Positions 1 to 64,000 of a stretch of DNA of 64,000 nt are shown one piece after another (within the stretch, counting starts at the first letter, position 1; each line of letters starts with the position of its first letter). The position numbers and the translations under genes were made by a program. Below the pieces are notes generated by a model that was not told where the DNA came from, did not search any database, and saw only the letters and a list, made by a program, of their open reading frames with translations. This DNA is from a virus, in IMG/VR virus record IMGVR_UViG_3300045141_000130, positions 1 through 64,000 of that record. One strand, written 5' to 3'.

Positions 1-43
1 TCGTTGCAGAACTGAAGCTCCAGGAAGAACTCGGAGTCGTACC

Positions 44-457
44 TCAGCCTGCTTCGATAGGGTTTAGGTCCACCCGGGCATTGCACAGTTCCACGGCCTG
101 CCAGAACAGGGCGGAGACCTCCCCGCGGTTCCAGTTCTCCGCGGTCCACACCTCGGACCAGCCCTTGGCGTCGATGTCCGGCTCGACACACACAGCGGCC
201 AGCAGGGCCGGTGCGAACGTGTCGGTGTTGAACGTGGAGCCGTTGACCTTCTGGTCGCTCGTCGGGGGGTGCTTGGTCAGCAGTGCGTCGTAACGCCTGG
301 ACCCGATCGAGATGAACAGGAAGCTGATGTCCGAGGCGTCCGGCCCGAACGGGGCGGTGAACTCCAGTCGGGTCGGCTTCTTCCCGAGCAGGTCTTCCAG
401 GGTTGCGCGCTTGGGGGTGTCCGACCGTTGTTTGGTCGTCACCTGGGCTGATGCCAT
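44..457 (-). CDS. Tail assembly chaperone, probably with a -1 frameshift extension running off the window
   Basis: Directly downstream of the tail tube gene; 137 aa; ends in an X XXY YYZ heptamer (A AAC CCT) with an open -1 frame. Confidence 0.75.
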   Translation of the reverse strand: MASAQVTTKQRSDTPKRATLEDLLGKKPTRLEFTAPFGPDASDISFLFISIGSRRYDALLTKHPPTSDQKVNGSTFNTDTFAPALLAAVCVEPDIDAKGWSEVWTAENWNRGEVSALFWQAVELCNARVDLNPIEAG

Positions 458-539
458 GGGGTTCCCTTCGATGCCCGACGCGAGACGCGCCGAGCATATC
501 CGGGACTATCTGCACAAAGTCCACACCGGCATCAGGAGA

Positions 540-1004
540 TCAGGTCAGAACCGAGTCCTCGCTCGGTTCGACAGGGACCGAGAACGTGGTGGTGAAGGTC
601 TGCACGGTGTTGTTGGTCATGTTGGAGGCGGTGCGGCTGATCACCCGGATCGGCCAGACCTCCAGCTTGTCGCCCGCCACCGAGGGCTTGCCGCCGTAGC
701 GCGAGACGAACACGCAGCCCTCCGTGGCACGGGGCAGCGTCTCCCAGGCGAGGTCGTCCTCGTCATCCCGATAGGCGTCCAAGGTCGCCGTCGCCGTGGT
801 GGTGCCCGGGATCGAGGTCTCGAACAGGGTGGCGAGACTCGGTGTGGGCAGAGCACTGCCGGTGGCGGAGAAGTTCAGGCCGGAAATGTAGTCGGTCAGG
901 TCGACCGCAGCCGTGACCTCGGAGACCGAGGGCTTCGAGAGGTCGGCAGGGACCGTGGGCGAGAACCCGATGTAGCTGTTCTCGTTCGGGATGAAGCGGG
1001 ACAT
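540..1004 (-). CDS. Major tail (tube) protein
   Basis: 154 aa, Thr/Ser-rich, VDLTDYISG...TPSLATLFETSIPG resembles actinophage tail tube proteins; synteny after head-tail genes. Confidence 0.8.
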   Translation of the reverse strand: MSRFIPNENSYIGFSPTVPADLSKPSVSEVTAAVDLTDYISGLNFSATGSALPTPSLATLFETSIPGTTTATATLDAYRDDEDDLAWETLPRATEGCVFVSRYGGKPSVAGDKLEVWPIRVISRTASNMTNNTVQTFTTTFSVPVEPSEDSVLT

Positions 1005-1024
1005 TGTCTACTCCTCGCTCTGGG

Positions 1025-1261
1025 CTAGCCTGCTGAGTCCAGTGTCTCGGCGCTGTCACTACGCGCCGAGACCCGCTTCACCGGCGCCTTGGCAGCCTTT
1101 TTGGCGGTCGACGTCGGTGCCACCCGCTTCACCGGGGCCTTCTTGGCGGGCTTCTCCTTGGCCAGCGACCAGCCGTTGCGCTCCCAGGCCTCCAGCGAGG
1201 ACTCGTTGACGACGCCCTTCTCGCCGTTGGGACCGACGATGTGGACGGTGGGGATTGCCAT
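1025..1261 (-). CDS. Small basic hypothetical protein (MAIPTVHIVG..., AKK/PVK-rich tail)
   Basis: ATG overlaps the upstream stop (TGATG) with a GGAA-type RBS; real start is internal to the ORF-track call 1025..1783. Confidence 0.65.
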   Translation of the reverse strand: MAIPTVHIVGPNGEKGVVNESSLEAWERNGWSLAKEKPAKKAPVKRVAPTSTAKKAAKAPVKRVSARSDSAETLDSAG

Positions 1262-1719
1262 CACAGTTCCTTTCCGATCCAGACGGTGAGCCCGTCCTGT
1301 TGATGCCAAAACGGCGGGTTGGTGACGCTGATGCGCTGCGGCTGCCCGATGCTGTCGTGGCGCACCTGGATGATTTTGTAGTCGCTGACGCCCAGTTGGA
1401 TCTTGGTGAACCGCAGCGAGTCCACCGCCCCGCGCAACGTGTCGGCAGTCCAGCTGCACTGGTCGCGGCGGATGCCGAAGCACTCCACCATGTACGGCAT
1501 CCGCCAGTCGGCCTGACTGTCGGACAGCGGGCCGTCGGAGCGGTCCGCTGTGAGTTCGGAGAGCACCGCGAACGGCTCGTAGGTGGCGCCGGGCAGGTTC
1601 GGCTGCCCGATCCAGGAGGCGTCCGGCAGTTCCCCGTCGCCGACGTCCGGCAGCAGGTCCCGCAGGGCGGTCAGCACCGCCGCAGTCAGCGGGGAGCGGG
1701 CCAGGGTGGTGGCCATCAA
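1261..1719 (-). CDS. Tail terminator / tail completion protein
   Basis: 152 aa, position just before the tail tube gene, coupled start/stop overlaps. Confidence 0.65.
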   Translation of the reverse strand: MMATTLARSPLTAAVLTALRDLLPDVGDGELPDASWIGQPNLPGATYEPFAVLSELTADRSDGPLSDSQADWRMPYMVECFGIRRDQCSWTADTLRGAVDSLRFTKIQLGVSDYKIIQVRHDSIGQPQRISVTNPPFWHQQDGLTVWIGKEL

Positions 1720-1976
1720 TGCCCCGCCAGCTTGTCGACGACCTCGTCGGCCATTGACTGCGCCATGGCGTTGGCGATGACACTTGCGGTGTCGGTGGTG
1801 GGCTGGGTGAACGTCCGGCCCGAGAGCGCCTGCCGCAGGGCGGGCCCCGCCTTATAGGGCACCGCCGAGCCGGTTGACTCCATGGCCTTGCCCTGCGCGA
1901 TGGCGTCCGACTTGGCCCGCGCTGCTATGCCGCCGGACAGCTGCAGATCCTTGATCAGGTCTTCGAGATCGTTCAT
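1716..1976 (-). CDS. Head-tail morphogenesis protein (putative)
   Basis: MNDLEDLIKDL start overlapping the upstream stop; synteny between stopper and terminator. Confidence 0.55.
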   Translation of the reverse strand: MNDLEDLIKDLQLSGGIAARAKSDAIAQGKAMESTGSAVPYKAGPALRQALSGRTFTQPTTDTASVIANAMAQSMADEVVDKLAGH

Positions 1977-2431
1977 GGCGTGTACCCCGTGCCCTTGCCG
2001 GTCCAGTACTCGCTGTACCCCCAGGCGACGCACTGCATCCGGCGGGCATCGCCGAACAGGCCGCCGCCCTCCACCTCGATGACGCGCAGCGCCACCCCGT
2101 TCATGGTCTGGTCGGCCCCGCCGTCCACCACTTCGATGACGTCGTCCTGCTGTGGCAGCGGCGAGGACCAGGGGATGGAGACGGTGACGGCCCGCTGGTC
2201 GAACTCGCCCGGACCCACCGAGATGCTGCCCTGCCCGGACACCAGGTGCAGGCGGGCGATGCCGGTGTAGACCTCGGTGGCCCCGGCCATGCCGGACACC
2301 ACACCGGTGGCCGGGTTCAGCGCGCCCCGCCCGCCGCGGCGGATGGTGACCTGGCCGTCCATGTTGGATTCGGTGAAGGCCCGGACGTGACGGCGGGCGT
2401 CGTCGAGCAGGAACGTGCCGGGCCCGGTCAT
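1973..2431 (-). CDS. Head-to-tail stopper
   Basis: 152 aa beta-rich (VTIRR...NPATG...VYTGIARL...DDVIEVV), typical position. Confidence 0.7.
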   Translation of the reverse strand: MTGPGTFLLDDARRHVRAFTESNMDGQVTIRRGGRGALNPATGVVSGMAGATEVYTGIARLHLVSGQGSISVGPGEFDQRAVTVSIPWSSPLPQQDDVIEVVDGGADQTMNGVALRVIEVEGGGLFGDARRMQCVAWGYSEYWTGKGTGYTP

Positions 2432-2943
2432 GGCGACTGCTCGATGTCTCCGTTGTTGGGCCCGTAGTAGCCGCCAGCGCCCGAGTAGAAGTACTCGGCG
2501 TTCCAGCCGCCGTCCTGACGGAAGGCCTCCGGGTTGTCGTTCATGCCGACACCGAAGTTCGGCGGGTCCACACCCGGCGGGGGACCCTCGTTGGCGAGGA
2601 TGCCGCCCACGTAGGGGAAGGCACCGGCCTCGGTGAGACGCTTCTCCGTCTTGCGCAACTCGGCCGCCAGGGCGTTGTAACGCTGCTGCAGCTGATCGCC
2701 GGAGTAGGACACGCCGTCGGCGTTGATGTTGACCCAGCCGACGTACTTGGCGGCGATCATGTCGCAGCAGGCCGCGGCGATCAGCACCGGCGACACGGTG
2801 GTGTTACCGCTGGAGTCGTTCTCGTAGAAGCTGATGACGTAGGTGATCTCGGGGTCCGACAGGAACGGCGTCGCGCCGGTGTCCTGCGCCCAGAACCGAA
2901 CCGCGTCGAGTTCGGAGTCGGAGGGGTCGCCGCTGTACGGCAT
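2428..2943 (-). CDS. Head-to-tail adaptor
   Basis: YSGDP...LDAVRFWAQDT...LSDPEI motif typical of actinophage adaptors. Confidence 0.75.
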   Translation of the reverse strand: MPYSGDPSDSELDAVRFWAQDTGATPFLSDPEITYVISFYENDSSGNTTVSPVLIAAACCDMIAAKYVGWVNINADGVSYSGDQLQQRYNALAAELRKTEKRLTEAGAFPYVGGILANEGPPPGVDPPNFGVGMNDNPEAFRQDGGWNAEYFYSGAGGYYGPNNGDIEQSP

Positions 2944-3296
2944 CAGCCCTCCAGCGGCTCGGGAAGCTCGACGAGGATGGGCTCCTTACGGGCACGCCGC
3001 ACACGGGGTGCCGGGGCGGGCTCGGCCTCGGAGGGCTCCTGCATCACCGTCGCCTCGGAGGCGGGCGGGTCGTAGGCCGCGACACCCAGCTGGGCGTAGA
3101 TCGCGTCGGCCTGCTCCGGGCAGTACTTCTGGACGGCGGCCGACAGGTCCTTGAGGGTGGTGTCGACCTCGACCATCTCCCCGGCCCGGACCAGGGACTC
3201 CACCAGTCGCCAGGTGTGCGCCTCGGGTACCGGCTCCCCCGGCTCCCGGTACGTCGTACCGATCAGCAACCGGCGGCGAGCCTCGTAGCTTCTCAC
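2943..3296 (-). CDS. Hypothetical virion-associated protein
   Basis: GGAGG RBS before GTG; directly after the capsid gene. Confidence 0.6.
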   Translation of the reverse strand: MRSYEARRRLLIGTTYREPGEPVPEAHTWRLVESLVRAGEMVEVDTTLKDLSAAVQKYCPEQADAIYAQLGVAAYDPPASEATVMQEPSEAEPAPAPRVRRARKEPILVELPEPLEG

Positions 3297-3372
3297 CGGT
3301 ACCTCCTTTGGCGCACTCCGGGCCGCGGCCTCCCCGAGGGGGAGAAGGACGCGGCCCGGGGTACGTGCTGAG

Positions 3373-4374
3373 TCAGGAGACGACGCTGTTGTAGAAGATG
3401 CCGCAGTCCCGGCTGACCTGCTTCAAGGCGTATGCGGCCTCGCCCTCGATCCGGTCCGACTTGATCTTCGGGTCGTAGAAGTTGGACATCGAGAGCCCGG
3501 CGCCGTTGCCTGCGCCATATCCGCGCCAGTTGAACGTGTAGCCCGCGCTGGGTTCCAGCAGGGACGGACGGTCCGGCGCGTAGCCGATCAGCATCGACTT
3601 GCTGTTCAGGATGAAGCTGTAGGTCGCGGCGGCGTCCTGCGCCTTCGCGTCCGGGATCTTCGGCCCGGTGGCCTGGGATGAGTAGGCGATGTAGAGCTTC
3701 GGGATGCCCAGGAACTCCGCCACCAGGTCCTGCGTGACGACGCCCTTCTGGGTGTACTTGATCCTGTCCAGGATCGCCGGGTGGTTCTGTAGCGCCTTCC
3801 ACACATCGGTGCCGAGCACCCCGAAGGAGACGCCGCGGCCCACCGACAGGCGGAAGGCGATCAGCCACGCGGTGGAGTCCTTCAGCGGGTCCGAGGAGGC
3901 CTGGTCCCACTGGACGAACTGGCCTGCCGTGGGGGCTGTAGTTACACCCGTGTACTCCAGGCCCCACACCCCGGTCTTGAAGAAGGTGCTGGCCCACAGC
4001 TGGTCCTTCTGCCGCAGCAGATGCTGCGTGACCAGGCGGGAGGCGTCCGAGTCCAGGTTCCAGTTGCTGTCCGCATTGGCCCTGGTCTGCGCGTCGATGT
4101 CGACGTGCGCGGCGTAGACGTCGCAGTAGAAGTTGTCGGTCTGGTTGGACCAGCCGATCCCAGCCGACTCGGTGCCAGGGGCACGCTTCTCGGCGTCGCT
4201 GCGCCGCCAGTCGGACTTCGAGTACTTCCAGAACACGTCCGAGCGCTTGTCGACCGGCAGGGCCGGAAAGACCTTGTCGGCGATGAAGTCGTTCGTGTCC
4301 TGGAAATAGGCGACCGAGACACCGGTCAGCGCACCGTCGATGTGGAGGTCTGGCCCTCCGGGCGTCATAGGCAT
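3373..4374 (-). CDS. Major capsid protein
   Basis: 333 aa; LHIDGALTGVSVAY...FIADKVFPALPV...RAPGTES typical of capsid-E-like HK97-fold proteins. Confidence 0.9.
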   Translation of the reverse strand: MPMTPGGPDLHIDGALTGVSVAYFQDTNDFIADKVFPALPVDKRSDVFWKYSKSDWRRSDAEKRAPGTESAGIGWSNQTDNFYCDVYAAHVDIDAQTRANADSNWNLDSDASRLVTQHLLRQKDQLWASTFFKTGVWGLEYTGVTTAPTAGQFVQWDQASSDPLKDSTAWLIAFRLSVGRGVSFGVLGTDVWKALQNHPAILDRIKYTQKGVVTQDLVAEFLGIPKLYIAYSSQATGPKIPDAKAQDAAATYSFILNSKSMLIGYAPDRPSLLEPSAGYTFNWRGYGAGNGAGLSMSNFYDPKIKSDRIEGEAAYALKQVSRDCGIFYNSVVS

Positions 4375-4387
4375 GTCGGGCTACCTC

Positions 4388-4798
4388 TCAGATCCTGATC
4401 AGCACGGCGGCGAGGGCACCGGCGGCGCCCGCTTCGATGCAGGTCCCGAGGATCGTGTCGGTGCCCGGCGTCCCGACAATCCCGTTGCCGCTCGCGTCGG
4501 ACTTGACCGGGTTCCCAGCGACCAGACCGCCCGCCCCGGCCATCAACAGGGTGACCCCCGAAATGGCGATGCTGGATGCCTCGCCGACCTTCTGCGGCTT
4601 GTTCTGCAGTACCCCGATCGCGTCGCCACCGGCGGCGGAAACGGAGCCTGCGATGTGGCTGCCGGTCACCTTCACGAAGGTGAACTGCTTGCCGAAGTTC
4701 GGGTCGGTGGACCCGGCCATGCCGGGAACGCCGGTGCGAATGCCGATGGAGGCATCGGCATCCAGCGAGATCCGGCGCTGGGTTTCGTCGTAGGCCAT
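4388..4798 (-). CDS. Capsid decoration / cement protein
   Basis: 136 aa Gly/Ala-rich, AIGVLQNKP...G..VKSDASG motif, immediately upstream of the capsid gene. Confidence 0.75.
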   Translation of the reverse strand: MAYDETQRRISLDADASIGIRTGVPGMAGSTDPNFGKQFTFVKVTGSHIAGSVSAAGGDAIGVLQNKPQKVGEASSIAISGVTLLMAGAGGLVAGNPVKSDASGNGIVGTPGTDTILGTCIEAGAAGALAAVLIRI

Positions 4799-4809
4799 GA
4801 CTCAGCTCC

Positions 4810-5637
4810 TCAGCGGTTTCGCTCTGACCGGTAGGCGTCGTACGCCTCCGGGTTGCTGTCGAAGAAGGCCGAGATGGCCCCGGCCTTGGAGAGCCCGCCG
4901 TCGGACTTGGAGACCTGCTCGTCCAGGAAGGCGTCGATCTGTGAGATCGGGTCGTCCGGGATGCCGGAGGAGTCGAAACCGGCCTCCATGTAAAGCATCT
5001 CGCCCGCGGCGGCCAGCGCCTTGTGGATGACGGCGCAGTCGTCGTAGGACATGACCTCGGCCATGCGCATGATGACGGGGCCGAGTTCCTCCGGGTCGAT
5101 CGGCACGTTGTACTCGGCCGCCTTGGAGATGTACTCCCGCTGGAGGCGGAGGTCCCGCTCGCTCTTGGCGATCTCGGTTGCGTGGTTCAGCTGCGCCTCG
5201 GCGTACTCGGCACGCTTGCTCAGCGTGCTGAACGCCTTGGACAGCACCGCATCCCGGTCGTCCTCGCTGACCGCCTTGGCGAGTTCGGAGCGGATCCCGG
5301 CGACTACCGGGTCGAAGCCGAATGCCGACTTGCCGACCGCCACCAGTTCCCCGTCCTCGTCTTCGACGAGGTACTCGTCCTCGTCCCCGTCACCGTCGTC
5401 GTCTTCCTCGAAGACGATCTGGTACTGGTTGCCGTCCTCGTCCTCGATGACGTCACCCTCATCGAAATCGCTCAGGTCGACGGGGTTTCCGTACTCGTCG
5501 TAGAACTCCTCGTCCATCCCTACCTCCGAGTCGGCGCGCTTGGCGATCACGATCGCTGCCGGTGGGCAGGCTGCCCGATCGACGAGAGAGATCTCGTCAA
5601 TCTCCATGTCCTTGACTATCTGGACTGGCCGCGGCAT
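4810..5637 (-). CDS. Capsid scaffolding protein with N-terminal protease-like EISLVD segment
   Basis: GGAGG RBS; acidic linker and helical C-terminus; DMEIDEISLVDRAA at the N-terminus; synteny. Confidence 0.7.
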   Translation of the reverse strand: MPRPVQIVKDMEIDEISLVDRAACPPAAIVIAKRADSEVGMDEEFYDEYGNPVDLSDFDEGDVIEDEDGNQYQIVFEEDDDGDGDEDEYLVEDEDGELVAVGKSAFGFDPVVAGIRSELAKAVSEDDRDAVLSKAFSTLSKRAEYAEAQLNHATEIAKSERDLRLQREYISKAAEYNVPIDPEELGPVIMRMAEVMSYDDCAVIHKALAAAGEMLYMEAGFDSSGIPDDPISQIDAFLDEQVSKSDGGLSKAGAISAFFDSNPEAYDAYRSERNR

Positions 5638-5693
5638 CTGTTCGCCTCCTTGGTTCAAGTCTCAGAGGCTTCGCAACACGCAGGGAAACGACT

Positions 5694-6818
5694 TCAGTTG
5701 TTGCGACGGCTCGCGCCGTACGCGGCACCACCACCGGCCAGACCGGCGCCACCGGCGCCGTACAGGACCGGCTTCACGCCGGGCACATGCGTGTACTGGC
5801 GGGCCAGTCCGCCCATGGCGCGCACGCTGTCGCCAGCGGTGTTCAACTGCCCGGCAGCCTTCGCACCACCGACGTAGGCGTTGGTGGTGGCACCCAGACG
5901 GCCCGGCATCTGCTTCAGGGTGGGCACGATCGCCTTCGCCCTGGCCTTCAACGGGCCTCCCACGTCGCCCGCGACCTTCTTACCGGCGCCGACCAGCGGC
6001 TTGAGCAGGTCGCCACCCACGCCCTTCTTGACCTGGCGGTTGTGGTAGGCGGCGTAGCCACCTGCGCCACCGGCCGCCGCGGCTGCGCCACCGGCGGTGT
6101 ACAGGGCGGGCTTCACGCCGGGGACCTGCAGGGCCTGACGTCCGGCGTAACCGGCGGTCCGGACAGCGGCGCCCGGGGTTTCCATCCGTCCGGCCTTCTC
6201 CTCCCCGCGCACCGCGGCGTTGACCGTCCTGCCGACACGTCCCGGCATGGCGCGAACATCCCTGACCGCGCCACGGAGGGCATTCGGCACCTGCCGGTGC
6301 TTCCCGCCGCCCCGGAGTTCTGCAGCGGCGCTCCGGCCGACCACGCGGGCCTTCCTGGCCGCGACACGGGCGGGACGGGTGAGCGGCCGAACCAGATCGC
6401 CCGCCGCCGACTTGAAGATCCGGTCGTCTTCGACGCCGAACGCGCTCTTTGCCATGCCGTTTGCCTCTCCGCTCGGGTGTGACTTGTGCCAAGCCGTGAT
6501 GGCGCCCGCTGCGCCCCCGGCGACGCCGATGGTTCCTGCTGCAACGGCGCCCAACTTGCCGTGGATGCGAGCACCTTCGTGACGCGAGATGTCCTTGATC
6601 GCCTGCCGTGAGGCAGCCAGGTTCTTGGGCTGCTGCCACACCTTCCAGGTGCGCTTCGGCTGGGGCATCGAAGACCGGATTTTCTGCGCCGCCTGGCCGT
6701 GATGCCGGGCGTACAGCGCCGCACCGGTCGCGCCTGCCGCACCTGCCGCGCCTGCACCGGCGCCGCCGTACTCGATGTCCTGGTCGGTGATGGCCTTGTA
6801 GACCTGGTAGACAGCCAT
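5694..6818 (-). CDS. Basic Gly/Ala-rich head-associated protein with hydrophobic segments
   Basis: GAGGAG RBS; two internally similar modules; KSAFGVED motif shared with neighbours. Confidence 0.65.
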   Translation of the reverse strand: MAVYQVYKAITDQDIEYGGAGAGAAGAAGATGAALYARHHGQAAQKIRSSMPQPKRTWKVWQQPKNLAASRQAIKDISRHEGARIHGKLGAVAAGTIGVAGGAAGAITAWHKSHPSGEANGMAKSAFGVEDDRIFKSAAGDLVRPLTRPARVAARKARVVGRSAAAELRGGGKHRQVPNALRGAVRDVRAMPGRVGRTVNAAVRGEEKAGRMETPGAAVRTAGYAGRQALQVPGVKPALYTAGGAAAAAGGAGGYAAYHNRQVKKGVGGDLLKPLVGAGKKVAGDVGGPLKARAKAIVPTLKQMPGRLGATTNAYVGGAKAAGQLNTAGDSVRAMGGLARQYTHVPGVKPVLYGAGGAGLAGGGAAYGASRRNN

Positions 6819-6829
6819 GGCGACTCCTC

Positions 6830-8845
6830 TCAGTAGACGTAGCTGGCGCCGCTGGTGCGGTCGCGTTCGTGGAGCCCGTAGGCGGTGGCCCCCAGGGCGG
6901 CAGCAGCGGCTCCGGCCCCCAGGGCACCGCCGCGCAGCTTGCGGGCGGCGGTGAGCGACCTGCGGGATGCGTTTCCGGCCCTGACGGCGGCTTCGTGTGC
7001 GGTGATGTTGCCTTTGAGGTGGCCCTGGCCGGGGAGCTTGCCCGCGGGCACAGGTGGCGTCTTCTGCTTGAAGGTCGCCATCTGCCGTCCCTGACGGCGT
7101 GTCAGTACGGCGTTTTCGTGCCTTTCGACCTTCGCCTGGCCGGTGCCCAGGATGTGCTTCGACCTGCTGGCCGCACCCAGGCCGATCCCGGCGGACCCGG
7201 CCACCGCCGCACCGCCCGCAGCCGCACCCGAGTACAGGTTCTGGCGGCGGTGCCGCTGCGTCTCCGGGTCGTAGGCCTTCTGCACCCCCTGGGGTGACCT
7301 TCTGTTCTCCCAGGAGATCTGATTGCGCCGGACCCTCGTCGCAATCCGCGTCAGCTTGCCAGGGTCGGGCTTCAGGTGACCTTGCTTCACGTTGTGCTGC
7401 AGCCCCATCAGCGCACCGAAGGTTCCACCACCGGCGCCCAGGGCGGCGGCCGACGGTGCGAACCTGCCCCTACTCAAGGCCATCCCGGCCGCAGTACCGG
7501 CGAGGCCACCCAGCGCCGCCCCGCCGCCCTCGTTGGCAGCGGCCCGGAGCTTGTGTCCCGGCTTTCCAGCGACGGCGCCATGGATTGCGGGGAAGCTGGC
7601 CGCCGTGTAGATCCGTCCCGGGCTCGCCTCGCCCCGTGAGGGGATCGGCTTGCGCTCCTCGTCGGTGACCGGACCCGACGCCTTGCCAACTACCTTCCTG
7701 TCCTGCGCCTCCCCTGCTCGCCGCAGGTGCCTGCGCTGCACGGCGGCACCGCCCCGGCGGGCGCCTGCGTAGGTGGCACCCGTCAGGGCCGCACCGGCGA
7801 GACCGGCACCGATCGCCGCCTGGCGCTTCGTGGGCACCAAGGCGTTGATCTTGCCGGTCGTCTCGGAGAGGTTCCTGGCGCTGTCCTCGGCGTGCTGTCC
7901 GGCCGCCTCGGCGTGCTGTGCGGCCGACGCCGAGGCCCTCTCCGCATGGGCGGTGACCTGGCGGACGTTGCCGTAGATGCCTTTGCCCGGGAACTTCCAG
8001 GCCTTGGCGAGCCGGATGTCTTCGACGCCGAACGCAGACTTGACCATCGGGATGTTGCTCCCCTGTAGCTGGTTGCGGATGTGCTTCTGGGCGCGGGGGA
8101 TCACACCTCTGGCATGCCAGTCCTGGGCGAGTCCGGCACCGGCGGCAAGCAGGCCGCCCGCGGCGAGCACGGCACCGGCCTTCCCTGCGGTGTGCTCGAA
8201 CCTCTCCGCCCGGCGGGTCACCTTGGCCGCATGCTCCGCCTCGGTGAGCTTTCCGCTCTTGGGGGTGACCAGGCCGACCGTGCCGGGGGCCATCTCCTTC
8301 CCGCGGGTGGCGATCAGGGCGCCGACACCGGCGGTGGCCAGTCCGGCCTTCTCGCGGTTGCGCCCCCTACGGGCCGCACGGTTGTCGCCGGGGTAGTCGT
8401 AGTCGGCCGGGCGGAGGGAAGGGATCTCATCGCCCTTGCTGACGGCCTTGGGGGCGTTTCCGGCGGCCAGGCCTTCCACGTACTGACGGTGCTGCTTGAC
8501 GTCGAACAGGACCCCCTCGTTGTGGGCCGCCGTCTGGGCTCTGCCGACATGGTGCGCCATGTGCACCAGACCACCCGCGGCGAGCGCCCCGCCGCCCATC
8601 ACGCCCGCCATACCGGCGCGGGGGAGGTGGTACAGCGTCAGGCCGCTGCCACCGGCGATCAGACCACCGGCAACAACCGCGGCGCGACCCTGCTTCGCCT
8701 TCTTCGTGTGGTACTGGCGCGACACGTCGGCCGTCTTGATGGCGCGGTTCAGGCCTGCCGAGGTGTTCAGGGTGTTGATGTCGATGTCGCTGTTCGGAGC
8801 CTTCTTGGAGAGGTCGTTGCGTTCCACGCCGAAAGCGTCACGCAT
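6830..8845 (-). CDS. Basic Gly/Ala-rich head-associated modular protein
   Basis: AAGGA RBS before MRDAFGVE; modules separated by VxK(A/S/G) motifs. Confidence 0.65.
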   Translation of the reverse strand: MRDAFGVERNDLSKKAPNSDIDINTLNTSAGLNRAIKTADVSRQYHTKKAKQGRAAVVAGGLIAGGSGLTLYHLPRAGMAGVMGGGALAAGGLVHMAHHVGRAQTAAHNEGVLFDVKQHRQYVEGLAAGNAPKAVSKGDEIPSLRPADYDYPGDNRAARRGRNREKAGLATAGVGALIATRGKEMAPGTVGLVTPKSGKLTEAEHAAKVTRRAERFEHTAGKAGAVLAAGGLLAAGAGLAQDWHARGVIPRAQKHIRNQLQGSNIPMVKSAFGVEDIRLAKAWKFPGKGIYGNVRQVTAHAERASASAAQHAEAAGQHAEDSARNLSETTGKINALVPTKRQAAIGAGLAGAALTGATYAGARRGGAAVQRRHLRRAGEAQDRKVVGKASGPVTDEERKPIPSRGEASPGRIYTAASFPAIHGAVAGKPGHKLRAAANEGGGAALGGLAGTAAGMALSRGRFAPSAAALGAGGGTFGALMGLQHNVKQGHLKPDPGKLTRIATRVRRNQISWENRRSPQGVQKAYDPETQRHRRQNLYSGAAAGGAAVAGSAGIGLGAASRSKHILGTGQAKVERHENAVLTRRQGRQMATFKQKTPPVPAGKLPGQGHLKGNITAHEAAVRAGNASRRSLTAARKLRGGALGAGAAAAALGATAYGLHERDRTSGASYVY

Positions 8846-11015
8846 GGCGCACCGTCCTTGTAGCAACGAGGCGGACCGCTGACTTCTCGACGGGGTCCGC
8901 GAGCAGCCGGGCGCGGCCTATCGGGCCCACACCGGTGGACCGCTTCGCCTGATTCTTGACGTGCTCGTTGTAGAAGCTGCCGGGACTGTCGGCCTCCACC
9001 GCGGCCTGGCCCATCGACGGCTTGGCCTTGTAGGTGTACTCGCTGCCGTTGCGCATCCGGTAGACGAGCCGCCGGGTCTGCTTCTGATAGCCGACCTTCG
9101 ACGCCATCGACGAGGCAACCCGGTGCAGCTTCACCGCGGGCGGGTGCACGGCCTGGCCGACGCGCTCCCCCAGGCCCCGCGCACTACGCCGCGCCTCGTC
9201 CTTGACCCTGTCAACCGACGTGTCGTCACGCTTTTCGATCGCCCATCGCAGGACCTTGCCGGGCAGCGGGTACTTGTCCTCCAACATCTGTCCCGAGATG
9301 CCGACCCGCTGGATGGTCCGCTTCACCGGGTTCATCGCGTTGGTGATCTTCGACGAGGAATGCTTCGGAGTGGTCAGGCTCCACGGGGTCTTACGAGACT
9401 CGGCGACCCGGTGCCTCCCACCGCCGTAGACGGTCCTCTCGGCCGTACTGCGGGGGGTGCGGTGCCGACCGATGTAGGTGTCGTCGGCCTTGGCGAGGTG
9501 CTTCGGCCCGACCGGTCCCCACGAATGTTCCGACTTCCGCTCGATCTGACGCCACTTGTTGGTCTCAGTGGAGGCCTGATGCCTTGCACCGCCAGGGTTG
9601 ACCGCCATCAGGCGATGCCTTCCAGGCGGCTTCGGCAGGGCCCTCGGACCGGCAGTGGGGATGGGCCCCTTACCCAGGAACCGGAGCACCGGCATGTCGG
9701 CCTTGGTGAGCAGCATCGCAGGTATGCCGTGCAGCCCGGGTGGCATGCCCGCGTCCATGCTGCCGAGGTAGTCGTTGACGCCAGCGATCTTGTCGGCGTG
9801 CAGGTGCAGCAGGCCGCGCACCTTGTTGGCCCGCCTCACGCCGGGGTCGGAGGAATGCCTCGGACCGTAGGCGATCCGGTGCAGGATCGGCTTGGCAGCC
9901 GCCTCGCCCGGCGCACTGTGCGCGCCCTTGGCGACGCTGTTGGCGATGCGGGCCGCGGAGCCTTTGCTGTGGCCCTTGCGCCGCAGCGCGTGGTAGGTGT
10001 CCCAGTCCTTGACCTCCGGCCCCATCTTGGCGACCGTGGTGCGCGTACCGGTGCCGTGAATGGAGAAGCCGGTGCGTTCGCCGGACTTCACCATCGCCCA
10101 CTGCGCGTCGTCGTTGACGTGGAAGCCCACCCACCAGCCGATCGGCAGGGCGTCGGGCGGCAGGCCCATCTTGGACAGCTTCTCCGGGGTGACGACGAAG
10201 GACTCGATCAGGTCGGAGGTGTGCTTCGGGGAGTCGTAGGCCTTCGCTACCCGGGCGTGCATGTCGCCGCCCTTGCGGGACTCCAGCACATAGCGGTAGG
10301 CGGCCTTCTCCGTCTCCTCGATGGGGACGATGTCGCCCTGCAGGTCCAGCACCGGCCTGCCGCCCATCGAGGACACCGACGCCCAACCGAACACCTGACG
10401 CTTGTCGGCGTCGACCTTGGAGATGGTGCCGGTCCAGGTGACCGACTTGCCGAACAGGCGGCCCGGTGCGGTGGGGGTGATGCTCGGCCTGCGCGCCCGC
10501 AGGCTCGGCACCCGCGCACCCATCGGGTTGAGCGGCCGCAGCCGGAATGCCTTCGCAACGCCCGCGGGCTGCACGCCCGGCTTCGGCTGCTTGTTCAACG
10601 CCTGGATCTGGGCCCGGGCACCCAAGGTGTCGCCCAGCAACTCCACGCCGTGTAGGGCCAGGGCCCCACCGCCCACCACCGCGGCGGCCTTTGCCGGGTT
10701 GAGACGAGTCACCCTAGCCACGGCCCGGGTGACCCGCCCCGTCTTACCGGCCACGGCTTCGCCAGAACGGACCTTGTTCTCTACCGTGGTGGCCTTGATG
10801 GCGTGCAACCCGGCCACACCGGCCAGGCCGGTGGACGCCAGGCCCACACCGGCCAGGACCTTCTCGCGTCGGGCCTTCTTGGCGTTGACGTCCCCGTCGA
10901 TGTGCACATCGGGGCTGTCCGACATGAACTTGGCGAGTTCACGCGGGTCGACACCATCTCCGTAGATCGCCTTGGCGATCTCGGCGAACACCGGCGACAC
11001 CGGCATGCGTGGCAT
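8838..11015 (-). CDS. Capsid maturation protease (XkdF-like) multidomain protein with C-terminal KTSC domain
   Basis: ISKVDADKRQVFGWAS...DLQGD...EKAAY...MH...IESF...GWWVGF...W..VKSGERTGFSIHG is XkdF-like; VASSMASKVGY...L....RNGSEYTY...ADSPGSFYNEHVK is KTSC-like; exact start uncertain. Confidence 0.8.
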   Translation of the reverse strand: MPRMPVSPVFAEIAKAIYGDGVDPRELAKFMSDSPDVHIDGDVNAKKARREKVLAGVGLASTGLAGVAGLHAIKATTVENKVRSGEAVAGKTGRVTRAVARVTRLNPAKAAAVVGGGALALHGVELLGDTLGARAQIQALNKQPKPGVQPAGVAKAFRLRPLNPMGARVPSLRARRPSITPTAPGRLFGKSVTWTGTISKVDADKRQVFGWASVSSMGGRPVLDLQGDIVPIEETEKAAYRYVLESRKGGDMHARVAKAYDSPKHTSDLIESFVVTPEKLSKMGLPPDALPIGWWVGFHVNDDAQWAMVKSGERTGFSIHGTGTRTTVAKMGPEVKDWDTYHALRRKGHSKGSAARIANSVAKGAHSAPGEAAAKPILHRIAYGPRHSSDPGVRRANKVRGLLHLHADKIAGVNDYLGSMDAGMPPGLHGIPAMLLTKADMPVLRFLGKGPIPTAGPRALPKPPGRHRLMAVNPGGARHQASTETNKWRQIERKSEHSWGPVGPKHLAKADDTYIGRHRTPRSTAERTVYGGGRHRVAESRKTPWSLTTPKHSSSKITNAMNPVKRTIQRVGISGQMLEDKYPLPGKVLRWAIEKRDDTSVDRVKDEARRSARGLGERVGQAVHPPAVKLHRVASSMASKVGYQKQTRRLVYRMRNGSEYTYKAKPSMGQAAVEADSPGSFYNEHVKNQAKRSTGVGPIGRARLLADPVEKSAVRLVATRTVRHA

Positions 11016-11037
11016 ACCCCCAGTCTCGGAAGGCCCG

Positions 11038-12822
11038 CTAGACGCGGGGGTCGGGTCGCACCTTGACCTCACGGAGCCCGATGATCCCCGGAGGGGCCTG
11101 CGAACCGAGTTCGCCCAGCGCCGATCGGTAGCGCACCCAAGCGGTCTGGTACCTGCCGGTGAGGTCGTGCTTGCGGTTGACGTCGCGGGGGGTGAAACCG
11201 CCTGCGAAGCTGATGAAGCTGGGTATCTGGGCGTCGAGCAGCGCCTTGTAGCCGGGCCGCATGTCCCGCCACTCCCGCACGTTGTCGATGATGTCCCCGG
11301 CCTGTGCGACCACCTGCTGACGCTTCCCCTCCTGCGACATGGGCAGGTCGTCGACGTCTCTCATCATCTGGCGACCGAGTTCGACAAACACCTGCGGCTT
11401 GTGCCAGACCGCGTAGTCGCACATGGCCTCGATCGCGCTGCCGTCGTACTTCTCCGGGTGGTGCTCATAGTTGGCGGTGTTCTCGGTGATCTCTTTCTTG
11501 ATCGTGTCGAGGGACGCCTTGTCGGAGAATCCGGCCCACTCCCCGAAGGTGTGGATCTCGGCGGGCGTCATCTGCTGCAGCACCTGTGCGGTATGCGCCA
11601 ACGCGGTCGACCACAGCGAATGCATGACGTCGGAGATGTCCTCCCAGCCCTTCGGGTCGACGTAGGGCCGCGACTCCACGTCCACCCCCCACGGGTCGGG
11701 CGCCCGATGCGTGCCGATCTGCGCACCCTGGGCGTTGCGACCTTGGGCCAGGTGCAGGCCGATCTCACTGAAGTCGATGGGCTCCCCGTAGGCGTCCCCG
11801 GCGTTGGCGAACTCGCCACCCTTTCCGGTGAAGTAGCCCCCCAGGCTGGCCACCGGGACGTAGTGCTTGTCCAGGTGCCGTTCCCTCGGGTCCTCCTTCA
11901 GGTCCTCCGGCTCCACATCGCCGGGCTGCTTGCGCATGAAGTAGACGTAGTTCTGCTGCTTCGGCTTGGCCTCGGCGAACAGGTCCTCCCCGGCAGCAGA
12001 GAAGTCGGCCTGCTTCTGCGACGGCCCGGCAGCGGCGAACGGGTCGGTCTTGGTCCTGGCCGCGGCGAACGGATCACCCCTGGCGGCAGCGAACGAGTCC
12101 CTCCGGGCGGCGGCGGCGAACGGGCCCGCGCCTGCGGCGGCGAACGGGTTGGCCCTGGCCGCGGTGAACGGATCGACCTGCGGCCTCTCCTCGGCGATCT
12201 GGATCCCGGCCAGCGGATCCTTCTCCTTCACCCTCTCCTTCACCGGCTTCCCGACCGGACCGCGGGTCCACTTGCCATCACTGTCGCGGCGCTCCTGTGG
12301 GTCATAGGCCTTGGCGACGGCATCTCGGGCGCCGTCCCAGGCCTTGATCTCGGTGCGCGCCAACGTTTCTGCGTACGCGAGTGTGGTACGCACAGCGGTG
12401 CGGGCGAGGGAGTCGGGAGCCGCGCCCGCACCACTGGCGTTCGGGGTCGGCATGGCCCCGCCTAACAGGCCGCGCAGCCTGCGGGCGTCCAGGCCGTACC
12501 CGGCCAGGACCCGCTGCCATGCAACCTCGGGATTCCAGCCACGATCGAGGAGGACGTCCATGCCGACGGCCAGACCTTTCGCCGCTGAGTCGGACAGCAG
12601 GTTGGCCAGCTGGTCGGCGTACTCCTCGGCTGCGAATCCGGCCAGATGTGCCGATGCACCTTCGACCAGCTTCAGCCAGTGGGGCAGACACCGGTTGAAC
12701 GTCGTCTTGGCCTGCGCCTCGATGCGACCCACCTCGGGCCGCTGCTCCTGCAGGTGCTGACGCACGACCTGCCACATCGCCAGGATCGACGCGGCCAGGT
12801 CGTCGTCAACGGCGGTCGTCAC
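11038..12822 (-). CDS. Large head-associated hypothetical protein with DPFAAA repeats
   Basis: 594 aa coupled to neighbours; KAYDPQERRDSDGKWT motif of the kind seen in phage head-morphogenesis proteins. Confidence 0.65.
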   Translation of the reverse strand: MTTAVDDDLAASILAMWQVVRQHLQEQRPEVGRIEAQAKTTFNRCLPHWLKLVEGASAHLAGFAAEEYADQLANLLSDSAAKGLAVGMDVLLDRGWNPEVAWQRVLAGYGLDARRLRGLLGGAMPTPNASGAGAAPDSLARTAVRTTLAYAETLARTEIKAWDGARDAVAKAYDPQERRDSDGKWTRGPVGKPVKERVKEKDPLAGIQIAEERPQVDPFTAARANPFAAAGAGPFAAAARRDSFAAARGDPFAAARTKTDPFAAAGPSQKQADFSAAGEDLFAEAKPKQQNYVYFMRKQPGDVEPEDLKEDPRERHLDKHYVPVASLGGYFTGKGGEFANAGDAYGEPIDFSEIGLHLAQGRNAQGAQIGTHRAPDPWGVDVESRPYVDPKGWEDISDVMHSLWSTALAHTAQVLQQMTPAEIHTFGEWAGFSDKASLDTIKKEITENTANYEHHPEKYDGSAIEAMCDYAVWHKPQVFVELGRQMMRDVDDLPMSQEGKRQQVVAQAGDIIDNVREWRDMRPGYKALLDAQIPSFISFAGGFTPRDVNRKHDLTGRYQTAWVRYRSALGELGSQAPPGIIGLREVKVRPDPRV

Positions 12823-15800
12823 GGACCAATCCGCCTGCGCGATGGGTTCGCGTCATCGTCCGCGTCGACGACGTTCTGGCGGTACATCTGCCCGGCCTGC
12901 TGGAGGTACGGGGCCAGCGCATCAGGGTCGTTCGGGTCGATCTTGTCCTGGACGACGACCGTGACGTTGGGCTGGGGCAGACGCTGGGTGGGCGCAGGTG
13001 CTGGTGCGGCACGCTTGGCACGGTCGTGCAGCCGGTTCAGCTGGGTGCCGCGCATGAACCCTTCGGCGGTTTCGAGGACCATCTTCTCGTCGTCCGGTCC
13101 GACGTTCCCGCTGCGATAGTCCTGCAGGTACTTCCCGTGCATGGTCCGGAGCGACTTCTCCGCGGTGCCGCGCTGGGTGACGAAGTTGGGATCGTCGACC
13201 TCCTTGGGTAGCCATCCGGCGCCGATGAGTGGGGCAATCACCGGATCGGTGCGATAGACGTTCGCAATGTGTTCCGGGGTGGGCTGCTGTGCGGCGTCGT
13301 AGGCGATGGGGTCGGCACCGGGGAAGTTGTGGTCCTCGTGCAGTTCCATCATTCGCAGAGGTAGGGCCTTCGGGAGTTCCTTCGCTGCCGCACCCCTGCC
13401 ACCGCCGAGATACTCCTGCTTGATCCCCGGATCGACGGCGACCGGGGGGTTCGGTCCGGTCGCCAGGGCGAGGACGTGATCCATCAGGGCGCGGGTCGCC
13501 GGTGCCGTCGCCGGGTTGGCGAGGTTTGCGGCATGGGTCTCCTTCGGGGTCTCGAAGAAGGTCTTGAAGCCCGCATAGTGCCCCCCGACAGGGAAGTACT
13601 GGTCGGCAATCGCGGCTCGGATGGGGGTGTTGCTCACCTGGATGGCGGCCTGGTTGTCGGCAGTAACCACCGCACCGTCTGCGAAGTTCTCCTGGTCCCG
13701 CAGGTGGTCCAGCATGTTCATGTCGGCGGCGTAGCGGGCCTGTTCCGCGGCCCGCTGAGCGGTAGGCGATGCAGCACGAGCACCGCCAGCGGCGGGCGCA
13801 GCAGCGCCAGCACCAGCACCAGCAGCAGCAGCGCCACCGGCCACCGGACGTGCGACAGCATGCTTGGGGGCTTTCGCGCCGCCGTGCACCCGGCGGTTCT
13901 GGTAGCGGATCGTCTGCGCCGACACCTTGCCGCTGTGCGTGTCGCCGACCTCGCCGAACACGTCCATGGAGAAGTACCCGGCCTCGGCCTTCTCCGGCCG
14001 GTTGTGTCGGGGCTGCACGTAGCCGGTGTCGGGGGTGTTCTTGTGCGACTTGGCCGAAGGTTCCAAGCCGAACGCATCGGCCCACGGCTGGAACTTCACG
14101 CTGGCGATGTAGTAGGGGAACTGCTCCTGCAGGGCGTGCAGGGCGTCGTCGTATCCGCTGCCGTTCAGCGCCAGCGGGTGCACGCGCTGGATGTTCGCCT
14201 GCCGTGCCTTGTCCAGGGCGAGGTCCAGGCCCTTCAGGTTGCGCTCGCTGTTGGGCAGTTCCGCGACGATGTTGCGGATGCTGGCCTCGTCGTCACCTGG
14301 AACGATCAACCGCTCGGCCGCCAGGGCCTTGTAATGCTCCGGGCCGCCCTGTATCCGCTGGCCGCCCATCGTGTCGTTGAGGGCGAGCTTGGCCGCCATG
14401 GACGTGGCGGCACGGCTCGTCAGTTCCTCGGGTGTCGACCAGCCCTTGTTGCCGTCGTCGTAGCGCATGCCCAGCTGGTCCATCCATTCCCGGGCCGTCT
14501 CCCCCCTCTCCTCCCTGGACAGGATGGGATCCACCCGCTCGCCCTGCACCCGGCGCCTGACCTCGTCCTTGAACTCCTCGGAGTCCGGCGGCATCCGGGT
14601 CTCCCGGCCCACCTGGTCCCTGATCTCGGCGCGACGGGAGCCGGAGATGTCACCGCGGCCCACCTTGCCGCTGCGCAGCGCATCCAGCAGCTGGCCGTAG
14701 CGGCCCACCATCCGGGCAGCCTTGTCGTTGAACCGGCGGCCGCCGCGCAGGTTGCGGTCGAACTCGACGTTGTAGACGCCGTTGTGGCTGACCACCGTCA
14801 ACTTGCGGGCACCGGAGATCAGACCGGTGTACAGGTCCTCGGTGGTGGGGCCGCCGAAGGTGCGGGTGCGGATGTAGTCGCCGCCCTTCAGCGACGCCAG
14901 GTGCTTGAGGTTGAACGGCAGGTACCAGTCATCGGCGTAGCCGACCGACTGGTGCTGCAGTGCACCCTCACGGGTGATGACGACACCCTCGCTGGGCGGG
15001 ATCACCCCGGAGCGGCGCTGCAGTTCGTTCAGGTCCGGGTTGGGGAGGTGCTCGCGGAAGTAGTTCAGCACCTGACCGGGATCCCAGCCGATCTCCCGCT
15101 TCTCCGGGTCGGTGCCCCGGATGTGCCCACCCTCGGTGCGGGTGATGGTGGCGCCCCGGATCATGCTGCCCTCGGTGGCGGTCCGTCGGACGCCGTTGTG
15201 GCTCTGATCCCTGGAGGTGCGCTTGACCGCACCGAAGGCGTCCAGCAGGGCCCTGTCCGGGGTTCTCTCCGTGCCCCGGTAGCGGTAGGCGGTGCGGTCG
15301 GCGATGGGGCCGATCACCTTCTGCGCCTCCGGGCCGAACTGCCCGACGTGGTTGGCGACCTCCAGGGCGTACTGCAGCTTCAGCGGGGCGTTCGGACCCA
15401 GGCCTTCCTGCAGCAGCTTGGTGCCGTGCTGCAGATGTCCGAAGGCCCGACTCGTCGCCGAATAGGGCTCGTTGCTGCCCGGCGCGTATTCCGCACCTTC
15501 TTCCGCGGCGAAGGTGTGGAACGCCTGGCCGGGCTTGCTGGCGGTGACGCCAGCGAGCCCCCGGGCGTTGTAGGCGGCCCCAGGTTGCGATGCGCCGATG
15601 CCCTGCAAGCCCATCATCATCGCGGAGGCCGGGGTGACGCTCGGCTGGACCGTGACGCCTGCCCCGACGACCCGCGAGTTCGCCTTCAGCTGGTCGTGGA
15701 AGGCCCCCATCTTGCCGTCCTTGTCGACATGGACGACGTGCTCGACCTGGGTCCCGTCCCCGTGCTCGATGTTCAGGTGGAGCATCGGGTTCATGCCCGC

Positions 15801-16373
15801 GCCCGAGTAGGGATGCAGCATGTCCCGGACCTGTTGGTATGCCTGCTGGTAGTGGGACAGGTCCTTACCCTGCAGGTTGGCCTTCGGGACGCCGTACGCG
15901 GCCTTCATGGCGTCCTGGTCCTTGGCGGGCATTCCCTCGTGGGTGACGATCTCCTTCGGTCCCTCCGGGGCGAAACGGCCCTGGATGCGCCTACGGCTGG
16001 AGGCGTTCTCCTGCGAGTACTTGGACCGCTGTCCGAACGACCAGTCGAACGCCTTGCCGATCTCCACCAGGCAGGCGATCTCGTGGGTGTTGTCCTCCCC
16101 GCGGCGCTGCTTGGCCACGGCCTGGCGGCTGTAGTACCGGCGCAGCCGATCCGCCCGGTCGGCCGCACCAGCCTCGGCGGCCTTGGCGAGTTCCACGTAG
16201 TTGTGCCAGTAGTCGAAGTTGTTGCAGGCGGCCAGGACGATGTTGCCGAACAGCTGTGACTCGCCCTCGTCCATCGCGGCCATCGCCTTATAGATGACCT
16301 CGGCGGCCTGCCGGTTGAACCCCCGGGGCTGCCCGCCCCACGGGTCGTGGCGAACCAGGGTGGCGCGTGTCAT
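12819..16373 (-). CDS. Very large head-associated hypothetical protein (1184 aa)
   Basis: ATGA overlap with the portal stop; protein-like composition; function not recognised. Confidence 0.7.
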   Translation of the reverse strand: MTRATLVRHDPWGGQPRGFNRQAAEVIYKAMAAMDEGESQLFGNIVLAACNNFDYWHNYVELAKAAEAGAADRADRLRRYYSRQAVAKQRRGEDNTHEIACLVEIGKAFDWSFGQRSKYSQENASSRRRIQGRFAPEGPKEIVTHEGMPAKDQDAMKAAYGVPKANLQGKDLSHYQQAYQQVRDMLHPYSGAGMNPMLHLNIEHGDGTQVEHVVHVDKDGKMGAFHDQLKANSRVVGAGVTVQPSVTPASAMMMGLQGIGASQPGAAYNARGLAGVTASKPGQAFHTFAAEEGAEYAPGSNEPYSATSRAFGHLQHGTKLLQEGLGPNAPLKLQYALEVANHVGQFGPEAQKVIGPIADRTAYRYRGTERTPDRALLDAFGAVKRTSRDQSHNGVRRTATEGSMIRGATITRTEGGHIRGTDPEKREIGWDPGQVLNYFREHLPNPDLNELQRRSGVIPPSEGVVITREGALQHQSVGYADDWYLPFNLKHLASLKGGDYIRTRTFGGPTTEDLYTGLISGARKLTVVSHNGVYNVEFDRNLRGGRRFNDKAARMVGRYGQLLDALRSGKVGRGDISGSRRAEIRDQVGRETRMPPDSEEFKDEVRRRVQGERVDPILSREERGETAREWMDQLGMRYDDGNKGWSTPEELTSRAATSMAAKLALNDTMGGQRIQGGPEHYKALAAERLIVPGDDEASIRNIVAELPNSERNLKGLDLALDKARQANIQRVHPLALNGSGYDDALHALQEQFPYYIASVKFQPWADAFGLEPSAKSHKNTPDTGYVQPRHNRPEKAEAGYFSMDVFGEVGDTHSGKVSAQTIRYQNRRVHGGAKAPKHAVARPVAGGAAAAGAGAGAAAPAAGGARAASPTAQRAAEQARYAADMNMLDHLRDQENFADGAVVTADNQAAIQVSNTPIRAAIADQYFPVGGHYAGFKTFFETPKETHAANLANPATAPATRALMDHVLALATGPNPPVAVDPGIKQEYLGGGRGAAAKELPKALPLRMMELHEDHNFPGADPIAYDAAQQPTPEHIANVYRTDPVIAPLIGAGWLPKEVDDPNFVTQRGTAEKSLRTMHGKYLQDYRSGNVGPDDEKMVLETAEGFMRGTQLNRLHDRAKRAAPAPAPTQRLPQPNVTVVVQDKIDPNDPDALAPYLQQAGQMYRQNVVDADDDANPSRRRIGP

Positions 16374-17953
16374 GACTTCCCCTTCTTCGCCGGGGCCTTG
16401 CCGTTGGTCGCAGCGGTCTTCTTCGCTTCGGCCTTCTTCGCGTCGGCGGCATCCTGGCGACCAGCGACGAACTGGGCGCCCTTCAGGTCCTGGTCCTGTG
16501 CCGTCCCAGCGATCTGCTGCTCGCCCTGCGCGGCCTGCTGCTCCATTTGCAGGCCCTGCATCTTCATCTGCGCCAGTTGCATGACGGCCTGGTCGCGGGC
16601 CGCCTGGTCGTGCGCCGCGGTGATGTCCGGCCCCTGTTGCGGCAGCCGGGCCGCGTCGCGGATGAACTTCTCCAGTTCGCCGTCGGGGAACCAGGTCATG
16701 CCCGCCGAGGCGGTGGACATGATGAACTGCGCCAGCTGCGTCAGGTCCGGCGGGTCGACGTCACTGGGCACCAGCTTGGGCAGCTTCTCCGGCTGGATGC
16801 CGTTGAGCTTGAGCAGCTGCGGGATCGCCTTGCGGTTGATCGGGTCGGCGATGGCCTTGGCGATGCCGTTCACACCGGTGCGGAAGATCCCCGACTTGTC
16901 GGTGTGCAGGGCGTAGGAGCCGCCGTTGTTCTCGTGCCCGGTCATGATGAAGTCGGCCATGACCGACATCAGCATCCGGGTCTCGTAGCGCTCGATGATG
17001 CCGTCGATGTTGAACTGGCGGGACCCGCCGGAGGCCAGCAGCTTGAAGTCGTACTGCAGGTTGCGGTCGTCGTCGTAGGACAGCGGCCACACCAGTCCGT
17101 CCTGCTCGTTGCGACGAACCGCCGTCACGGCCTGCTTCACGGCCTGCAGCATCTTGGCCTCGTCGCTGCCGGGCCGCGGGTTCAGCACGTTGGGCGGCAC
17201 GTAGGCGACCGGCAGACCGGCCAGGTCGCGCTCGGCGCCGATGGCCTCGATCTCCTCCAGGCGCTTGATCATGAACCAGGGCCGGTAGGCGGTGCGGAGC
17301 AGCGACTTGCCCTCGGGCGAGCCCTTGTTGACCTGCGGTCGGAACAGCAGGCACCGCTTCATCGGCAACGTGATGCGCTGGTAGCGGGGTGCGGGCATCT
17401 GCACCATGGCCAGCACTTCGCCGGTTTCGCTGAACACCCAGCGCAGCATCGAATCCTGGGTGCGTGGGGAGAACTTGCGCCACCCCATGCGCCCGTCGGC
17501 GTGCTTGGAACGGTTCATCGGGTTCGGCGCCCACATCCCCATGCGGCGCTTGTAGACGATCTCGTTCAGGGACCAGCCGTAGGTGAGGCAGGTGCAGGCC
17601 TCGGAGACGACGTCGGCGAACCCGACGTCCAGGTCGTCCAGGCATTCCTCGACGAACTCGGCGATGGCCTTGTCGTTCGGGTCATCACTGGCCGGTTCGA
17701 CCCGCCACTCGATCTGGCGCAGCAGTTGGGTGACCGTGTACAGCCAGGCCCCCAGCACTGGACTGTTCTCGGACATCTCCCGGTAGACCTTGATGGCCTG
17801 CCGTCCGCGCAGCTGCGGCAGGAACTCATCCTGGACATATCCACCGGAGCGCTTCAGCCCGGTACGGCCGACCTCCAGCTGCGGCGGGAAGTTCTTGATC
17901 TCGTCGCCGAGGTCGGCATCAAGGATCTGATCGCCCGCAAAAGGTCGGGTCAC
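16370..17953 (-). CDS. Portal protein
   Basis: 527 aa after terminase; EVGRTGL...EFLPQLRG...VYREM, SPEGKSLLRTAYRPW, IGAERDLAGLP, GSYAL motifs. Confidence 0.9.
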   Translation of the reverse strand: MTRPFAGDQILDADLGDEIKNFPPQLEVGRTGLKRSGGYVQDEFLPQLRGRQAIKVYREMSENSPVLGAWLYTVTQLLRQIEWRVEPASDDPNDKAIAEFVEECLDDLDVGFADVVSEACTCLTYGWSLNEIVYKRRMGMWAPNPMNRSKHADGRMGWRKFSPRTQDSMLRWVFSETGEVLAMVQMPAPRYQRITLPMKRCLLFRPQVNKGSPEGKSLLRTAYRPWFMIKRLEEIEAIGAERDLAGLPVAYVPPNVLNPRPGSDEAKMLQAVKQAVTAVRRNEQDGLVWPLSYDDDRNLQYDFKLLASGGSRQFNIDGIIERYETRMLMSVMADFIMTGHENNGGSYALHTDKSGIFRTGVNGIAKAIADPINRKAIPQLLKLNGIQPEKLPKLVPSDVDPPDLTQLAQFIMSTASAGMTWFPDGELEKFIRDAARLPQQGPDITAAHDQAARDQAVMQLAQMKMQGLQMEQQAAQGEQQIAGTAQDQDLKGAQFVAGRQDAADAKKAEAKKTAATNGKAPAKKGKS

Positions 17954-18001
17954 TTCGGAAGCCTCCTCATGGCCTGATTGTCACCGGGGGTTCACGACGC
18001 A

Positions 18002-19570
18002 CTAGACGACGAGACTCATCGGCTGCAGCGGCTCCGATTCCAGTTCGTGCGCCACGTCCTTGGTCAGGTCCGGCACCAACTCGCCCTGCTGCTCGCCCTC
18101 GATCTCCTTCTGCAGATGCCCCAGCGGGTCGGTGCGCTTCACCGTCACCGGCCCGGCCTGGCCGGTGAACCGCTTGGCGGCGTACTCGGCCAGTGCGGCG
18201 GCGCACACCGTGTCCGGCAGGTGGTAGTCCTCCTTGTTGGAGTACAGGTCGCCGGTACGGCAGTACTTGTGCTCGTAGAAGACGGCCGGGATGCGCGGGA
18301 TACGCCAGGAGCCCTTCTCGATGGCGTTGACGTAGTCGGACAACAGCTTGGCCCGCTTGTCCCCGGTCATCGGGAACGGCCTGGCCCGGACGTCGAGGTA
18401 GTCGTTGACGACGTTGCCGAGGCCGGTCGAGTCGTGCCACACCCCTTTGACGGGCACCCGGTAGTACCGGATCGCCTTGTTGAGGAAGCCGATCATCTGC
18501 GGATAGGGGCGACGGTTCACCCGGAGGAAGTAGACCAGTTGCCGCTTGTCACCGTCCATCCGAGCCACCCAGATGACCGTCTTGTCCTGCTCCTTGGCCC
18601 AGTCGGCACCGGCGATGTAGTCGCCCAGTCGCTCCCGCTCGGCGAAGCGGTACTCCTCGAAGTCTTTGCCGACCTTGTGTTCGATGTAGCCCTTGCCCTG
18701 CCCGATCGGGTCCTCCGGCTTGAACTTCAGGCTGAACGCCGCCTCCACCGCGTCGGAGTCGAAGGCCCGGTTGCCGATGCTGGGCTCGCCGAGGTCGTAC
18801 TCGATGCGGAACATCTCCGTCGAGACGCTGGCGCGCTTCTCCTCGATGGTGGCCTCGGTCAGCCAGCCGTCCACCAGGTTGGCACTCTCGCGGTAGCACC
18901 ACTTGTAGACCGGCTGGTGGGCCTCCTCCGCCCGCCGCAGGATCTCCGTGAAGGTGCCGTCGCTGTTCTGCCAGGTCGAGGACACGACGGTGAAGGTGTC
19001 GACGGTGCGGCCCAGGTAGTTCTTCTGCGGCATCGGCTGGCCCAGCGCCGCGTCGTAGACCTCCTGCTCCATCTCGTCGGCCTCGTCGCACAGGAGTATC
19101 GAAGGGTGCGGCCCCCGGACGTTGCGCTGGGAGGCGGGCAGCGGGCGGATGCGCCCTGCGTTGGTGAGCTTGATCTTGGTGGCCGTCTGGTCGACGGTCA
19201 TCGAGTCGGGGATGCCCTCGTACTCCATCGCCCGGGTCATGTACTCGTGCACGTTGGTGGACTGCGCGAGCGACCCACCGAGGATGGTGATGTCCGCACC
19301 GTCGATGTAGGCGAACGTCAGACCCAGCGTCGACATGGTGTAGCTCTTGCCTGCCAGGCCACGCGAGGCGTGCCACACCGCCCGGCTGATCGGTCCCTCG
19401 TAGCCGGGCAGTGTGCAGGTGCGGAAGTAGGCGTCGGCGAAGGCGTCGAACGGGGCGCAGTGGTCGGGGCACACCCGGGTGCGGGGGATCGTCACCCCGA
19501 ACAGGACCTTCACCGCCCACCACAGCTGCTCCCGGTCGGTCGGCGGATACGGCAGGATGATGCGGCGCAT
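18002..19570 (-). CDS. Terminase large subunit
   Basis: Walker A ASRGLAGKS, Walker B ILLCDEADE, nuclease GADWAKEQD, HDSTGLG and HLPDTVCA; start at MRRIILP. Confidence 0.92.
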   Translation of the reverse strand: MRRIILPYPPTDREQLWWAVKVLFGVTIPRTRVCPDHCAPFDAFADAYFRTCTLPGYEGPISRAVWHASRGLAGKSYTMSTLGLTFAYIDGADITILGGSLAQSTNVHEYMTRAMEYEGIPDSMTVDQTATKIKLTNAGRIRPLPASQRNVRGPHPSILLCDEADEMEQEVYDAALGQPMPQKNYLGRTVDTFTVVSSTWQNSDGTFTEILRRAEEAHQPVYKWCYRESANLVDGWLTEATIEEKRASVSTEMFRIEYDLGEPSIGNRAFDSDAVEAAFSLKFKPEDPIGQGKGYIEHKVGKDFEEYRFAERERLGDYIAGADWAKEQDKTVIWVARMDGDKRQLVYFLRVNRRPYPQMIGFLNKAIRYYRVPVKGVWHDSTGLGNVVNDYLDVRARPFPMTGDKRAKLLSDYVNAIEKGSWRIPRIPAVFYEHKYCRTGDLYSNKEDYHLPDTVCAAALAEYAAKRFTGQAGPVTVKRTDPLGHLQKEIEGEQQGELVPDLTKDVAHELESEPLQPMSLVV

Positions 19571-19764
19571 CAGGCCTCGTCCTCGTCCTTCGCCTTGTCC
19601 TCGGTCACCAGCGGGACCGACAGTTTCCCCTCCAGGTGCGCGACCCGTTCGGCCAGCGTCGACACCCGTGCCCCGGTGTGCAGGACAGCCCGGGCGGTGA
19701 TGATCCAGCCGATGAGCACCAGCGACACCGAACCGGCCCAGGCGACGATGTCGGGAGTCGTCAC
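19570..19764 (-). CDS. Small membrane protein with one TM helix and a coiled tail
   Basis: GGAGG RBS and GTG; IVAWAGSVSLVLIGWIITA hydrophobic stretch. Confidence 0.55.
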   Translation of the reverse strand: MTTPDIVAWAGSVSLVLIGWIITARAVLHTGARVSTLAERVAHLEGKLSVPLVTEDKAKDEDEA

Positions 19765-19804
19765 GGCCCACCTCCCCCTTGATCGTCCCCGGGGAGGCAC
19801 GACG

Positions 19805-20182
19805 CTAGAAGCTGACGGCGATGTCGCCCACCGCCACCCGCACCTGGCCGTAGGGCGCGGTCGTCAACGGTGTCGCCAACTGGATGACGTAGATGGCGTG
19901 CCCGCCGGACAGGGCCGTCCACACCGCGAAGTAGGGGATGGCGGCCGGGAGCAGGCCGGTGAACACCTGGGCGTTGACGCTGACCTTGGACCGGCTCGCC
20001 GACGCCGCGAACGAGATCGGCTGACGTGCGTACCCGCCGCCCACCAGTTCGGAGGAGGGGCTGCCCAGCGGGCTGGGGTCGTCGGTGTTCAGGCCCAGCC
20101 AGGTGGGCGCCTGCAGGGCCGCCTCCAAGGCGGTGTTGGCGCCCCAGTTGGTCAGATAGCCGACGACCGTGGGTGTGGTCAT
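19805..20182 (-). CDS. Minor tail / fibre-associated protein
   Basis: WLGLNTDDP...ELVGGGYARQ...WTALSGG motif; resembles 23622..24044. Confidence 0.7.
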   Translation of the reverse strand: MTTPTVVGYLTNWGANTALEAALQAPTWLGLNTDDPSPLGSPSSELVGGGYARQPISFAASASRSKVSVNAQVFTGLLPAAIPYFAVWTALSGGHAIYVIQLATPLTTAPYGQVRVAVGDIAVSF

Positions 20183-22401
20183 CCCTCGCTCCCGGTGATC
20201 TGGTGGAAGAGGCGGCCCATGAAGTAGACCGTCTGCGGTGCGGGGCTCGGCGGTGCGGCACCGGCCGGGATCTGACAGAAGAACATCGCCCAGACCTGCA
20301 GGGCGTCGTCGCTGACCGTGCCGACCGGGGCCTGCGGGTCGTACTCCAGGTTGTTGTTGTCGGTCTTGTCGTAGTTCCAGGACAGGGCGTCCACCAGCAG
20401 TCCGGTGGGCTGGCCGCCGTCGGCCTCGCTGCCCGGGGAGAACCCGGCGCCGTTGTAGTGGGTGTTGCTCCGGTTGCCCCAGCCGACGATCAGGCTCTGC
20501 GGCGGCCCGAGCGTGGAACCGGGCGGCCACTCCTGGCCGGTGGAGGGGTCGACGGACTCGAAGGCGTTGTCGATGAACGGGTCGGGCCCCAGCGCCGACG
20601 TGCCCTCCGGCATGTCGTCGGTGGTGACGTCCAGGTTGTAGATCGAGACGTGGTAGCGGGTCTTGAGCACGTTGCCGTACTTGTCGTAGAGGGCGAACTC
20701 GGTGCGGCTTATAGCGCCCTTTAGCGAGACTCGGATCGGGATCGGCCCCGCCCAGCAGCCTTCGTTGGTGGAGGCCTGCGCGGTGACCTTGACGTAGTAC
20801 TCCGGGTAGTACACCGGGGGCCGCAGCTTGGTGAAGGCCGCGTAGGGGAACAGCAGGTTCGCGGGCCGGGCGACGTGGAAGTCGCGGGAGGGCCGCGGCA
20901 CGTAGCCGCACCCGGCAGTGTCGTCCCACGGTGCCTGCATGTCGGGCACCTGGACGGACTGCTTGTTGACCTGCAGCATCTTGACCGGCGTCAACGGGTC
21001 CCGGGTGCGGTTGATGGCCTCCTGCACGGTGAGCAAGTCCCGGTAGCGGGTATCGACGGTGAGCGTCACAGTCCCGGCCTCGGGCGACACGCTGACCTCG
21101 GCGATGTGGAGCCGAACACCTCTGACACCTGAGCCCAGGAAGCCTTGGAGCACCATCGTCATCCCCGCCCTGACCTGCCAGCGCGACAGGCTGGCGCTGG
21201 GATCGGTGGCCAGGGTGACGCTGCCGGTCCAGCCCGGGTCCCGGTCGCGGGCCAGGAAGATCTGGGCCAGGCCGGTGGCGTCGGCCTGGCTGATGCCGGA
21301 CTCGAACTTGGCGTTCACCTCGGTGACGAAGGCACCGGGCACCAGCAGTGGGTTGCTGTCGTAGGGCCAGACCGCCGGGTCCGCGGCCAGCGGCGTGTAG
21401 TCGGTCCGCGTGCCGTCCACGCTGATCTGGTTGTTGTTCCAGACCACGCCGTGCAGGTCGGTGCCCTGGCCGTAGATGACGTTCCCGGCCTGGGTGGAGT
21501 CGCCGGACATCTGCACCTGCACCCCGGGGGTGCCGACCCAGACGGAGAAGTCGGGGGGCCGGGACCGGGCCCGCACATACAACTGCGGTTGGCGGCCCAT
21601 CGCGCTGTTGATCGTCCACGCATCGCCGGGCTGCACCGCGTCCCCATCACCCGGTCGGGTGATCATGCTGCCGAGCATGTCCTGGATGTAGCTGGTCAGC
21701 GAGGCGTCCCATGAGCCGGTGGAGCGAGACACGTACTCCGTCCAGTTCGCACCCGAAGGGATGACGGGGGCGTAGACCGCTGGGCTGGCGTCGGTGTACG
21801 GCGGTGCGGTGCGGGTCCAGCCGTCCGGCCAGATGACCTGCAGCGGCTGGGTGCGCAGGTTGGGCCGCCTGGTGTGGTCGAACTCCTGCGCGATCAGCGC
21901 CTCGATCGGCCACGGCCGGGCCGGGTAGAACGGCTTGGACTGGTAGCGGTCAAGCTGGAAGGTCGCCCCCTGGCACTGCACCTCGAAGCCGTCGTCGGAG
22001 AAGTCCATGGAGGCGATGAAGCCCTCCCAGACCTTGATCGCCCCGGCGTAAGGGTTCTGCACCGACCTGGTGTTGGTGATCGGGTCGAACACCCTGTCGG
22101 CGGGGGCGGTCGCACCGTCGGCGGGGATCGAGGGCGACCAGTAGACGTCGATGTCGGAGAAGAAGCGCAGCCAACGGCGCAACTCGATGGAGGTCGGGTC
22201 GTCCATCAGCGTGATGCCACCGAACTTCAGCACCGCGGTGGAATCACCGAACGGGTCCGCGTTGGAGTAGCTCTCCAGCACCGTCTGCACACCGCGCACC
22301 TGCGTGATGTCGACGTTGGCACCTTCCAGGCCGTGACCGGTGGCACTGATGAGGAACCGGCCCGATCCGGGCCGGTCCTCGGAGAAGGTCCAGAGACCCA
22401 T
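20179..22401 (-). CDS. Minor tail protein (hub-like)
   Basis: True start MGLWTFSED overlaps the upstream stop; VWEGFI motif; the ORF-track N-terminal extension overlaps other genes. Confidence 0.7.
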   Translation of the reverse strand: MGLWTFSEDRPGSGRFLISATGHGLEGANVDITQVRGVQTVLESYSNADPFGDSTAVLKFGGITLMDDPTSIELRRWLRFFSDIDVYWSPSIPADGATAPADRVFDPITNTRSVQNPYAGAIKVWEGFIASMDFSDDGFEVQCQGATFQLDRYQSKPFYPARPWPIEALIAQEFDHTRRPNLRTQPLQVIWPDGWTRTAPPYTDASPAVYAPVIPSGANWTEYVSRSTGSWDASLTSYIQDMLGSMITRPGDGDAVQPGDAWTINSAMGRQPQLYVRARSRPPDFSVWVGTPGVQVQMSGDSTQAGNVIYGQGTDLHGVVWNNNQISVDGTRTDYTPLAADPAVWPYDSNPLLVPGAFVTEVNAKFESGISQADATGLAQIFLARDRDPGWTGSVTLATDPSASLSRWQVRAGMTMVLQGFLGSGVRGVRLHIAEVSVSPEAGTVTLTVDTRYRDLLTVQEAINRTRDPLTPVKMLQVNKQSVQVPDMQAPWDDTAGCGYVPRPSRDFHVARPANLLFPYAAFTKLRPPVYYPEYYVKVTAQASTNEGCWAGPIPIRVSLKGAISRTEFALYDKYGNVLKTRYHVSIYNLDVTTDDMPEGTSALGPDPFIDNAFESVDPSTGQEWPPGSTLGPPQSLIVGWGNRSNTHYNGAGFSPGSEADGGQPTGLLVDALSWNYDKTDNNNLEYDPQAPVGTVSDDALQVWAMFFCQIPAGAAPPSPAPQTVYFMGRLFHQITGSEG

Positions 22402-23621
22402 CACTTGCCCTTGTAGGCGTCGAACTTGAACGAACTGGACAGCTGCGCGTACTGGTCGGCCATGTCGGACTCGGTCAGCGCCCGGTGCCAGAAGCGCATC
22501 TCGAAGACGTACATCTCGCAGCCCAGGTCCGGCGACAGCCACCCGTTGCGCCGCCCCAGGACGTAGTACCGGTGCTGGAAGCCGGTACCGCCCGCCACGG
22601 TGCCGTGCACCACCTGGGCGATGTCGGTGCCCTTCACCCACAGCATCGACTTGTTGCCGTTGTAGACCATCCCGTACATCCGTGGGGCCAGCAGCAGCGC
22701 CTTCGGTGGCAGCTGGAAGAACACCCCGTAGCCCTGGTTCTGGTTGACCGCGGTGTTCATCGAGGCGGTGGTCTGCCCGGCGACGCTCAAGGTGGTGCGG
22801 TAGGCCAGCCCGTCGTTGACGGTCAGCGGGTCGCCGAGCATCGACTCCTTGTAGGCCGGGGCGCCGGGGATGGTGATCGGGTTCTTGCCGCTGTCCAGGA
22901 TGGTGTGCAGGCTGTTCGCGTCGTCGCACTGCATCGCCACGATGACCCAGGTGAACGGCTGCGCCACGACGGCGCCCATGTCCAGCCACATGTGGGCGTC
23001 CGACGCCATGGAGAAGTGCACCCCGGCCGGGTGCTTGTACGTCTGGCCGCTGACGGTGACGACGTCGCGGGCCGCCACGACGGGCTTGAACGGCGTCGCC
23101 GACTTCCACGGCGGGCCCCCGGTGGACAGGTCCGCGTCCCACTGCAGGCAGTTCAGCCCGTTCGCGCCGTTCGGGTAGTTGACCGAGTCGTCGTTGGGGT
23201 CCAGGTCGCCCAGCAGGTACATGCCGTCGGTGAAGGCCGGGAGCGAGTTCGGATCGGGCAGCGTGTAGACCGTCCAGCGCATGTCCCCCACCCCGGAGGC
23301 GGGAGGCGGGAACTTCCAGGTACCGCTGTCCGAGTTCCACTCCGGGTTCGGGTCGGCCCTGACGTAGATGTGGTTCGGATCCCCCTGGGTCGCCTTGGCC
23401 GTCGTCGGCAGCACGGCCGAATAGGCCGGTGTGGTGGGCACGCCACGCACCACGACCGGCTGGTCGTCGGCGGTCAGCACCACCGTCGGGGTGGCCCGCA
23501 GGTCCAGCGGCAGTGGCAGCAGCGGCTCGGTGAAGCGTTCGGAGGTGTCGCTGTAGAGCCGCCCGGCGACCCCGAAGTGGACAGGGATCGGTGCGTTGCC
23601 GAGGTCGACGGGATTGGTCAC
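22401..23621 (-). CDS. Minor tail protein, possible lectin/LamG-like C-terminus
   Basis: 406 aa; ends FEMRFWHRALTESD, LamG-like. Confidence 0.65.
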   Translation of the reverse strand: MTNPVDLGNAPIPVHFGVAGRLYSDTSERFTEPLLPLPLDLRATPTVVLTADDQPVVVRGVPTTPAYSAVLPTTAKATQGDPNHIYVRADPNPEWNSDSGTWKFPPPASGVGDMRWTVYTLPDPNSLPAFTDGMYLLGDLDPNDDSVNYPNGANGLNCLQWDADLSTGGPPWKSATPFKPVVAARDVVTVSGQTYKHPAGVHFSMASDAHMWLDMGAVVAQPFTWVIVAMQCDDANSLHTILDSGKNPITIPGAPAYKESMLGDPLTVNDGLAYRTTLSVAGQTTASMNTAVNQNQGYGVFFQLPPKALLLAPRMYGMVYNGNKSMLWVKGTDIAQVVHGTVAGGTGFQHRYYVLGRRNGWLSPDLGCEMYVFEMRFWHRALTESDMADQYAQLSSSFKFDAYKGK

Positions 23622-24044
23622 CTAACCGCCCAACGGCATGGTGAGCACCAGGGCCCCAGGCGGGAAGTCCACCGCGATGTCCTGCACCACGTTCTGCGGG
23701 TTGCGTAGCTCCCCGAAGGCGTACAGGTTCCCGGCCCCGGCGTTGCTGCACACGATGACGTGTGTCAGGTAGCCCCAGTCGGCGGAGGGACGGGGGAACA
23801 GGACCTGCGTGGCGTTGGACAGCACGCCGTTGGAGTCGACGCTCCAGTAGTTGGTGCCGGTGCTCATCACCTGGCGCTGATAGCCGCCGCCCTGCGGTTC
23901 GATCGCCATCACCGTGGTGCCGTCGTAGGACGACAGCGGTGCCGCGCTGGTCAGACCGATCCAGTACTGGGTGGGTGCGACGCCGATGCCGAACAGCTGC
24001 GGCAGCCACACCCCGGCGGCATAGGTGGTGATCCCGTTGGGCAT
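23622..24044 (-). CDS. Minor tail / fibre-associated protein
   Basis: YWIGLTSAAP...EPQGGGYQRQ...FPRPSADWG...GNL motif. Confidence 0.7.
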   Translation of the reverse strand: MPNGITTYAAGVWLPQLFGIGVAPTQYWIGLTSAAPLSSYDGTTVMAIEPQGGGYQRQVMSTGTNYWSVDSNGVLSNATQVLFPRPSADWGYLTHVIVCSNAGAGNLYAFGELRNPQNVVQDIAVDFPPGALVLTMPLGG

Positions 24045-24045
24045 G

Positions 24046-24492
24046 TCAGACGCCGACCGCGGCTACCGGCCGCCTCGGCACTGTCAGCTGGACCTGGCCC
24101 TGCGCGGCCACCAGGCGGGGCGTCGTCCACATCAGGTTGGTGTAATCGGCCGCCTCGCAGTTGTAGATCCACAACTCGCCATCGACCCTGATTGTCATCG
24201 TGTAGGCGTCCTGGCAGAACGCCTCGATCAGGGTCTGGACGTAGTCCTTCAGGGTGGCCATGTCGGGGGCCATGATCTCGACGGCGAGCGGCTCCATCAC
24301 CGTGCCGCGCCTACGGGAGGTGGTGGTGTCACCGTCGACCCAGCGGCTGGACACGGTCTGCCGGTCCCAGGACACCGAGGCGCCCAGGAACGGGGTGGCG
24401 GCCAGGTAGTACGGCGAGACCGCGATGTCCAGCGGCTGCAGCGCCAGTGCGTCCCGGTTGATCACTACTGACAGGTCGATGTCAGCCATCAC
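24046..24492 (-). CDS. Minor tail protein (distal-tail-like)
   Basis: 148 aa; SRWVDGD motif; synteny. Confidence 0.6.
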   Translation of the reverse strand: MMADIDLSVVINRDALALQPLDIAVSPYYLAATPFLGASVSWDRQTVSSRWVDGDTTTSRRRGTVMEPLAVEIMAPDMATLKDYVQTLIEAFCQDAYTMTIRVDGELWIYNCEAADYTNLMWTTPRLVAAQGQVQLTVPRRPVAAVGV

Positions 24493-24685
24493 CCACCGCT
24501 CTCGGCTTGCGGTGCGGGGTGTTCTCCTCGGCCTGTGCCGCCAGGGCCCGGCGCAGCGCGGCGTTGAGCGCCTCCAACTCGGCGTTGCGGCGCATCAGCG
24601 CGGCGATCTGCTGCGCGCTGATGTTGGACTGCGCGTTCAGCAGGTCCTGGACGTCGATCTTCAGGTCGTCGTCGGGCATGGTCAT
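24482..24685 (-). CDS. Small coiled-coil protein
   Basis: Coupled ORF with heptad pattern. Confidence 0.6.
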   Translation of the reverse strand: MTMPDDDLKIDVQDLLNAQSNISAQQIAALMRRNAELEALNAALRRALAAQAEENTPHRKPRAVGDG

Positions 24686-25146
24686 GCTTCACCTTCCGGA
24701 TCTGGGTGGTCGTCTGTGACGAGGTGCGGCACCCGGACCGGTGGTTCGGCCCGGGGGTTGTCGACCTCGTACCGCCGCGCCCGAACGAAGGCGGCGAACT
24801 GCCGGTCGTCCTCCTCCTGTCGTTTGACCGCGGTCTGACTGGCCAACAAGGCCTCGGCTGCCTCGACTCGCGCAAGCACCTTGGCGACGACGGTCAGCAC
24901 CGCATCACGGATCATCCCGTCGCCGATGACCGTCTCGTCGGCGCCTGGCTTGTAGCCTTCATCGTTGGCAATCGCATCAGCCGCCTTTGCCCATGCCCCC
25001 TCCCAGCCGGAGGTGGAGCAGATGCGCCAGATGTTGTCCTCCACGAAGCCCAGCACGCCGTCATCCTGTTCGGCCGCAACGCAGGCGACAATGCGCATCC
25101 GCAGATCCCAGTCGCCCACCATGGCGACGATGTCGGAGTAACTCAT
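24682..25146 (-). CDS. Hypothetical tail-associated protein (MSYSDIVAMVG...)
   Basis: GGAGG RBS, ATGA overlap with the upstream gene. Confidence 0.65.
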   Translation of the reverse strand: MSYSDIVAMVGDWDLRMRIVACVAAEQDDGVLGFVEDNIWRICSTSGWEGAWAKAADAIANDEGYKPGADETVIGDGMIRDAVLTVVAKVLARVEAAEALLASQTAVKRQEEDDRQFAAFVRARRYEVDNPRAEPPVRVPHLVTDDHPDPEGEA

Positions 25147-28100
25147 GCGTGCGCTCCCTCCAGGGCGGCCACCCGGGCCCGTAGCTCGTTGACCTCGTCG
25201 ACCAGCCACTGGGTGTACCGGACGGTGTGGGCCATGATCGCAGGCTGCTGGATGGTCATCGGCCTGCGATGCACGTCGTAGACGACGGTGTCCCGCAGAC
25301 CGATCTTGTGCAGGTTCTCGGCGAGAAAGCCGGTGGACCGATCCCTGCCATTGGGGTGGCTGACCCGGACCGACATGGAGGCCAGGTTCGGCTTGTCCGA
25401 CCAGGTCGAGGTCTCGATCGCCATGAACGCCGGGTCGAGGTCCAGGCTCTTGACCTTGGACTTGTACCGGCCGGAACTGGTGTAAGCGCCCACGTATCCG
25501 GCACCCGTGAGGGAGACGTACAGCTGCCCGTACCCGGCAATGGCCGGTACGGAGGAGTCCCGCAAGGCGGCAGAGGTGATCGACCCCTGGGCGCCGGTAC
25601 CGTTGGCGACCTGGAACTGTCCGCCGCCGTTGTGGCTGTTGTAGCCGAACCACACCGAGTCGGAGGAGGTGTAACCGCGCAGCGTGACGTCGTTGGATGC
25701 GGTGTAGGCGTACAGCAGCCCGCGAAGGTTGCCGCCGGACCAGACCTGGATCTCGTCACCGACCAGCACGATCCGGTTCGGACCGGTCGAGGTTTCGAGA
25801 TAACCGTTGCCGATGCCGATGCTCGGGCTGTTGTAGGCCCCGCCACCCCAGGACGACCCGGGGTTGTTGACGTTGCCCCCGCTCGCGTTGACGCCGTTGA
25901 TCGTGCCGGTGATGATGCCGTTGAAGCTGCCGGTGGCGGCGGAGATGCTGCCACTGAAGCTGCCGTCGGCAGCGGTGAGGGTGCCGCCGAAGGTGCCATC
26001 CGCGGCGGTGATCGAGCCGGTGAAGTGGGCGCTGCCGTTGGAGGCGTACAGCGCCACGTTGGGCGTCGACCCGGTGCTCGGATAGAGGAACAGGCCGGTG
26101 CTGGAGAGCACCACTCGGGCACCACTGGTGTCGGTCTTGAAGTTGATGCCCGCGGTCGCCGACCAGCTGGATAGGGCCACACCGCCCAGGTAGTGGGTGA
26201 TCCCGGCATCGGCCATCTCGATGCGACTGGTACCGGAACTGGTGCGGACCACCGCGCCGGTGATCGTGGAGGTGGTGTCGATCGTGGAGCCGATGATCGC
26301 GGAGGCGGTCAGCGTCCCGATCATGGTGACGCTGCCGCTCTTGAAGTCGATCTGGAACGGGATGATCCAGTTACCGGAGGAGTTCTTCTTCCCGCTGTAG
26401 AACCGGAAGTAGTTGAGGGAGTCGATCAGAAGCCGAGGCTGGTCGTGACCGACATTGGCAGCGACCGTCATCTGCGGGTTGCTGTCGAGAGTGAACGATG
26501 CGTTCGTGGCGACCTTGTCGGCCTTGAACAACACCAGGGTCGAGCCGTACTGGTCCTGCACCCAGAGGTTTGCGACCTGCGTCGCCCCATCACCGGTGGT
26601 GTTCATCGAGATCCGCGGGTTGTCCCCGGACTTGCTGGTCTGGATCAGCGAACCGGTGATGGTGGACAGCGCGTCGATGTTGCTGGCGGTGATGGTCCCC
26701 CGGAAGATCGCATCCCCGGCGGCGTGCCCGCTGGCAGCCGCGGCATAGACCCCGAAGGTCATGTGGGTGCCGTCGTACATGAACAGACCGGCGTCGGACA
26801 GCACCCACCCGGCGTCGAAACTGTTGGTGCGCCCCGGCTTGCTGGTCAGCATGACGTAGGGGGAGTTCGCGGCCGGGACATTCGTGAGGGCGAAGACCGG
26901 ACTGCCCTTGGTGTTGTACATCTGCAGGCCGGTGGAGTCCATGACCACCCGCATCCCGCTACTGCCGGTCTGCAGGTAGCTGGAGGCAGGAGTGGCGCCC
27001 GCGGTGAACTTCGAGCCGGAGAGGTCGCCCTGGAAGAAGGCGCTGCCGTCCTTGGTGATCAAGTTGATCGTCGGCGGGGCGGCGGTGCCCTGGGAGCCGT
27101 AGAACCGGATCCCGGCAGTGTCAAGCTGCCATTTGGACACGGTGCCGCTGGCGCTCGACTGGAAGGACATCGCGCCGGTGCCGAAGAGGAACTGGAACAG
27201 CGGTGGAGCCGGAAGCGCGTCCTTCTGCCAGATCATCTGGGTCGCACTCAACTCGAAATACGGGGGGACCGGCTTGGCGCTCGGAATCGGGACCGGCGGG
27301 TCCACCGTCGTATCCATGGGCATGTTGACGGTGCGGATCACCCCGGCGTTGACAAGGAATGCGCTCAGCGCATCGGCCCGCATGTCCCCGGCTTGGATCG
27401 TCCCGGTCTTGATGTGCTTGCTGTAGATCGAGTCGACACCGATGTTGGTGGCGCTGATCGCCCCGGCTGCGATCTCCCCGCTGGTGATCGTGCCCGCCTC
27501 GATGTGGTCGGCGGTGATCGCGCCGTCCACGATGAGTTGGCCGGTGCCCTTGCGCCGCACCCACACCGAGGCGATCTGGATCTCCTGACCCAGTGCCAGG
27601 TTGGTGACGATGATCGACGCCCGGCCCTGGAAGGAGCCGGTAGGCAGTGTCTGGGTGACCGGGGTCCACGGCTTGGACGGGTCTGACGGCTTGGGGTTGC
27701 CGCTCTGGTCCGGGGAGATGCTGCCGTTCTGCCCCAGCGGCGTCGCCACCCCCTGCGCGTCGAACAGGATCGGCAGCTGCGTCCAGGTCGTCGGCTTGTC
27801 AGCGGCGAGGAAGGTCTTGGAGAAGAAGACCGTCTTCGGGGTGGACAGGGTCGGGTCCGGGCTGGTGCCGCCAGCCTTGAGGTCCACCTCCAGCGCGAAC
27901 GTGACCGTGCCGGTGGTCGCGGCACCGATCTTGCGGACCCACAGCTGACCGAAGAACTGGTCGGTGCTCAACGCCGGGAAGGTGCGGACGTTGCGGATGG
28001 TCTGCTTGCTGGCGCCGGACAGACCGATGACCGAGTACACGTAGCCGGTGGAGGCGTTCGCCGTCGGGTGGTCGGTGATGGAACGTCGACCGTTCAGCCC

Positions 28101-29537
28101 GGCCGGGGCCGCGTTCGGGTCGTTCCACCCGAGGGGCTTCCACGGCGGGCTCAGCGGCAGGCCCTTGACCCGGTTCGGCGGCTTGGCGGTGTCGAAGGTG
28201 TCGGGGCCGACCGGGATGGCCCCGTCGAACTCCGGCTCGTCACACAGGTTGGCCAGGTCGGCGACGATCAGCTTCGTGGAGTCGATCGAGTCGGCATGGA
28301 TGCGGCCCGCGTCGATGTAGCCGGTGTTGAGGATGGCGGCGTCCACCGTGCCGAACAGGCCCACGTTGGACGTGATCGAGTTGGTGGCGATGATGTCCGG
28401 CGCCTGGATCAGCTTCGTGGCCAGCAACAGCTGGGTCTGCACCACGTCCGGCAACAGGTAGGGGGCCGAGATGGCGATATGCCCGGAGGTGGTGTCGGAG
28501 AAGGCGTCGTTGACGATCTTGTCCCGATAGGGGATCCAGTTCGCCAGCTTGGTCGGATCGACCCCCTGCAGGACGTACGGGATGTTGTTGTCGTTCGGGT
28601 TGAACCACAGGTCGCCGATCACGGCATGGGAGTCAGGGCTGGTGCCGTAGAAGATGTGGTTGCCCGGCAACGCGCCGCCCGGCGGTGGCGCGTTGGCTGC
28701 TGCCTGATTGACCAGCGCCATCAGGTCGGCGTTCATCTGGTCGGTGGTGATCGACCCGTTGGTGATGCTGTCGCCGTCGATGGTGCCCACGGTGGCCGGA
28801 TTCGAGCCGCCCGGGGCGCCCGGCTGATCCAGCACGTTGTAGGCGACCAGCCGGTAGTACCAGGTGTCGCCCGGGGTCAGCGGGCCGTCGTAGAGGTCCC
28901 CCGCGCCGAGCAGTGCGCCGACCGGGACGATGTCGGACGTGGTGAACGCGGCCGAGTGCGCCCGCTGCACCTCGCAGTACTGGAAGTCGGCGGGCATCGG
29001 GACACCGCCCACCGCCAGACCGTCCCACCGGACCCGGATGACGATGCCCTCCGGGTCCACCGCAGGGGTGGACGGCGTCAGCGGCGTCCCGGCTGCCGAA
29101 CTGTTCGGCATGTCCACGACGACGATGTTGGAGAACGCCGAGACCTTGCCGTTGGCGGCGACGCAGCGCACCTTGAACTGCCAGGTCGAGTCCGGCGCAT
29201 ACCCTGCGACGACCGTCGAGCGGTCCGGGTAGTCCAGCACCGTGACCTGGGAGAAGGCGCCCGGGGTCCCGGCGCCGCCGTACTGGTAGAGGTGGCTGGT
29301 CGCCGGGGCCATCGCAGAACCGTCGGTGGCCGTGGTGGGCAGCACCCAGGTCAGCGTCACGGTGCCCAGATAGGCACCGGCCTGGTAGCGGACCCCGAGG
29401 TTGCTGGGGGTCAGCGTGACCGGGCCGCTGGGCACCCGGTTGTCGCTGCCACTGGTGCCACCGCCACCGCCGCTCTGGGTGTTGGCAGCGGTGACGGTGC
29501 TGACGGCCTGCGTGCCGACCCGGTTACGTGTGACCAA
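25143..29537 (-). CDS. Large tail tip/spike protein with Fn3-like repeats and a C-terminal intramolecular chaperone (peptidase S74-like)
   Basis: W...Y.PD..WQFKVR and YYRLVAYN Fn3 patterns; ITAxxI.AGTI repeats; TSSGRYKSKV...GFLAE...LRARVAALE C-terminus. Confidence 0.8.
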   Translation of the reverse strand: MVTRNRVGTQAVSTVTAANTQSGGGGGTSGSDNRVPSGPVTLTPSNLGVRYQAGAYLGTVTLTWVLPTTATDGSAMAPATSHLYQYGGAGTPGAFSQVTVLDYPDRSTVVAGYAPDSTWQFKVRCVAANGKVSAFSNIVVVDMPNSSAAGTPLTPSTPAVDPEGIVIRVRWDGLAVGGVPMPADFQYCEVQRAHSAAFTTSDIVPVGALLGAGDLYDGPLTPGDTWYYRLVAYNVLDQPGAPGGSNPATVGTIDGDSITNGSITTDQMNADLMALVNQAAANAPPPGGALPGNHIFYGTSPDSHAVIGDLWFNPNDNNIPYVLQGVDPTKLANWIPYRDKIVNDAFSDTTSGHIAISAPYLLPDVVQTQLLLATKLIQAPDIIATNSITSNVGLFGTVDAAILNTGYIDAGRIHADSIDSTKLIVADLANLCDEPEFDGAIPVGPDTFDTAKPPNRVKGLPLSPPWKPLGWNDPNAAPAGLNGRRSITDHPTANASTGYVYSVIGLSGASKQTIRNVRTFPALSTDQFFGQLWVRKIGAATTGTVTFALEVDLKAGGTSPDPTLSTPKTVFFSKTFLAADKPTTWTQLPILFDAQGVATPLGQNGSISPDQSGNPKPSDPSKPWTPVTQTLPTGSFQGRASIIVTNLALGQEIQIASVWVRRKGTGQLIVDGAITADHIEAGTITSGEIAAGAISATNIGVDSIYSKHIKTGTIQAGDMRADALSAFLVNAGVIRTVNMPMDTTVDPPVPIPSAKPVPPYFELSATQMIWQKDALPAPPLFQFLFGTGAMSFQSSASGTVSKWQLDTAGIRFYGSQGTAAPPTINLITKDGSAFFQGDLSGSKFTAGATPASSYLQTGSSGMRVVMDSTGLQMYNTKGSPVFALTNVPAANSPYVMLTSKPGRTNSFDAGWVLSDAGLFMYDGTHMTFGVYAAAASGHAAGDAIFRGTITASNIDALSTITGSLIQTSKSGDNPRISMNTTGDGATQVANLWVQDQYGSTLVLFKADKVATNASFTLDSNPQMTVAANVGHDQPRLLIDSLNYFRFYSGKKNSSGNWIIPFQIDFKSGSVTMIGTLTASAIIGSTIDTTSTITGAVVRTSSGTSRIEMADAGITHYLGGVALSSWSATAGINFKTDTSGARVVLSSTGLFLYPSTGSTPNVALYASNGSAHFTGSITAADGTFGGTLTAADGSFSGSISAATGSFNGIITGTINGVNASGGNVNNPGSSWGGGAYNSPSIGIGNGYLETSTGPNRIVLVGDEIQVWSGGNLRGLLYAYTASNDVTLRGYTSSDSVWFGYNSHNGGGQFQVANGTGAQGSITSAALRDSSVPAIAGYGQLYVSLTGAGYVGAYTSSGRYKSKVKSLDLDPAFMAIETSTWSDKPNLASMSVRVSHPNGRDRSTGFLAENLHKIGLRDTVVYDVHRRPMTIQQPAIMAHTVRYTQWLVDEVNELRARVAALEGAHA

Positions 29538-29601
29538 GCGACACCACCTTCGGCAGGCTGGGAATCATCCAGACCATACCTTTGGTGATGAATGGCCTTC
29601 G

Positions 29602-29934
29602 CTATTCGGCGACCGGCCCCTCGACCACCACGGTGTCGTGACCCTCGACGACAGCGTCCTCGTCCTCCGCGGCGTTCGCCTCGTCGGAACGGATGGCGGC
29701 CTCGACGCCGACGGGGTTCTCCGGGTCGGGCTCTACGCCGGAGTCGTAGGCGGAGTATCCGCCGATGTTCCGCGCCGTGATCTCGGGTGCCTCGGCGTCG
29801 TTGGCCTCGGCCTCATCGGCCTCCTTGGCCTCCAACTCCTCCTGCGTGAGTTCACCCTCCGCGCCGTAGACGACGGCGGTGCCCTCCTCGGCGGCCTTGC
29901 CCTGGGGCTCGTCCTTGCTGCTCTTGCTGGCCAT
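29602..29934 (-). CDS. Acidic hypothetical protein
   Basis: AAGGAG RBS; 110 aa Glu-rich. Confidence 0.65.
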   Translation of the reverse strand: MASKSSKDEPQGKAAEEGTAVVYGAEGELTQEELEAKEADEAEANDAEAPEITARNIGGYSAYDSGVEPDPENPVGVEAAIRSDEANAAEDEDAVVEGHDTVVVEGPVAE

Positions 29935-29973
29935 GTCTGGTCTCCTTCGTCCTTCGGTGGGGTGGGGCTCTGG

Positions 29974-30873
29974 TCAGCGATCCTTCATCAGGTGGGCGAA
30001 GTCGTCACGCCAGACCTCGCCGAACCGGGTGGTGGTCTTCAGGTAGCGAGCACGCTGCCACTTGGTGACCGCGGCCTTGGTGGTCGGGCCGAAGTCGCCA
30101 TCCACCCGTAGGCCCGCGTACTTGAGTTCGTTCATCCGGGTCTGGATCCACTTCACCCACGGCACGTCCTTGGCGACCCCGCCGCCATGGCTCTGCGGTG
30201 GACCCGACTTCAGTCCGAAGTAGTGGTTGGTCGGCAGCGGCCACGAGGTGCTGGGCGGCGGGGTGTACGGCGCCTTGACCGGAGGCTTGGCGACCGGAGG
30301 CTTGACCGGAGGCTTGGTGGCGACCCCGAGGATCGCCTTGGCCTTGACGATGTACGCGGCGACGGTGTTGGGCTTGCGGCAGAAGCCGTAGTGCATGCTG
30401 TCGTACTTCTGGCCCTGGTAACGCCCGCCCCAGTACAGGCCCAGGGATTCCAGGTCCTTGACCATCGCCGGGGGCATGTCGCACTGGAACGTGGTGCTGT
30501 ACGGATTGAACGGAGCGTTCTCGTCCACCGAGAGCGCCCCGGAATGGCCGCTGGCGCGCTGGGTGCCAGCGATCGGACGGTTGCTGTACCCCCACGGACC
30601 CCAGGACTCGTTGTTCTTCCGCGCCCACACCGCGTAGTGGTACTTGCGGTCCTGGATCTCGAAGATCAGGTTCCACAGCGGCACCAACTCCTTGCGCATG
30701 GTGACGCGCAACGTCTGGCCGGTAGTGCCGGAGGTGTAGTTGGTGGTGCCCAGCAGACTGGCCGGGACACCCTTGGGCCAGGAGTGTCCGCCCCACGCGG
30801 CGAAGTCACCGTTGGCCGGATAGCCAGCGTTGGGGTTGCTCGTGCCATAGGCAGATCGGGCGTAGTTGGTCAT
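29974..30873 (-). CDS. Endolysin: M15-type peptidase plus peptidoglycan-binding domain
   Basis: WGYSNR...SGHSGALSVD...WGG...DSMH metal motifs; PPVK linker; VKWIQ..M...VDGDFGPTTKAAVTKWQ PG-binding domain. Confidence 0.88.
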   Translation of the reverse strand: MTNYARSAYGTSNPNAGYPANGDFAAWGGHSWPKGVPASLLGTTNYTSGTTGQTLRVTMRKELVPLWNLIFEIQDRKYHYAVWARKNNESWGPWGYSNRPIAGTQRASGHSGALSVDENAPFNPYSTTFQCDMPPAMVKDLESLGLYWGGRYQGQKYDSMHYGFCRKPNTVAAYIVKAKAILGVATKPPVKPPVAKPPVKAPYTPPPSTSWPLPTNHYFGLKSGPPQSHGGGVAKDVPWVKWIQTRMNELKYAGLRVDGDFGPTTKAAVTKWQRARYLKTTTRFGEVWRDDFAHLMKDR

Positions 30874-30986
30874 CGAGGTGATCCTCCCACTCGTACAAAG
30901 ACGCGGACCCGGCTAAAGTGTGAGCGTCCTCCCAAGGAGCATGGGGTTGACAACAGGGCCCGCTGAAGAGCGGGTCCTGTTGTGTC

Positions 30987-33900
30987 TCAGGCTCCGACGT
31001 ACTGCACCGAGATGTATGCCGTGCCCGTGCTGGCGGTGGCCTGTCCGGTTTGGTAGAGGAACAAGCTGATCTTGTCGCCCGCGTTCAACGCGACGACCCC
31101 GGAACCGTTGCTGTACCAGGCGTAGGACGCTGCCATGTTGGCGTTGACCACGTAGATCTGGGTGTTGGTGGCACTGTTGACCCCCAGCACCAGCTGCCTG
31201 ATTCCGGCGGCAGAGGTGTTCTGCATGGACGCCTGCAGGGCGATCAGATACTTGCCAGCGACCGGTACGACGATCCGGCCGCTGTTCAGGCCCAGGCCGC
31301 CAGCCTGGAAGACGGCGGTGTTCATCAACTTCTCGGTGAACACCCCGGTGTTGATGTCGTTCGACCCGGCGGTTGCGCTGTAGTTGCCGTAGGCATTGGC
31401 CCCGTCCATCGACCAGTTGCCCCAGGTCGTCACGAACTGGCGGGTCCAGTGGCGGACACCGCTGCTCGTGGGGACGTAGACGTCCTGGATGTAGAACTGT
31501 CCGCCGTTCAGCGACCGGTGTTCGAGGAGCCCGCTGGAGGCTGCGGCCTCCGGCCCGTTGGCGGGCATGCTGCCGTTGATCCAGTCGTACCAACCGGACA
31601 CGGTGAGCGAGTTGCAGTCGTTCCCCGAGAGCAGCCTGACCGGCGCGAAGGTGGTCGGCACCTGGTTGACCATTGGCACCCAGGGACTGGACGAGGCCGA
31701 CAGCAACGTGCGGAACCAGATGTCCGGAGTCGAACTGGACTGCCGGACCCAGAACTGCCAGCACTGCGTGCCGTTCGAGTTGATCGTCGTGACCGAGGCT
31801 GCGTTGCCGAAGGGGAAGCCACCGTCCGCACCTCCCTGTGCGGTCGAGAGGGTGAAGACCGACACTCCCAGCGGGTACGCGCCACCGAAGGATGCCGACG
31901 GAACCGGCGCTGGCAGGAGGACGACGTTGGCGCCGTTCCCGGAGAACTGCTGCCACGCCGTCCAACCGGAGGTGTTGCCCGAGCGGACGTAGCCAGCCGT
32001 GATCGCACCGGCGGTACCGGCGGCGTAGGTGACCATCTGCGTGGTCGAGGACGAACCGGGGACCCGCCAAGTGGTGACGATGCTGGTCATGCCCTGCGGC
32101 CAGCCACCGGTGGTGGCCTGGGTGTTCGTCAGGGACCAGCAGGAGATGCCGGTCGGATAGGTCGAGTAGTCGTCGGTGGCGTTCTTGTCGCCCGAGAACC
32201 ACACCGTGACACCAGGGTCGATGGCGGTCGCCAACGCCTGGATAGCCGCCGGACCGGCCTGCACCGCGTCCGTACTCAGCGGGTAGGGCAGGCCCTTCGT
32301 CGTCGCACCGCGGACGTCCGCACCCGCAGGCTGCGCACCCCACGAGTTCGAGGTCAGCGCGATCGCCCCCACGCTGGCGGCGGTGAGCGTGGACCACGCG
32401 GTGGCGAAGTCGGTGGCCGAGGTCTTGGTGAGCGCCTGACCGGTGGTGCCGCCTGCGGCCACGCCCGGCCCTGCCGGACCCGTCGTGCCCTGCGGCCCGG
32501 TGGAACCGGTAGGCCCGGTCGGTCCGGTGGCGCCGGTCGTCCCCTGCGCGCCCTGCACGCCCTGCGTGCCCTGCGGTCCGGTCGGCCCCGGCACCGGCCG
32601 GGAGAACGTCATGAAGATCACTTGGGACTCGGGCGGGAAAGAGCCCACCATGCTGTCGACCGGGATCTTCCAGCTGGCGTTCGCCGCCGAGACGGCCACC
32701 CCGGTGACCCGGGCGGTGATCGTGCTGGTTCCCCAGGTGACGGTGACCCAGTCGCCGGACTTCAACGCCTGGATCTGGATGGACCGGTCGATGCCGCCGT
32801 TCTGCTTCCCCACCATCCACAGCTGGGGGGTGGTGATCTGCACCTGGCCGTTCTGGGCGGGACTGGACCCGCTGGTGTAGTTCCAGTAGTCCTGGAGCAT
32901 CAGCGCGTCCGGCGGCCCCTGCGGGCCGGTGGGGCCGGTGGCGCCCGGATTCCCCTGCGTCCCCTGACTTCCCGTGGGGCCCGTGCTGCCCGTCGGACCC
33001 TGGGTGCCGATCGGGCCCTTGAGGTTGCCCGCCAGGGTCCAGGTGCTCGCCCCGGTCTTGACGTAGGTGTCCCCGTTGGCGGTGTTCAGGTAGTGGTCGT
33101 TGACCACGCCCGTACCGGTGCCCGGCACGCCCGAACCCTGGAACCACACCGAACCCGCGGTGCCGGTGGTGCCGGTCGGGCCAGGGTTGCCCTGCGGCCC
33201 CTGGCTTCCCGTCGCGCCACCACTGCCGGTGGCACCGGCGGGACCCTGCGGCCCGACAGGCAGTCGCATGAACGTCACGGCGACGAACGTGCCGGAGCCG
33301 TAGTTCTTCCAGCCGACGATCGACGTCAGGCTGACGGTCCAGACACTGCCCGCCACCGTCGGCTTGACGGACAGGACACCCGACATCACGTCGTTGTTCG
33401 ATCCGGCCACGAACAGGGCCGTGTCGCCGATCGCAAGGCCGTTGAACTGGGCGGTGTGGTCGACGGCGTAGAGGTCGGTGCGGTTGAAGGTCAGGACCGC
33501 ACCAGTGGCGCTCCAGACCACGACACCGGAGACACTCGCGTCGCCCTGCGTGCCCCATGAACCCGTGAGGATGGTGCCACCGGGATTGCCCTGGACTCCC
33601 TGGACCCCCTGGGCCCCGGTGGTGCCCGCAGTGCCCTGCGGCCCCTGGGTGCCCTGCGGGCCCTTGATGCTCCCGCTGTAGGACCAACTACCGCTGTGGT
33701 AGTTGAAGACGTCGCCGCTGGCCGGGTAGATGAACTGGTCGCCCTCGTGCGGACTGGGCACGTTGCCGTAGTCGCCGTACGGGTTGCCGGAGGTGTACCA
33801 CACCGCACCGGGCGTTCCGATTGGACCCTGCGGCCCGGTGAGGTTGCCCTGCTTGGTCCAGGTGCTCGCCGCCGTCTTGGTGTAGGTGTCGCCGTTGGCG

Positions 33901-35318
33901 GTGTTCAGGTACAGGTCGCCCACCACGCCGGTGGCCGGGTTGGGGGCGGAGGTGCCGTAGTACCAGGTCGATCCGCTCGGTCCGGCCGGGCCGGTCGTGC
34001 CGGTGGCACCTGCCGGGCCCTGCGGCCCGGCACCACCCGTCGTGCCGGGCGGGCCCTGGATCCCCTGACTGCCGGTCGGCCCGGTCGGGCCGGTCGGGCC
34101 CGGGTCGCCCTTCGTGCCGGTGCCAGCCGGGCCGATGTCGCCCTGTGGTCCCTGCGAGCCAGCCGGGCCGACAGGCCCGAGCGGTCCCTGGTCGCCGGTC
34201 GGCCCTGCGGCGCCCGTCGCACCGGTGGTGCCTGCCGGGCCGACCGCGCCCGCGTTGCCCTGCGCGCCGGGGGGGCCGATGGCGCCGGTGGCGCCGGTGG
34301 GGCCGGTGCTGCCCTGCGGGCCGGTCGGTCCTGCCGGTCCGGTCGCCCCCGGCGGGCCGACGATGACGCCCGCGTCCACCCACTTGGTGCCGTCCCACAC
34401 CCACAGGTGGCCGGTGTCGACGGTGATGTAGGCGACGCCCGTCGAGGTGGCGTCCAGCCCGGCGGGCAGCGACGCCTGGTTGGGCACCGAACCCTTGATG
34501 TTGACACCGGTGCCGGGCGCACCGGTAGCCCCGGTCGGACCCTGCAGGCCGGTCGGCCCGGCAGGGCCCTGCACACCGGGATCGCCACGAGGGCCCTGGG
34601 TGCCGACACTGCCGGTGGCGCCCTGCGGACCTTGGGCCCCGGTCTGCCCGGTGGTGCCGGGCGGCCCGGCCGGTCCCTGGACGCCCGTCCCGGTGGCGCC
34701 GGTATTGCCCTGCGGCCCCTGGGCTCCGGTGCTACCGGTCGGCCCGGCAGGACCGGTCGCACCCGGAGGCCCGAGTGGGCCGACCGGACCTTGCGAGCCG
34801 GTCGGCCCGGCAGGACCTGTCACGCCCGGAGGGCCGGGCACCGGGGCGACGACCCGCGAGACCTGCATCAGCGTGGCGGGCGCCGGGACCGTGCCCTGCT
34901 GGGTGACGGTGCCGGTGTAACGGCTCATACCCGCGGCACCGGCCGTCACCACCGTCGCCGCGGTGATCACCATGACGAAGCCCTCGCGGACCGGGTCACG
35001 CACCACCAGGTACTCGCCGACCTGGGCGTCGGCGCTCCACATCACGCCGTGGAAGTCGGTGTGGTGCAGATAGACGTCGACGACGGAGTTGAGGGGGGCG
35101 TTGCTCGGCACCACGCCGACCTGGCCCGTCGCGGGCGCCTGATTGTTTGCGACGTAGCCCCACTGGCCGGACTCGACGGTGTTGCCGGGAGGGCCGATGG
35201 GGCCGTTCGGGCCCTGCAGGTTACCGGCCAGTACGGGGTTGTTGGCCGAGTCCAACGGATTGATCGCGTAGCCCAGTGCACTGCGCATCGGGCCGATCAG
35301 TGTGGGCGCCGCCATCAC
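30987..35318 (-). CDS. Collagen-like tail fibre (1443 aa)
   Basis: Long Gly-X-Y runs interrupted by globular modules; C1q-like C-terminus. Confidence 0.85.
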
Positions 35319-35989
35319 AGCGTCCAGACGTTGCCGGTGTCGACGTCGAGGTACAGGTCACCTGCGATCGAGCCGTGCACCGGCGGCACCGGTGCGCCGT
35401 GCCCGGTGAACCAGGCGGTGCCACGCGGACCTGTCGGCCCCGGTGGGCCCGCCAGCCCGGTCGGCCCGGTCGGTCCCGGCGGACCGCCGGACGGACCGGG
35501 GACGCCCTGCGGACCCGGCGCACCGGCAGGGCCGACCGTCACCGACTGCCCGGTACTGGACGGCACCGGCGAGTTCAAGGTGATGTCGTAGCTGCCGTCC
35601 GGGCTGGCGTTGTTGAACCCCATCGAGAAGTTGGCCGGGCTGCGGCCCGGGATGTCCACGGTGACGCCCAGTGTGTACTTGTTCGGCGTCAGGTCGGTGT
35701 CGTTGGGGTTGATCACCCACACGCCCTGGTTGCCCTCGGCGTCGAGCATGTAGCCCTGGTTATCCACCTGACAGACGATCTTCTGCAGGTAGATCGTGGC
35801 CGGTGGGACGCTGCCGATGTCGAACACCCGGTCCACCGGGAACTTCAGCGTGACCGTGGACCCGGCGGGCACCGCCTTCCAGTCCGGGTTCGCATCCGGG
35901 TCTGCAGGCGAGTCGGCCCATACGTCCAGCAGCCGGTAGGTGATCTTGACGTAGCTGACGTTCGGGTCGGGTGTCACAGGCGAGGACAC
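35315..35989 (-). CDS. Short collagen-containing virion protein
   Basis: Gly-X-Y run and GDLYLD module; start approximate. Confidence 0.65.
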
Positions 35990-36044
35990 GAGCACTCCCC
36001 TTCCGACGAACCTGCCCCTATCGTCGCGGCGCCAGCCAGACGCA

Positions 36045-38087
36045 CTAGCTGGCGACCCGCTGCACCGACAGGCGCCGGTTGCCGAGCGTCGCGTTCGCGG
36101 CGGCGTTGTGGAAGAACCAGACACCTATCGTGTCGCCGATGTTGTAGGGGATCAGCCACGACCCGCAGGCCACCCAGGAACTGGCGTCGCAGAAGTTGCT
36201 GACCCGATAGAAGCCGCTGCCCACGGCCGACAGGGAGCCCAGGCTGACGGTGGCGGTGACGTTGCCCCCGGCGTTGCCGTTCATGGTGAGCACCAGGTCC
36301 ACCCGGTACATCCCGGCCCGGTTGATCTGGAAGCCGTTGCCGCTGGGCACTATGTCGGTGCCGTTGTTGGCCTCATTGGTCGTAGCGATCGGCACCACGA
36401 CGTAGGCACCGGGCGCGATCGACGGCGCGGTGGTGGAGTTGCGGCTGTAGTAGGACGGATCGCCCAGCTGGATCCACGGGGCGTTGCTGGCGGACAGCAT
36501 GTTGCGGTACCACATGTCGGTGGCGGTCGTGTCCTGCCGCGCCCAGATCTGGTAGCCCGCAACGGTACTGCTCTGCCGCCAGGTCACCACCTGGCCCGCG
36601 GTGGAGGTGGCACCGAGCGGCCAGCCGCCATCGGTGGCCGACTGGGCTGCGGTCAGCGCGAACATCGACATGCCGACCGGATAGGCGCTGATGGACGCCG
36701 CGCTGGCGAGCACAGCCTGGTTCGGGATGACGAACTGACCGTCCGTGGTGGACCACACCATCGCGTAGTCCGTGCCGGAGGACTTGATCAGCGGCCTGCC
36801 CACCGAGCCGCCTGCGGGGACCCCCTGGGTGGCCAACGCCGCAGCCGGGGTGAGGTCGCCGGGCGCCAAGGTGTGCCAGACCGAGTCGTAGCCAGCGGCC
36901 GAGTTCTTCATCAGGAACTGACCGGCGCTGCCCGCGGGATAGGTGGGCGGTCCCGGCAGGCCCTGGCCGGACGGTGTGGCGCCGACGTCGACCGGGCCCA
37001 GGATCTTCCACAGCGTGTCGAAGTCGGCCGAGGTGTTCTTGATCAGCGAGGCGGCCGGTACGCCGCCCGTCTTCACCCCCGGCCCGGCCGGGCCGACCGA
37101 GCCGGTGGGGCCGGTGGGACCTGCCGCACCGGTGGAGCCGACAGGGCCCTGGTTGCCCTGCGCGCCCTTGATGTTGCCCTGCAGGCTCCAGGTGCTGGAC
37201 CCGGTCTTGAGGTACAGGTCGCCGTTGGTGTTGTTGACGTACACGTCGCCGGTGGCACCCAGCGTCCCGGCCGGAACGCCGGTGCCGAACAGCCAGCGCG
37301 AGCCGGGCGTGCCCGGTGCCCCGGTGAGCCCGGCCGGGCCCTGGCCGCCGGGCGCACCCAGCATCGAGCCCTGGCCCACCCAGGTGGTGCCCGACTTGGC
37401 GTAGACGTTGCCGGTGTCGTTGGCCATGTAGGCATCGCCACTGGTGCCCAGGCCTGTGGCCGGTGCGCCGGTGCCGAACCACCACACGGAGCCGGGCACA
37501 CCGGGCGCCCCTGATGCACCCGGCGGCCCGGCCGTTCCAGGTGGGCCCTGCGGTCCCGGCACACCTGGCGACCCGTCCTGCCCGTCCTGCCCGTCGACGC
37601 CGGAAGGGCCGGGTGGACCTGTGGGACCGGTGGGCCCTGTGGGCTTGGCACCCTCGACCATGAACACGCCGGTGACCGGATCGAAGGTGATGGTGAACGG
37701 CCCGCCGGTGTTGACCACGTCCTGCTGTGCGGTGTCCAGCAGGACCGCAGCGATGAGCGGCGAGGTGGCCGGGTCGCCGGTCTGCTTGTAGACCAGCGCC
37801 CAGTAGCAGGTCAGCGTCGCGCCGCCGGGCACCGTCCAGGACGCCGGGCCGGACAGCCATGCCGTGAAGCCGGGCGGGTTGGTGACGGTCCGGTTGGGCA
37901 ACGCAACGCCGCCCGCGGTGTAGCCCGCGCCGTCGGCGATCTCGACCGCACCCAGGTCGGCGAAGAACTCGTCGGTGTGGTCCAGGGCGTAGCCGTGGGT
38001 GAGCAACGCGCAGCGCACGTCGTCGTTGACCCAGTCGACGTCGGCGTCCAGGTGGAATACCGCACGGTCGTAGACGTAGGTCTGCAT
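36045..38087 (-). CDS. Collagen-like tail fibre (680 aa)
   Basis: Gly-X-Y runs; GYTAGG N-terminal domain; modules shared with 30987..35318. Confidence 0.85.
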
Positions 38088-38088
38088 G

Positions 38089-38328
38089 TCAGGTCCTGAT
38101 CACACCGAGCCGCGAGGCGACCCCATCCACCCGCAGCCACACCTGATGGCCGGTGTATTCGCTGCGGAAGACGATGGCGGCGGTGCGCCTGCCCCGGCCG
38201 TCGTAGTCGCGGAACGCGGACTGCCAGTCGTTGTCCTTGGGGTCGTCGGACACCGCGATGTGCACCACCGCGATGTCGTCGGCGTCGCAGGGCACGGAGA
38301 GCCAGCCGCCGTCCACGGCTGGGCGCAT
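38089..38328 (-). CDS. Hypothetical protein
   Basis: Coupled ORF in the virion operon. Confidence 0.55.
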
Positions 38329-38651
38329 CAGAGCACCGTCACGGTGTCGAGCTTGCGCACGATGTTCTCGGTGGCGGTCTTGACCAGGGCCCAGCGCTGG
38401 TAGACGCCCGCCACCAACTGGATGTCGCCACCGGGGCCGACGAGGGTGAGGATGTCGATGTTGCTGCCGTCGGCCATGGGGTTGGGCGGCACGACGAGGG
38501 TGGACTGCTGGAAGTCGGCCAGCGTCGGCGTGTGGTTGGGGTCGACGCCGTGGTAGACGCCCACCCAGGTGATGTCGGCGGCGGAGCCGCGCTTCATGGT
38601 GATCGCGTTGGCGGTGTACTCGGTTCCCGGCGAGTACAGGGTGATGGCCAT
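38328..38651 (-). CDS. Hypothetical virion protein
   Basis: AGGAG RBS; beta-rich 107 aa. Confidence 0.65.
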   Translation of the reverse strand: MAITLYSPGTEYTANAITMKRGSAADITWVGVYHGVDPNHTPTLADFQQSTLVVPPNPMADGSNIDILTLVGPGGDIQLVAGVYQRWALVKTATENIVRKLDTVTVL

Positions 38652-38654
38652 CGT

Positions 38655-38978
38655 CTAGCTCCTGTTCCGCTGCACTCGGGTGCTGCCGATGTCGGCACTG
38701 AGGCGGGTGCCGCCCATGCCGAACTGGGCTGAACTACTGGTATTCGGGTCCACGGCCCAGCTGATGCGCGTCTCGGCGATGTCGGCCGAGCTTGTCCGTG
38801 TGGGGGCTACGGACAGCGCCGCCCGTAGGCGGGCGTAGTCGATGGCGGTGGACGGGCGCGTGGGACCGATGTCGACGGTGACGTCCCGGCCGCGGGAGGT
38901 GTACAGCAGCGGCGGCTGCGGCGCCGAGTACTCCACGACGCCCGAGGTGACGTGGATGTTCAGGGTGGACTGGGTCAT
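38655..38978 (-). CDS. Hypothetical protein, first gene of the virion block
   Basis: RBS-like GAGGTAGGGA; coupled to the next gene. Confidence 0.55.
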   Translation of the reverse strand: MTQSTLNIHVTSGVVEYSAPQPPLLYTSRGRDVTVDIGPTRPSTAIDYARLRAALSVAPTRTSSADIAETRISWAVDPNTSSSAQFGMGGTRLSADIGSTRVQRNRS

Positions 38979-39128
38979 CGGTCCCTACCTCTCAGCACCG
39001 ATCGTCCCAGCAGCGACCAGACGCAAAGACGCCCCCGACCCGAAAGCCGAGGGCGCCACCCAGGGCGGTGAGCCGCTCACGCGCTCGAAGGCGACAGGCG
39101 GACTAGACGGCCCCAGGCACGAAGAAGG

Positions 39129-39296
39129 CTAGCCCTCTTCGCCTTCCGGCCCCCGCACGGAGTCGAGCAGGTCACGGAAGGCGTCGAGCAGCCGTCCGGC
39201 TGCGGCCTCGGCCTCCTGGTACCGCTCGGTGTAGTCGCGCAGCGCGTCCTCGGCCCGGCCGAGAAGGTCTTGCACGGGGGTGGCGGGATCGGTCAT
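39129..39296 (-). CDS. Hypothetical protein
   Basis: GGAGAG RBS before MTDPATP. Confidence 0.55.
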   Translation of the reverse strand: MTDPATPVQDLLGRAEDALRDYTERYQEAEAAAGRLLDAFRDLLDSVRGPEGEEG

Positions 39297-39390
39297 GGCA
39301 CTCTCCGGTGTCCGAGGATGAACAGGATGCAGGCGATGGCGAACAGTACTCCCCAAATGACGCCTACGACGTAGAAGGTCGTCTGCCAGT

Positions 39391-39750
39391 TCATGCCTTC
39401 ACGCTCCCACCGGTGTCCACCCGCACGGGCCAATCCCACTGGCCGAGCCCTCCGCCCTGGGCGACGGAGTATTCGCGGTAGTCGCGGCCCAGGCCGTGCA
39501 CGAGGAGGTCGACGGTGGTGTCGTCGGGCAGCACGTCTTCGACGCCGGGCGGGCGGGGCGTGGTGGCGTGCCGGACGTCGGGGTCGGTGGCGGATTGCAC
39601 GGTGCGCGGCTCCGGCCCCCAGCGTTGCGACACGGCGGGCACGCAGGTGTCCTTGGTGCGGATCACCACGGCGGGCGAGAGGACGTCATTGCCGGGCCCG
39701 TTGTCGATCTTGGAGCGGTACAGCACGATGCGGCCGAGGGTGGGGTTCAC
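39391..39750 (-). CDS. Conserved-looking phage hypothetical protein (MNPTLGRIVLY...WDWP)
   Basis: AAGGAG RBS; PTLGRIV.Y and W.WP motifs common in small phage proteins. Confidence 0.65.
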   Translation of the reverse strand: MNPTLGRIVLYRSKIDNGPGNDVLSPAVVIRTKDTCVPAVSQRWGPEPRTVQSATDPDVRHATTPRPPGVEDVLPDDTTVDLLVHGLGRDYREYSVAQGGGLGQWDWPVRVDTGGSVKA

Positions 39751-40010
39751 GTGGGCTCCTTGGGTCGGGTGACGGCGCAGCAGATCTCGATGGTGACGGG
39801 CACGGTGAGCGCGTTGGCGCCGTCGAGCAGGATCAGGCTGTCCTCGCCGTAGCGGTACTCGTAGCCTCGCAGGCGTAGGTGGCATTCGGTGCGGGCGCCG
39901 AGGGTGACCAGCTGGCTGCTGGTGATCTCCCAGGTGCCGACCTGGACGCTGCCGAGCCCCATCGCCGTGGTGAGTTCGTGGGGCCCGCCCGGATCACAGG
40001 GGGAGTGCAT
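39747..40010 (-). CDS. Hypothetical protein
   Basis: Coupled ORF, GGAGG RBS. Confidence 0.5.
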   Translation of the reverse strand: MHSPCDPGGPHELTTAMGLGSVQVGTWEITSSQLVTLGARTECHLRLRGYEYRYGEDSLILLDGANALTVPVTIEICCAVTRPKEPT

Positions 40011-40195
40011 CAGTCCTCCGTGATCTTGAGTGCGTCGACGGCGGCAAGCAGTGCCAGTTCGGTGCGATCCAGGTCGGCGTAGGCCGCATCGAGGGGGCTA
40101 TCGCCGCGCATGACGGACCGGTGGGCCTTGGCCCACTCCTGCGCAGCCACCACGACGGCGGAGACCGAGTTCACGAACGGGACTCCGGTCAACAT
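40010..40195 (-). CDS. Hypothetical protein
   Basis: Coupled ORF. Confidence 0.5.
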   Translation of the reverse strand: MLTGVPFVNSVSAVVVAAQEWAKAHRSVMRGDSPLDAAYADLDRTELALLAAVDALKITED

Positions 40196-40250
40196 CAGTA
40201 GTCCTTCCGACGCGGGTGCCTCTGGTTGTCATGCCCCCAGGGTCGCCCTG

Positions 40251-40757
40251 TCAGCCGGGGCGATAGACCCATGCGAGGCTTGTGGGCGAGACCCAGTCGC
40301 GCTTGTAGCGGCTGGTGTGGGCGGCCTCGACGGGGTAGTTCTCGTAGTTCTTGGTCCACCTGAGCGGTTCGCTCTGCTCGGGCAGGACGATCTCGGGCGG
40401 TGGCCAGCCGCGGTTGTTGCGCCGCAGTCCGTCGATGCGCATGCCGTCGCTGCGCCCGCCCCAGATCTCGACGGGCAGGAAGCCTTTGGTCTGGGCGACG
40501 ATGACGCGGGCGACGGCTTCGCGCACGTCTTCGGGGATGAGTTGGGCGAGTGCCTGGTCGACGACGGTGAGGGTGGCCTCGTCGGGGAGGTCTTCGACGG
40601 TGACCGCGGTGAGGTGTTGCACGGTGGTGGTGCCGCGTGCGATCCAGGCGACGTCGATGATGTCGGCGTGCTTGGAGCGATCGTGTTGGCGGGTGACGTT
40701 GAGTTGGTGTCCCATCGCATTGAGGGCGTCGAGCACGAGTTGGCCGTTGATATCCAT
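40251..40757 (-). CDS. Hypothetical protein
   Basis: GGAGG RBS; protein-like composition. Confidence 0.6.
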   Translation of the reverse strand: MDINGQLVLDALNAMGHQLNVTRQHDRSKHADIIDVAWIARGTTTVQHLTAVTVEDLPDEATLTVVDQALAQLIPEDVREAVARVIVAQTKGFLPVEIWGGRSDGMRIDGLRRNNRGWPPPEIVLPEQSEPLRWTKNYENYPVEAAHTSRYKRDWVSPTSLAWVYRPG

Positions 40758-40793
40758 GCGGTAAGGCCTCCTGACCGATGTTTCGTCGGTCTG

Positions 40794-41297
40794 CTAAGCG
40801 ATCTTGTCTGGTTGGGCGGTCTTGTCGGCGGCGAGGACGGCGAGCGCGTAGGCACTCCAGACGTCCTGGGCGAAGCCGTAGAACCACCCTGGTGCCCCTT
40901 TTGTCCCTTTGCCGTGGTTGCGCGTGCCGGTGGCGAACCTGTCGACGAGGGCCTGACGGATGGTGGCGTCCCCGGCGTTGACGGAGTGGCAGAAGTGCAT
41001 CTTGACGGCCATCCGTTCGATGAGTTCGCAGGGCACCCTGGCACGGTCGAGGGCCTCGAAGAACCGGCCGATCCACAGCACGGTGGTGAAGACCTCCTTG
41101 CCGACGGGCATGCCGTAGCTGGCGACCATCTCGATGACGGCGATGTCGGGCTGTTCGGCCCTGGGCCGGTAGCGCAGCATGGGCAGCAGTTCGGAGTTGG
41201 GGATCTTGGCGTGGGCGAGCGGCCGGTAGCTGTCGGTGTCGAGGTAGGCGTAGCCGCTCTGGGTGGGGCCTGGGTCGATGGCCAGGACGATGGACAT
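40794..41297 (-). CDS. RuvC-like Holliday junction resolvase
   Basis: VLAIDPG, AVIE and DVWSAYALA RNase H-fold motifs; GAGGAG RBS. Confidence 0.8.
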   Translation of the reverse strand: MSIVLAIDPGPTQSGYAYLDTDSYRPLAHAKIPNSELLPMLRYRPRAEQPDIAVIEMVASYGMPVGKEVFTTVLWIGRFFEALDRARVPCELIERMAVKMHFCHSVNAGDATIRQALVDRFATGTRNHGKGTKGAPGWFYGFAQDVWSAYALAVLAADKTAQPDKIA

Positions 41298-41305
41298 CGT
41301 GCTCC

Positions 41306-41725
41306 TCAAAACGGGATGTCGTCGAATGTGTGGACGGGCTTCGGGGGCTCTTTGAGCATCGTCGCAGCCCAGGGAAGTGGCGGGGGGACGCCGCACTGGT
41401 GGGCGGCGAGCACGTCCACGCCGGGGCTGGCACCCGCGGGGCGTTCCTTGCGCCGCCACTGGTCACGGCTGTCCAGGTCGTAGTGGGGGTGCAGGTGTCG
41501 CAGTTCGTAGGTGGCACGCCCCATGAGCAGGCACACGGCCTCGGCTGCCGCCGTCAGCGGCCAGGGGTCCACGTCCACCGAGATGGCCATGGGGAAGGCG
41601 GTGAGCCCGCGCAGGACTGGTTTGCGGCAGCCGGTGCAGGTGCGTGCCGCGGTGTTGCGGGAGGCCGCTGTGGCCGCGTCGATCCAGCCCGCCTGGTCGA
41701 GGCGGTCCACGAGCCATTGCGGCAT
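41306..41725 (-). CDS. Zn-binding hypothetical protein following the primase/helicase
   Basis: CxxC...HxC; start uncertain (41725 or 41839). Confidence 0.6.
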   Translation of the reverse strand: MPQWLVDRLDQAGWIDAATAASRNTAARTCTGCRKPVLRGLTAFPMAISVDVDPWPLTAAAEAVCLLMGRATYELRHLHPHYDLDSRDQWRRKERPAGASPGVDVLAAHQCGVPPPLPWAATMLKEPPKPVHTFDDIPF

Positions 41726-41838
41726 TTCTTGTGATTCACGATTCTTGTTGAATGCGGCGGACAACTGGACGCTCCTAACGAGTCGGATGAGGCCATTTCG
41801 TGGTGCCCGCCATTTGTCCGGCGGTTTGGCCCGGGGCA

Positions 41839-44292
41839 CTATTCCTCCGCTGCGGGGTCGATGACCTCACCGGTGTCGGCGTTGATGAGGTGACCCTCGT
41901 CGTCGATGGTGACGTTGTCGTAGGTCCGCTGGCCCGCTTCTGAGGCGAGGTCAGGCCCTTCAAGATCATCAAACAGACCCCCGGGACCTCGCCTCTCGCC
42001 TCTCGACGAAGTCGAGGTTAGGCGAGGTGGGCGAGAAGACCCTCCGGCGACCTCGCCCGGCGAGGTCGAGGCGAGGTCAGGCGAGGTAGGCGAGGTGGTC
42101 CTGCCACTGAAGGGATCTATCCGGTATGCCCGGATCGAGGTGTGCTCGATGGAGCGCCCGACACGCTCCTGACCGATGTAGCCCTCGATGACCAGCCGGT
42201 CGATGGCATCGCGTTTGGTGTCGGTGGCAGCACCCCGGACCGCCCTTTCTATGGCCGCACCGGATACCGGTCCATCCATTCTTTCGAGGAACTCGGAAAT
42301 GGCCTGCATCAATGGCTGCAGGGCCGGGTCGGTGCCGCGCACCGGTATGCGGGTGGCCGGTTCGATGCGGATGGTGACGTGGCCGGTGACGGGGTCGGAG
42401 TTGAGGTGTGCGGTGCCCAGGACGCTGGTGCCCGGCGGGCAGTGGCCACGGACCACACCGGAGCGGTCCTTGTCGACGGTCAGTTGCACCTCGCCGTGCT
42501 GACCCTCCCCGAACACCCGTTCCACTTTGACCTTGATGGCACAGCCGGTGGTCATGGCCCTCTTGGCCTGGGCGCCGATGGCACCGGCCAGGTCGTTGTC
42601 CGCCTTGGGCAGGTGGTCGACGTAGGACACGGCCGCCCCGGTGCGGGCGATGGGCTTGAGGATCTTCTGGCTGAACATGGTGGCGTCCTTGTTGGACAGC
42701 AGGTCCCAGCCGTTGAGCGTCATACAGGCGTTCACACCGTCCATCACGACCAGCTGTGGCCGGAAGTCGCCGAGCATCTCGGCGAGCATCCGCTCGGCGA
42801 CGGCGTCGAAGGCCCGGTCCGGGTTGATGTAGGCGATGCCCGACCAGATCTGCTCCCTGGTCAGGCCCAGGTGGACCAGGCGCCCGGTGATGCCACGCCA
42901 GCCGTCCTCGAAGTCGACGTAGGCGACGGGTATCCCGGCCTCGACGGCCTGCCTGACGCCTTCGAGCATGATCCAGGTCTTGGCCGATTCGGAGGCTCCG
43001 ATGATGCCGTTGACCCTGCCCGGATAGAACAGGGCCAGGCCGTTGGTGAGGCGGAGGAACTCGGGTGGCGGCTCGGAGATGTCGCCCTGCAGGAGGCTCT
43101 GAAGGTCGGCCCGGGCCCAGCTGTCAGGCTCCGCGACCTCGCCTGGGACTTCAGGCGAGGTCGGGCGAGGTTGGGTGGTGGTTGTGGCTGTATTCGCAGC
43201 TAGGAGCATTGCGATGACCTCGCCTGTCGGGTCAGGCGAGGTCGAGGCGAGGTCAGGCGAGGTCGAGTCGACCACCCGTTGGGTTCGTGGTGGCACCCGC
43301 AGCGTGGCGATGACAGGTGGGCAGGGGTCGCCCTCGGTCATGGTGATCTCGGGGTTGCCTGCGACGATGCGCACCGCACCGGTGACGATGCGGCCCCACT
43401 CGCTGCTGGCCTCGCGCAGGGTGCGGGAGTTGTCCCCGACGACGTTGCGGATGAAGCTGGCCCGCAGCCTGTCCAGGGCGACGCTGGTGCCGGTGTGCCC
43501 CTGCTCCCCGAAGCGGATGACGGCCAGCACCTGGTTACGGGTGGTGTCGTGGCGTGAGTCGCCGTGGGTGGTGATGGCCTGGACCGCCCTGGCCGTCCAC
43601 TCGGCCATGAACGTGCACATGGCGGTGTTGTGGTTGGGCAGCTGCCCGATCCACGTCCAGGACTGGTCGTTGTCAAGGTCGGCCCTGGCCTGCGCGACGT
43701 GCTGGCCCAGGGACAGGCCGATGATCCATTCCACCGGCAGCGGCGGCATGTCGGCGGGGCCGGGGATGGTGGTGGAGGTCAGGCCCTCCCGGGTGATCCA
43801 GCGGTAGGGCCGCTGCTCCGGGTGCAGCGAGGGTGCCACCACCGCGTACCGGTGTCCGCGATGGACGAGTTCGACACCACCGCCGGGCAGCACACCCGGC
43901 CATTCGAGGCCTGGCGGCACCCGGAAGAACCGGATGCCAGAGATGCCATCGTCACGGCTGGTGGACCGCCAGGTGGGTGGCAGGACCCCCCACTTGGCCT
44001 CACACTCCTCCAACGTCAACCGGCCGCGCTTGTCGCCGTAGGAGTCCACGTCGATGCCGAGCACGTCGGGGGGCATGCGCAGTCCCACGTTGGAGTGGGG
44101 GCGGTCCTCGGTCCAGGCCATGACATCGGCGTAGCTGGGCTCGTCGCCCTCCCAGCCGGTCCAGCCTTCCGGTGGTGGGCTCTTGCGCCCGAACGGCAGG
44201 GGCAGGATGCCCCGCCACCCGGCGGTCCAGTACTGCTCGGCGGCTGACTCGTAGGGGCGTGCTGCCGGTTGGTCGGCGGTCGGTTTGGTCAT
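41839..44292 (-). CDS. Bifunctional DNA primase/polymerase fused to an AAA helicase
   Basis: ILPLP..RKSPP, NVGL...GIDVD, YAVVAPSLHP prim-pol motifs; GASESAKT Walker A, YVDFE, VVMDG. Confidence 0.9.
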   Translation of the reverse strand: MTKPTADQPAARPYESAAEQYWTAGWRGILPLPFGRKSPPPEGWTGWEGDEPSYADVMAWTEDRPHSNVGLRMPPDVLGIDVDSYGDKRGRLTLEECEAKWGVLPPTWRSTSRDDGISGIRFFRVPPGLEWPGVLPGGGVELVHRGHRYAVVAPSLHPEQRPYRWITREGLTSTTIPGPADMPPLPVEWIIGLSLGQHVAQARADLDNDQSWTWIGQLPNHNTAMCTFMAEWTARAVQAITTHGDSRHDTTRNQVLAVIRFGEQGHTGTSVALDRLRASFIRNVVGDNSRTLREASSEWGRIVTGAVRIVAGNPEITMTEGDPCPPVIATLRVPPRTQRVVDSTSPDLASTSPDPTGEVIAMLLAANTATTTTQPRPTSPEVPGEVAEPDSWARADLQSLLQGDISEPPPEFLRLTNGLALFYPGRVNGIIGASESAKTWIMLEGVRQAVEAGIPVAYVDFEDGWRGITGRLVHLGLTREQIWSGIAYINPDRAFDAVAERMLAEMLGDFRPQLVVMDGVNACMTLNGWDLLSNKDATMFSQKILKPIARTGAAVSYVDHLPKADNDLAGAIGAQAKRAMTTGCAIKVKVERVFGEGQHGEVQLTVDKDRSGVVRGHCPPGTSVLGTAHLNSDPVTGHVTIRIEPATRIPVRGTDPALQPLMQAISEFLERMDGPVSGAAIERAVRGAATDTKRDAIDRLVIEGYIGQERVGRSIEHTSIRAYRIDPFSGRTTSPTSPDLASTSPGEVAGGSSRPPRLTSTSSRGERRGPGGLFDDLEGPDLASEAGQRTYDNVTIDDEGHLINADTGEVIDPAAEE

Positions 44293-44511
44293 GTCAGGGG
44301 GATCCGATGTTCGATGGCGTGCCGCCGGGGTGGAGCGGGCCCTCGACGGCGGAAACCCTCATCCTCATCCCCGAAACCGTCGGTGGCAACCGACGGACGG
44401 GTGACTACAGATGGGTCAAGGTGTAGGCGATGCCGAGTCCCAGACAGATGCAGGCCGTGCAGAGCAGCACCCACAGGGCTGCCTGCACGGCCCGCCCCCG
44501 CCAGGGGGGCA

Positions 44512-45222
44512 CTACTGGGGGATGGAGCGCACCGCTGCCAGCACGTCCGGCGTGGCCTGCGGCACCGCCGCCCTGATCTGTGCGTCGTCCAGGCCCAGCC
44601 CGATCAGGCCCTTGATCTGGGTGAGCAGCGCCATCGCCTGGTCGTTGGGCACCGGCGCCGGGGTGGCCGTCGGCTGGAGTGCGCTAGCTGTAGCGAACGG
44701 TGCAGCCGGGGTAGACGCGGTAACCCCGGCGTTCGGAGGGTCCGACACCGCGGGTGCAGCAGCCGCCACGGCGTGGCCGTTGCTGGTGTTCTGCTGTACC
44801 GAGAACGGGTCGTGCGGGGCGATCTTGACGGCGTACTGCTTGGCCGGGTTGAGCCGCGGGTTGGTCTCGTTGGGCCGCTCGCCGACGAAGCTGATGGTGA
44901 TGGTGTCGCCGATGGCCATCCGCTGGCCGTTGTCGCCCTGGGCGGAGACCACCGCTGCGAACAGCGAGGACGGCTTGGGGCACCACACGGAGCGCTCCTC
45001 GCCGTTGATCTCGACGTGGAACACGGCGGTCATCATCGGGTTGCCGTCCGGCCAGAACTTCAACTCGTTGGACTCGAAGTCCCGCTGCTGCACCAGGCTG
45101 GGCAGCCGCACCACCTTGCCGACGTAGGTGGTGCCGATGGGGGCGTCCCGGAAGGACAGCGACGGCACGCTCGGCGGCACGTCGAACGGGTCGGGGGGCA
45201 GCGTGGTGTTGGGACTGGTCAT
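44512..45222 (-). CDS. ssDNA-binding protein (putative)
   Basis: QQRDFE...FWPDGNPMM...G.TITI.F.GE...KQYAV pattern; position between Cas4-like and primase genes. Confidence 0.65.
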   Translation of the reverse strand: MTSPNTTLPPDPFDVPPSVPSLSFRDAPIGTTYVGKVVRLPSLVQQRDFESNELKFWPDGNPMMTAVFHVEINGEERSVWCPKPSSLFAAVVSAQGDNGQRMAIGDTITISFVGERPNETNPRLNPAKQYAVKIAPHDPFSVQQNTSNGHAVAAAAPAVSDPPNAGVTASTPAAPFATASALQPTATPAPVPNDQAMALLTQIKGLIGLGLDDAQIRAAVPQATPDVLAAVRSIPQ

Positions 45223-45244
45223 GGTCTGTGTTCCTCCCACGGAA

Positions 45245-45982
45245 CTAGAACGAGAGCGCGAACGGATTGTCCGCGCTCGCCACCCGGGGCTGTCCCGGGC
45301 GGATCTTGCTGGGGTCGTGGCAGGTGCGGCACCACTCGTCGTCGCACGGCGGGTAGGCCTCCATCGCCGCCTTCGCCCCCAAGGTCTGGGCCTGCCGCAG
45401 CAGGCCGTCGGCTCGCAGCAGGGCGAGCAGGCCGAGCAGCGGTTCGTACGGTGCGGACCAGGAGAAGCCGTCGTGCAACTCCCCGTCCCGCGGCAGGAAC
45501 TCGATCATCACCCGTTTGACGGTGTAGCCGAGGGTGGCATATCCGAGTCCGTACAGCTGGGCCTGGGTGATGTACTTGGCGCCCGGTCCGAACCGCTTGT
45601 GCTTGTTCATGGTGGTCTTGCCCTTGGACTTCCAGTCGACGACCGTGCCCGAGGGGATGTGGAACAGGTCGCACCGTCCGACGATGGGCTCGCCGCCGAT
45701 GTAGCCGACCATCACGTCCTTCTCGGTGATGAAGTCCGGGTCGTTGAACATGGGTTCCAGGTCGGCATGGATCGCAGTCCCCACCTCTGCTTTCCAGTTT
45801 GGTTTCTCCGGCTTCTGGGGCGTGTTCGTCAGCCTGGCGATCAGGGCCCGGTTGCAGGGGTCCCCGACCTCCGATGGGCCTATCGCCTTCTGCACGTCGC
45901 GGGGCCGGGACTTGACGAAGTGCCCGATCCGCCCGATCAGTAGCTCGTGCAGGTCTAGCCCCTGCGGCGCAGGACTATCCAT
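45245..45982 (-). CDS. Cas4-like PD-(D/E)XK exonuclease
   Basis: IGPSEVGDPC.R, GTAIH, GRCD, VVDWK, QAQLYGLG and C-terminal Cys cluster. Confidence 0.85.
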   Translation of the reverse strand: MDSPAPQGLDLHELLIGRIGHFVKSRPRDVQKAIGPSEVGDPCNRALIARLTNTPQKPEKPNWKAEVGTAIHADLEPMFNDPDFITEKDVMVGYIGGEPIVGRCDLFHIPSGTVVDWKSKGKTTMNKHKRFGPGAKYITQAQLYGLGYATLGYTVKRVMIEFLPRDGELHDGFSWSAPYEPLLGLLALLRADGLLRQAQTLGAKAAMEAYPPCDDEWCRTCHDPSKIRPGQPRVASADNPFALSF

Positions 45983-46275
45983 GTCGTCTCCCCCTTCTGG
46001 CACCGCGAGGCGATCCTCTCGGTGAGCCACTCTGCCGCAGCGGGCAGACAGACCGGCAATGCGAACAGCCGGGCCGCCTCCCACTCGGTGTCCGCCGTCA
46101 AGGTTTTGACGATGTAGAAGTCGGCCCGCTTCGGCCAGTCCTTCTCGCTGTCGTGGACGGACAGGGTGGCCCGGCCCGGGATGCATTCCCGCACCATGGG
46201 CGGCACGGAGGCCTTGGGCCCCCACACGCTGACCCGGCCCAGTTTCAGGTCGACGGACGGCTGGTAGCTGGGCAT
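45955..46275 (-). CDS. Hypothetical protein
   Basis: Coupled start (TGATG). Confidence 0.5.
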   Translation of the reverse strand: MPSYQPSVDLKLGRVSVWGPKASVPPMVRECIPGRATLSVHDSEKDWPKRADFYIVKTLTADTEWEAARLFALPVCLPAAAEWLTERIASRCQKGETTWIVLRRRG

Positions 46276-46694
46276 CAGATGGTCCCGAGCGCACCGAAGT
46301 TGGGCATCATGGGCTCGCCTGATGCCTTGCCCCACAGGTGCAGGGCGTCGGCCCGGAGGTTGACGTGCTCGTCCTCCGGTGCGAACACCTGGTAGGCCCA
46401 GCGCCGCCGCCCGTACACGGCCCGGTGCAGCAGGCACAGGTCCTCGTAGGTGGGTATGCCTGGCAGGCTGATGCTGGCGTGCAGGTACTCGGTGGGGTCG
46501 CCCAAGGCGTCGGACTGGGACACGATGATGGAGCCCATCCGCCCGTCGGGCATCATCACGGTCAGCGCGATCCCGGACGGGCCGTAGTTCAGACGCTGGC
46601 GGATCTTCACCCCCGCAGCGGCCAACTCGTCGAAGAAGCTGTGGTTGAGGGCGAAGGGCAGGACCGGGGTGACCGCGGCCTTACCTTTGGTCAT
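46275..46694 (-). CDS. Conserved phage hypothetical protein (HASIS...PTYEDL...HVN...LHLW)
   Basis: Recognisable His-rich motif; AAGGAG RBS. Confidence 0.7.
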   Translation of the reverse strand: MTKGKAAVTPVLPFALNHSFFDELAAAGVKIRQRLNYGPSGIALTVMMPDGRMGSIIVSQSDALGDPTEYLHASISLPGIPTYEDLCLLHRAVYGRRRWAYQVFAPEDEHVNLRADALHLWGKASGEPMMPNFGALGTI

Positions 46695-46902
46695 CGGGTC
46701 TCCTTGTGGATGTAGGGGCCGGTGAGGTCCCGCCAGGTGGTCTGCGGGACGTAGTCGGCCGGGTAGCCCCACACGTCGTGGTCGCTGTAGTCCTCGACGG
46801 CCGGGGTCTGCCGCTCCCCGCAGGTGAGGCACTGGGTGTACTGGTCGAAGGTCTTCCAGGTGTGGGCCCAGAAGTGCATGCAGAAGCTCTCGCGCTCGAC
46901 GC

Positions 46903-47226
46903 TCATCCAGCGACCCACACGGCCAGGACGCGGGCGTGACTGGACGGTCGGGCGCATTTGGCGTACCCGATGCGACGTATCAGCCGGGCCTTCGCCGCCG
47001 CGGAGAACACCGCGCCGACGGCATTGTTCCGGTTGGTGCCCTCGGCGGGACGGGGCAGCCCGACCAGCCGGACCAGGTCCTCGGAGGTGAACGCCGCCCC
47101 GGTGGCGACGAGCGCCACGATCCCGGCCCGGGCGACGTCGGACCAGTCGGGGACGGCGTTGCGGGCCAGTTCCATCCCCGAATCCTTCAGCGCCTCCCCG
47201 TCCGGGTCGAACAGCGGGTAGGTCAC
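46903..47226 (-). CDS. Hypothetical, possibly winged-helix protein
   Basis: FTSEDL...NAVGAVF..AAK..LI...SSH.R...VW motif. Confidence 0.65.
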   Translation of the reverse strand: MTYPLFDPDGEALKDSGMELARNAVPDWSDVARAGIVALVATGAAFTSEDLVRLVGLPRPAEGTNRNNAVGAVFSAAAKARLIRRIGYAKCARPSSHARVLAVWVAG

Positions 47227-47507
47227 GTCATCACGCCTTCCATCGCCTCGGCGATCGGCACCAAGCAGAGGAAGATGCGGTCGACCGCCTCGGTGTAGCT
47301 GTCGGGTACCGGGGACAGGGACAGGATCTTCAGGTCGATGAGGGCCTGCAGGACGGCGTCGCCGACCTTGCGCAGCGCAGCGTTCTCGGCCCGCAGCCGG
47401 TCCAGTTCGCTGGGCACCGGGGGTCCGGCACCCAGCGCGTTGACAGCCTGCTGGGCGCGGGCCGACCGGGTGAAGGCGTCCATGAACTGGTTCAGGTCGT
47501 CAGGCAT
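47223..47507 (-). CDS. Hypothetical protein
   Basis: Coupled ORF. Confidence 0.5.
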   Translation of the reverse strand: MPDDLNQFMDAFTRSARAQQAVNALGAGPPVPSELDRLRAENAALRKVGDAVLQALIDLKILSLSPVPDSYTEAVDRIFLCLVPIAEAMEGVMT

Positions 47508-47878
47508 CAGATGCGCCGCACGACGGGGCGGTCGCCCGCCACCAGGCACAGTTCGACCAGGGCGCCGGGCAGCAGCGCATCGGCCTGCTTGCGGTCGGGC
47601 ACCATGACGCTGATGGCCTGCAGTTGCGCGGGGGTGAGCACCTTGCGGGCCTGGTTGACGTCCCAACGCCGGGCCGGGCGGGACACGGTGACGCCGACGC
47701 CTTTCACGACCTCGTGGCGTCCGCCGGGGCCGAGGATGCTGGCGATCTCGCCTGCGATCTCGCGCTTGCGGTCCTCGTACTTCTCCAGCGCGGACGAGAC
47801 GTCCAGGTATTCGTTGACGATGTCGTCGAGCAGTTGCCTGTGGGCGCGCTCGGCGAGTTGTTCGACGGTCTCGGTCAT
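47507..47878 (-). CDS. Hypothetical protein
   Basis: AAGGAG RBS. Confidence 0.65.
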   Translation of the reverse strand: MTETVEQLAERAHRQLLDDIVNEYLDVSSALEKYEDRKREIAGEIASILGPGGRHEVVKGVGVTVSRPARRWDVNQARKVLTPAQLQAISVMVPDRKQADALLPGALVELCLVAGDRPVVRRI

Positions 47879-48069
47879 GATGTGGGCTCCTTGAAGGCGT
47901 CGTAGGTGCCGTTGGATCGGATGAGGTGTTCGATGGCGTCGACGATGGCCAGCAGGGCGTTGACCTGGGCGCGGGCCATCATGATCTGGATGACTGCCGT
48001 GCTGGCGGTCATCCGGGTGGAGTCCATCTCCATCTGGGCGAGGGTGTAGTGGTCCTCGGGGTCGGTCAT
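47875..48069 (-). CDS. Hypothetical protein
   Basis: GGGAG RBS, coupled. Confidence 0.55.
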   Translation of the reverse strand: MTDPEDHYTLAQMEMDSTRMTASTAVIQIMMARAQVNALLAIVDAIEHLIRSNGTYDAFKEPTS

Positions 48070-48281
48070 CGGTCTGACTCCCTGTGTCGGGTTTGGGCGT
48101 TGATGTGGACGAGCACGTCGTGCCAGCCCGCCATCGCCCGGTAACGGCGGCGCCGTCGATGCCAAATCTTCATACGTGAAAGCCACGACATTGGGTTATC
48201 CTTTCCTCGGAGCGCAGTGGCACTTAGGCCCCGCAGTGGTATGAGCCCGACCGGTTTCATCCGATGGATCGGTCACCGGCC

Positions 48282-48482
48282 TCACTGGGGGGCCTTCGTG
48301 TTTTCGCGGTACTCCCACACCTGGGGGGCGGACAGCAGAAACGGCCCGGTCGCCGTGTCGAGCGGCTTCCAGGCCGTGAGTGTCCCTCGGTGGATGAGTC
48401 TGCGGACGGTTTGCGTGCTGCAGCCCAGGAGGACGGATGCCTGCTGCACCGTCATCGTGGACTTCGGGGGGGAGTGAGTCAT
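48282..48482 (-). CDS. Excisionase-like / MerR-type HTH DNA-binding protein
   Basis: MTVQQASVLLGCSTQTVRRLIHRGTL.A.K. Confidence 0.8.
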   Translation of the reverse strand: MTHSPPKSTMTVQQASVLLGCSTQTVRRLIHRGTLTAWKPLDTATGPFLLSAPQVWEYRENTKAPQ

Positions 48483-48542
48483 CCGTCGAGGCTATATATA
48501 TGTGTTGCAGCTGCGACAGCCCCGAACGGGTGATTTTGAGGA

Positions 48543-49079
48543 CTACCCCTCGCGCTCCTTCGCAGCAGCCTGCAACTGCTTGACGTACTCGACCGGGTCC
48601 GCACTGATCACCAGCGTCTCGCGGGTGATGACCGTGTCGCCGTCCGTCAGCCGCTGCACCCGCTCCAGCTGCTGCAAGGTGCGCAGCAACACCGCGGCTG
48701 CCTTCTCGTCATGGCCCTTGGTGCCCAACTCCCACCACTCGTTGAGGATCACCTCGTAGCGGTCCACCTGCATCTGCAGGGCCTCCGCCAGGTGGGTGAC
48801 CGAGGCGTTGCGGGCCGCCTTCTGCAGGTAGGTGGACACCGCCATGGCCGCCGAGTTGCCGCTGCCGTAGCCGGTCTTCTTCGCCACCTCCGGCCAGGCC
48901 ACCCCCGCCATGCGCAGCTTGTAGGCCTCGAACGGGGCGTCGAACGGCGCGTCGCCGTTCAGGCCCGCCATCTTGTCGCGGTCCGCGTCGCTGATCTCCC
49001 GGCCCTTCGCCGAGATCGCCACCGGTCCCACCGTGGCGATCGGCTCCACGCCCCGCTTCCCGGCGCCTACCCGAGCCAT
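48543..49079 (-). CDS. HTH DNA-binding protein (possible small terminase)
   Basis: AYKLRMAGVAWPEVAKKTGY HTH followed by a helical region. Confidence 0.6.
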   Translation of the reverse strand: MARVGAGKRGVEPIATVGPVAISAKGREISDADRDKMAGLNGDAPFDAPFEAYKLRMAGVAWPEVAKKTGYGSGNSAAMAVSTYLQKAARNASVTHLAEALQMQVDRYEVILNEWWELGTKGHDEKAAAVLLRTLQQLERVQRLTDGDTVITRETLVISADPVEYVKQLQAAAKEREG

Positions 49080-49609
49080 CTGTCCACCAGGTCGGTGATC
49101 CGCACGCCGGTGGCGATCTGGAGGCGCATCTTCTCCCGCTGCTTGCCGCTGGTGCCGCCCCACACCCCGTAGCGCATGTCGTGCTCCAAGGCGTACGTCA
49201 GGCACTCCAGGTCCACCGGGCACACGGCGCACACCCGGCGGGCCGTCTCCACCGCCACGATCAGGTCCTCCGGCGCCTGCCGGTCCTCCGTCCCGAAGAA
49301 CAGCGGCTCCGACAGGTCCAGCGGCAACTTGCGGCACAACGCCCGGCCATGCCAGGACGCCTGGGAGTACCGGGACCGTGGGGCCGGAGGGTCCGCGTCA
49401 GGAAGGTCCGGCAGGTCGGCCGCTGTATCGACACTCCCAGGCGTCGACCAGTGACGGTATCGGATCGTCCACACCCCGAGCGCGATCTGCACCCGGTCCC
49501 CGGGGCTGTCACCCTCGGGTGGTGCCGACAGCCATCGCATGTCGACCGACACGTCAAGCACCGGACCCGGGTGGAATGCGACAGGGTCCGCGCCGAGGGT
49601 GGCGAGCAT
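49067..49609 (-). CDS. whiB: WhiB family transcription factor
   Basis: Four Cys (ALC...VCAVCPV...CL.YAL) plus YGVWGG; start uncertain. Confidence 0.88.
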   Translation of the reverse strand: MLATLGADPVAFHPGPVLDVSVDMRWLSAPPEGDSPGDRVQIALGVWTIRYRHWSTPGSVDTAADLPDLPDADPPAPRSRYSQASWHGRALCRKLPLDLSEPLFFGTEDRQAPEDLIVAVETARRVCAVCPVDLECLTYALEHDMRYGVWGGTSGKQREKMRLQIATGVRITDLVDRWLG

Positions 49610-49620
49610 CGAGGGTTCCC

Positions 49621-49872
49621 CTAACGGGTAGCCCGAAGCGTGATGGTTCCCTCGGCGTCCCGCCAGGCCATCAGGTCCGGCTGATCCACCACCGCGCTGT
49701 CGGAGACCTGAATCTCATTGCTGTGCGAAAGCTGCTGGACCATCTCCACCAGAACGGCGAGGACTTGGATAGTCACTGCGTACTCGACTTCCAGGTCGCA
49801 CAACCGCTCAACGCTTTTGAGTAGCTGGTCGTCACGCTTCACTAGACGTGAGGGTAACGGATTGATGATCAA
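49621..49872 (-). CDS. Hypothetical protein
   Basis: ORF in operon with protein-like composition. Confidence 0.55.
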   Translation of the reverse strand: MIINPLPSRLVKRDDQLLKSVERLCDLEVEYAVTIQVLAVLVEMVQQLSHSNEIQVSDSAVVDQPDLMAWRDAEGTITLRATR

Positions 49873-49879
49873 TCAGGCG

Positions 49880-50365
49880 CTACGCCTCCGAACCTTTCGC
49901 CAACTCGGCGACCCGGCGGGCCTTCCCCTCGTCCAGTTCGGCCTCCACGGCAACGGCCATGTCGAGCAGCCGCACCGACTTCTCGACCTTCCCCGCCTCC
50001 GCGTACTCCTTGCCCCGCTTCCGGTAGTCGCGCACCCGCCCCGCCAGGCGACGGCGGTGCTGCAACTCCGATGCCGTGAACATCCGCTGGCGACCCCGCA
50101 GTCCGCCCTCCCGTCGTGTGGTGAGGAACTGACGGATGTGCTCGACGCGATCCGGTGTGTACAGCAGTATCTCGACGTCCTCGTAGCTGGCCCGGTGGGT
50201 GGCCCCCAGGTTGTCCTCGGGGTAGGTCTTGGCGAGGTAGGACAGCATCGACAGGGTGATGCCGAGGCTCTCGGCCACCTCATATCGCAGGAAGAAGGGG
50301 TGTTCCAGCGATCTGACCCACTGGACCATGGGGTGGTCGGCGTACGGGGACCCTAATCTGGGCAT
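49880..50365 (-). CDS. Putative DNA-binding protein, first gene of the leftward operon
   Basis: YEVAESLGITLSML HTH-like segment; AAGGAG RBS. Confidence 0.6.
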   Translation of the reverse strand: MPRLGSPYADHPMVQWVRSLEHPFFLRYEVAESLGITLSMLSYLAKTYPEDNLGATHRASYEDVEILLYTPDRVEHIRQFLTTRREGGLRGRQRMFTASELQHRRRLAGRVRDYRKRGKEYAEAGKVEKSVRLLDMAVAVEAELDEGKARRVAELAKGSEA

Positions 50366-50408
50366 TCCTGAGACTCCTTGTCTCCCAACGGGTCTGGCGA
50401 CCCGAACG

Positions 50409-50438
50409 TTGCATTACTGCACAAAAGGATGCTACAAT
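50409..50438 (+). promoter_or_regulatory. SigA-type promoter
   Basis: TTGCAT-N18-TACAAT at the strand divergence point. Confidence 0.7.
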
Positions 50439-50583
50439 AGAGATATGCGTTGCGGCGTGCCCAAAAACAGGGCCGCCGGGGCCCACGGAGCAGATCTCCG
50501 TGGGCCCTTCCCATATCGGGGCGCACACCCACAAGCCGTCCGGCTCACCCCGGGCGGCTTTCGTGTCTGGAGAGGACACTGCA

Positions 50584-51207
50584 ATGTTCAAGTTCCACCG
50601 CAGCAACGGCAAGCACGTCGCCGCCGAGCACACCTGCCCGCTGGCCGTCACCCTCCCCACCGTCGGCCGCCACGTCGACGCCCGGACCACCGCGAAGTTC
50701 ATCGTGGCCGGTGCCAAGGTGCAGGCCGAGGCGATCATCGCCGAGGGCAAGGCGCAGGCCGAGTCGGTCCTCAAGGCCGACGCGGAGTTGCGCGTCAAGC
50801 TGGCCCAGATGACCGCTGACGCCAAGGCCGAGGCTGACGCCAAGGCCAAGGCGCAGCGCGACGCCCAGAGGGCGGCGGACAACGCCATCGCCGACTGGCG
50901 CTACGAGGCAGCCCGCGCCGACCGCCGCGAGCGCAAGCACCAGGTGCGTCTTGCCAAGGCGCAGAACGCCACCGCGGCGATGAGGGCCGCTGCCGACGAG
51001 AAGATCGCGGCGTTCAACGCCCAGGCCGCGAGCGCGGCAGCCGCGAACGACACGATCGACCTGGCCTTCCAGGCGAGCGAGATCCAGATGCTTGCCGAGC
51101 AGGTTGCGAAGCTCGCTGGTGACCTGGCTGCCAAGCAGGTCGAGAAGGACCTCGCCGACCTGGCGATCCAGCACCTGATCGACCGGACGGTCCCTGCGGC
51201 CGCCTGA
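50584..51207 (+). CDS. Ala/Lys-rich coiled-coil early protein
   Basis: GAGAGGA RBS before MFKFHRS. Confidence 0.7.
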   Translation: MFKFHRSNGKHVAAEHTCPLAVTLPTVGRHVDARTTAKFIVAGAKVQAEAIIAEGKAQAESVLKADAELRVKLAQMTADAKAEADAKAKAQRDAQRAADNAIADWRYEAARADRRERKHQVRLAKAQNATAAMRAAADEKIAAFNAQAASAAAANDTIDLAFQASEIQMLAEQVAKLAGDLAAKQVEKDLADLAIQHLIDRTVPAAA

Positions 51208-51347
51208 GACTTGGCGTGGCACGGCACGGCTGGGCTTGGCCTGGCGTGGCGTGGCCGGGCAAGCCATGGCTTGGCAAGGCATGGTTTGGCTGGGTCCGGC
51301 CTGGCAAGGCACGGCGCGGCAAGGTAAGGGTCCCTCGCAAGGGGGAC
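51208..51347 (+). ncRNA. GGY-NN pentamer tract 1 (about 24 units) with 3' GCAA-loop hairpin; candidate guide RNA
   Basis: tt GGC gt GGC ac GGC ac GGC tg ... GGT aa GGG then GTCCCTC-GCAA-GGGGGAC. Confidence 0.75.
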
Positions 51348-51472
51348 AAGTAGTACCCGCAATACAGCAGCCCCCCAGCATCCGTGCTGGGGGGCTGCTG
51401 GCGTTTTTCGGCGTATTACCCCCAGGCCAACCGGTCTGGGGTCCCTGCGTTTCTCCTGAGAGGAGAAAGCAG

Positions 51473-51841
51473 TTGAGCGACACCAGTGGTATCCAGCCCT
51501 TCTTCCAAGGCCTGGGGTCCTACCTCGGCGACTACGTCCGCCAGGCGACCGAAGCGTCCTCCTTCCACGTCGGTGACGGGGTGCGCTACCACGGCTCGAA
51601 GGTGGCCGACCACGGCTACTGGAGAGTCCAGGCCGTCCCCGGCAATGGGACGGTCGAGATCGGGCGGCGCGGGGAGCGCCGGTACCTGGTCGTTCGGCCG
51701 CAGTCGATCGACAACCTCCGCGACGAGGTCTGCCGACACTGCGACGCTGCCGAGGTCTGGCACTACGCGATGCGCGTCGACGACATCGTCGACGGGGATC
51801 TGCCGGTGCAGGACCTCTGCTACTCCTGCGAAAACAGGTAG
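51473..51841 (+). CDS. Hypothetical protein with SH3-like region and CxxC pairs
   Basis: AGGAG RBS, TTG start. Confidence 0.6.
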   Translation: MSDTSGIQPFFQGLGSYLGDYVRQATEASSFHVGDGVRYHGSKVADHGYWRVQAVPGNGTVEIGRRGERRYLVVRPQSIDNLRDEVCRHCDAAEVWHYAMRVDDIVDGDLPVQDLCYSCENR

Positions 51842-51857
51842 CAAACAGCAGCAACGC

Positions 51858-51910
51858 TTCAAGCCCCCCGGCCGCTCGGCCGGGGGGTTCCTGCGTGTCT
51901 GGAAAGGACA
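51858..51910 (+). repeat. 53-bp intergenic direct repeat, copy 1 (hairpin plus RBS)
   Basis: Near-identical to 52385-52437, differing only in the hairpin loop. Confidence 0.85.
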
Positions 51911-51915
51911 TGGCA

Positions 51916-52374
51916 ATGAGCAACACCAAGAAGCACCGAGGAAGGTTCGCCTTCCTCCTGGCGGGCATCATCACGGCCCTGCTGATCGCGTCGGCGTTCA
52001 GCGTCGGGTGGGTGTCCAACGCGGCGCCCGACCCGGTGCTGAGGCCGCAGCCCGCCGTCACCGTGCTGACCCACACGGTGCCCACCACCGTGCCCACCAC
52101 CGTGGTCCACACCCAGGTGGAGACGCAGACCAAGACGGTGACGCGGGTCAGCGCCTACTGCGCGGCGGCCATCGCGGATGCCGACGGCATCCAGGCCGAG
52201 TGGCTGCAGGTCGCCACCGACATGGGCAACGCCACCTCCGACATGGTCTACGGGGGGGCGAACGCCGCCAGCAACAGCGAGGTCGAGTCGGCCACCGCGC
52301 TGTTGAAGAAGTTGAACGACACCGACATCCCGCAGTACACCGCCGACAAGATCAAGTGCCAGGCGGGCGAGTAG
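51916..52374 (+). CDS. Membrane-anchored or secreted protein
   Basis: N-terminal TM helix, Thr/Val-rich linker, two Cys. Confidence 0.7.
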   Translation: MSNTKKHRGRFAFLLAGIITALLIASAFSVGWVSNAAPDPVLRPQPAVTVLTHTVPTTVPTTVVHTQVETQTKTVTRVSAYCAAAIADADGIQAEWLQVATDMGNATSDMVYGGANAASNSEVESATALLKKLNDTDIPQYTADKIKCQAGE

Positions 52375-52384
52375 CACTCGCAGT

Positions 52385-52437
52385 TTCAAGCCCCCCGGCC
52401 GACCGGCCGGGGGGTTCCTGCGTGTCTGGAAAGGACA
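52385..52437 (+). repeat. 53-bp intergenic direct repeat, copy 2
   Basis: See 51858-51910. Confidence 0.85.
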
Positions 52438-52442
52438 CTGCA

Positions 52443-53018
52443 ATGCCCACAGAAGTTCAGCAGTTGAAGGCCGAGCTTGATGCCCTGCGTCTCCGGGTCA
52501 TCCGGCTTGAAAGCACCACCCGGGGTATGCAGCGCGGCATCACGGCGCTGAAGGCGGTCGACAAGCCCGACCTGTCGGTGGTCGACTCCCCGGACGTCGA
52601 GCACATGGTCAGCCGTCTCGCCGGTGACCTGGCGAAGCGCCTGGGGCTGACCGACATCACCCTCACCCCGGAGCAGCGGGAGGCGGAGGTCCAGTCGCGC
52701 CGCGACATCGAGCTTCGCGGGCTGCGGGTCGTCAACGAGCAGCTGCTCGCCGAGAATGCGAAGCTCCGCGGCGACATCGAGTACCTGCGCAACGAGGCGT
52801 CCAGGCTCCGCGGGCTGAAGCTCACCGCCGAGGACGCCCTGGCCAACGATCAGCATGTGATCGAGGCGCTGCGCAAGGAACTCCGGCAGTTGACGGCCGA
52901 GACGATGCGCAGGGTCAACGCCGACAGGCTCGTCACCGAGGCCCCGGTCCTGACCGACCCGTGGGAGGGTCTGACCGACCGGCAGCCCCGCAGCCACGGC
53001 AAGCCGGTCCGCGGCTGA
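52443..53018 (+). CDS. Coiled-coil hypothetical protein
   Basis: AAAGGA RBS before MPTEVQQ. Confidence 0.7.
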   Translation: MPTEVQQLKAELDALRLRVIRLESTTRGMQRGITALKAVDKPDLSVVDSPDVEHMVSRLAGDLAKRLGLTDITLTPEQREAEVQSRRDIELRGLRVVNEQLLAENAKLRGDIEYLRNEASRLRGLKLTAEDALANDQHVIEALRKELRQLTAETMRRVNADRLVTEAPVLTDPWEGLTDRQPRSHGKPVRG

Positions 53019-53224
53019 TGAACCCCTACGAGCAGGTCAGCTTCCGCCTGGCCGTCGGCGACGTCGTCCACCTGTTCCTGCCCCAGTCGAAGCTGACCGG
53101 GGTGGTGGACAGGATCGAGCTTCGCCTCGGCGGGCTCGACTGGACCCGGATCCACGTACGGGTCGACGCGGACGGCGTCACCCGCGAATACCCCGTCGGG
53201 ATGGTCTTCCCGGCGGGCTGCTAG
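53018..53224 (+). CDS. Hypothetical protein
   Basis: TGATG coupling. Confidence 0.6.
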   Translation: MNPYEQVSFRLAVGDVVHLFLPQSKLTGVVDRIELRLGGLDWTRIHVRVDADGVTREYPVGMVFPAGC

Positions 53225-53282
53225 TCCGCAAAAAGCGGTACAATGGAGGAGTCGCGTTGCGGCGTGCCCACTTTCGGGCCGC
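53225..53282 (+). promoter_or_regulatory. Promoter -10 (TACAAT) plus conserved leader motif
   Basis: TACAAT at 53239-53244 followed by GCGTTGCGGCGTGCCCA...GGGCCGC, as at 50433-50476. Confidence 0.6.
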
Positions 53283-53356
53283 TGCGGCGCGATTTCTCGT
53301 TTCACCCCCCGGCGACCGTCGGGGGTTTCTTCGTTTCTCGGGAAAGGGAAACAGCA

Positions 53357-53473
53357 ATGAACGTCCCAGCGCACCACCTCAGGACCGGCCTGATCGTCGC
53401 CGTGGTCATGGCGATCATCACCGCGATCTGGGCGGCCGTGTTCGGCCTCGGCCTGAAGGAGAAGCAGTCGTGA
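53357..53473 (+). CDS. Small membrane peptide
   Basis: RBS; one hydrophobic helix; a second tiny TM ORF follows at 53470-53550. Confidence 0.55.
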   Translation: MNVPAHHLRTGLIVAVVMAIITAIWAAVFGLGLKEKQS

Positions 53474-53670
53474 TCAGGATCTTGGTCGTCCTCTTCATCA
53501 TCTGGGTCTTCGGCGATAAGGACCGCCCCGCCGAGCGCAACAACGACTGACGCATTCGGCGGGGCCCGGTTTCGACCGGGCCCCTGCCGTGGGTGCCAGT
53601 CACACCCAAACGGCCCCCCAGCACTCCCGCTGGGGGGCTTACTTCGTTCCCACGAAAGGGGAACAGCACC

Positions 53671-54000
53671 ATGAGCAACGCATTCACGCAGTACTGCCAG
53701 GCCCTCGGCAAGGGTCTGGGCCAGGGCACCACGGCGACCTGGCGCCAGACGAACACCCTGGCCGGGTTCGCCCAGGTCGTCCTCACCCCGATGGCCATGC
53801 GCCCCGCGGTGCTGGTGGGCAACCTGGCCACCAACGTGGTGATCCACTCCACCACGGCGTTCAAGGAGACGGCAGCGGTCCGCAAGGCCGCGGCGCCCGT
53901 CGCCGCCCTGCCCCAGGCGGCTGCCGCAGCCGCTGGCGCCCAGGCCCAGCCTGGGGCGATCTTCATCGTCCCGCCGGTCAAGACGGCCAGCGGGTCCTGA
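53671..54000 (+). CDS. Hypothetical protein
   Basis: AAAGGGG RBS before MSNAFTQ. Confidence 0.65.
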   Translation: MSNAFTQYCQALGKGLGQGTTATWRQTNTLAGFAQVVLTPMAMRPAVLVGNLATNVVIHSTTAFKETAAVRKAAAPVAALPQAAAAAAGAQAQPGAIFIVPPVKTASGS

Positions 54001-54066
54001 AGTACCGCCGGGGGGCCGCCTGGCCCCCCGGCACCCTTCGTTCCCACAGAAAGGGGAACTTGCACC

Positions 54067-54396
54067 ATGTCCACTCCATCAACACCCACCACCGGCCCGG
54101 TCACGCTCATCCCGGCCGGGTCCATCGAGTGGGGCGTCATCCAGCAGAACGCCAAGGACGTCGTGGCGTTGCGCGCCGAGGTCGCCCTCCTCAAGGAGGC
54201 CAAGGAGATCCGCGACCGCCGCATCTCCTGGCTGGAGTCCACCCTCGGCGAGAAGATCGCCGAGGTGGTCGCCCTGCGTCGGGAGGCCGCAGTGGCCGGG
54301 CTGTCGCTCGACCGCTACCGCGGGCTGATCGACAGCCTCGCCGCACTCAGCAAGGCGCAGTCCCCGGAGACGGCCGCACCCGCGGCTGCCTCCTGA
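54067..54396 (+). CDS. Coiled-coil hypothetical protein
   Basis: Same leader architecture as the previous gene. Confidence 0.65.
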   Translation: MSTPSTPTTGPVTLIPAGSIEWGVIQQNAKDVVALRAEVALLKEAKEIRDRRISWLESTLGEKIAEVVALRREAAVAGLSLDRYRGLIDSLAALSKAQSPETAAPAAAS

Positions 54397-54464
54397 TCGA
54401 CACCGTGGGGCGGGGAGCGCATCCCCGCCCCACGGCCCCAACCCACCAACTCCAAGGAGGAGTG

Positions 54465-54818
54465 ATGCGCAACCCGTTCCGCAGCAAGGCTGTCGCGTTC
54501 GACCCCGAACCGTGGCGGCCCGGTGAACTGTTCACCGAGTACCGCGCCGTCGTCAGTTCGTTCGACGACGACAAGCAGTTCCCGATCGTCTCGGTGTTGG
54601 CCGCCAACGCCGAGCAGGCCCAGCAGGCGATCACCCACGCGGTGAACGCCAAGGCGCTGGAGATGGGTGTGAGCATGGACTACCTGCAGGTCCAGATGCT
54701 GGCCTCCCCGGAGGTCGTCCGGGTCTGGAACCAGGACATCAACACCCGGTCGTGGGGCGTGTTCGCCACGCCCGCCAACCACGCCGCCATCGAGGCCCCG
54801 AAGAGGAAGGCCTCCTGA
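54465..54818 (+). CDS. Hypothetical protein
   Basis: AAGGAGG RBS. Confidence 0.65.
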   Translation: MRNPFRSKAVAFDPEPWRPGELFTEYRAVVSSFDDDKQFPIVSVLAANAEQAQQAITHAVNAKALEMGVSMDYLQVQMLASPEVVRVWNQDINTRSWGVFATPANHAAIEAPKRKAS

Positions 54819-55273
54819 TGACGACCCCCCGGCGGAAGCTCCCCAAGATCAACCCCGCCATGGCGATCGCCGGGGGGATCGGCATGGGGGGACTTGCCCC
54901 GGTCCGCCCCCGCCGGTCCCTGGGGCGGGTCAAGGACGCGGCGTTCCAGCCCGTGGAGCGCAAGTACGTGGACGTGTCCGACAACCCGCAGTGGCTGGCC
55001 CTGGAACCCCAGCTAGACAGGGCACGCAAGGCCGTGGAGCGCTGGGAGGACAAGGAGGTCGACGCCAACACCGCCATGCGAGAGATCGCGGGCGACCAGG
55101 ATGTCGAAGGCCTCCGGTTCCGCCTGTTCCACAGCCACCCGCAAGGTCCCGTCAACCTGGAACTGCTGGCCGCCCACTTCGGCGTCAGCATCGGGTTCCT
55201 CGACAGGTTCCGGGACCCGCGGCGGCACAGCGTCACCATCCAGCGCATCGTCGGGCGGAGGCGGAAGCGATGA
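54818..55273 (+). CDS. Hypothetical protein
   Basis: TGATG coupling. Confidence 0.6.
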   Translation: MTTPRRKLPKINPAMAIAGGIGMGGLAPVRPRRSLGRVKDAAFQPVERKYVDVSDNPQWLALEPQLDRARKAVERWEDKEVDANTAMREIAGDQDVEGLRFRLFHSHPQGPVNLELLAAHFGVSIGFLDRFRDPRRHSVTIQRIVGRRRKR

Positions 55274-55491
55274 CCGAGCACGTCTACACGGTCACCATCA
55301 CCCACCTCACCCTGGAGGCGAAGGAGGCCGACGCGATGATGACGACGGCCATCGAGGCGCTGGGCGGCATGCTGTACGAGTACTCCGGGGGCCTGGCGGC
55401 GTACGAGGTGACCGGCTTTCGCCACGGCGACGGCGAGGTCATCGGGTACGTCCACGACCCGGACGAGTTGGAAGATGAGGAGGGGACATGA
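55270..55491 (+). CDS. Hypothetical protein
   Basis: ATGA coupling. Confidence 0.6.
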   Translation: MTEHVYTVTITHLTLEAKEADAMMTTAIEALGGMLYEYSGGLAAYEVTGFRHGDGEVIGYVHDPDELEDEEGT

Positions 55492-55826
55492 ACGCCGCCC
55501 CCGCTGCCGATACCGGCGGCCTGTGCTGGGAGCAGCTGCCCAGCGACCAGGCCGCCGCGCTCGTCCTCGTCGACCTGTACCGGGCGCACCTGTCCACCAG
55601 CGAGTCCAGCCGCCGCTACCGCATCGTGGTGGCGGCGTACAACCAGTGGCTGGGCGCCGTCAAGGTGATGGGCTTCGTCTGGCACCGCAGTCCCGACGAC
55701 ATCCGCGATGCGGTCATCGACACCGTGATGGCCGTCGGCCGGGCCTACCACAGCGACGACAAGGCGCAGTGGCAGGACCGGGCGATGTACGGCGTGCTGG
55801 GAAAGCTGCACCTGCACGACGACTGA
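55488..55826 (+). CDS. Hypothetical protein
   Basis: ATGA coupling. Confidence 0.6.
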   Translation: MNAAPAADTGGLCWEQLPSDQAAALVLVDLYRAHLSTSESSRRYRIVVAAYNQWLGAVKVMGFVWHRSPDDIRDAVIDTVMAVGRAYHSDDKAQWQDRAMYGVLGKLHLHDD

Positions 55827-55976
55827 CGCAGTCTCTGGCCCACCCTTCGGGGTGGGCCAGGGGTCTGCGATTTTTTGCGTTTCCGGGGAAAAGATGATCT
55901 TGAACCCTCCGATTGGTGTCGGAGGGTCGATTCATGCTGTCCGGAACCACCGGCAGCACCCGAAAGGAGGGCCGCT

Positions 55977-57332
55977 GTGACAACAGCGAGTCCCGAGCGC
56001 ATCGGAAATGCGCACACCGCAGTAGCGCGAGGTGCCGAGTTCGGCGACATCCTCGCGTTGCTCAACAAGCAGCAGGCCAGGAAGGTCGACATCGTCATTC
56101 CTGGCAGCAAACTGCTCGTCCGGGACGGCATGCTCGTCGTCGCCGACGACGTCGTCGACATGAGCGACGAAGGGGTGACCCGGGTCGGCGGCGAGTATTG
56201 GCCCACCACCTGGTTCGACGCCCACGTCGCCGAACGGTTGGACATTCCTGTTGCCTATCTGCGCCGCCTGCGCAACGGCAGGGAGATCGTCGGCACCAGG
56301 GGTCGCAGCCGCACCCTCGGCCCGCGACTGGACCTGTACGACAGCAACGTCAACGGGTTGTTCCGCGGCAACGACGACGTCCCGCCGGACCTGCGGAACT
56401 TCTACGCCCGGCTGCTCGTCCCCGACGACCAGGACACCAACGGCATCGCCTACGCGCTGATGTCCTCCAAGTACTGGAGGCTGGACAACTACGACGCGAT
56501 CATGGCCACCCTGTCCGGCATCCGCAAGGCCGGGATCGACCCGCTGTCGTTGCACATCTACGGCGACCTGTCGGAGACGAAGCTGTACCTGCACGTCCAC
56601 GCGCCGCAGGTGCTCACCGCCGCACCCGAACTGCTGCGCAACTACCGCAGCCCGTTCGACATCCAGGGCGAGGCAAGCAAACGCCAGGTTCCGGCCTACA
56701 CGCTGGAGCAGAGGGTGGCCATGGGCCGCCAGTGGCGGGAGACCCACCGGCTGGACGAACACATCCAGCCCGGCTCCGAACCGCTCGTCCACTCCGGTTT
56801 CCTGATCACCAACTCGGAGATCGGGCAGGGCCGCTGGTCCATCCAGAAGGAGATCGTCTTCCTGGCGTGCACCAACGGGATGACCTTGACGGCGGGCCGT
56901 TTCGAGCGGCGGCACGTCGGCAGCGACCAGGAGGAGGGCCAGGTCGAATGGTCGGCGGAAACCCGTGACGCCGAGTTGCAGTGGATCGTCTCCTCGACCG
57001 CCGACATCGTGGCCGATGCGCTCAACCCGGAATCCCTGGAGAACACCGTCACCGCCCTGGAGCAGAAGGCGGGGCGCACCGTGGACGACCCGCGACGCAC
57101 CATCGCGGTCGTCGCCCAGAAGCACCTGTTCAACAAGGACGAGGAGGAGGCGATCCTCCGCCACTTCGAGTTGGGTCAGGCCTTCACCAGTGCCGGTGTG
57201 GCGCAGGCCATCTCGTCCGTCGCCCAGATGTACGAGGACCCGGACCGGGCGCACAAGCTGACCGACGCCGCCATCCCCGCGATGGAACTCGTCCACTCCC
57301 TGAGAAGTACCGGGAGTCGGGCATCCCTCTGA
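55977..57332 (+). CDS. DUF932-like phage/plasmid protein
   Basis: AAAGGAGG RBS; ALMSSKY..LDN, GFLITNSEIG.G, LACTNGM and RRHVG motifs. Confidence 0.75.
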   Translation: MTTASPERIGNAHTAVARGAEFGDILALLNKQQARKVDIVIPGSKLLVRDGMLVVADDVVDMSDEGVTRVGGEYWPTTWFDAHVAERLDIPVAYLRRLRNGREIVGTRGRSRTLGPRLDLYDSNVNGLFRGNDDVPPDLRNFYARLLVPDDQDTNGIAYALMSSKYWRLDNYDAIMATLSGIRKAGIDPLSLHIYGDLSETKLYLHVHAPQVLTAAPELLRNYRSPFDIQGEASKRQVPAYTLEQRVAMGRQWRETHRLDEHIQPGSEPLVHSGFLITNSEIGQGRWSIQKEIVFLACTNGMTLTAGRFERRHVGSDQEEGQVEWSAETRDAELQWIVSSTADIVADALNPESLENTVTALEQKAGRTVDDPRRTIAVVAQKHLFNKDEEEAILRHFELGQAFTSAGVAQAISSVAQMYEDPDRAHKLTDAAIPAMELVHSLRSTGSRASL

Positions 57333-57713
57333 GACCTGGCAAGGCCGGGAGAGGCCGGGCGAGGCATGGCTAGCTTTGGCACGCAAGGGCGAGGCTTGGC
57401 TTGGCTAGGCGTGGCAAGGCGTGGCTAGGCGGGGAATGGCAAGGCGAGGTATGGAATGCCGAGGCGGTGCATGGCCGGGCTAGGCCAGGTTCGGCGCGGT
57501 ATGGCTCGGCAAGGCATGGCGAGGCTCGGTTGGGTCGGCCATGGCGAGGCAAGGCTAGGCGAGGCGCGGTGTGGCAAGGCGGGGTTCGGCAAGGTCAGGT
57601 TCGGCGTGCTCCGGTTTGGTATGGCCAGGTCGGGCTAGGCACGGTCGGGTCCGGTTCGGCGGGCCTGGGCATGGTATGGGCTCCCCGTAAGTCCCTCATT
57701 TGGGCCGGGGAGC
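57333..57713 (+). ncRNA. GGY-NN pentamer tract 2 (about 69 units) with 3' CCGTAAGTCC-containing hairpin
   Basis: Continuous 5-nt register from the stop codon to GGTATGGG (57673-57680), then GCTCCCC...GGGGAGC stem. Confidence 0.78.
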
Positions 57714-57748
57714 AAACAACAAATCCCTTGAGAGGAAAGGATTTTCGC

Positions 57749-58159
57749 ATGACAGGAGGACCATCAGACGGGGCGTACGAAGTCCTGAACACGATGCTTC
57801 ACGACATGCTTCACAGCCCGGGGGCGCAGGCCACGTTCAACATGGACACGCCGATGGCGACACTCATCGACACGTTCGATCTGGCCTTGCCGCCGGACTC
57901 CGACGAGAACTTCACCTGCGATCTGTGCGACCAGGTACACCGGGAGGGCCTGGACCGCATCGTCACCGCATTCGAGCCTGGCGAGCCACCCACCGACGGC
58001 AGCCCCGGGTACGTCAAGATGATCGCCGCCGCGGGCAAGAGCCCCACAGATCTGGCCATGGAGAAACTCGACCGACCGAGGGTGATCCTGGTCCTGTACT
58101 CGTGCCGCAACTGCTCGCTGGAGATCCAGCAGGGGATGGACCGCCAGGAAACCTTCTGA
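57749..58159 (+). CDS. Hypothetical Zn-finger protein (two CxxC)
   Basis: GGAAAGGA RBS; CDLC and CRNC; lies between two pentamer tracts. Confidence 0.65.
   Translation: MTGGPSDGAYEVLNTMLHDMLHSPGAQATFNMDTPMATLIDTFDLALPPDSDENFTCDLCDQVHREGLDRIVTAFEPGEPPTDGSPGYVKMIAAAGKSPTDLAMEKLDRPRVILVLYSCRNCSLEIQQGMDRQETF

Positions 58160-64000: not shown

Follow-up and report, generated by a model that had tools for sequence, protein, structure and literature searches.

With a G+C content of 68%, the window analysed here, i.e. the whole stretch of 64,000 bases, corresponds to positions 1-64,000 of IMG/VR record IMGVR_UViG_3300045141_000130, a virus sequence of 73,357 bp that carries terminal repeats; contigs confirm the presence of this phage in several soil runs, and the runs listed for it are DNA runs. 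The head, tail and replication genes are encoded on the - strand. Two collagen-like tail fibre proteins of 1,443 and 680 aa with many PHROG tail-fibre matches (30987-35318 and 36045-38087, - strand), which account for the period-9 tandem repeats, and a tape-measure-like protein of 2,133 aa near the end of the record (record positions 66611-73012, - strand; L011:10611-17012) were also observed. Within a block of + strand genes, eight arrays of pentamers on the same strand, comprising about 350 units in total, are located between 51.2 and 62.2 kb, and these arrays are interleaved with five unrelated genes over 11 kb. An ORF of 227 aa (61314-61997) has arrays on both sides, and the first array lies 10 kb from this gene. 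No Pfam family was detected above the cutoff for 19 proteins of the + strand block, PHROGs returned unknown-function families only, for two of the proteins, and a neighbouring protein of 451 aa showed no close relative in IMG/VR. The search for sigma-70-like promoters returned none. The first genes after caps 1 and 2 (51473-51841, 122 aa, and 57749-58159, 136 aa) each encode two CxxC pairs; the two proteins showed no detectable similarity to each other and no Pfam family, and might represent zinc-ribbon accessory proteins.

The tract at 51211-51330 (tract 1) reads as 24 in-register pentamers of the form NN-GGC on the + strand, and the string of dinucleotides extracted in the initial annotation agrees with the sequence. 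The single register proposed for all 24 units was upheld, but the last two units (GGTAA GGG) are part of a conserved 3' cap that is common to all eight arrays. When the full 73 kb was scored, 11 segments were detected, all of which are on the + strand and within 51213-62236, and a phase-aware scan delineated further + strand tracts at 57338-57682, 58170-58555, 60416-61102, 61192-61281 and 61997-62241, with no - strand tract beyond 11 loose units. When an 8-unit GGCNN pattern was searched with at most two mismatches in the 73,357-bp record, 94 matches were obtained on the + strand, and none were obtained on the - strand or for a control pattern read backward; this enrichment is far greater than chance would give. 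The tracts range from 14 to 69 unbroken units (Table 1), and the terminator-like hairpins after array 1 and array 8 are strong. Three arrays start at, or only a few bases past, the stop codon of the upstream gene, and the context CTGAGAC is common to these three starts (51203-51210, 57328-57335 and 58155-58162).

Table 1. Arrays, caps and associated features of the locus, in window coordinates.
Feature	Position	Strand	Description
Array 1	51211..51322	+	about 22-23 GGY-NN units; begins 4 bases past the stop codon of ORF 50500-51207
Array 1 deviant unit	51263	+	GCC
Cap 1	51323..51347	+	GGTAAGGG; hairpin 51330-51347; MFE -15.8 kcal/mol, z -2.37
Intrinsic-terminator-like hairpin and T run	51365..51400	+	would end the array 1 transcription unit
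Array 2	57338..57672	+	67 units, single register; begins at the stop codon of ORF 55977-57332
Cap 2	57673..57713	+	GGTATGGG; hairpin 57680-57713
Array 3	58170..58545	+	32 + 43 units; +1-base junction at 58330
Cap 3	58546..58583	+	GGTTTGGG; hairpin 58553-58583
Array 4	60416..60540	+	25 units
Cap 4	60541..60575	+	GGTATGGG; hairpin 60548-60575; z -3.99
Array 5	60598..60752	+	31 units
Cap 5	60753..60786	+	GGTATGGG; hairpin 60760-60786
Array 6	60774..61092	+	segments 60774-60898, 60900-61039 and 61058-61092, separated by phase shifts
Cap 6	61093..61146	+	GGTATGGG; hairpin 61100-61146; z -4.43
Array 7	61192..61261	+	14 units, directly upstream of vipr; size nearest to published vrRNAs
Cap 7	61262..61294	+	GGTATGGG; hairpin 61269-61294
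vipr	61314..61997	+	227 aa; predicted Cas7-like RAMP, homologue of SUSP1 Vipr
Array 8	61997..62231	+	47 units; first base inside the vipr stop codon
Cap 8	62232..62258	+	GGTATGGG; hairpin 62239-62258
Terminator-like hairpin	62432..62465	+	downstream of array 8

The composition of the units was determined for 357 units in 11 in-phase segments. The unit consensus consists of G (.99), G (.89) and C or T (.92), followed by two near-uniform positions, and the entropies of the five positions are 0.06, 0.57, 1.22, 1.94 and 1.98 bits. The initial observation that variation is concentrated in two positions while the register is kept therefore extends from tract 1 to the entire set of arrays. The absence of an internal repeat pattern was likewise borne out, as 3-unit NN words recur 18 times compared with 17.2 +/- 4.0 times in shuffles; no 4-unit NN word recurs among the 357 units. 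One local AA-AT-TT duplication was noted in tract 1. The dinucleotides of tract 1 had also been described as AT-rich, and the hand count of 16 G/C among 48 bases (33%) was reproduced, compared with 68.0% G+C in the window; a script that read the tract shifted by one unit gave 17/48 (35%). Tract 1 is the most AT-rich of the arrays (35% by script), and the G+C content of NN is 45% over all arrays.

All eight arrays close with a GGUAUGG-type motif, GG(T)(A/T)(T/A)GGG; a hairpin comes directly after this motif, and an A-rich stretch after the hairpin. In all eight minimum free energy folds, it is the 8th base of GGUAUGGG that opens the stem of the hairpin; no two stems have the same sequence, and the z-scores of the eight caps folded singly range from -1.2 to -4.4. 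GGTWTGGG was observed behind a tract in only seven records, including this phage, which accounts for 8 of the 15 occurrences; this cap is clade-specific and nearly private to this phage. In the contigs of one soil run, a variant of the cap 5 hairpin (window 60762-60834) carries CGCCAC/GTGGCG compared with CACCAC/GTGGTG, and the pairing is kept. In the relative with the most similar Vipr (L079, 71%), a tRNA-Ser-like gene called by ARAGORN (913-986) overlaps the 3' end of an array (832-931), and in another relative (L027) the T-arm-like sequence GGTTCGACTCC, as in L079, is located after an array without an ARAGORN call; a tRNA-like processing signal may replace the hairpin cap in these two loci.

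Junctions with one additional base between in-phase segments were observed at 58330 and 60899 in the window. This +1-base junction is the commonest type in the family (23 cases), and 4-base gaps are rare (three cases). Such a junction may correspond to the "staggered array" feature mentioned in a published preprint or to a guide boundary. In this phage, runs of 9-14 units with perfect GGY are in excess (13 compared with 7.3 +/- 2.1), a count that was matched in 15 of 2,000 shuffles, and the longest perfect-GGY run does not exceed 13 units. The target-matched guides of relatives, however, contain deviant units, and no peak of 9-14-unit runs is found family-wide, so deviant units are not claimed as guide ends; inside the long arrays, the sequence shows no visible guide boundaries. 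The segments of the family have a median length of 15 units and a maximum of 137, and 84 of 363 segments contain at least 24 units.

The 227-aa protein encoded between the arrays showed no Pfam family above the cutoff and matched a PHROG of unknown function only; 4,854 homologues were detected at E <= 1e-3 in a large protein collection. A profile of 34 family members matched one solved chain, PDB 36pp_D "SUSP1 Vipr protein", with an E-value of 5.7e-12, and the C-terminal block GVGD(F/W)RPxFGRFSV is common to the family and SUSP1 Vipr. According to the accessible part of the structure preprint, residues H17, R138, D177, W178 and R179 of SUSP1 Vipr read the G1 and G2 bases of the repeat (10.64898/2026.04.26.720927). 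In a HMMER alignment, these residues correspond to H52, R168, D209, F210 and R211 of the window protein (W178 being replaced with F210). Across 34 relatives, each of these positions is either invariant or conserved to at least 90%; taken alone, the alignment of the H17 stretch to the H52 region is weak. The AF2 model of the protein (pLDDT 79, pTM 0.72) showed the best Foldseek matches to Csm3/Cas7 chains of type III and type VII CRISPR complexes (E 5e-5), and in a VIA structure comparison all 50 matches listed, the highest with a Z of 9.7, were CRISPR RAMP complexes. The window protein is thus predicted from this model to fold as a Cas7-type RAMP.

VIPR has been described as a small phage-borne RAMP (Vipr) accompanied by vrRNAs in which 9-16 YNNGG repeats precede a conserved 3' tail; under a "1-nt skip rule", the NN of these repeats pair with dsDNA, the skipped base usually being a wobble base. 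Rival phages, prophages and satellites serve as natural targets, and seven types of VIPR are distinguished (10.64898/2026.04.26.720920). The model systems are type II and derive from a prophage of Pseudomonas fulva and from Escherichia phage SUSP1 (10.64898/2026.04.26.720920, 10.64898/2026.04.26.720927). The accessible text of the structure preprint describes one Vipr protomer per repeat (10.64898/2026.04.26.720927), "staggered" vrRNA arrays are described in outline in the legend of fig. S18 (10.64898/2026.04.26.720920), and solo (orphan) vrRNAs and decoys appear in the accessible part of a further preprint (10.64898/2026.10.15.759431). A fourth preprint, as far as its accessible text goes, reports 5-nt-period VIPR arrays recovered by a language model.

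[quoted passage not shown] However, other features differ. The arrays here consist of 14-69 unbroken units compared with 9-16 repeats in published vrRNAs, the cap is formed by GGUAUGG and a simple hairpin whereas SUSP1 has a pseudoknot tail, the arrays extend over 11 kb among five unrelated genes with one array 10 kb from vipr, and no recognisable vap gene is present, vap being typical of VIPR and not universal. When 18 neighbouring proteins were compared with 146 related loci, none recurred beside vipr except for one weak match in one locus, and accordingly no accessory vap gene was identified. Long stretches of repeats without tails between guides, and the position of tract 1 away from vipr, resemble the staggered and solo vrRNAs as outlined in the accessible parts of those sources.

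The comparison with Class 1 CRISPR-Cas systems (Cas7/Csm3) also reveals both similarities and differences. The predicted RAMP fold (Z as high as 9.7 in the comparison with Csm3 and type VII Cas7), the use of one protomer per fixed RNA step and the periodic unpaired guide bases are shared, but no repeat-spacer array, other cas genes or adaptation module is observed here. The CRISPR backbone advances in steps of 6 nt with 5 read bases, whereas the VIPR step is 5 nt with 2 read bases. No CRISPR repeat-spacer array was detected in tandem-repeat or Rfam scans, Rfam searches of the arrays and caps returned nothing except for one chance-level hit to CRISPR-DR9 on the other strand (23 bits compared with a gathering threshold of 45), and no Cas family was found among the neighbouring proteins in Pfam or PHROGs.

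The association of the protein with the repeats was examined in 146 loci encoding homologues, comprising 17 from IMG/VR, 49 from genome assemblies and 80 from metagenomes (the best 80 of 512 relatives). GGY-NN tracts were observed beside the homologue gene in 133 of 147 records, with this phage counted, and 363 of 370 tract segments in these records are on the strand of the homologue gene. Among the 147 records, this phage shows the largest guide load, with 352 units by an automatic caller, the other records being cut to 20 kb. The assemblies with a homologue are metagenome-assembled genomes (MAGs) of Planctomycetota (many of which are Phycisphaerales), Actinomycetota, Pseudomonadota, Acidobacteriota, Cyanobacteria and others, a spread that does not single out a host for the phage. 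The portal protein of the phage is closest to those of Arthrobacter phages (46% identity).

The initial annotation had suggested that the dinucleotides encode a target, contiguous or gapped, and that this might be examined by searching with different gaps against shuffled strings. In the family, the test set comprised 7,169 units from 147 records, searched with tracts masked against 1.55 Mb on both strands at skips of 0-3; guides with shuffled unit order (10 shuffles) served as the null, and distinct 10-unit guide windows matching at least 19 of 20 bases (at most one mismatch) in another record were counted. At a skip of 1, 11 windows were obtained compared with 0-2 in shuffles, whereas skip 0 gave one window (shuffles 0-2) and skip 2 gave none (shuffles 0-1). 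Skip 3 gave 10 windows (shuffles 0-2). In a smaller earlier run, six of seven skip-3 matches were degenerate arrays matching other arrays that had escaped masking, and from those matches the skip-3 windows are read as an artefact of incomplete masking. The best skip-1 pairs, all from relatives, matched at 20/20, 23/24, 23/24 and 22/24 bases over stretches of 10-12 units. The guide with the 20/20 match fits five alleles of one target gene that differ at skipped positions only, and coordinate arithmetic placed the skipped bases at codon position 3 of an SF2 helicase gene. In Phycisphaerales prophages, this helicase gene (Pfam ResIII/DEAD/Helicase_C) closely follows vipr and a RusA gene. One target within the helicase gene yields the Walker-A-like sequence V-I-P-T-G-G-G-K-T-P-V when translated in the NNx frame. 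At the level of sequence, the published 1-nt skip rule is independently confirmed, with shuffle controls, in a Vipr clade distant from the model systems.

For the guides of the window itself, no gap model exceeded shuffles in the collections searched. In the genome of the phage and 17 loci, 10-unit windows at skips of 0-3 reached a maximum of 17/20, equal to that of shuffles, and no excess over shuffles was seen at the same skips when windows of 12, 16 and 24 units were searched in the genome and all 146 loci (1.6 Mb). Exact 1-skip patterns of tract 1 (units 1-10 and 11-22) and of two 10-unit cores of array 2 each gave zero matches in IMG/VR. Two 8-unit seeds of tract 1 gave 17 and 6 matches, beyond which 6-14 of 34 bases agreed, as expected by chance; one of these matches reached nine exact units, as chance predicts among six matches. 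The guides showed no match with up to three mismatches in five genomes behind related loci. In 401 genomes of the phylum of one of the genomes behind related loci, at the same threshold, one guide gave no match and the other gave one match compared with two control matches. In total, 6 of about 30 possible guide windows were searched against public collections. These blank results for the phage's own guides represent weak evidence because few guides were searched and the IMG/VR scans were limited to exact matches.

The reading of codon positions 1 and 2 with position 3 skipped explains in part why the dinucleotides are less G+C-rich than the genome. In phage genes, the G+C content is.65,.50 and.89 at codon positions 1, 2 and 3, respectively, such that about 57% would be expected in NN from the reading of positions 1 and 2; the observed 45% is lower. 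The rarest NN base is C, above all at the first N (.14). A similar shift was observed in the family, where the G+C content of NN is below that of the locus in 126 of 132 related loci (medians.47 and.63). NN usage correlates weakly with the usage of codon positions 1 and 2 in the phage (r 0.25 in the sense and 0.07 in the antisense orientation). The residual AT shift could possibly reflect targets of lower G+C content, or selection against C, a base capable of pairing with the GG in the repeats.

Based on the protein homology, the fold and the anatomy of the arrays, we assign the locus to VIPR, and the tract at 51211-51330 is very probably a guide-RNA (vrRNA) array belonging to a VIPR system carried by the phage. 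The earlier suggestion of a gapped target code of the NN-x type, in which wobble positions are skipped, matches the published mechanism of VIPR; the basis for this agreement is the membership of the locus in VIPR together with the skip-1 test in the family. The interpretive principle is already in print in the preprints of 2026. By analogy with the model systems, the arrays would be transcribed together with the upstream genes, and each pentamer would be bound by one Vipr protomer, with two neighbouring protomers flipping out and holding G-G-Y. The exposed NN would pair with one strand of a dsDNA target, with one target base, usually a codon wobble base, skipped between dinucleotides (NNxNNx...), and the bound filament would then block the transcription of a rival phage, prophage or satellite. 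Tract 1, with about 22 NN, would provide roughly two guides' worth from within the 3' UTR of an unrelated gene, and the cap might serve as a handle for Vipr, a processing site or a stabiliser.

Several other explanations for the tracts should be weighed against the guide-array interpretation. The periods of 5, 10, 15, 20 and 25 reported by Tandem Repeats Finder, the long ORFs that traverse the arrays and a GenBank mycobacteriophage record that annotates a hypothetical protein over a like tract might suggest a decaying pentanucleotide microsatellite or a repeat-rich coding region. However, decay is expected at all five positions, and the entropies show variation to be concentrated at two; slippage would homogenise the units, whereas NN words recur at chance level; and a reading frame cannot be held by a 5-base period, the open frames being expected by construction as stops in GGYNN mostly need NN = TA or T at Y. 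Microsatellite decay or a coding repeat fails to account for the tracts, and the probability of such an origin is negligible. A structural or regulatory repeat is also very improbable, whether it consists of GG runs prone to form G-quadruplexes or is bound by a ring protein that recognises RNA, in the way that TRAP binds triplet repeats. This explanation fits the occurrence of GG every 5 bases on one strand only and the position of the arrays in presumably transcribed 3' regions ahead of terminators, but leaves unaccounted for the strict linkage, seen in 133 of 147 records, to the gene of a Vipr homologue, the conserved GG-reading residues and the skip-1 matches in the family.

The arrays might instead act as decoys or sponges that bind Vipr and load or divert filaments, either those of the phage or those of a rival, while the NN drift. 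No target was found for about 350 units, the NN are near-uniform and shifted toward AT, and the lengths of the arrays far exceed those of published guides, all of which would be consistent with such a role; the accessible part of one preprint also describes satellite vrRNAs that redirect VIPR to decoy sites (10.64898/2026.10.15.759431). Nevertheless, the arrays of relatives have near-perfect skip-1 targets in coding genes, the target databases were small or limited to exact matches, making the blank result weak evidence, and non-repetitive NN are as expected of unique guides. We therefore consider a decoy function unlikely. Returning to the guide-array interpretation, a more specific proposal is possible but rather doubtful, namely that the locus represents a new VIPR architecture in which very long unbroken arrays (up to 69 units here and 137 in a relative), each with a single GGUAUGG-hairpin cap and placed in the 3' ends of ordinary genes, are read as one long filament or cut by a tail-less rule. 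The +1-base junctions and the excess of 9-13-unit perfect GGY runs could serve as guide punctuation.

Similar tracts were also observed in cultured phages. In a blastn search, 27 GenBank records of cluster F mycobacteriophages matched array 2, and Mycobacterium phages Brocalys (L010:2487-3469) and Donkeykong (L009:2450-3549) carry a like GGC-NN tract upstream of a 248-aa hypothetical protein. This protein is a distant homologue of the window Vipr (hhalign 94.9%, E 4e-8) and has the same GVGDWRP...GRY end; compared directly with the SUSP1 Vipr chain, it gave a weak match (E 0.29). Judging from sequence, the tract and the 248-aa protein of cluster F look like a VIPR locus, and the phages concerned form a tractable system with their host. 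Among the papers listed in a literature search, none dealt with this locus to judge by title or abstract, and the main text of the first VIPR preprint mentions no mycobacteriophages, actinobacteria or Streptomyces, although its supplementary tables may (10.64898/2026.04.26.720920). In Donkeykong, gene 48 ("hypothetical protein", L009:2450-2836) is annotated across the repeat tract, and this ORF is probably spurious because GGYNN strings seldom form stop codons.

VIPR was first described in 2026, and experiments have hitherto been performed on elements of E. coli and Pseudomonas. In the present study, the same module of protein and repeats was found in a GC-rich soil phage, with forms of arrays and caps unlike those of the model systems. 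For genome annotation, the results suggest that ORFs called across GGY-NN tracts are probably spurious. Moreover, the cluster F loci would open VIPR to work in Mycobacterium smegmatis, where thousands of sequenced phages would be available as candidate targets.
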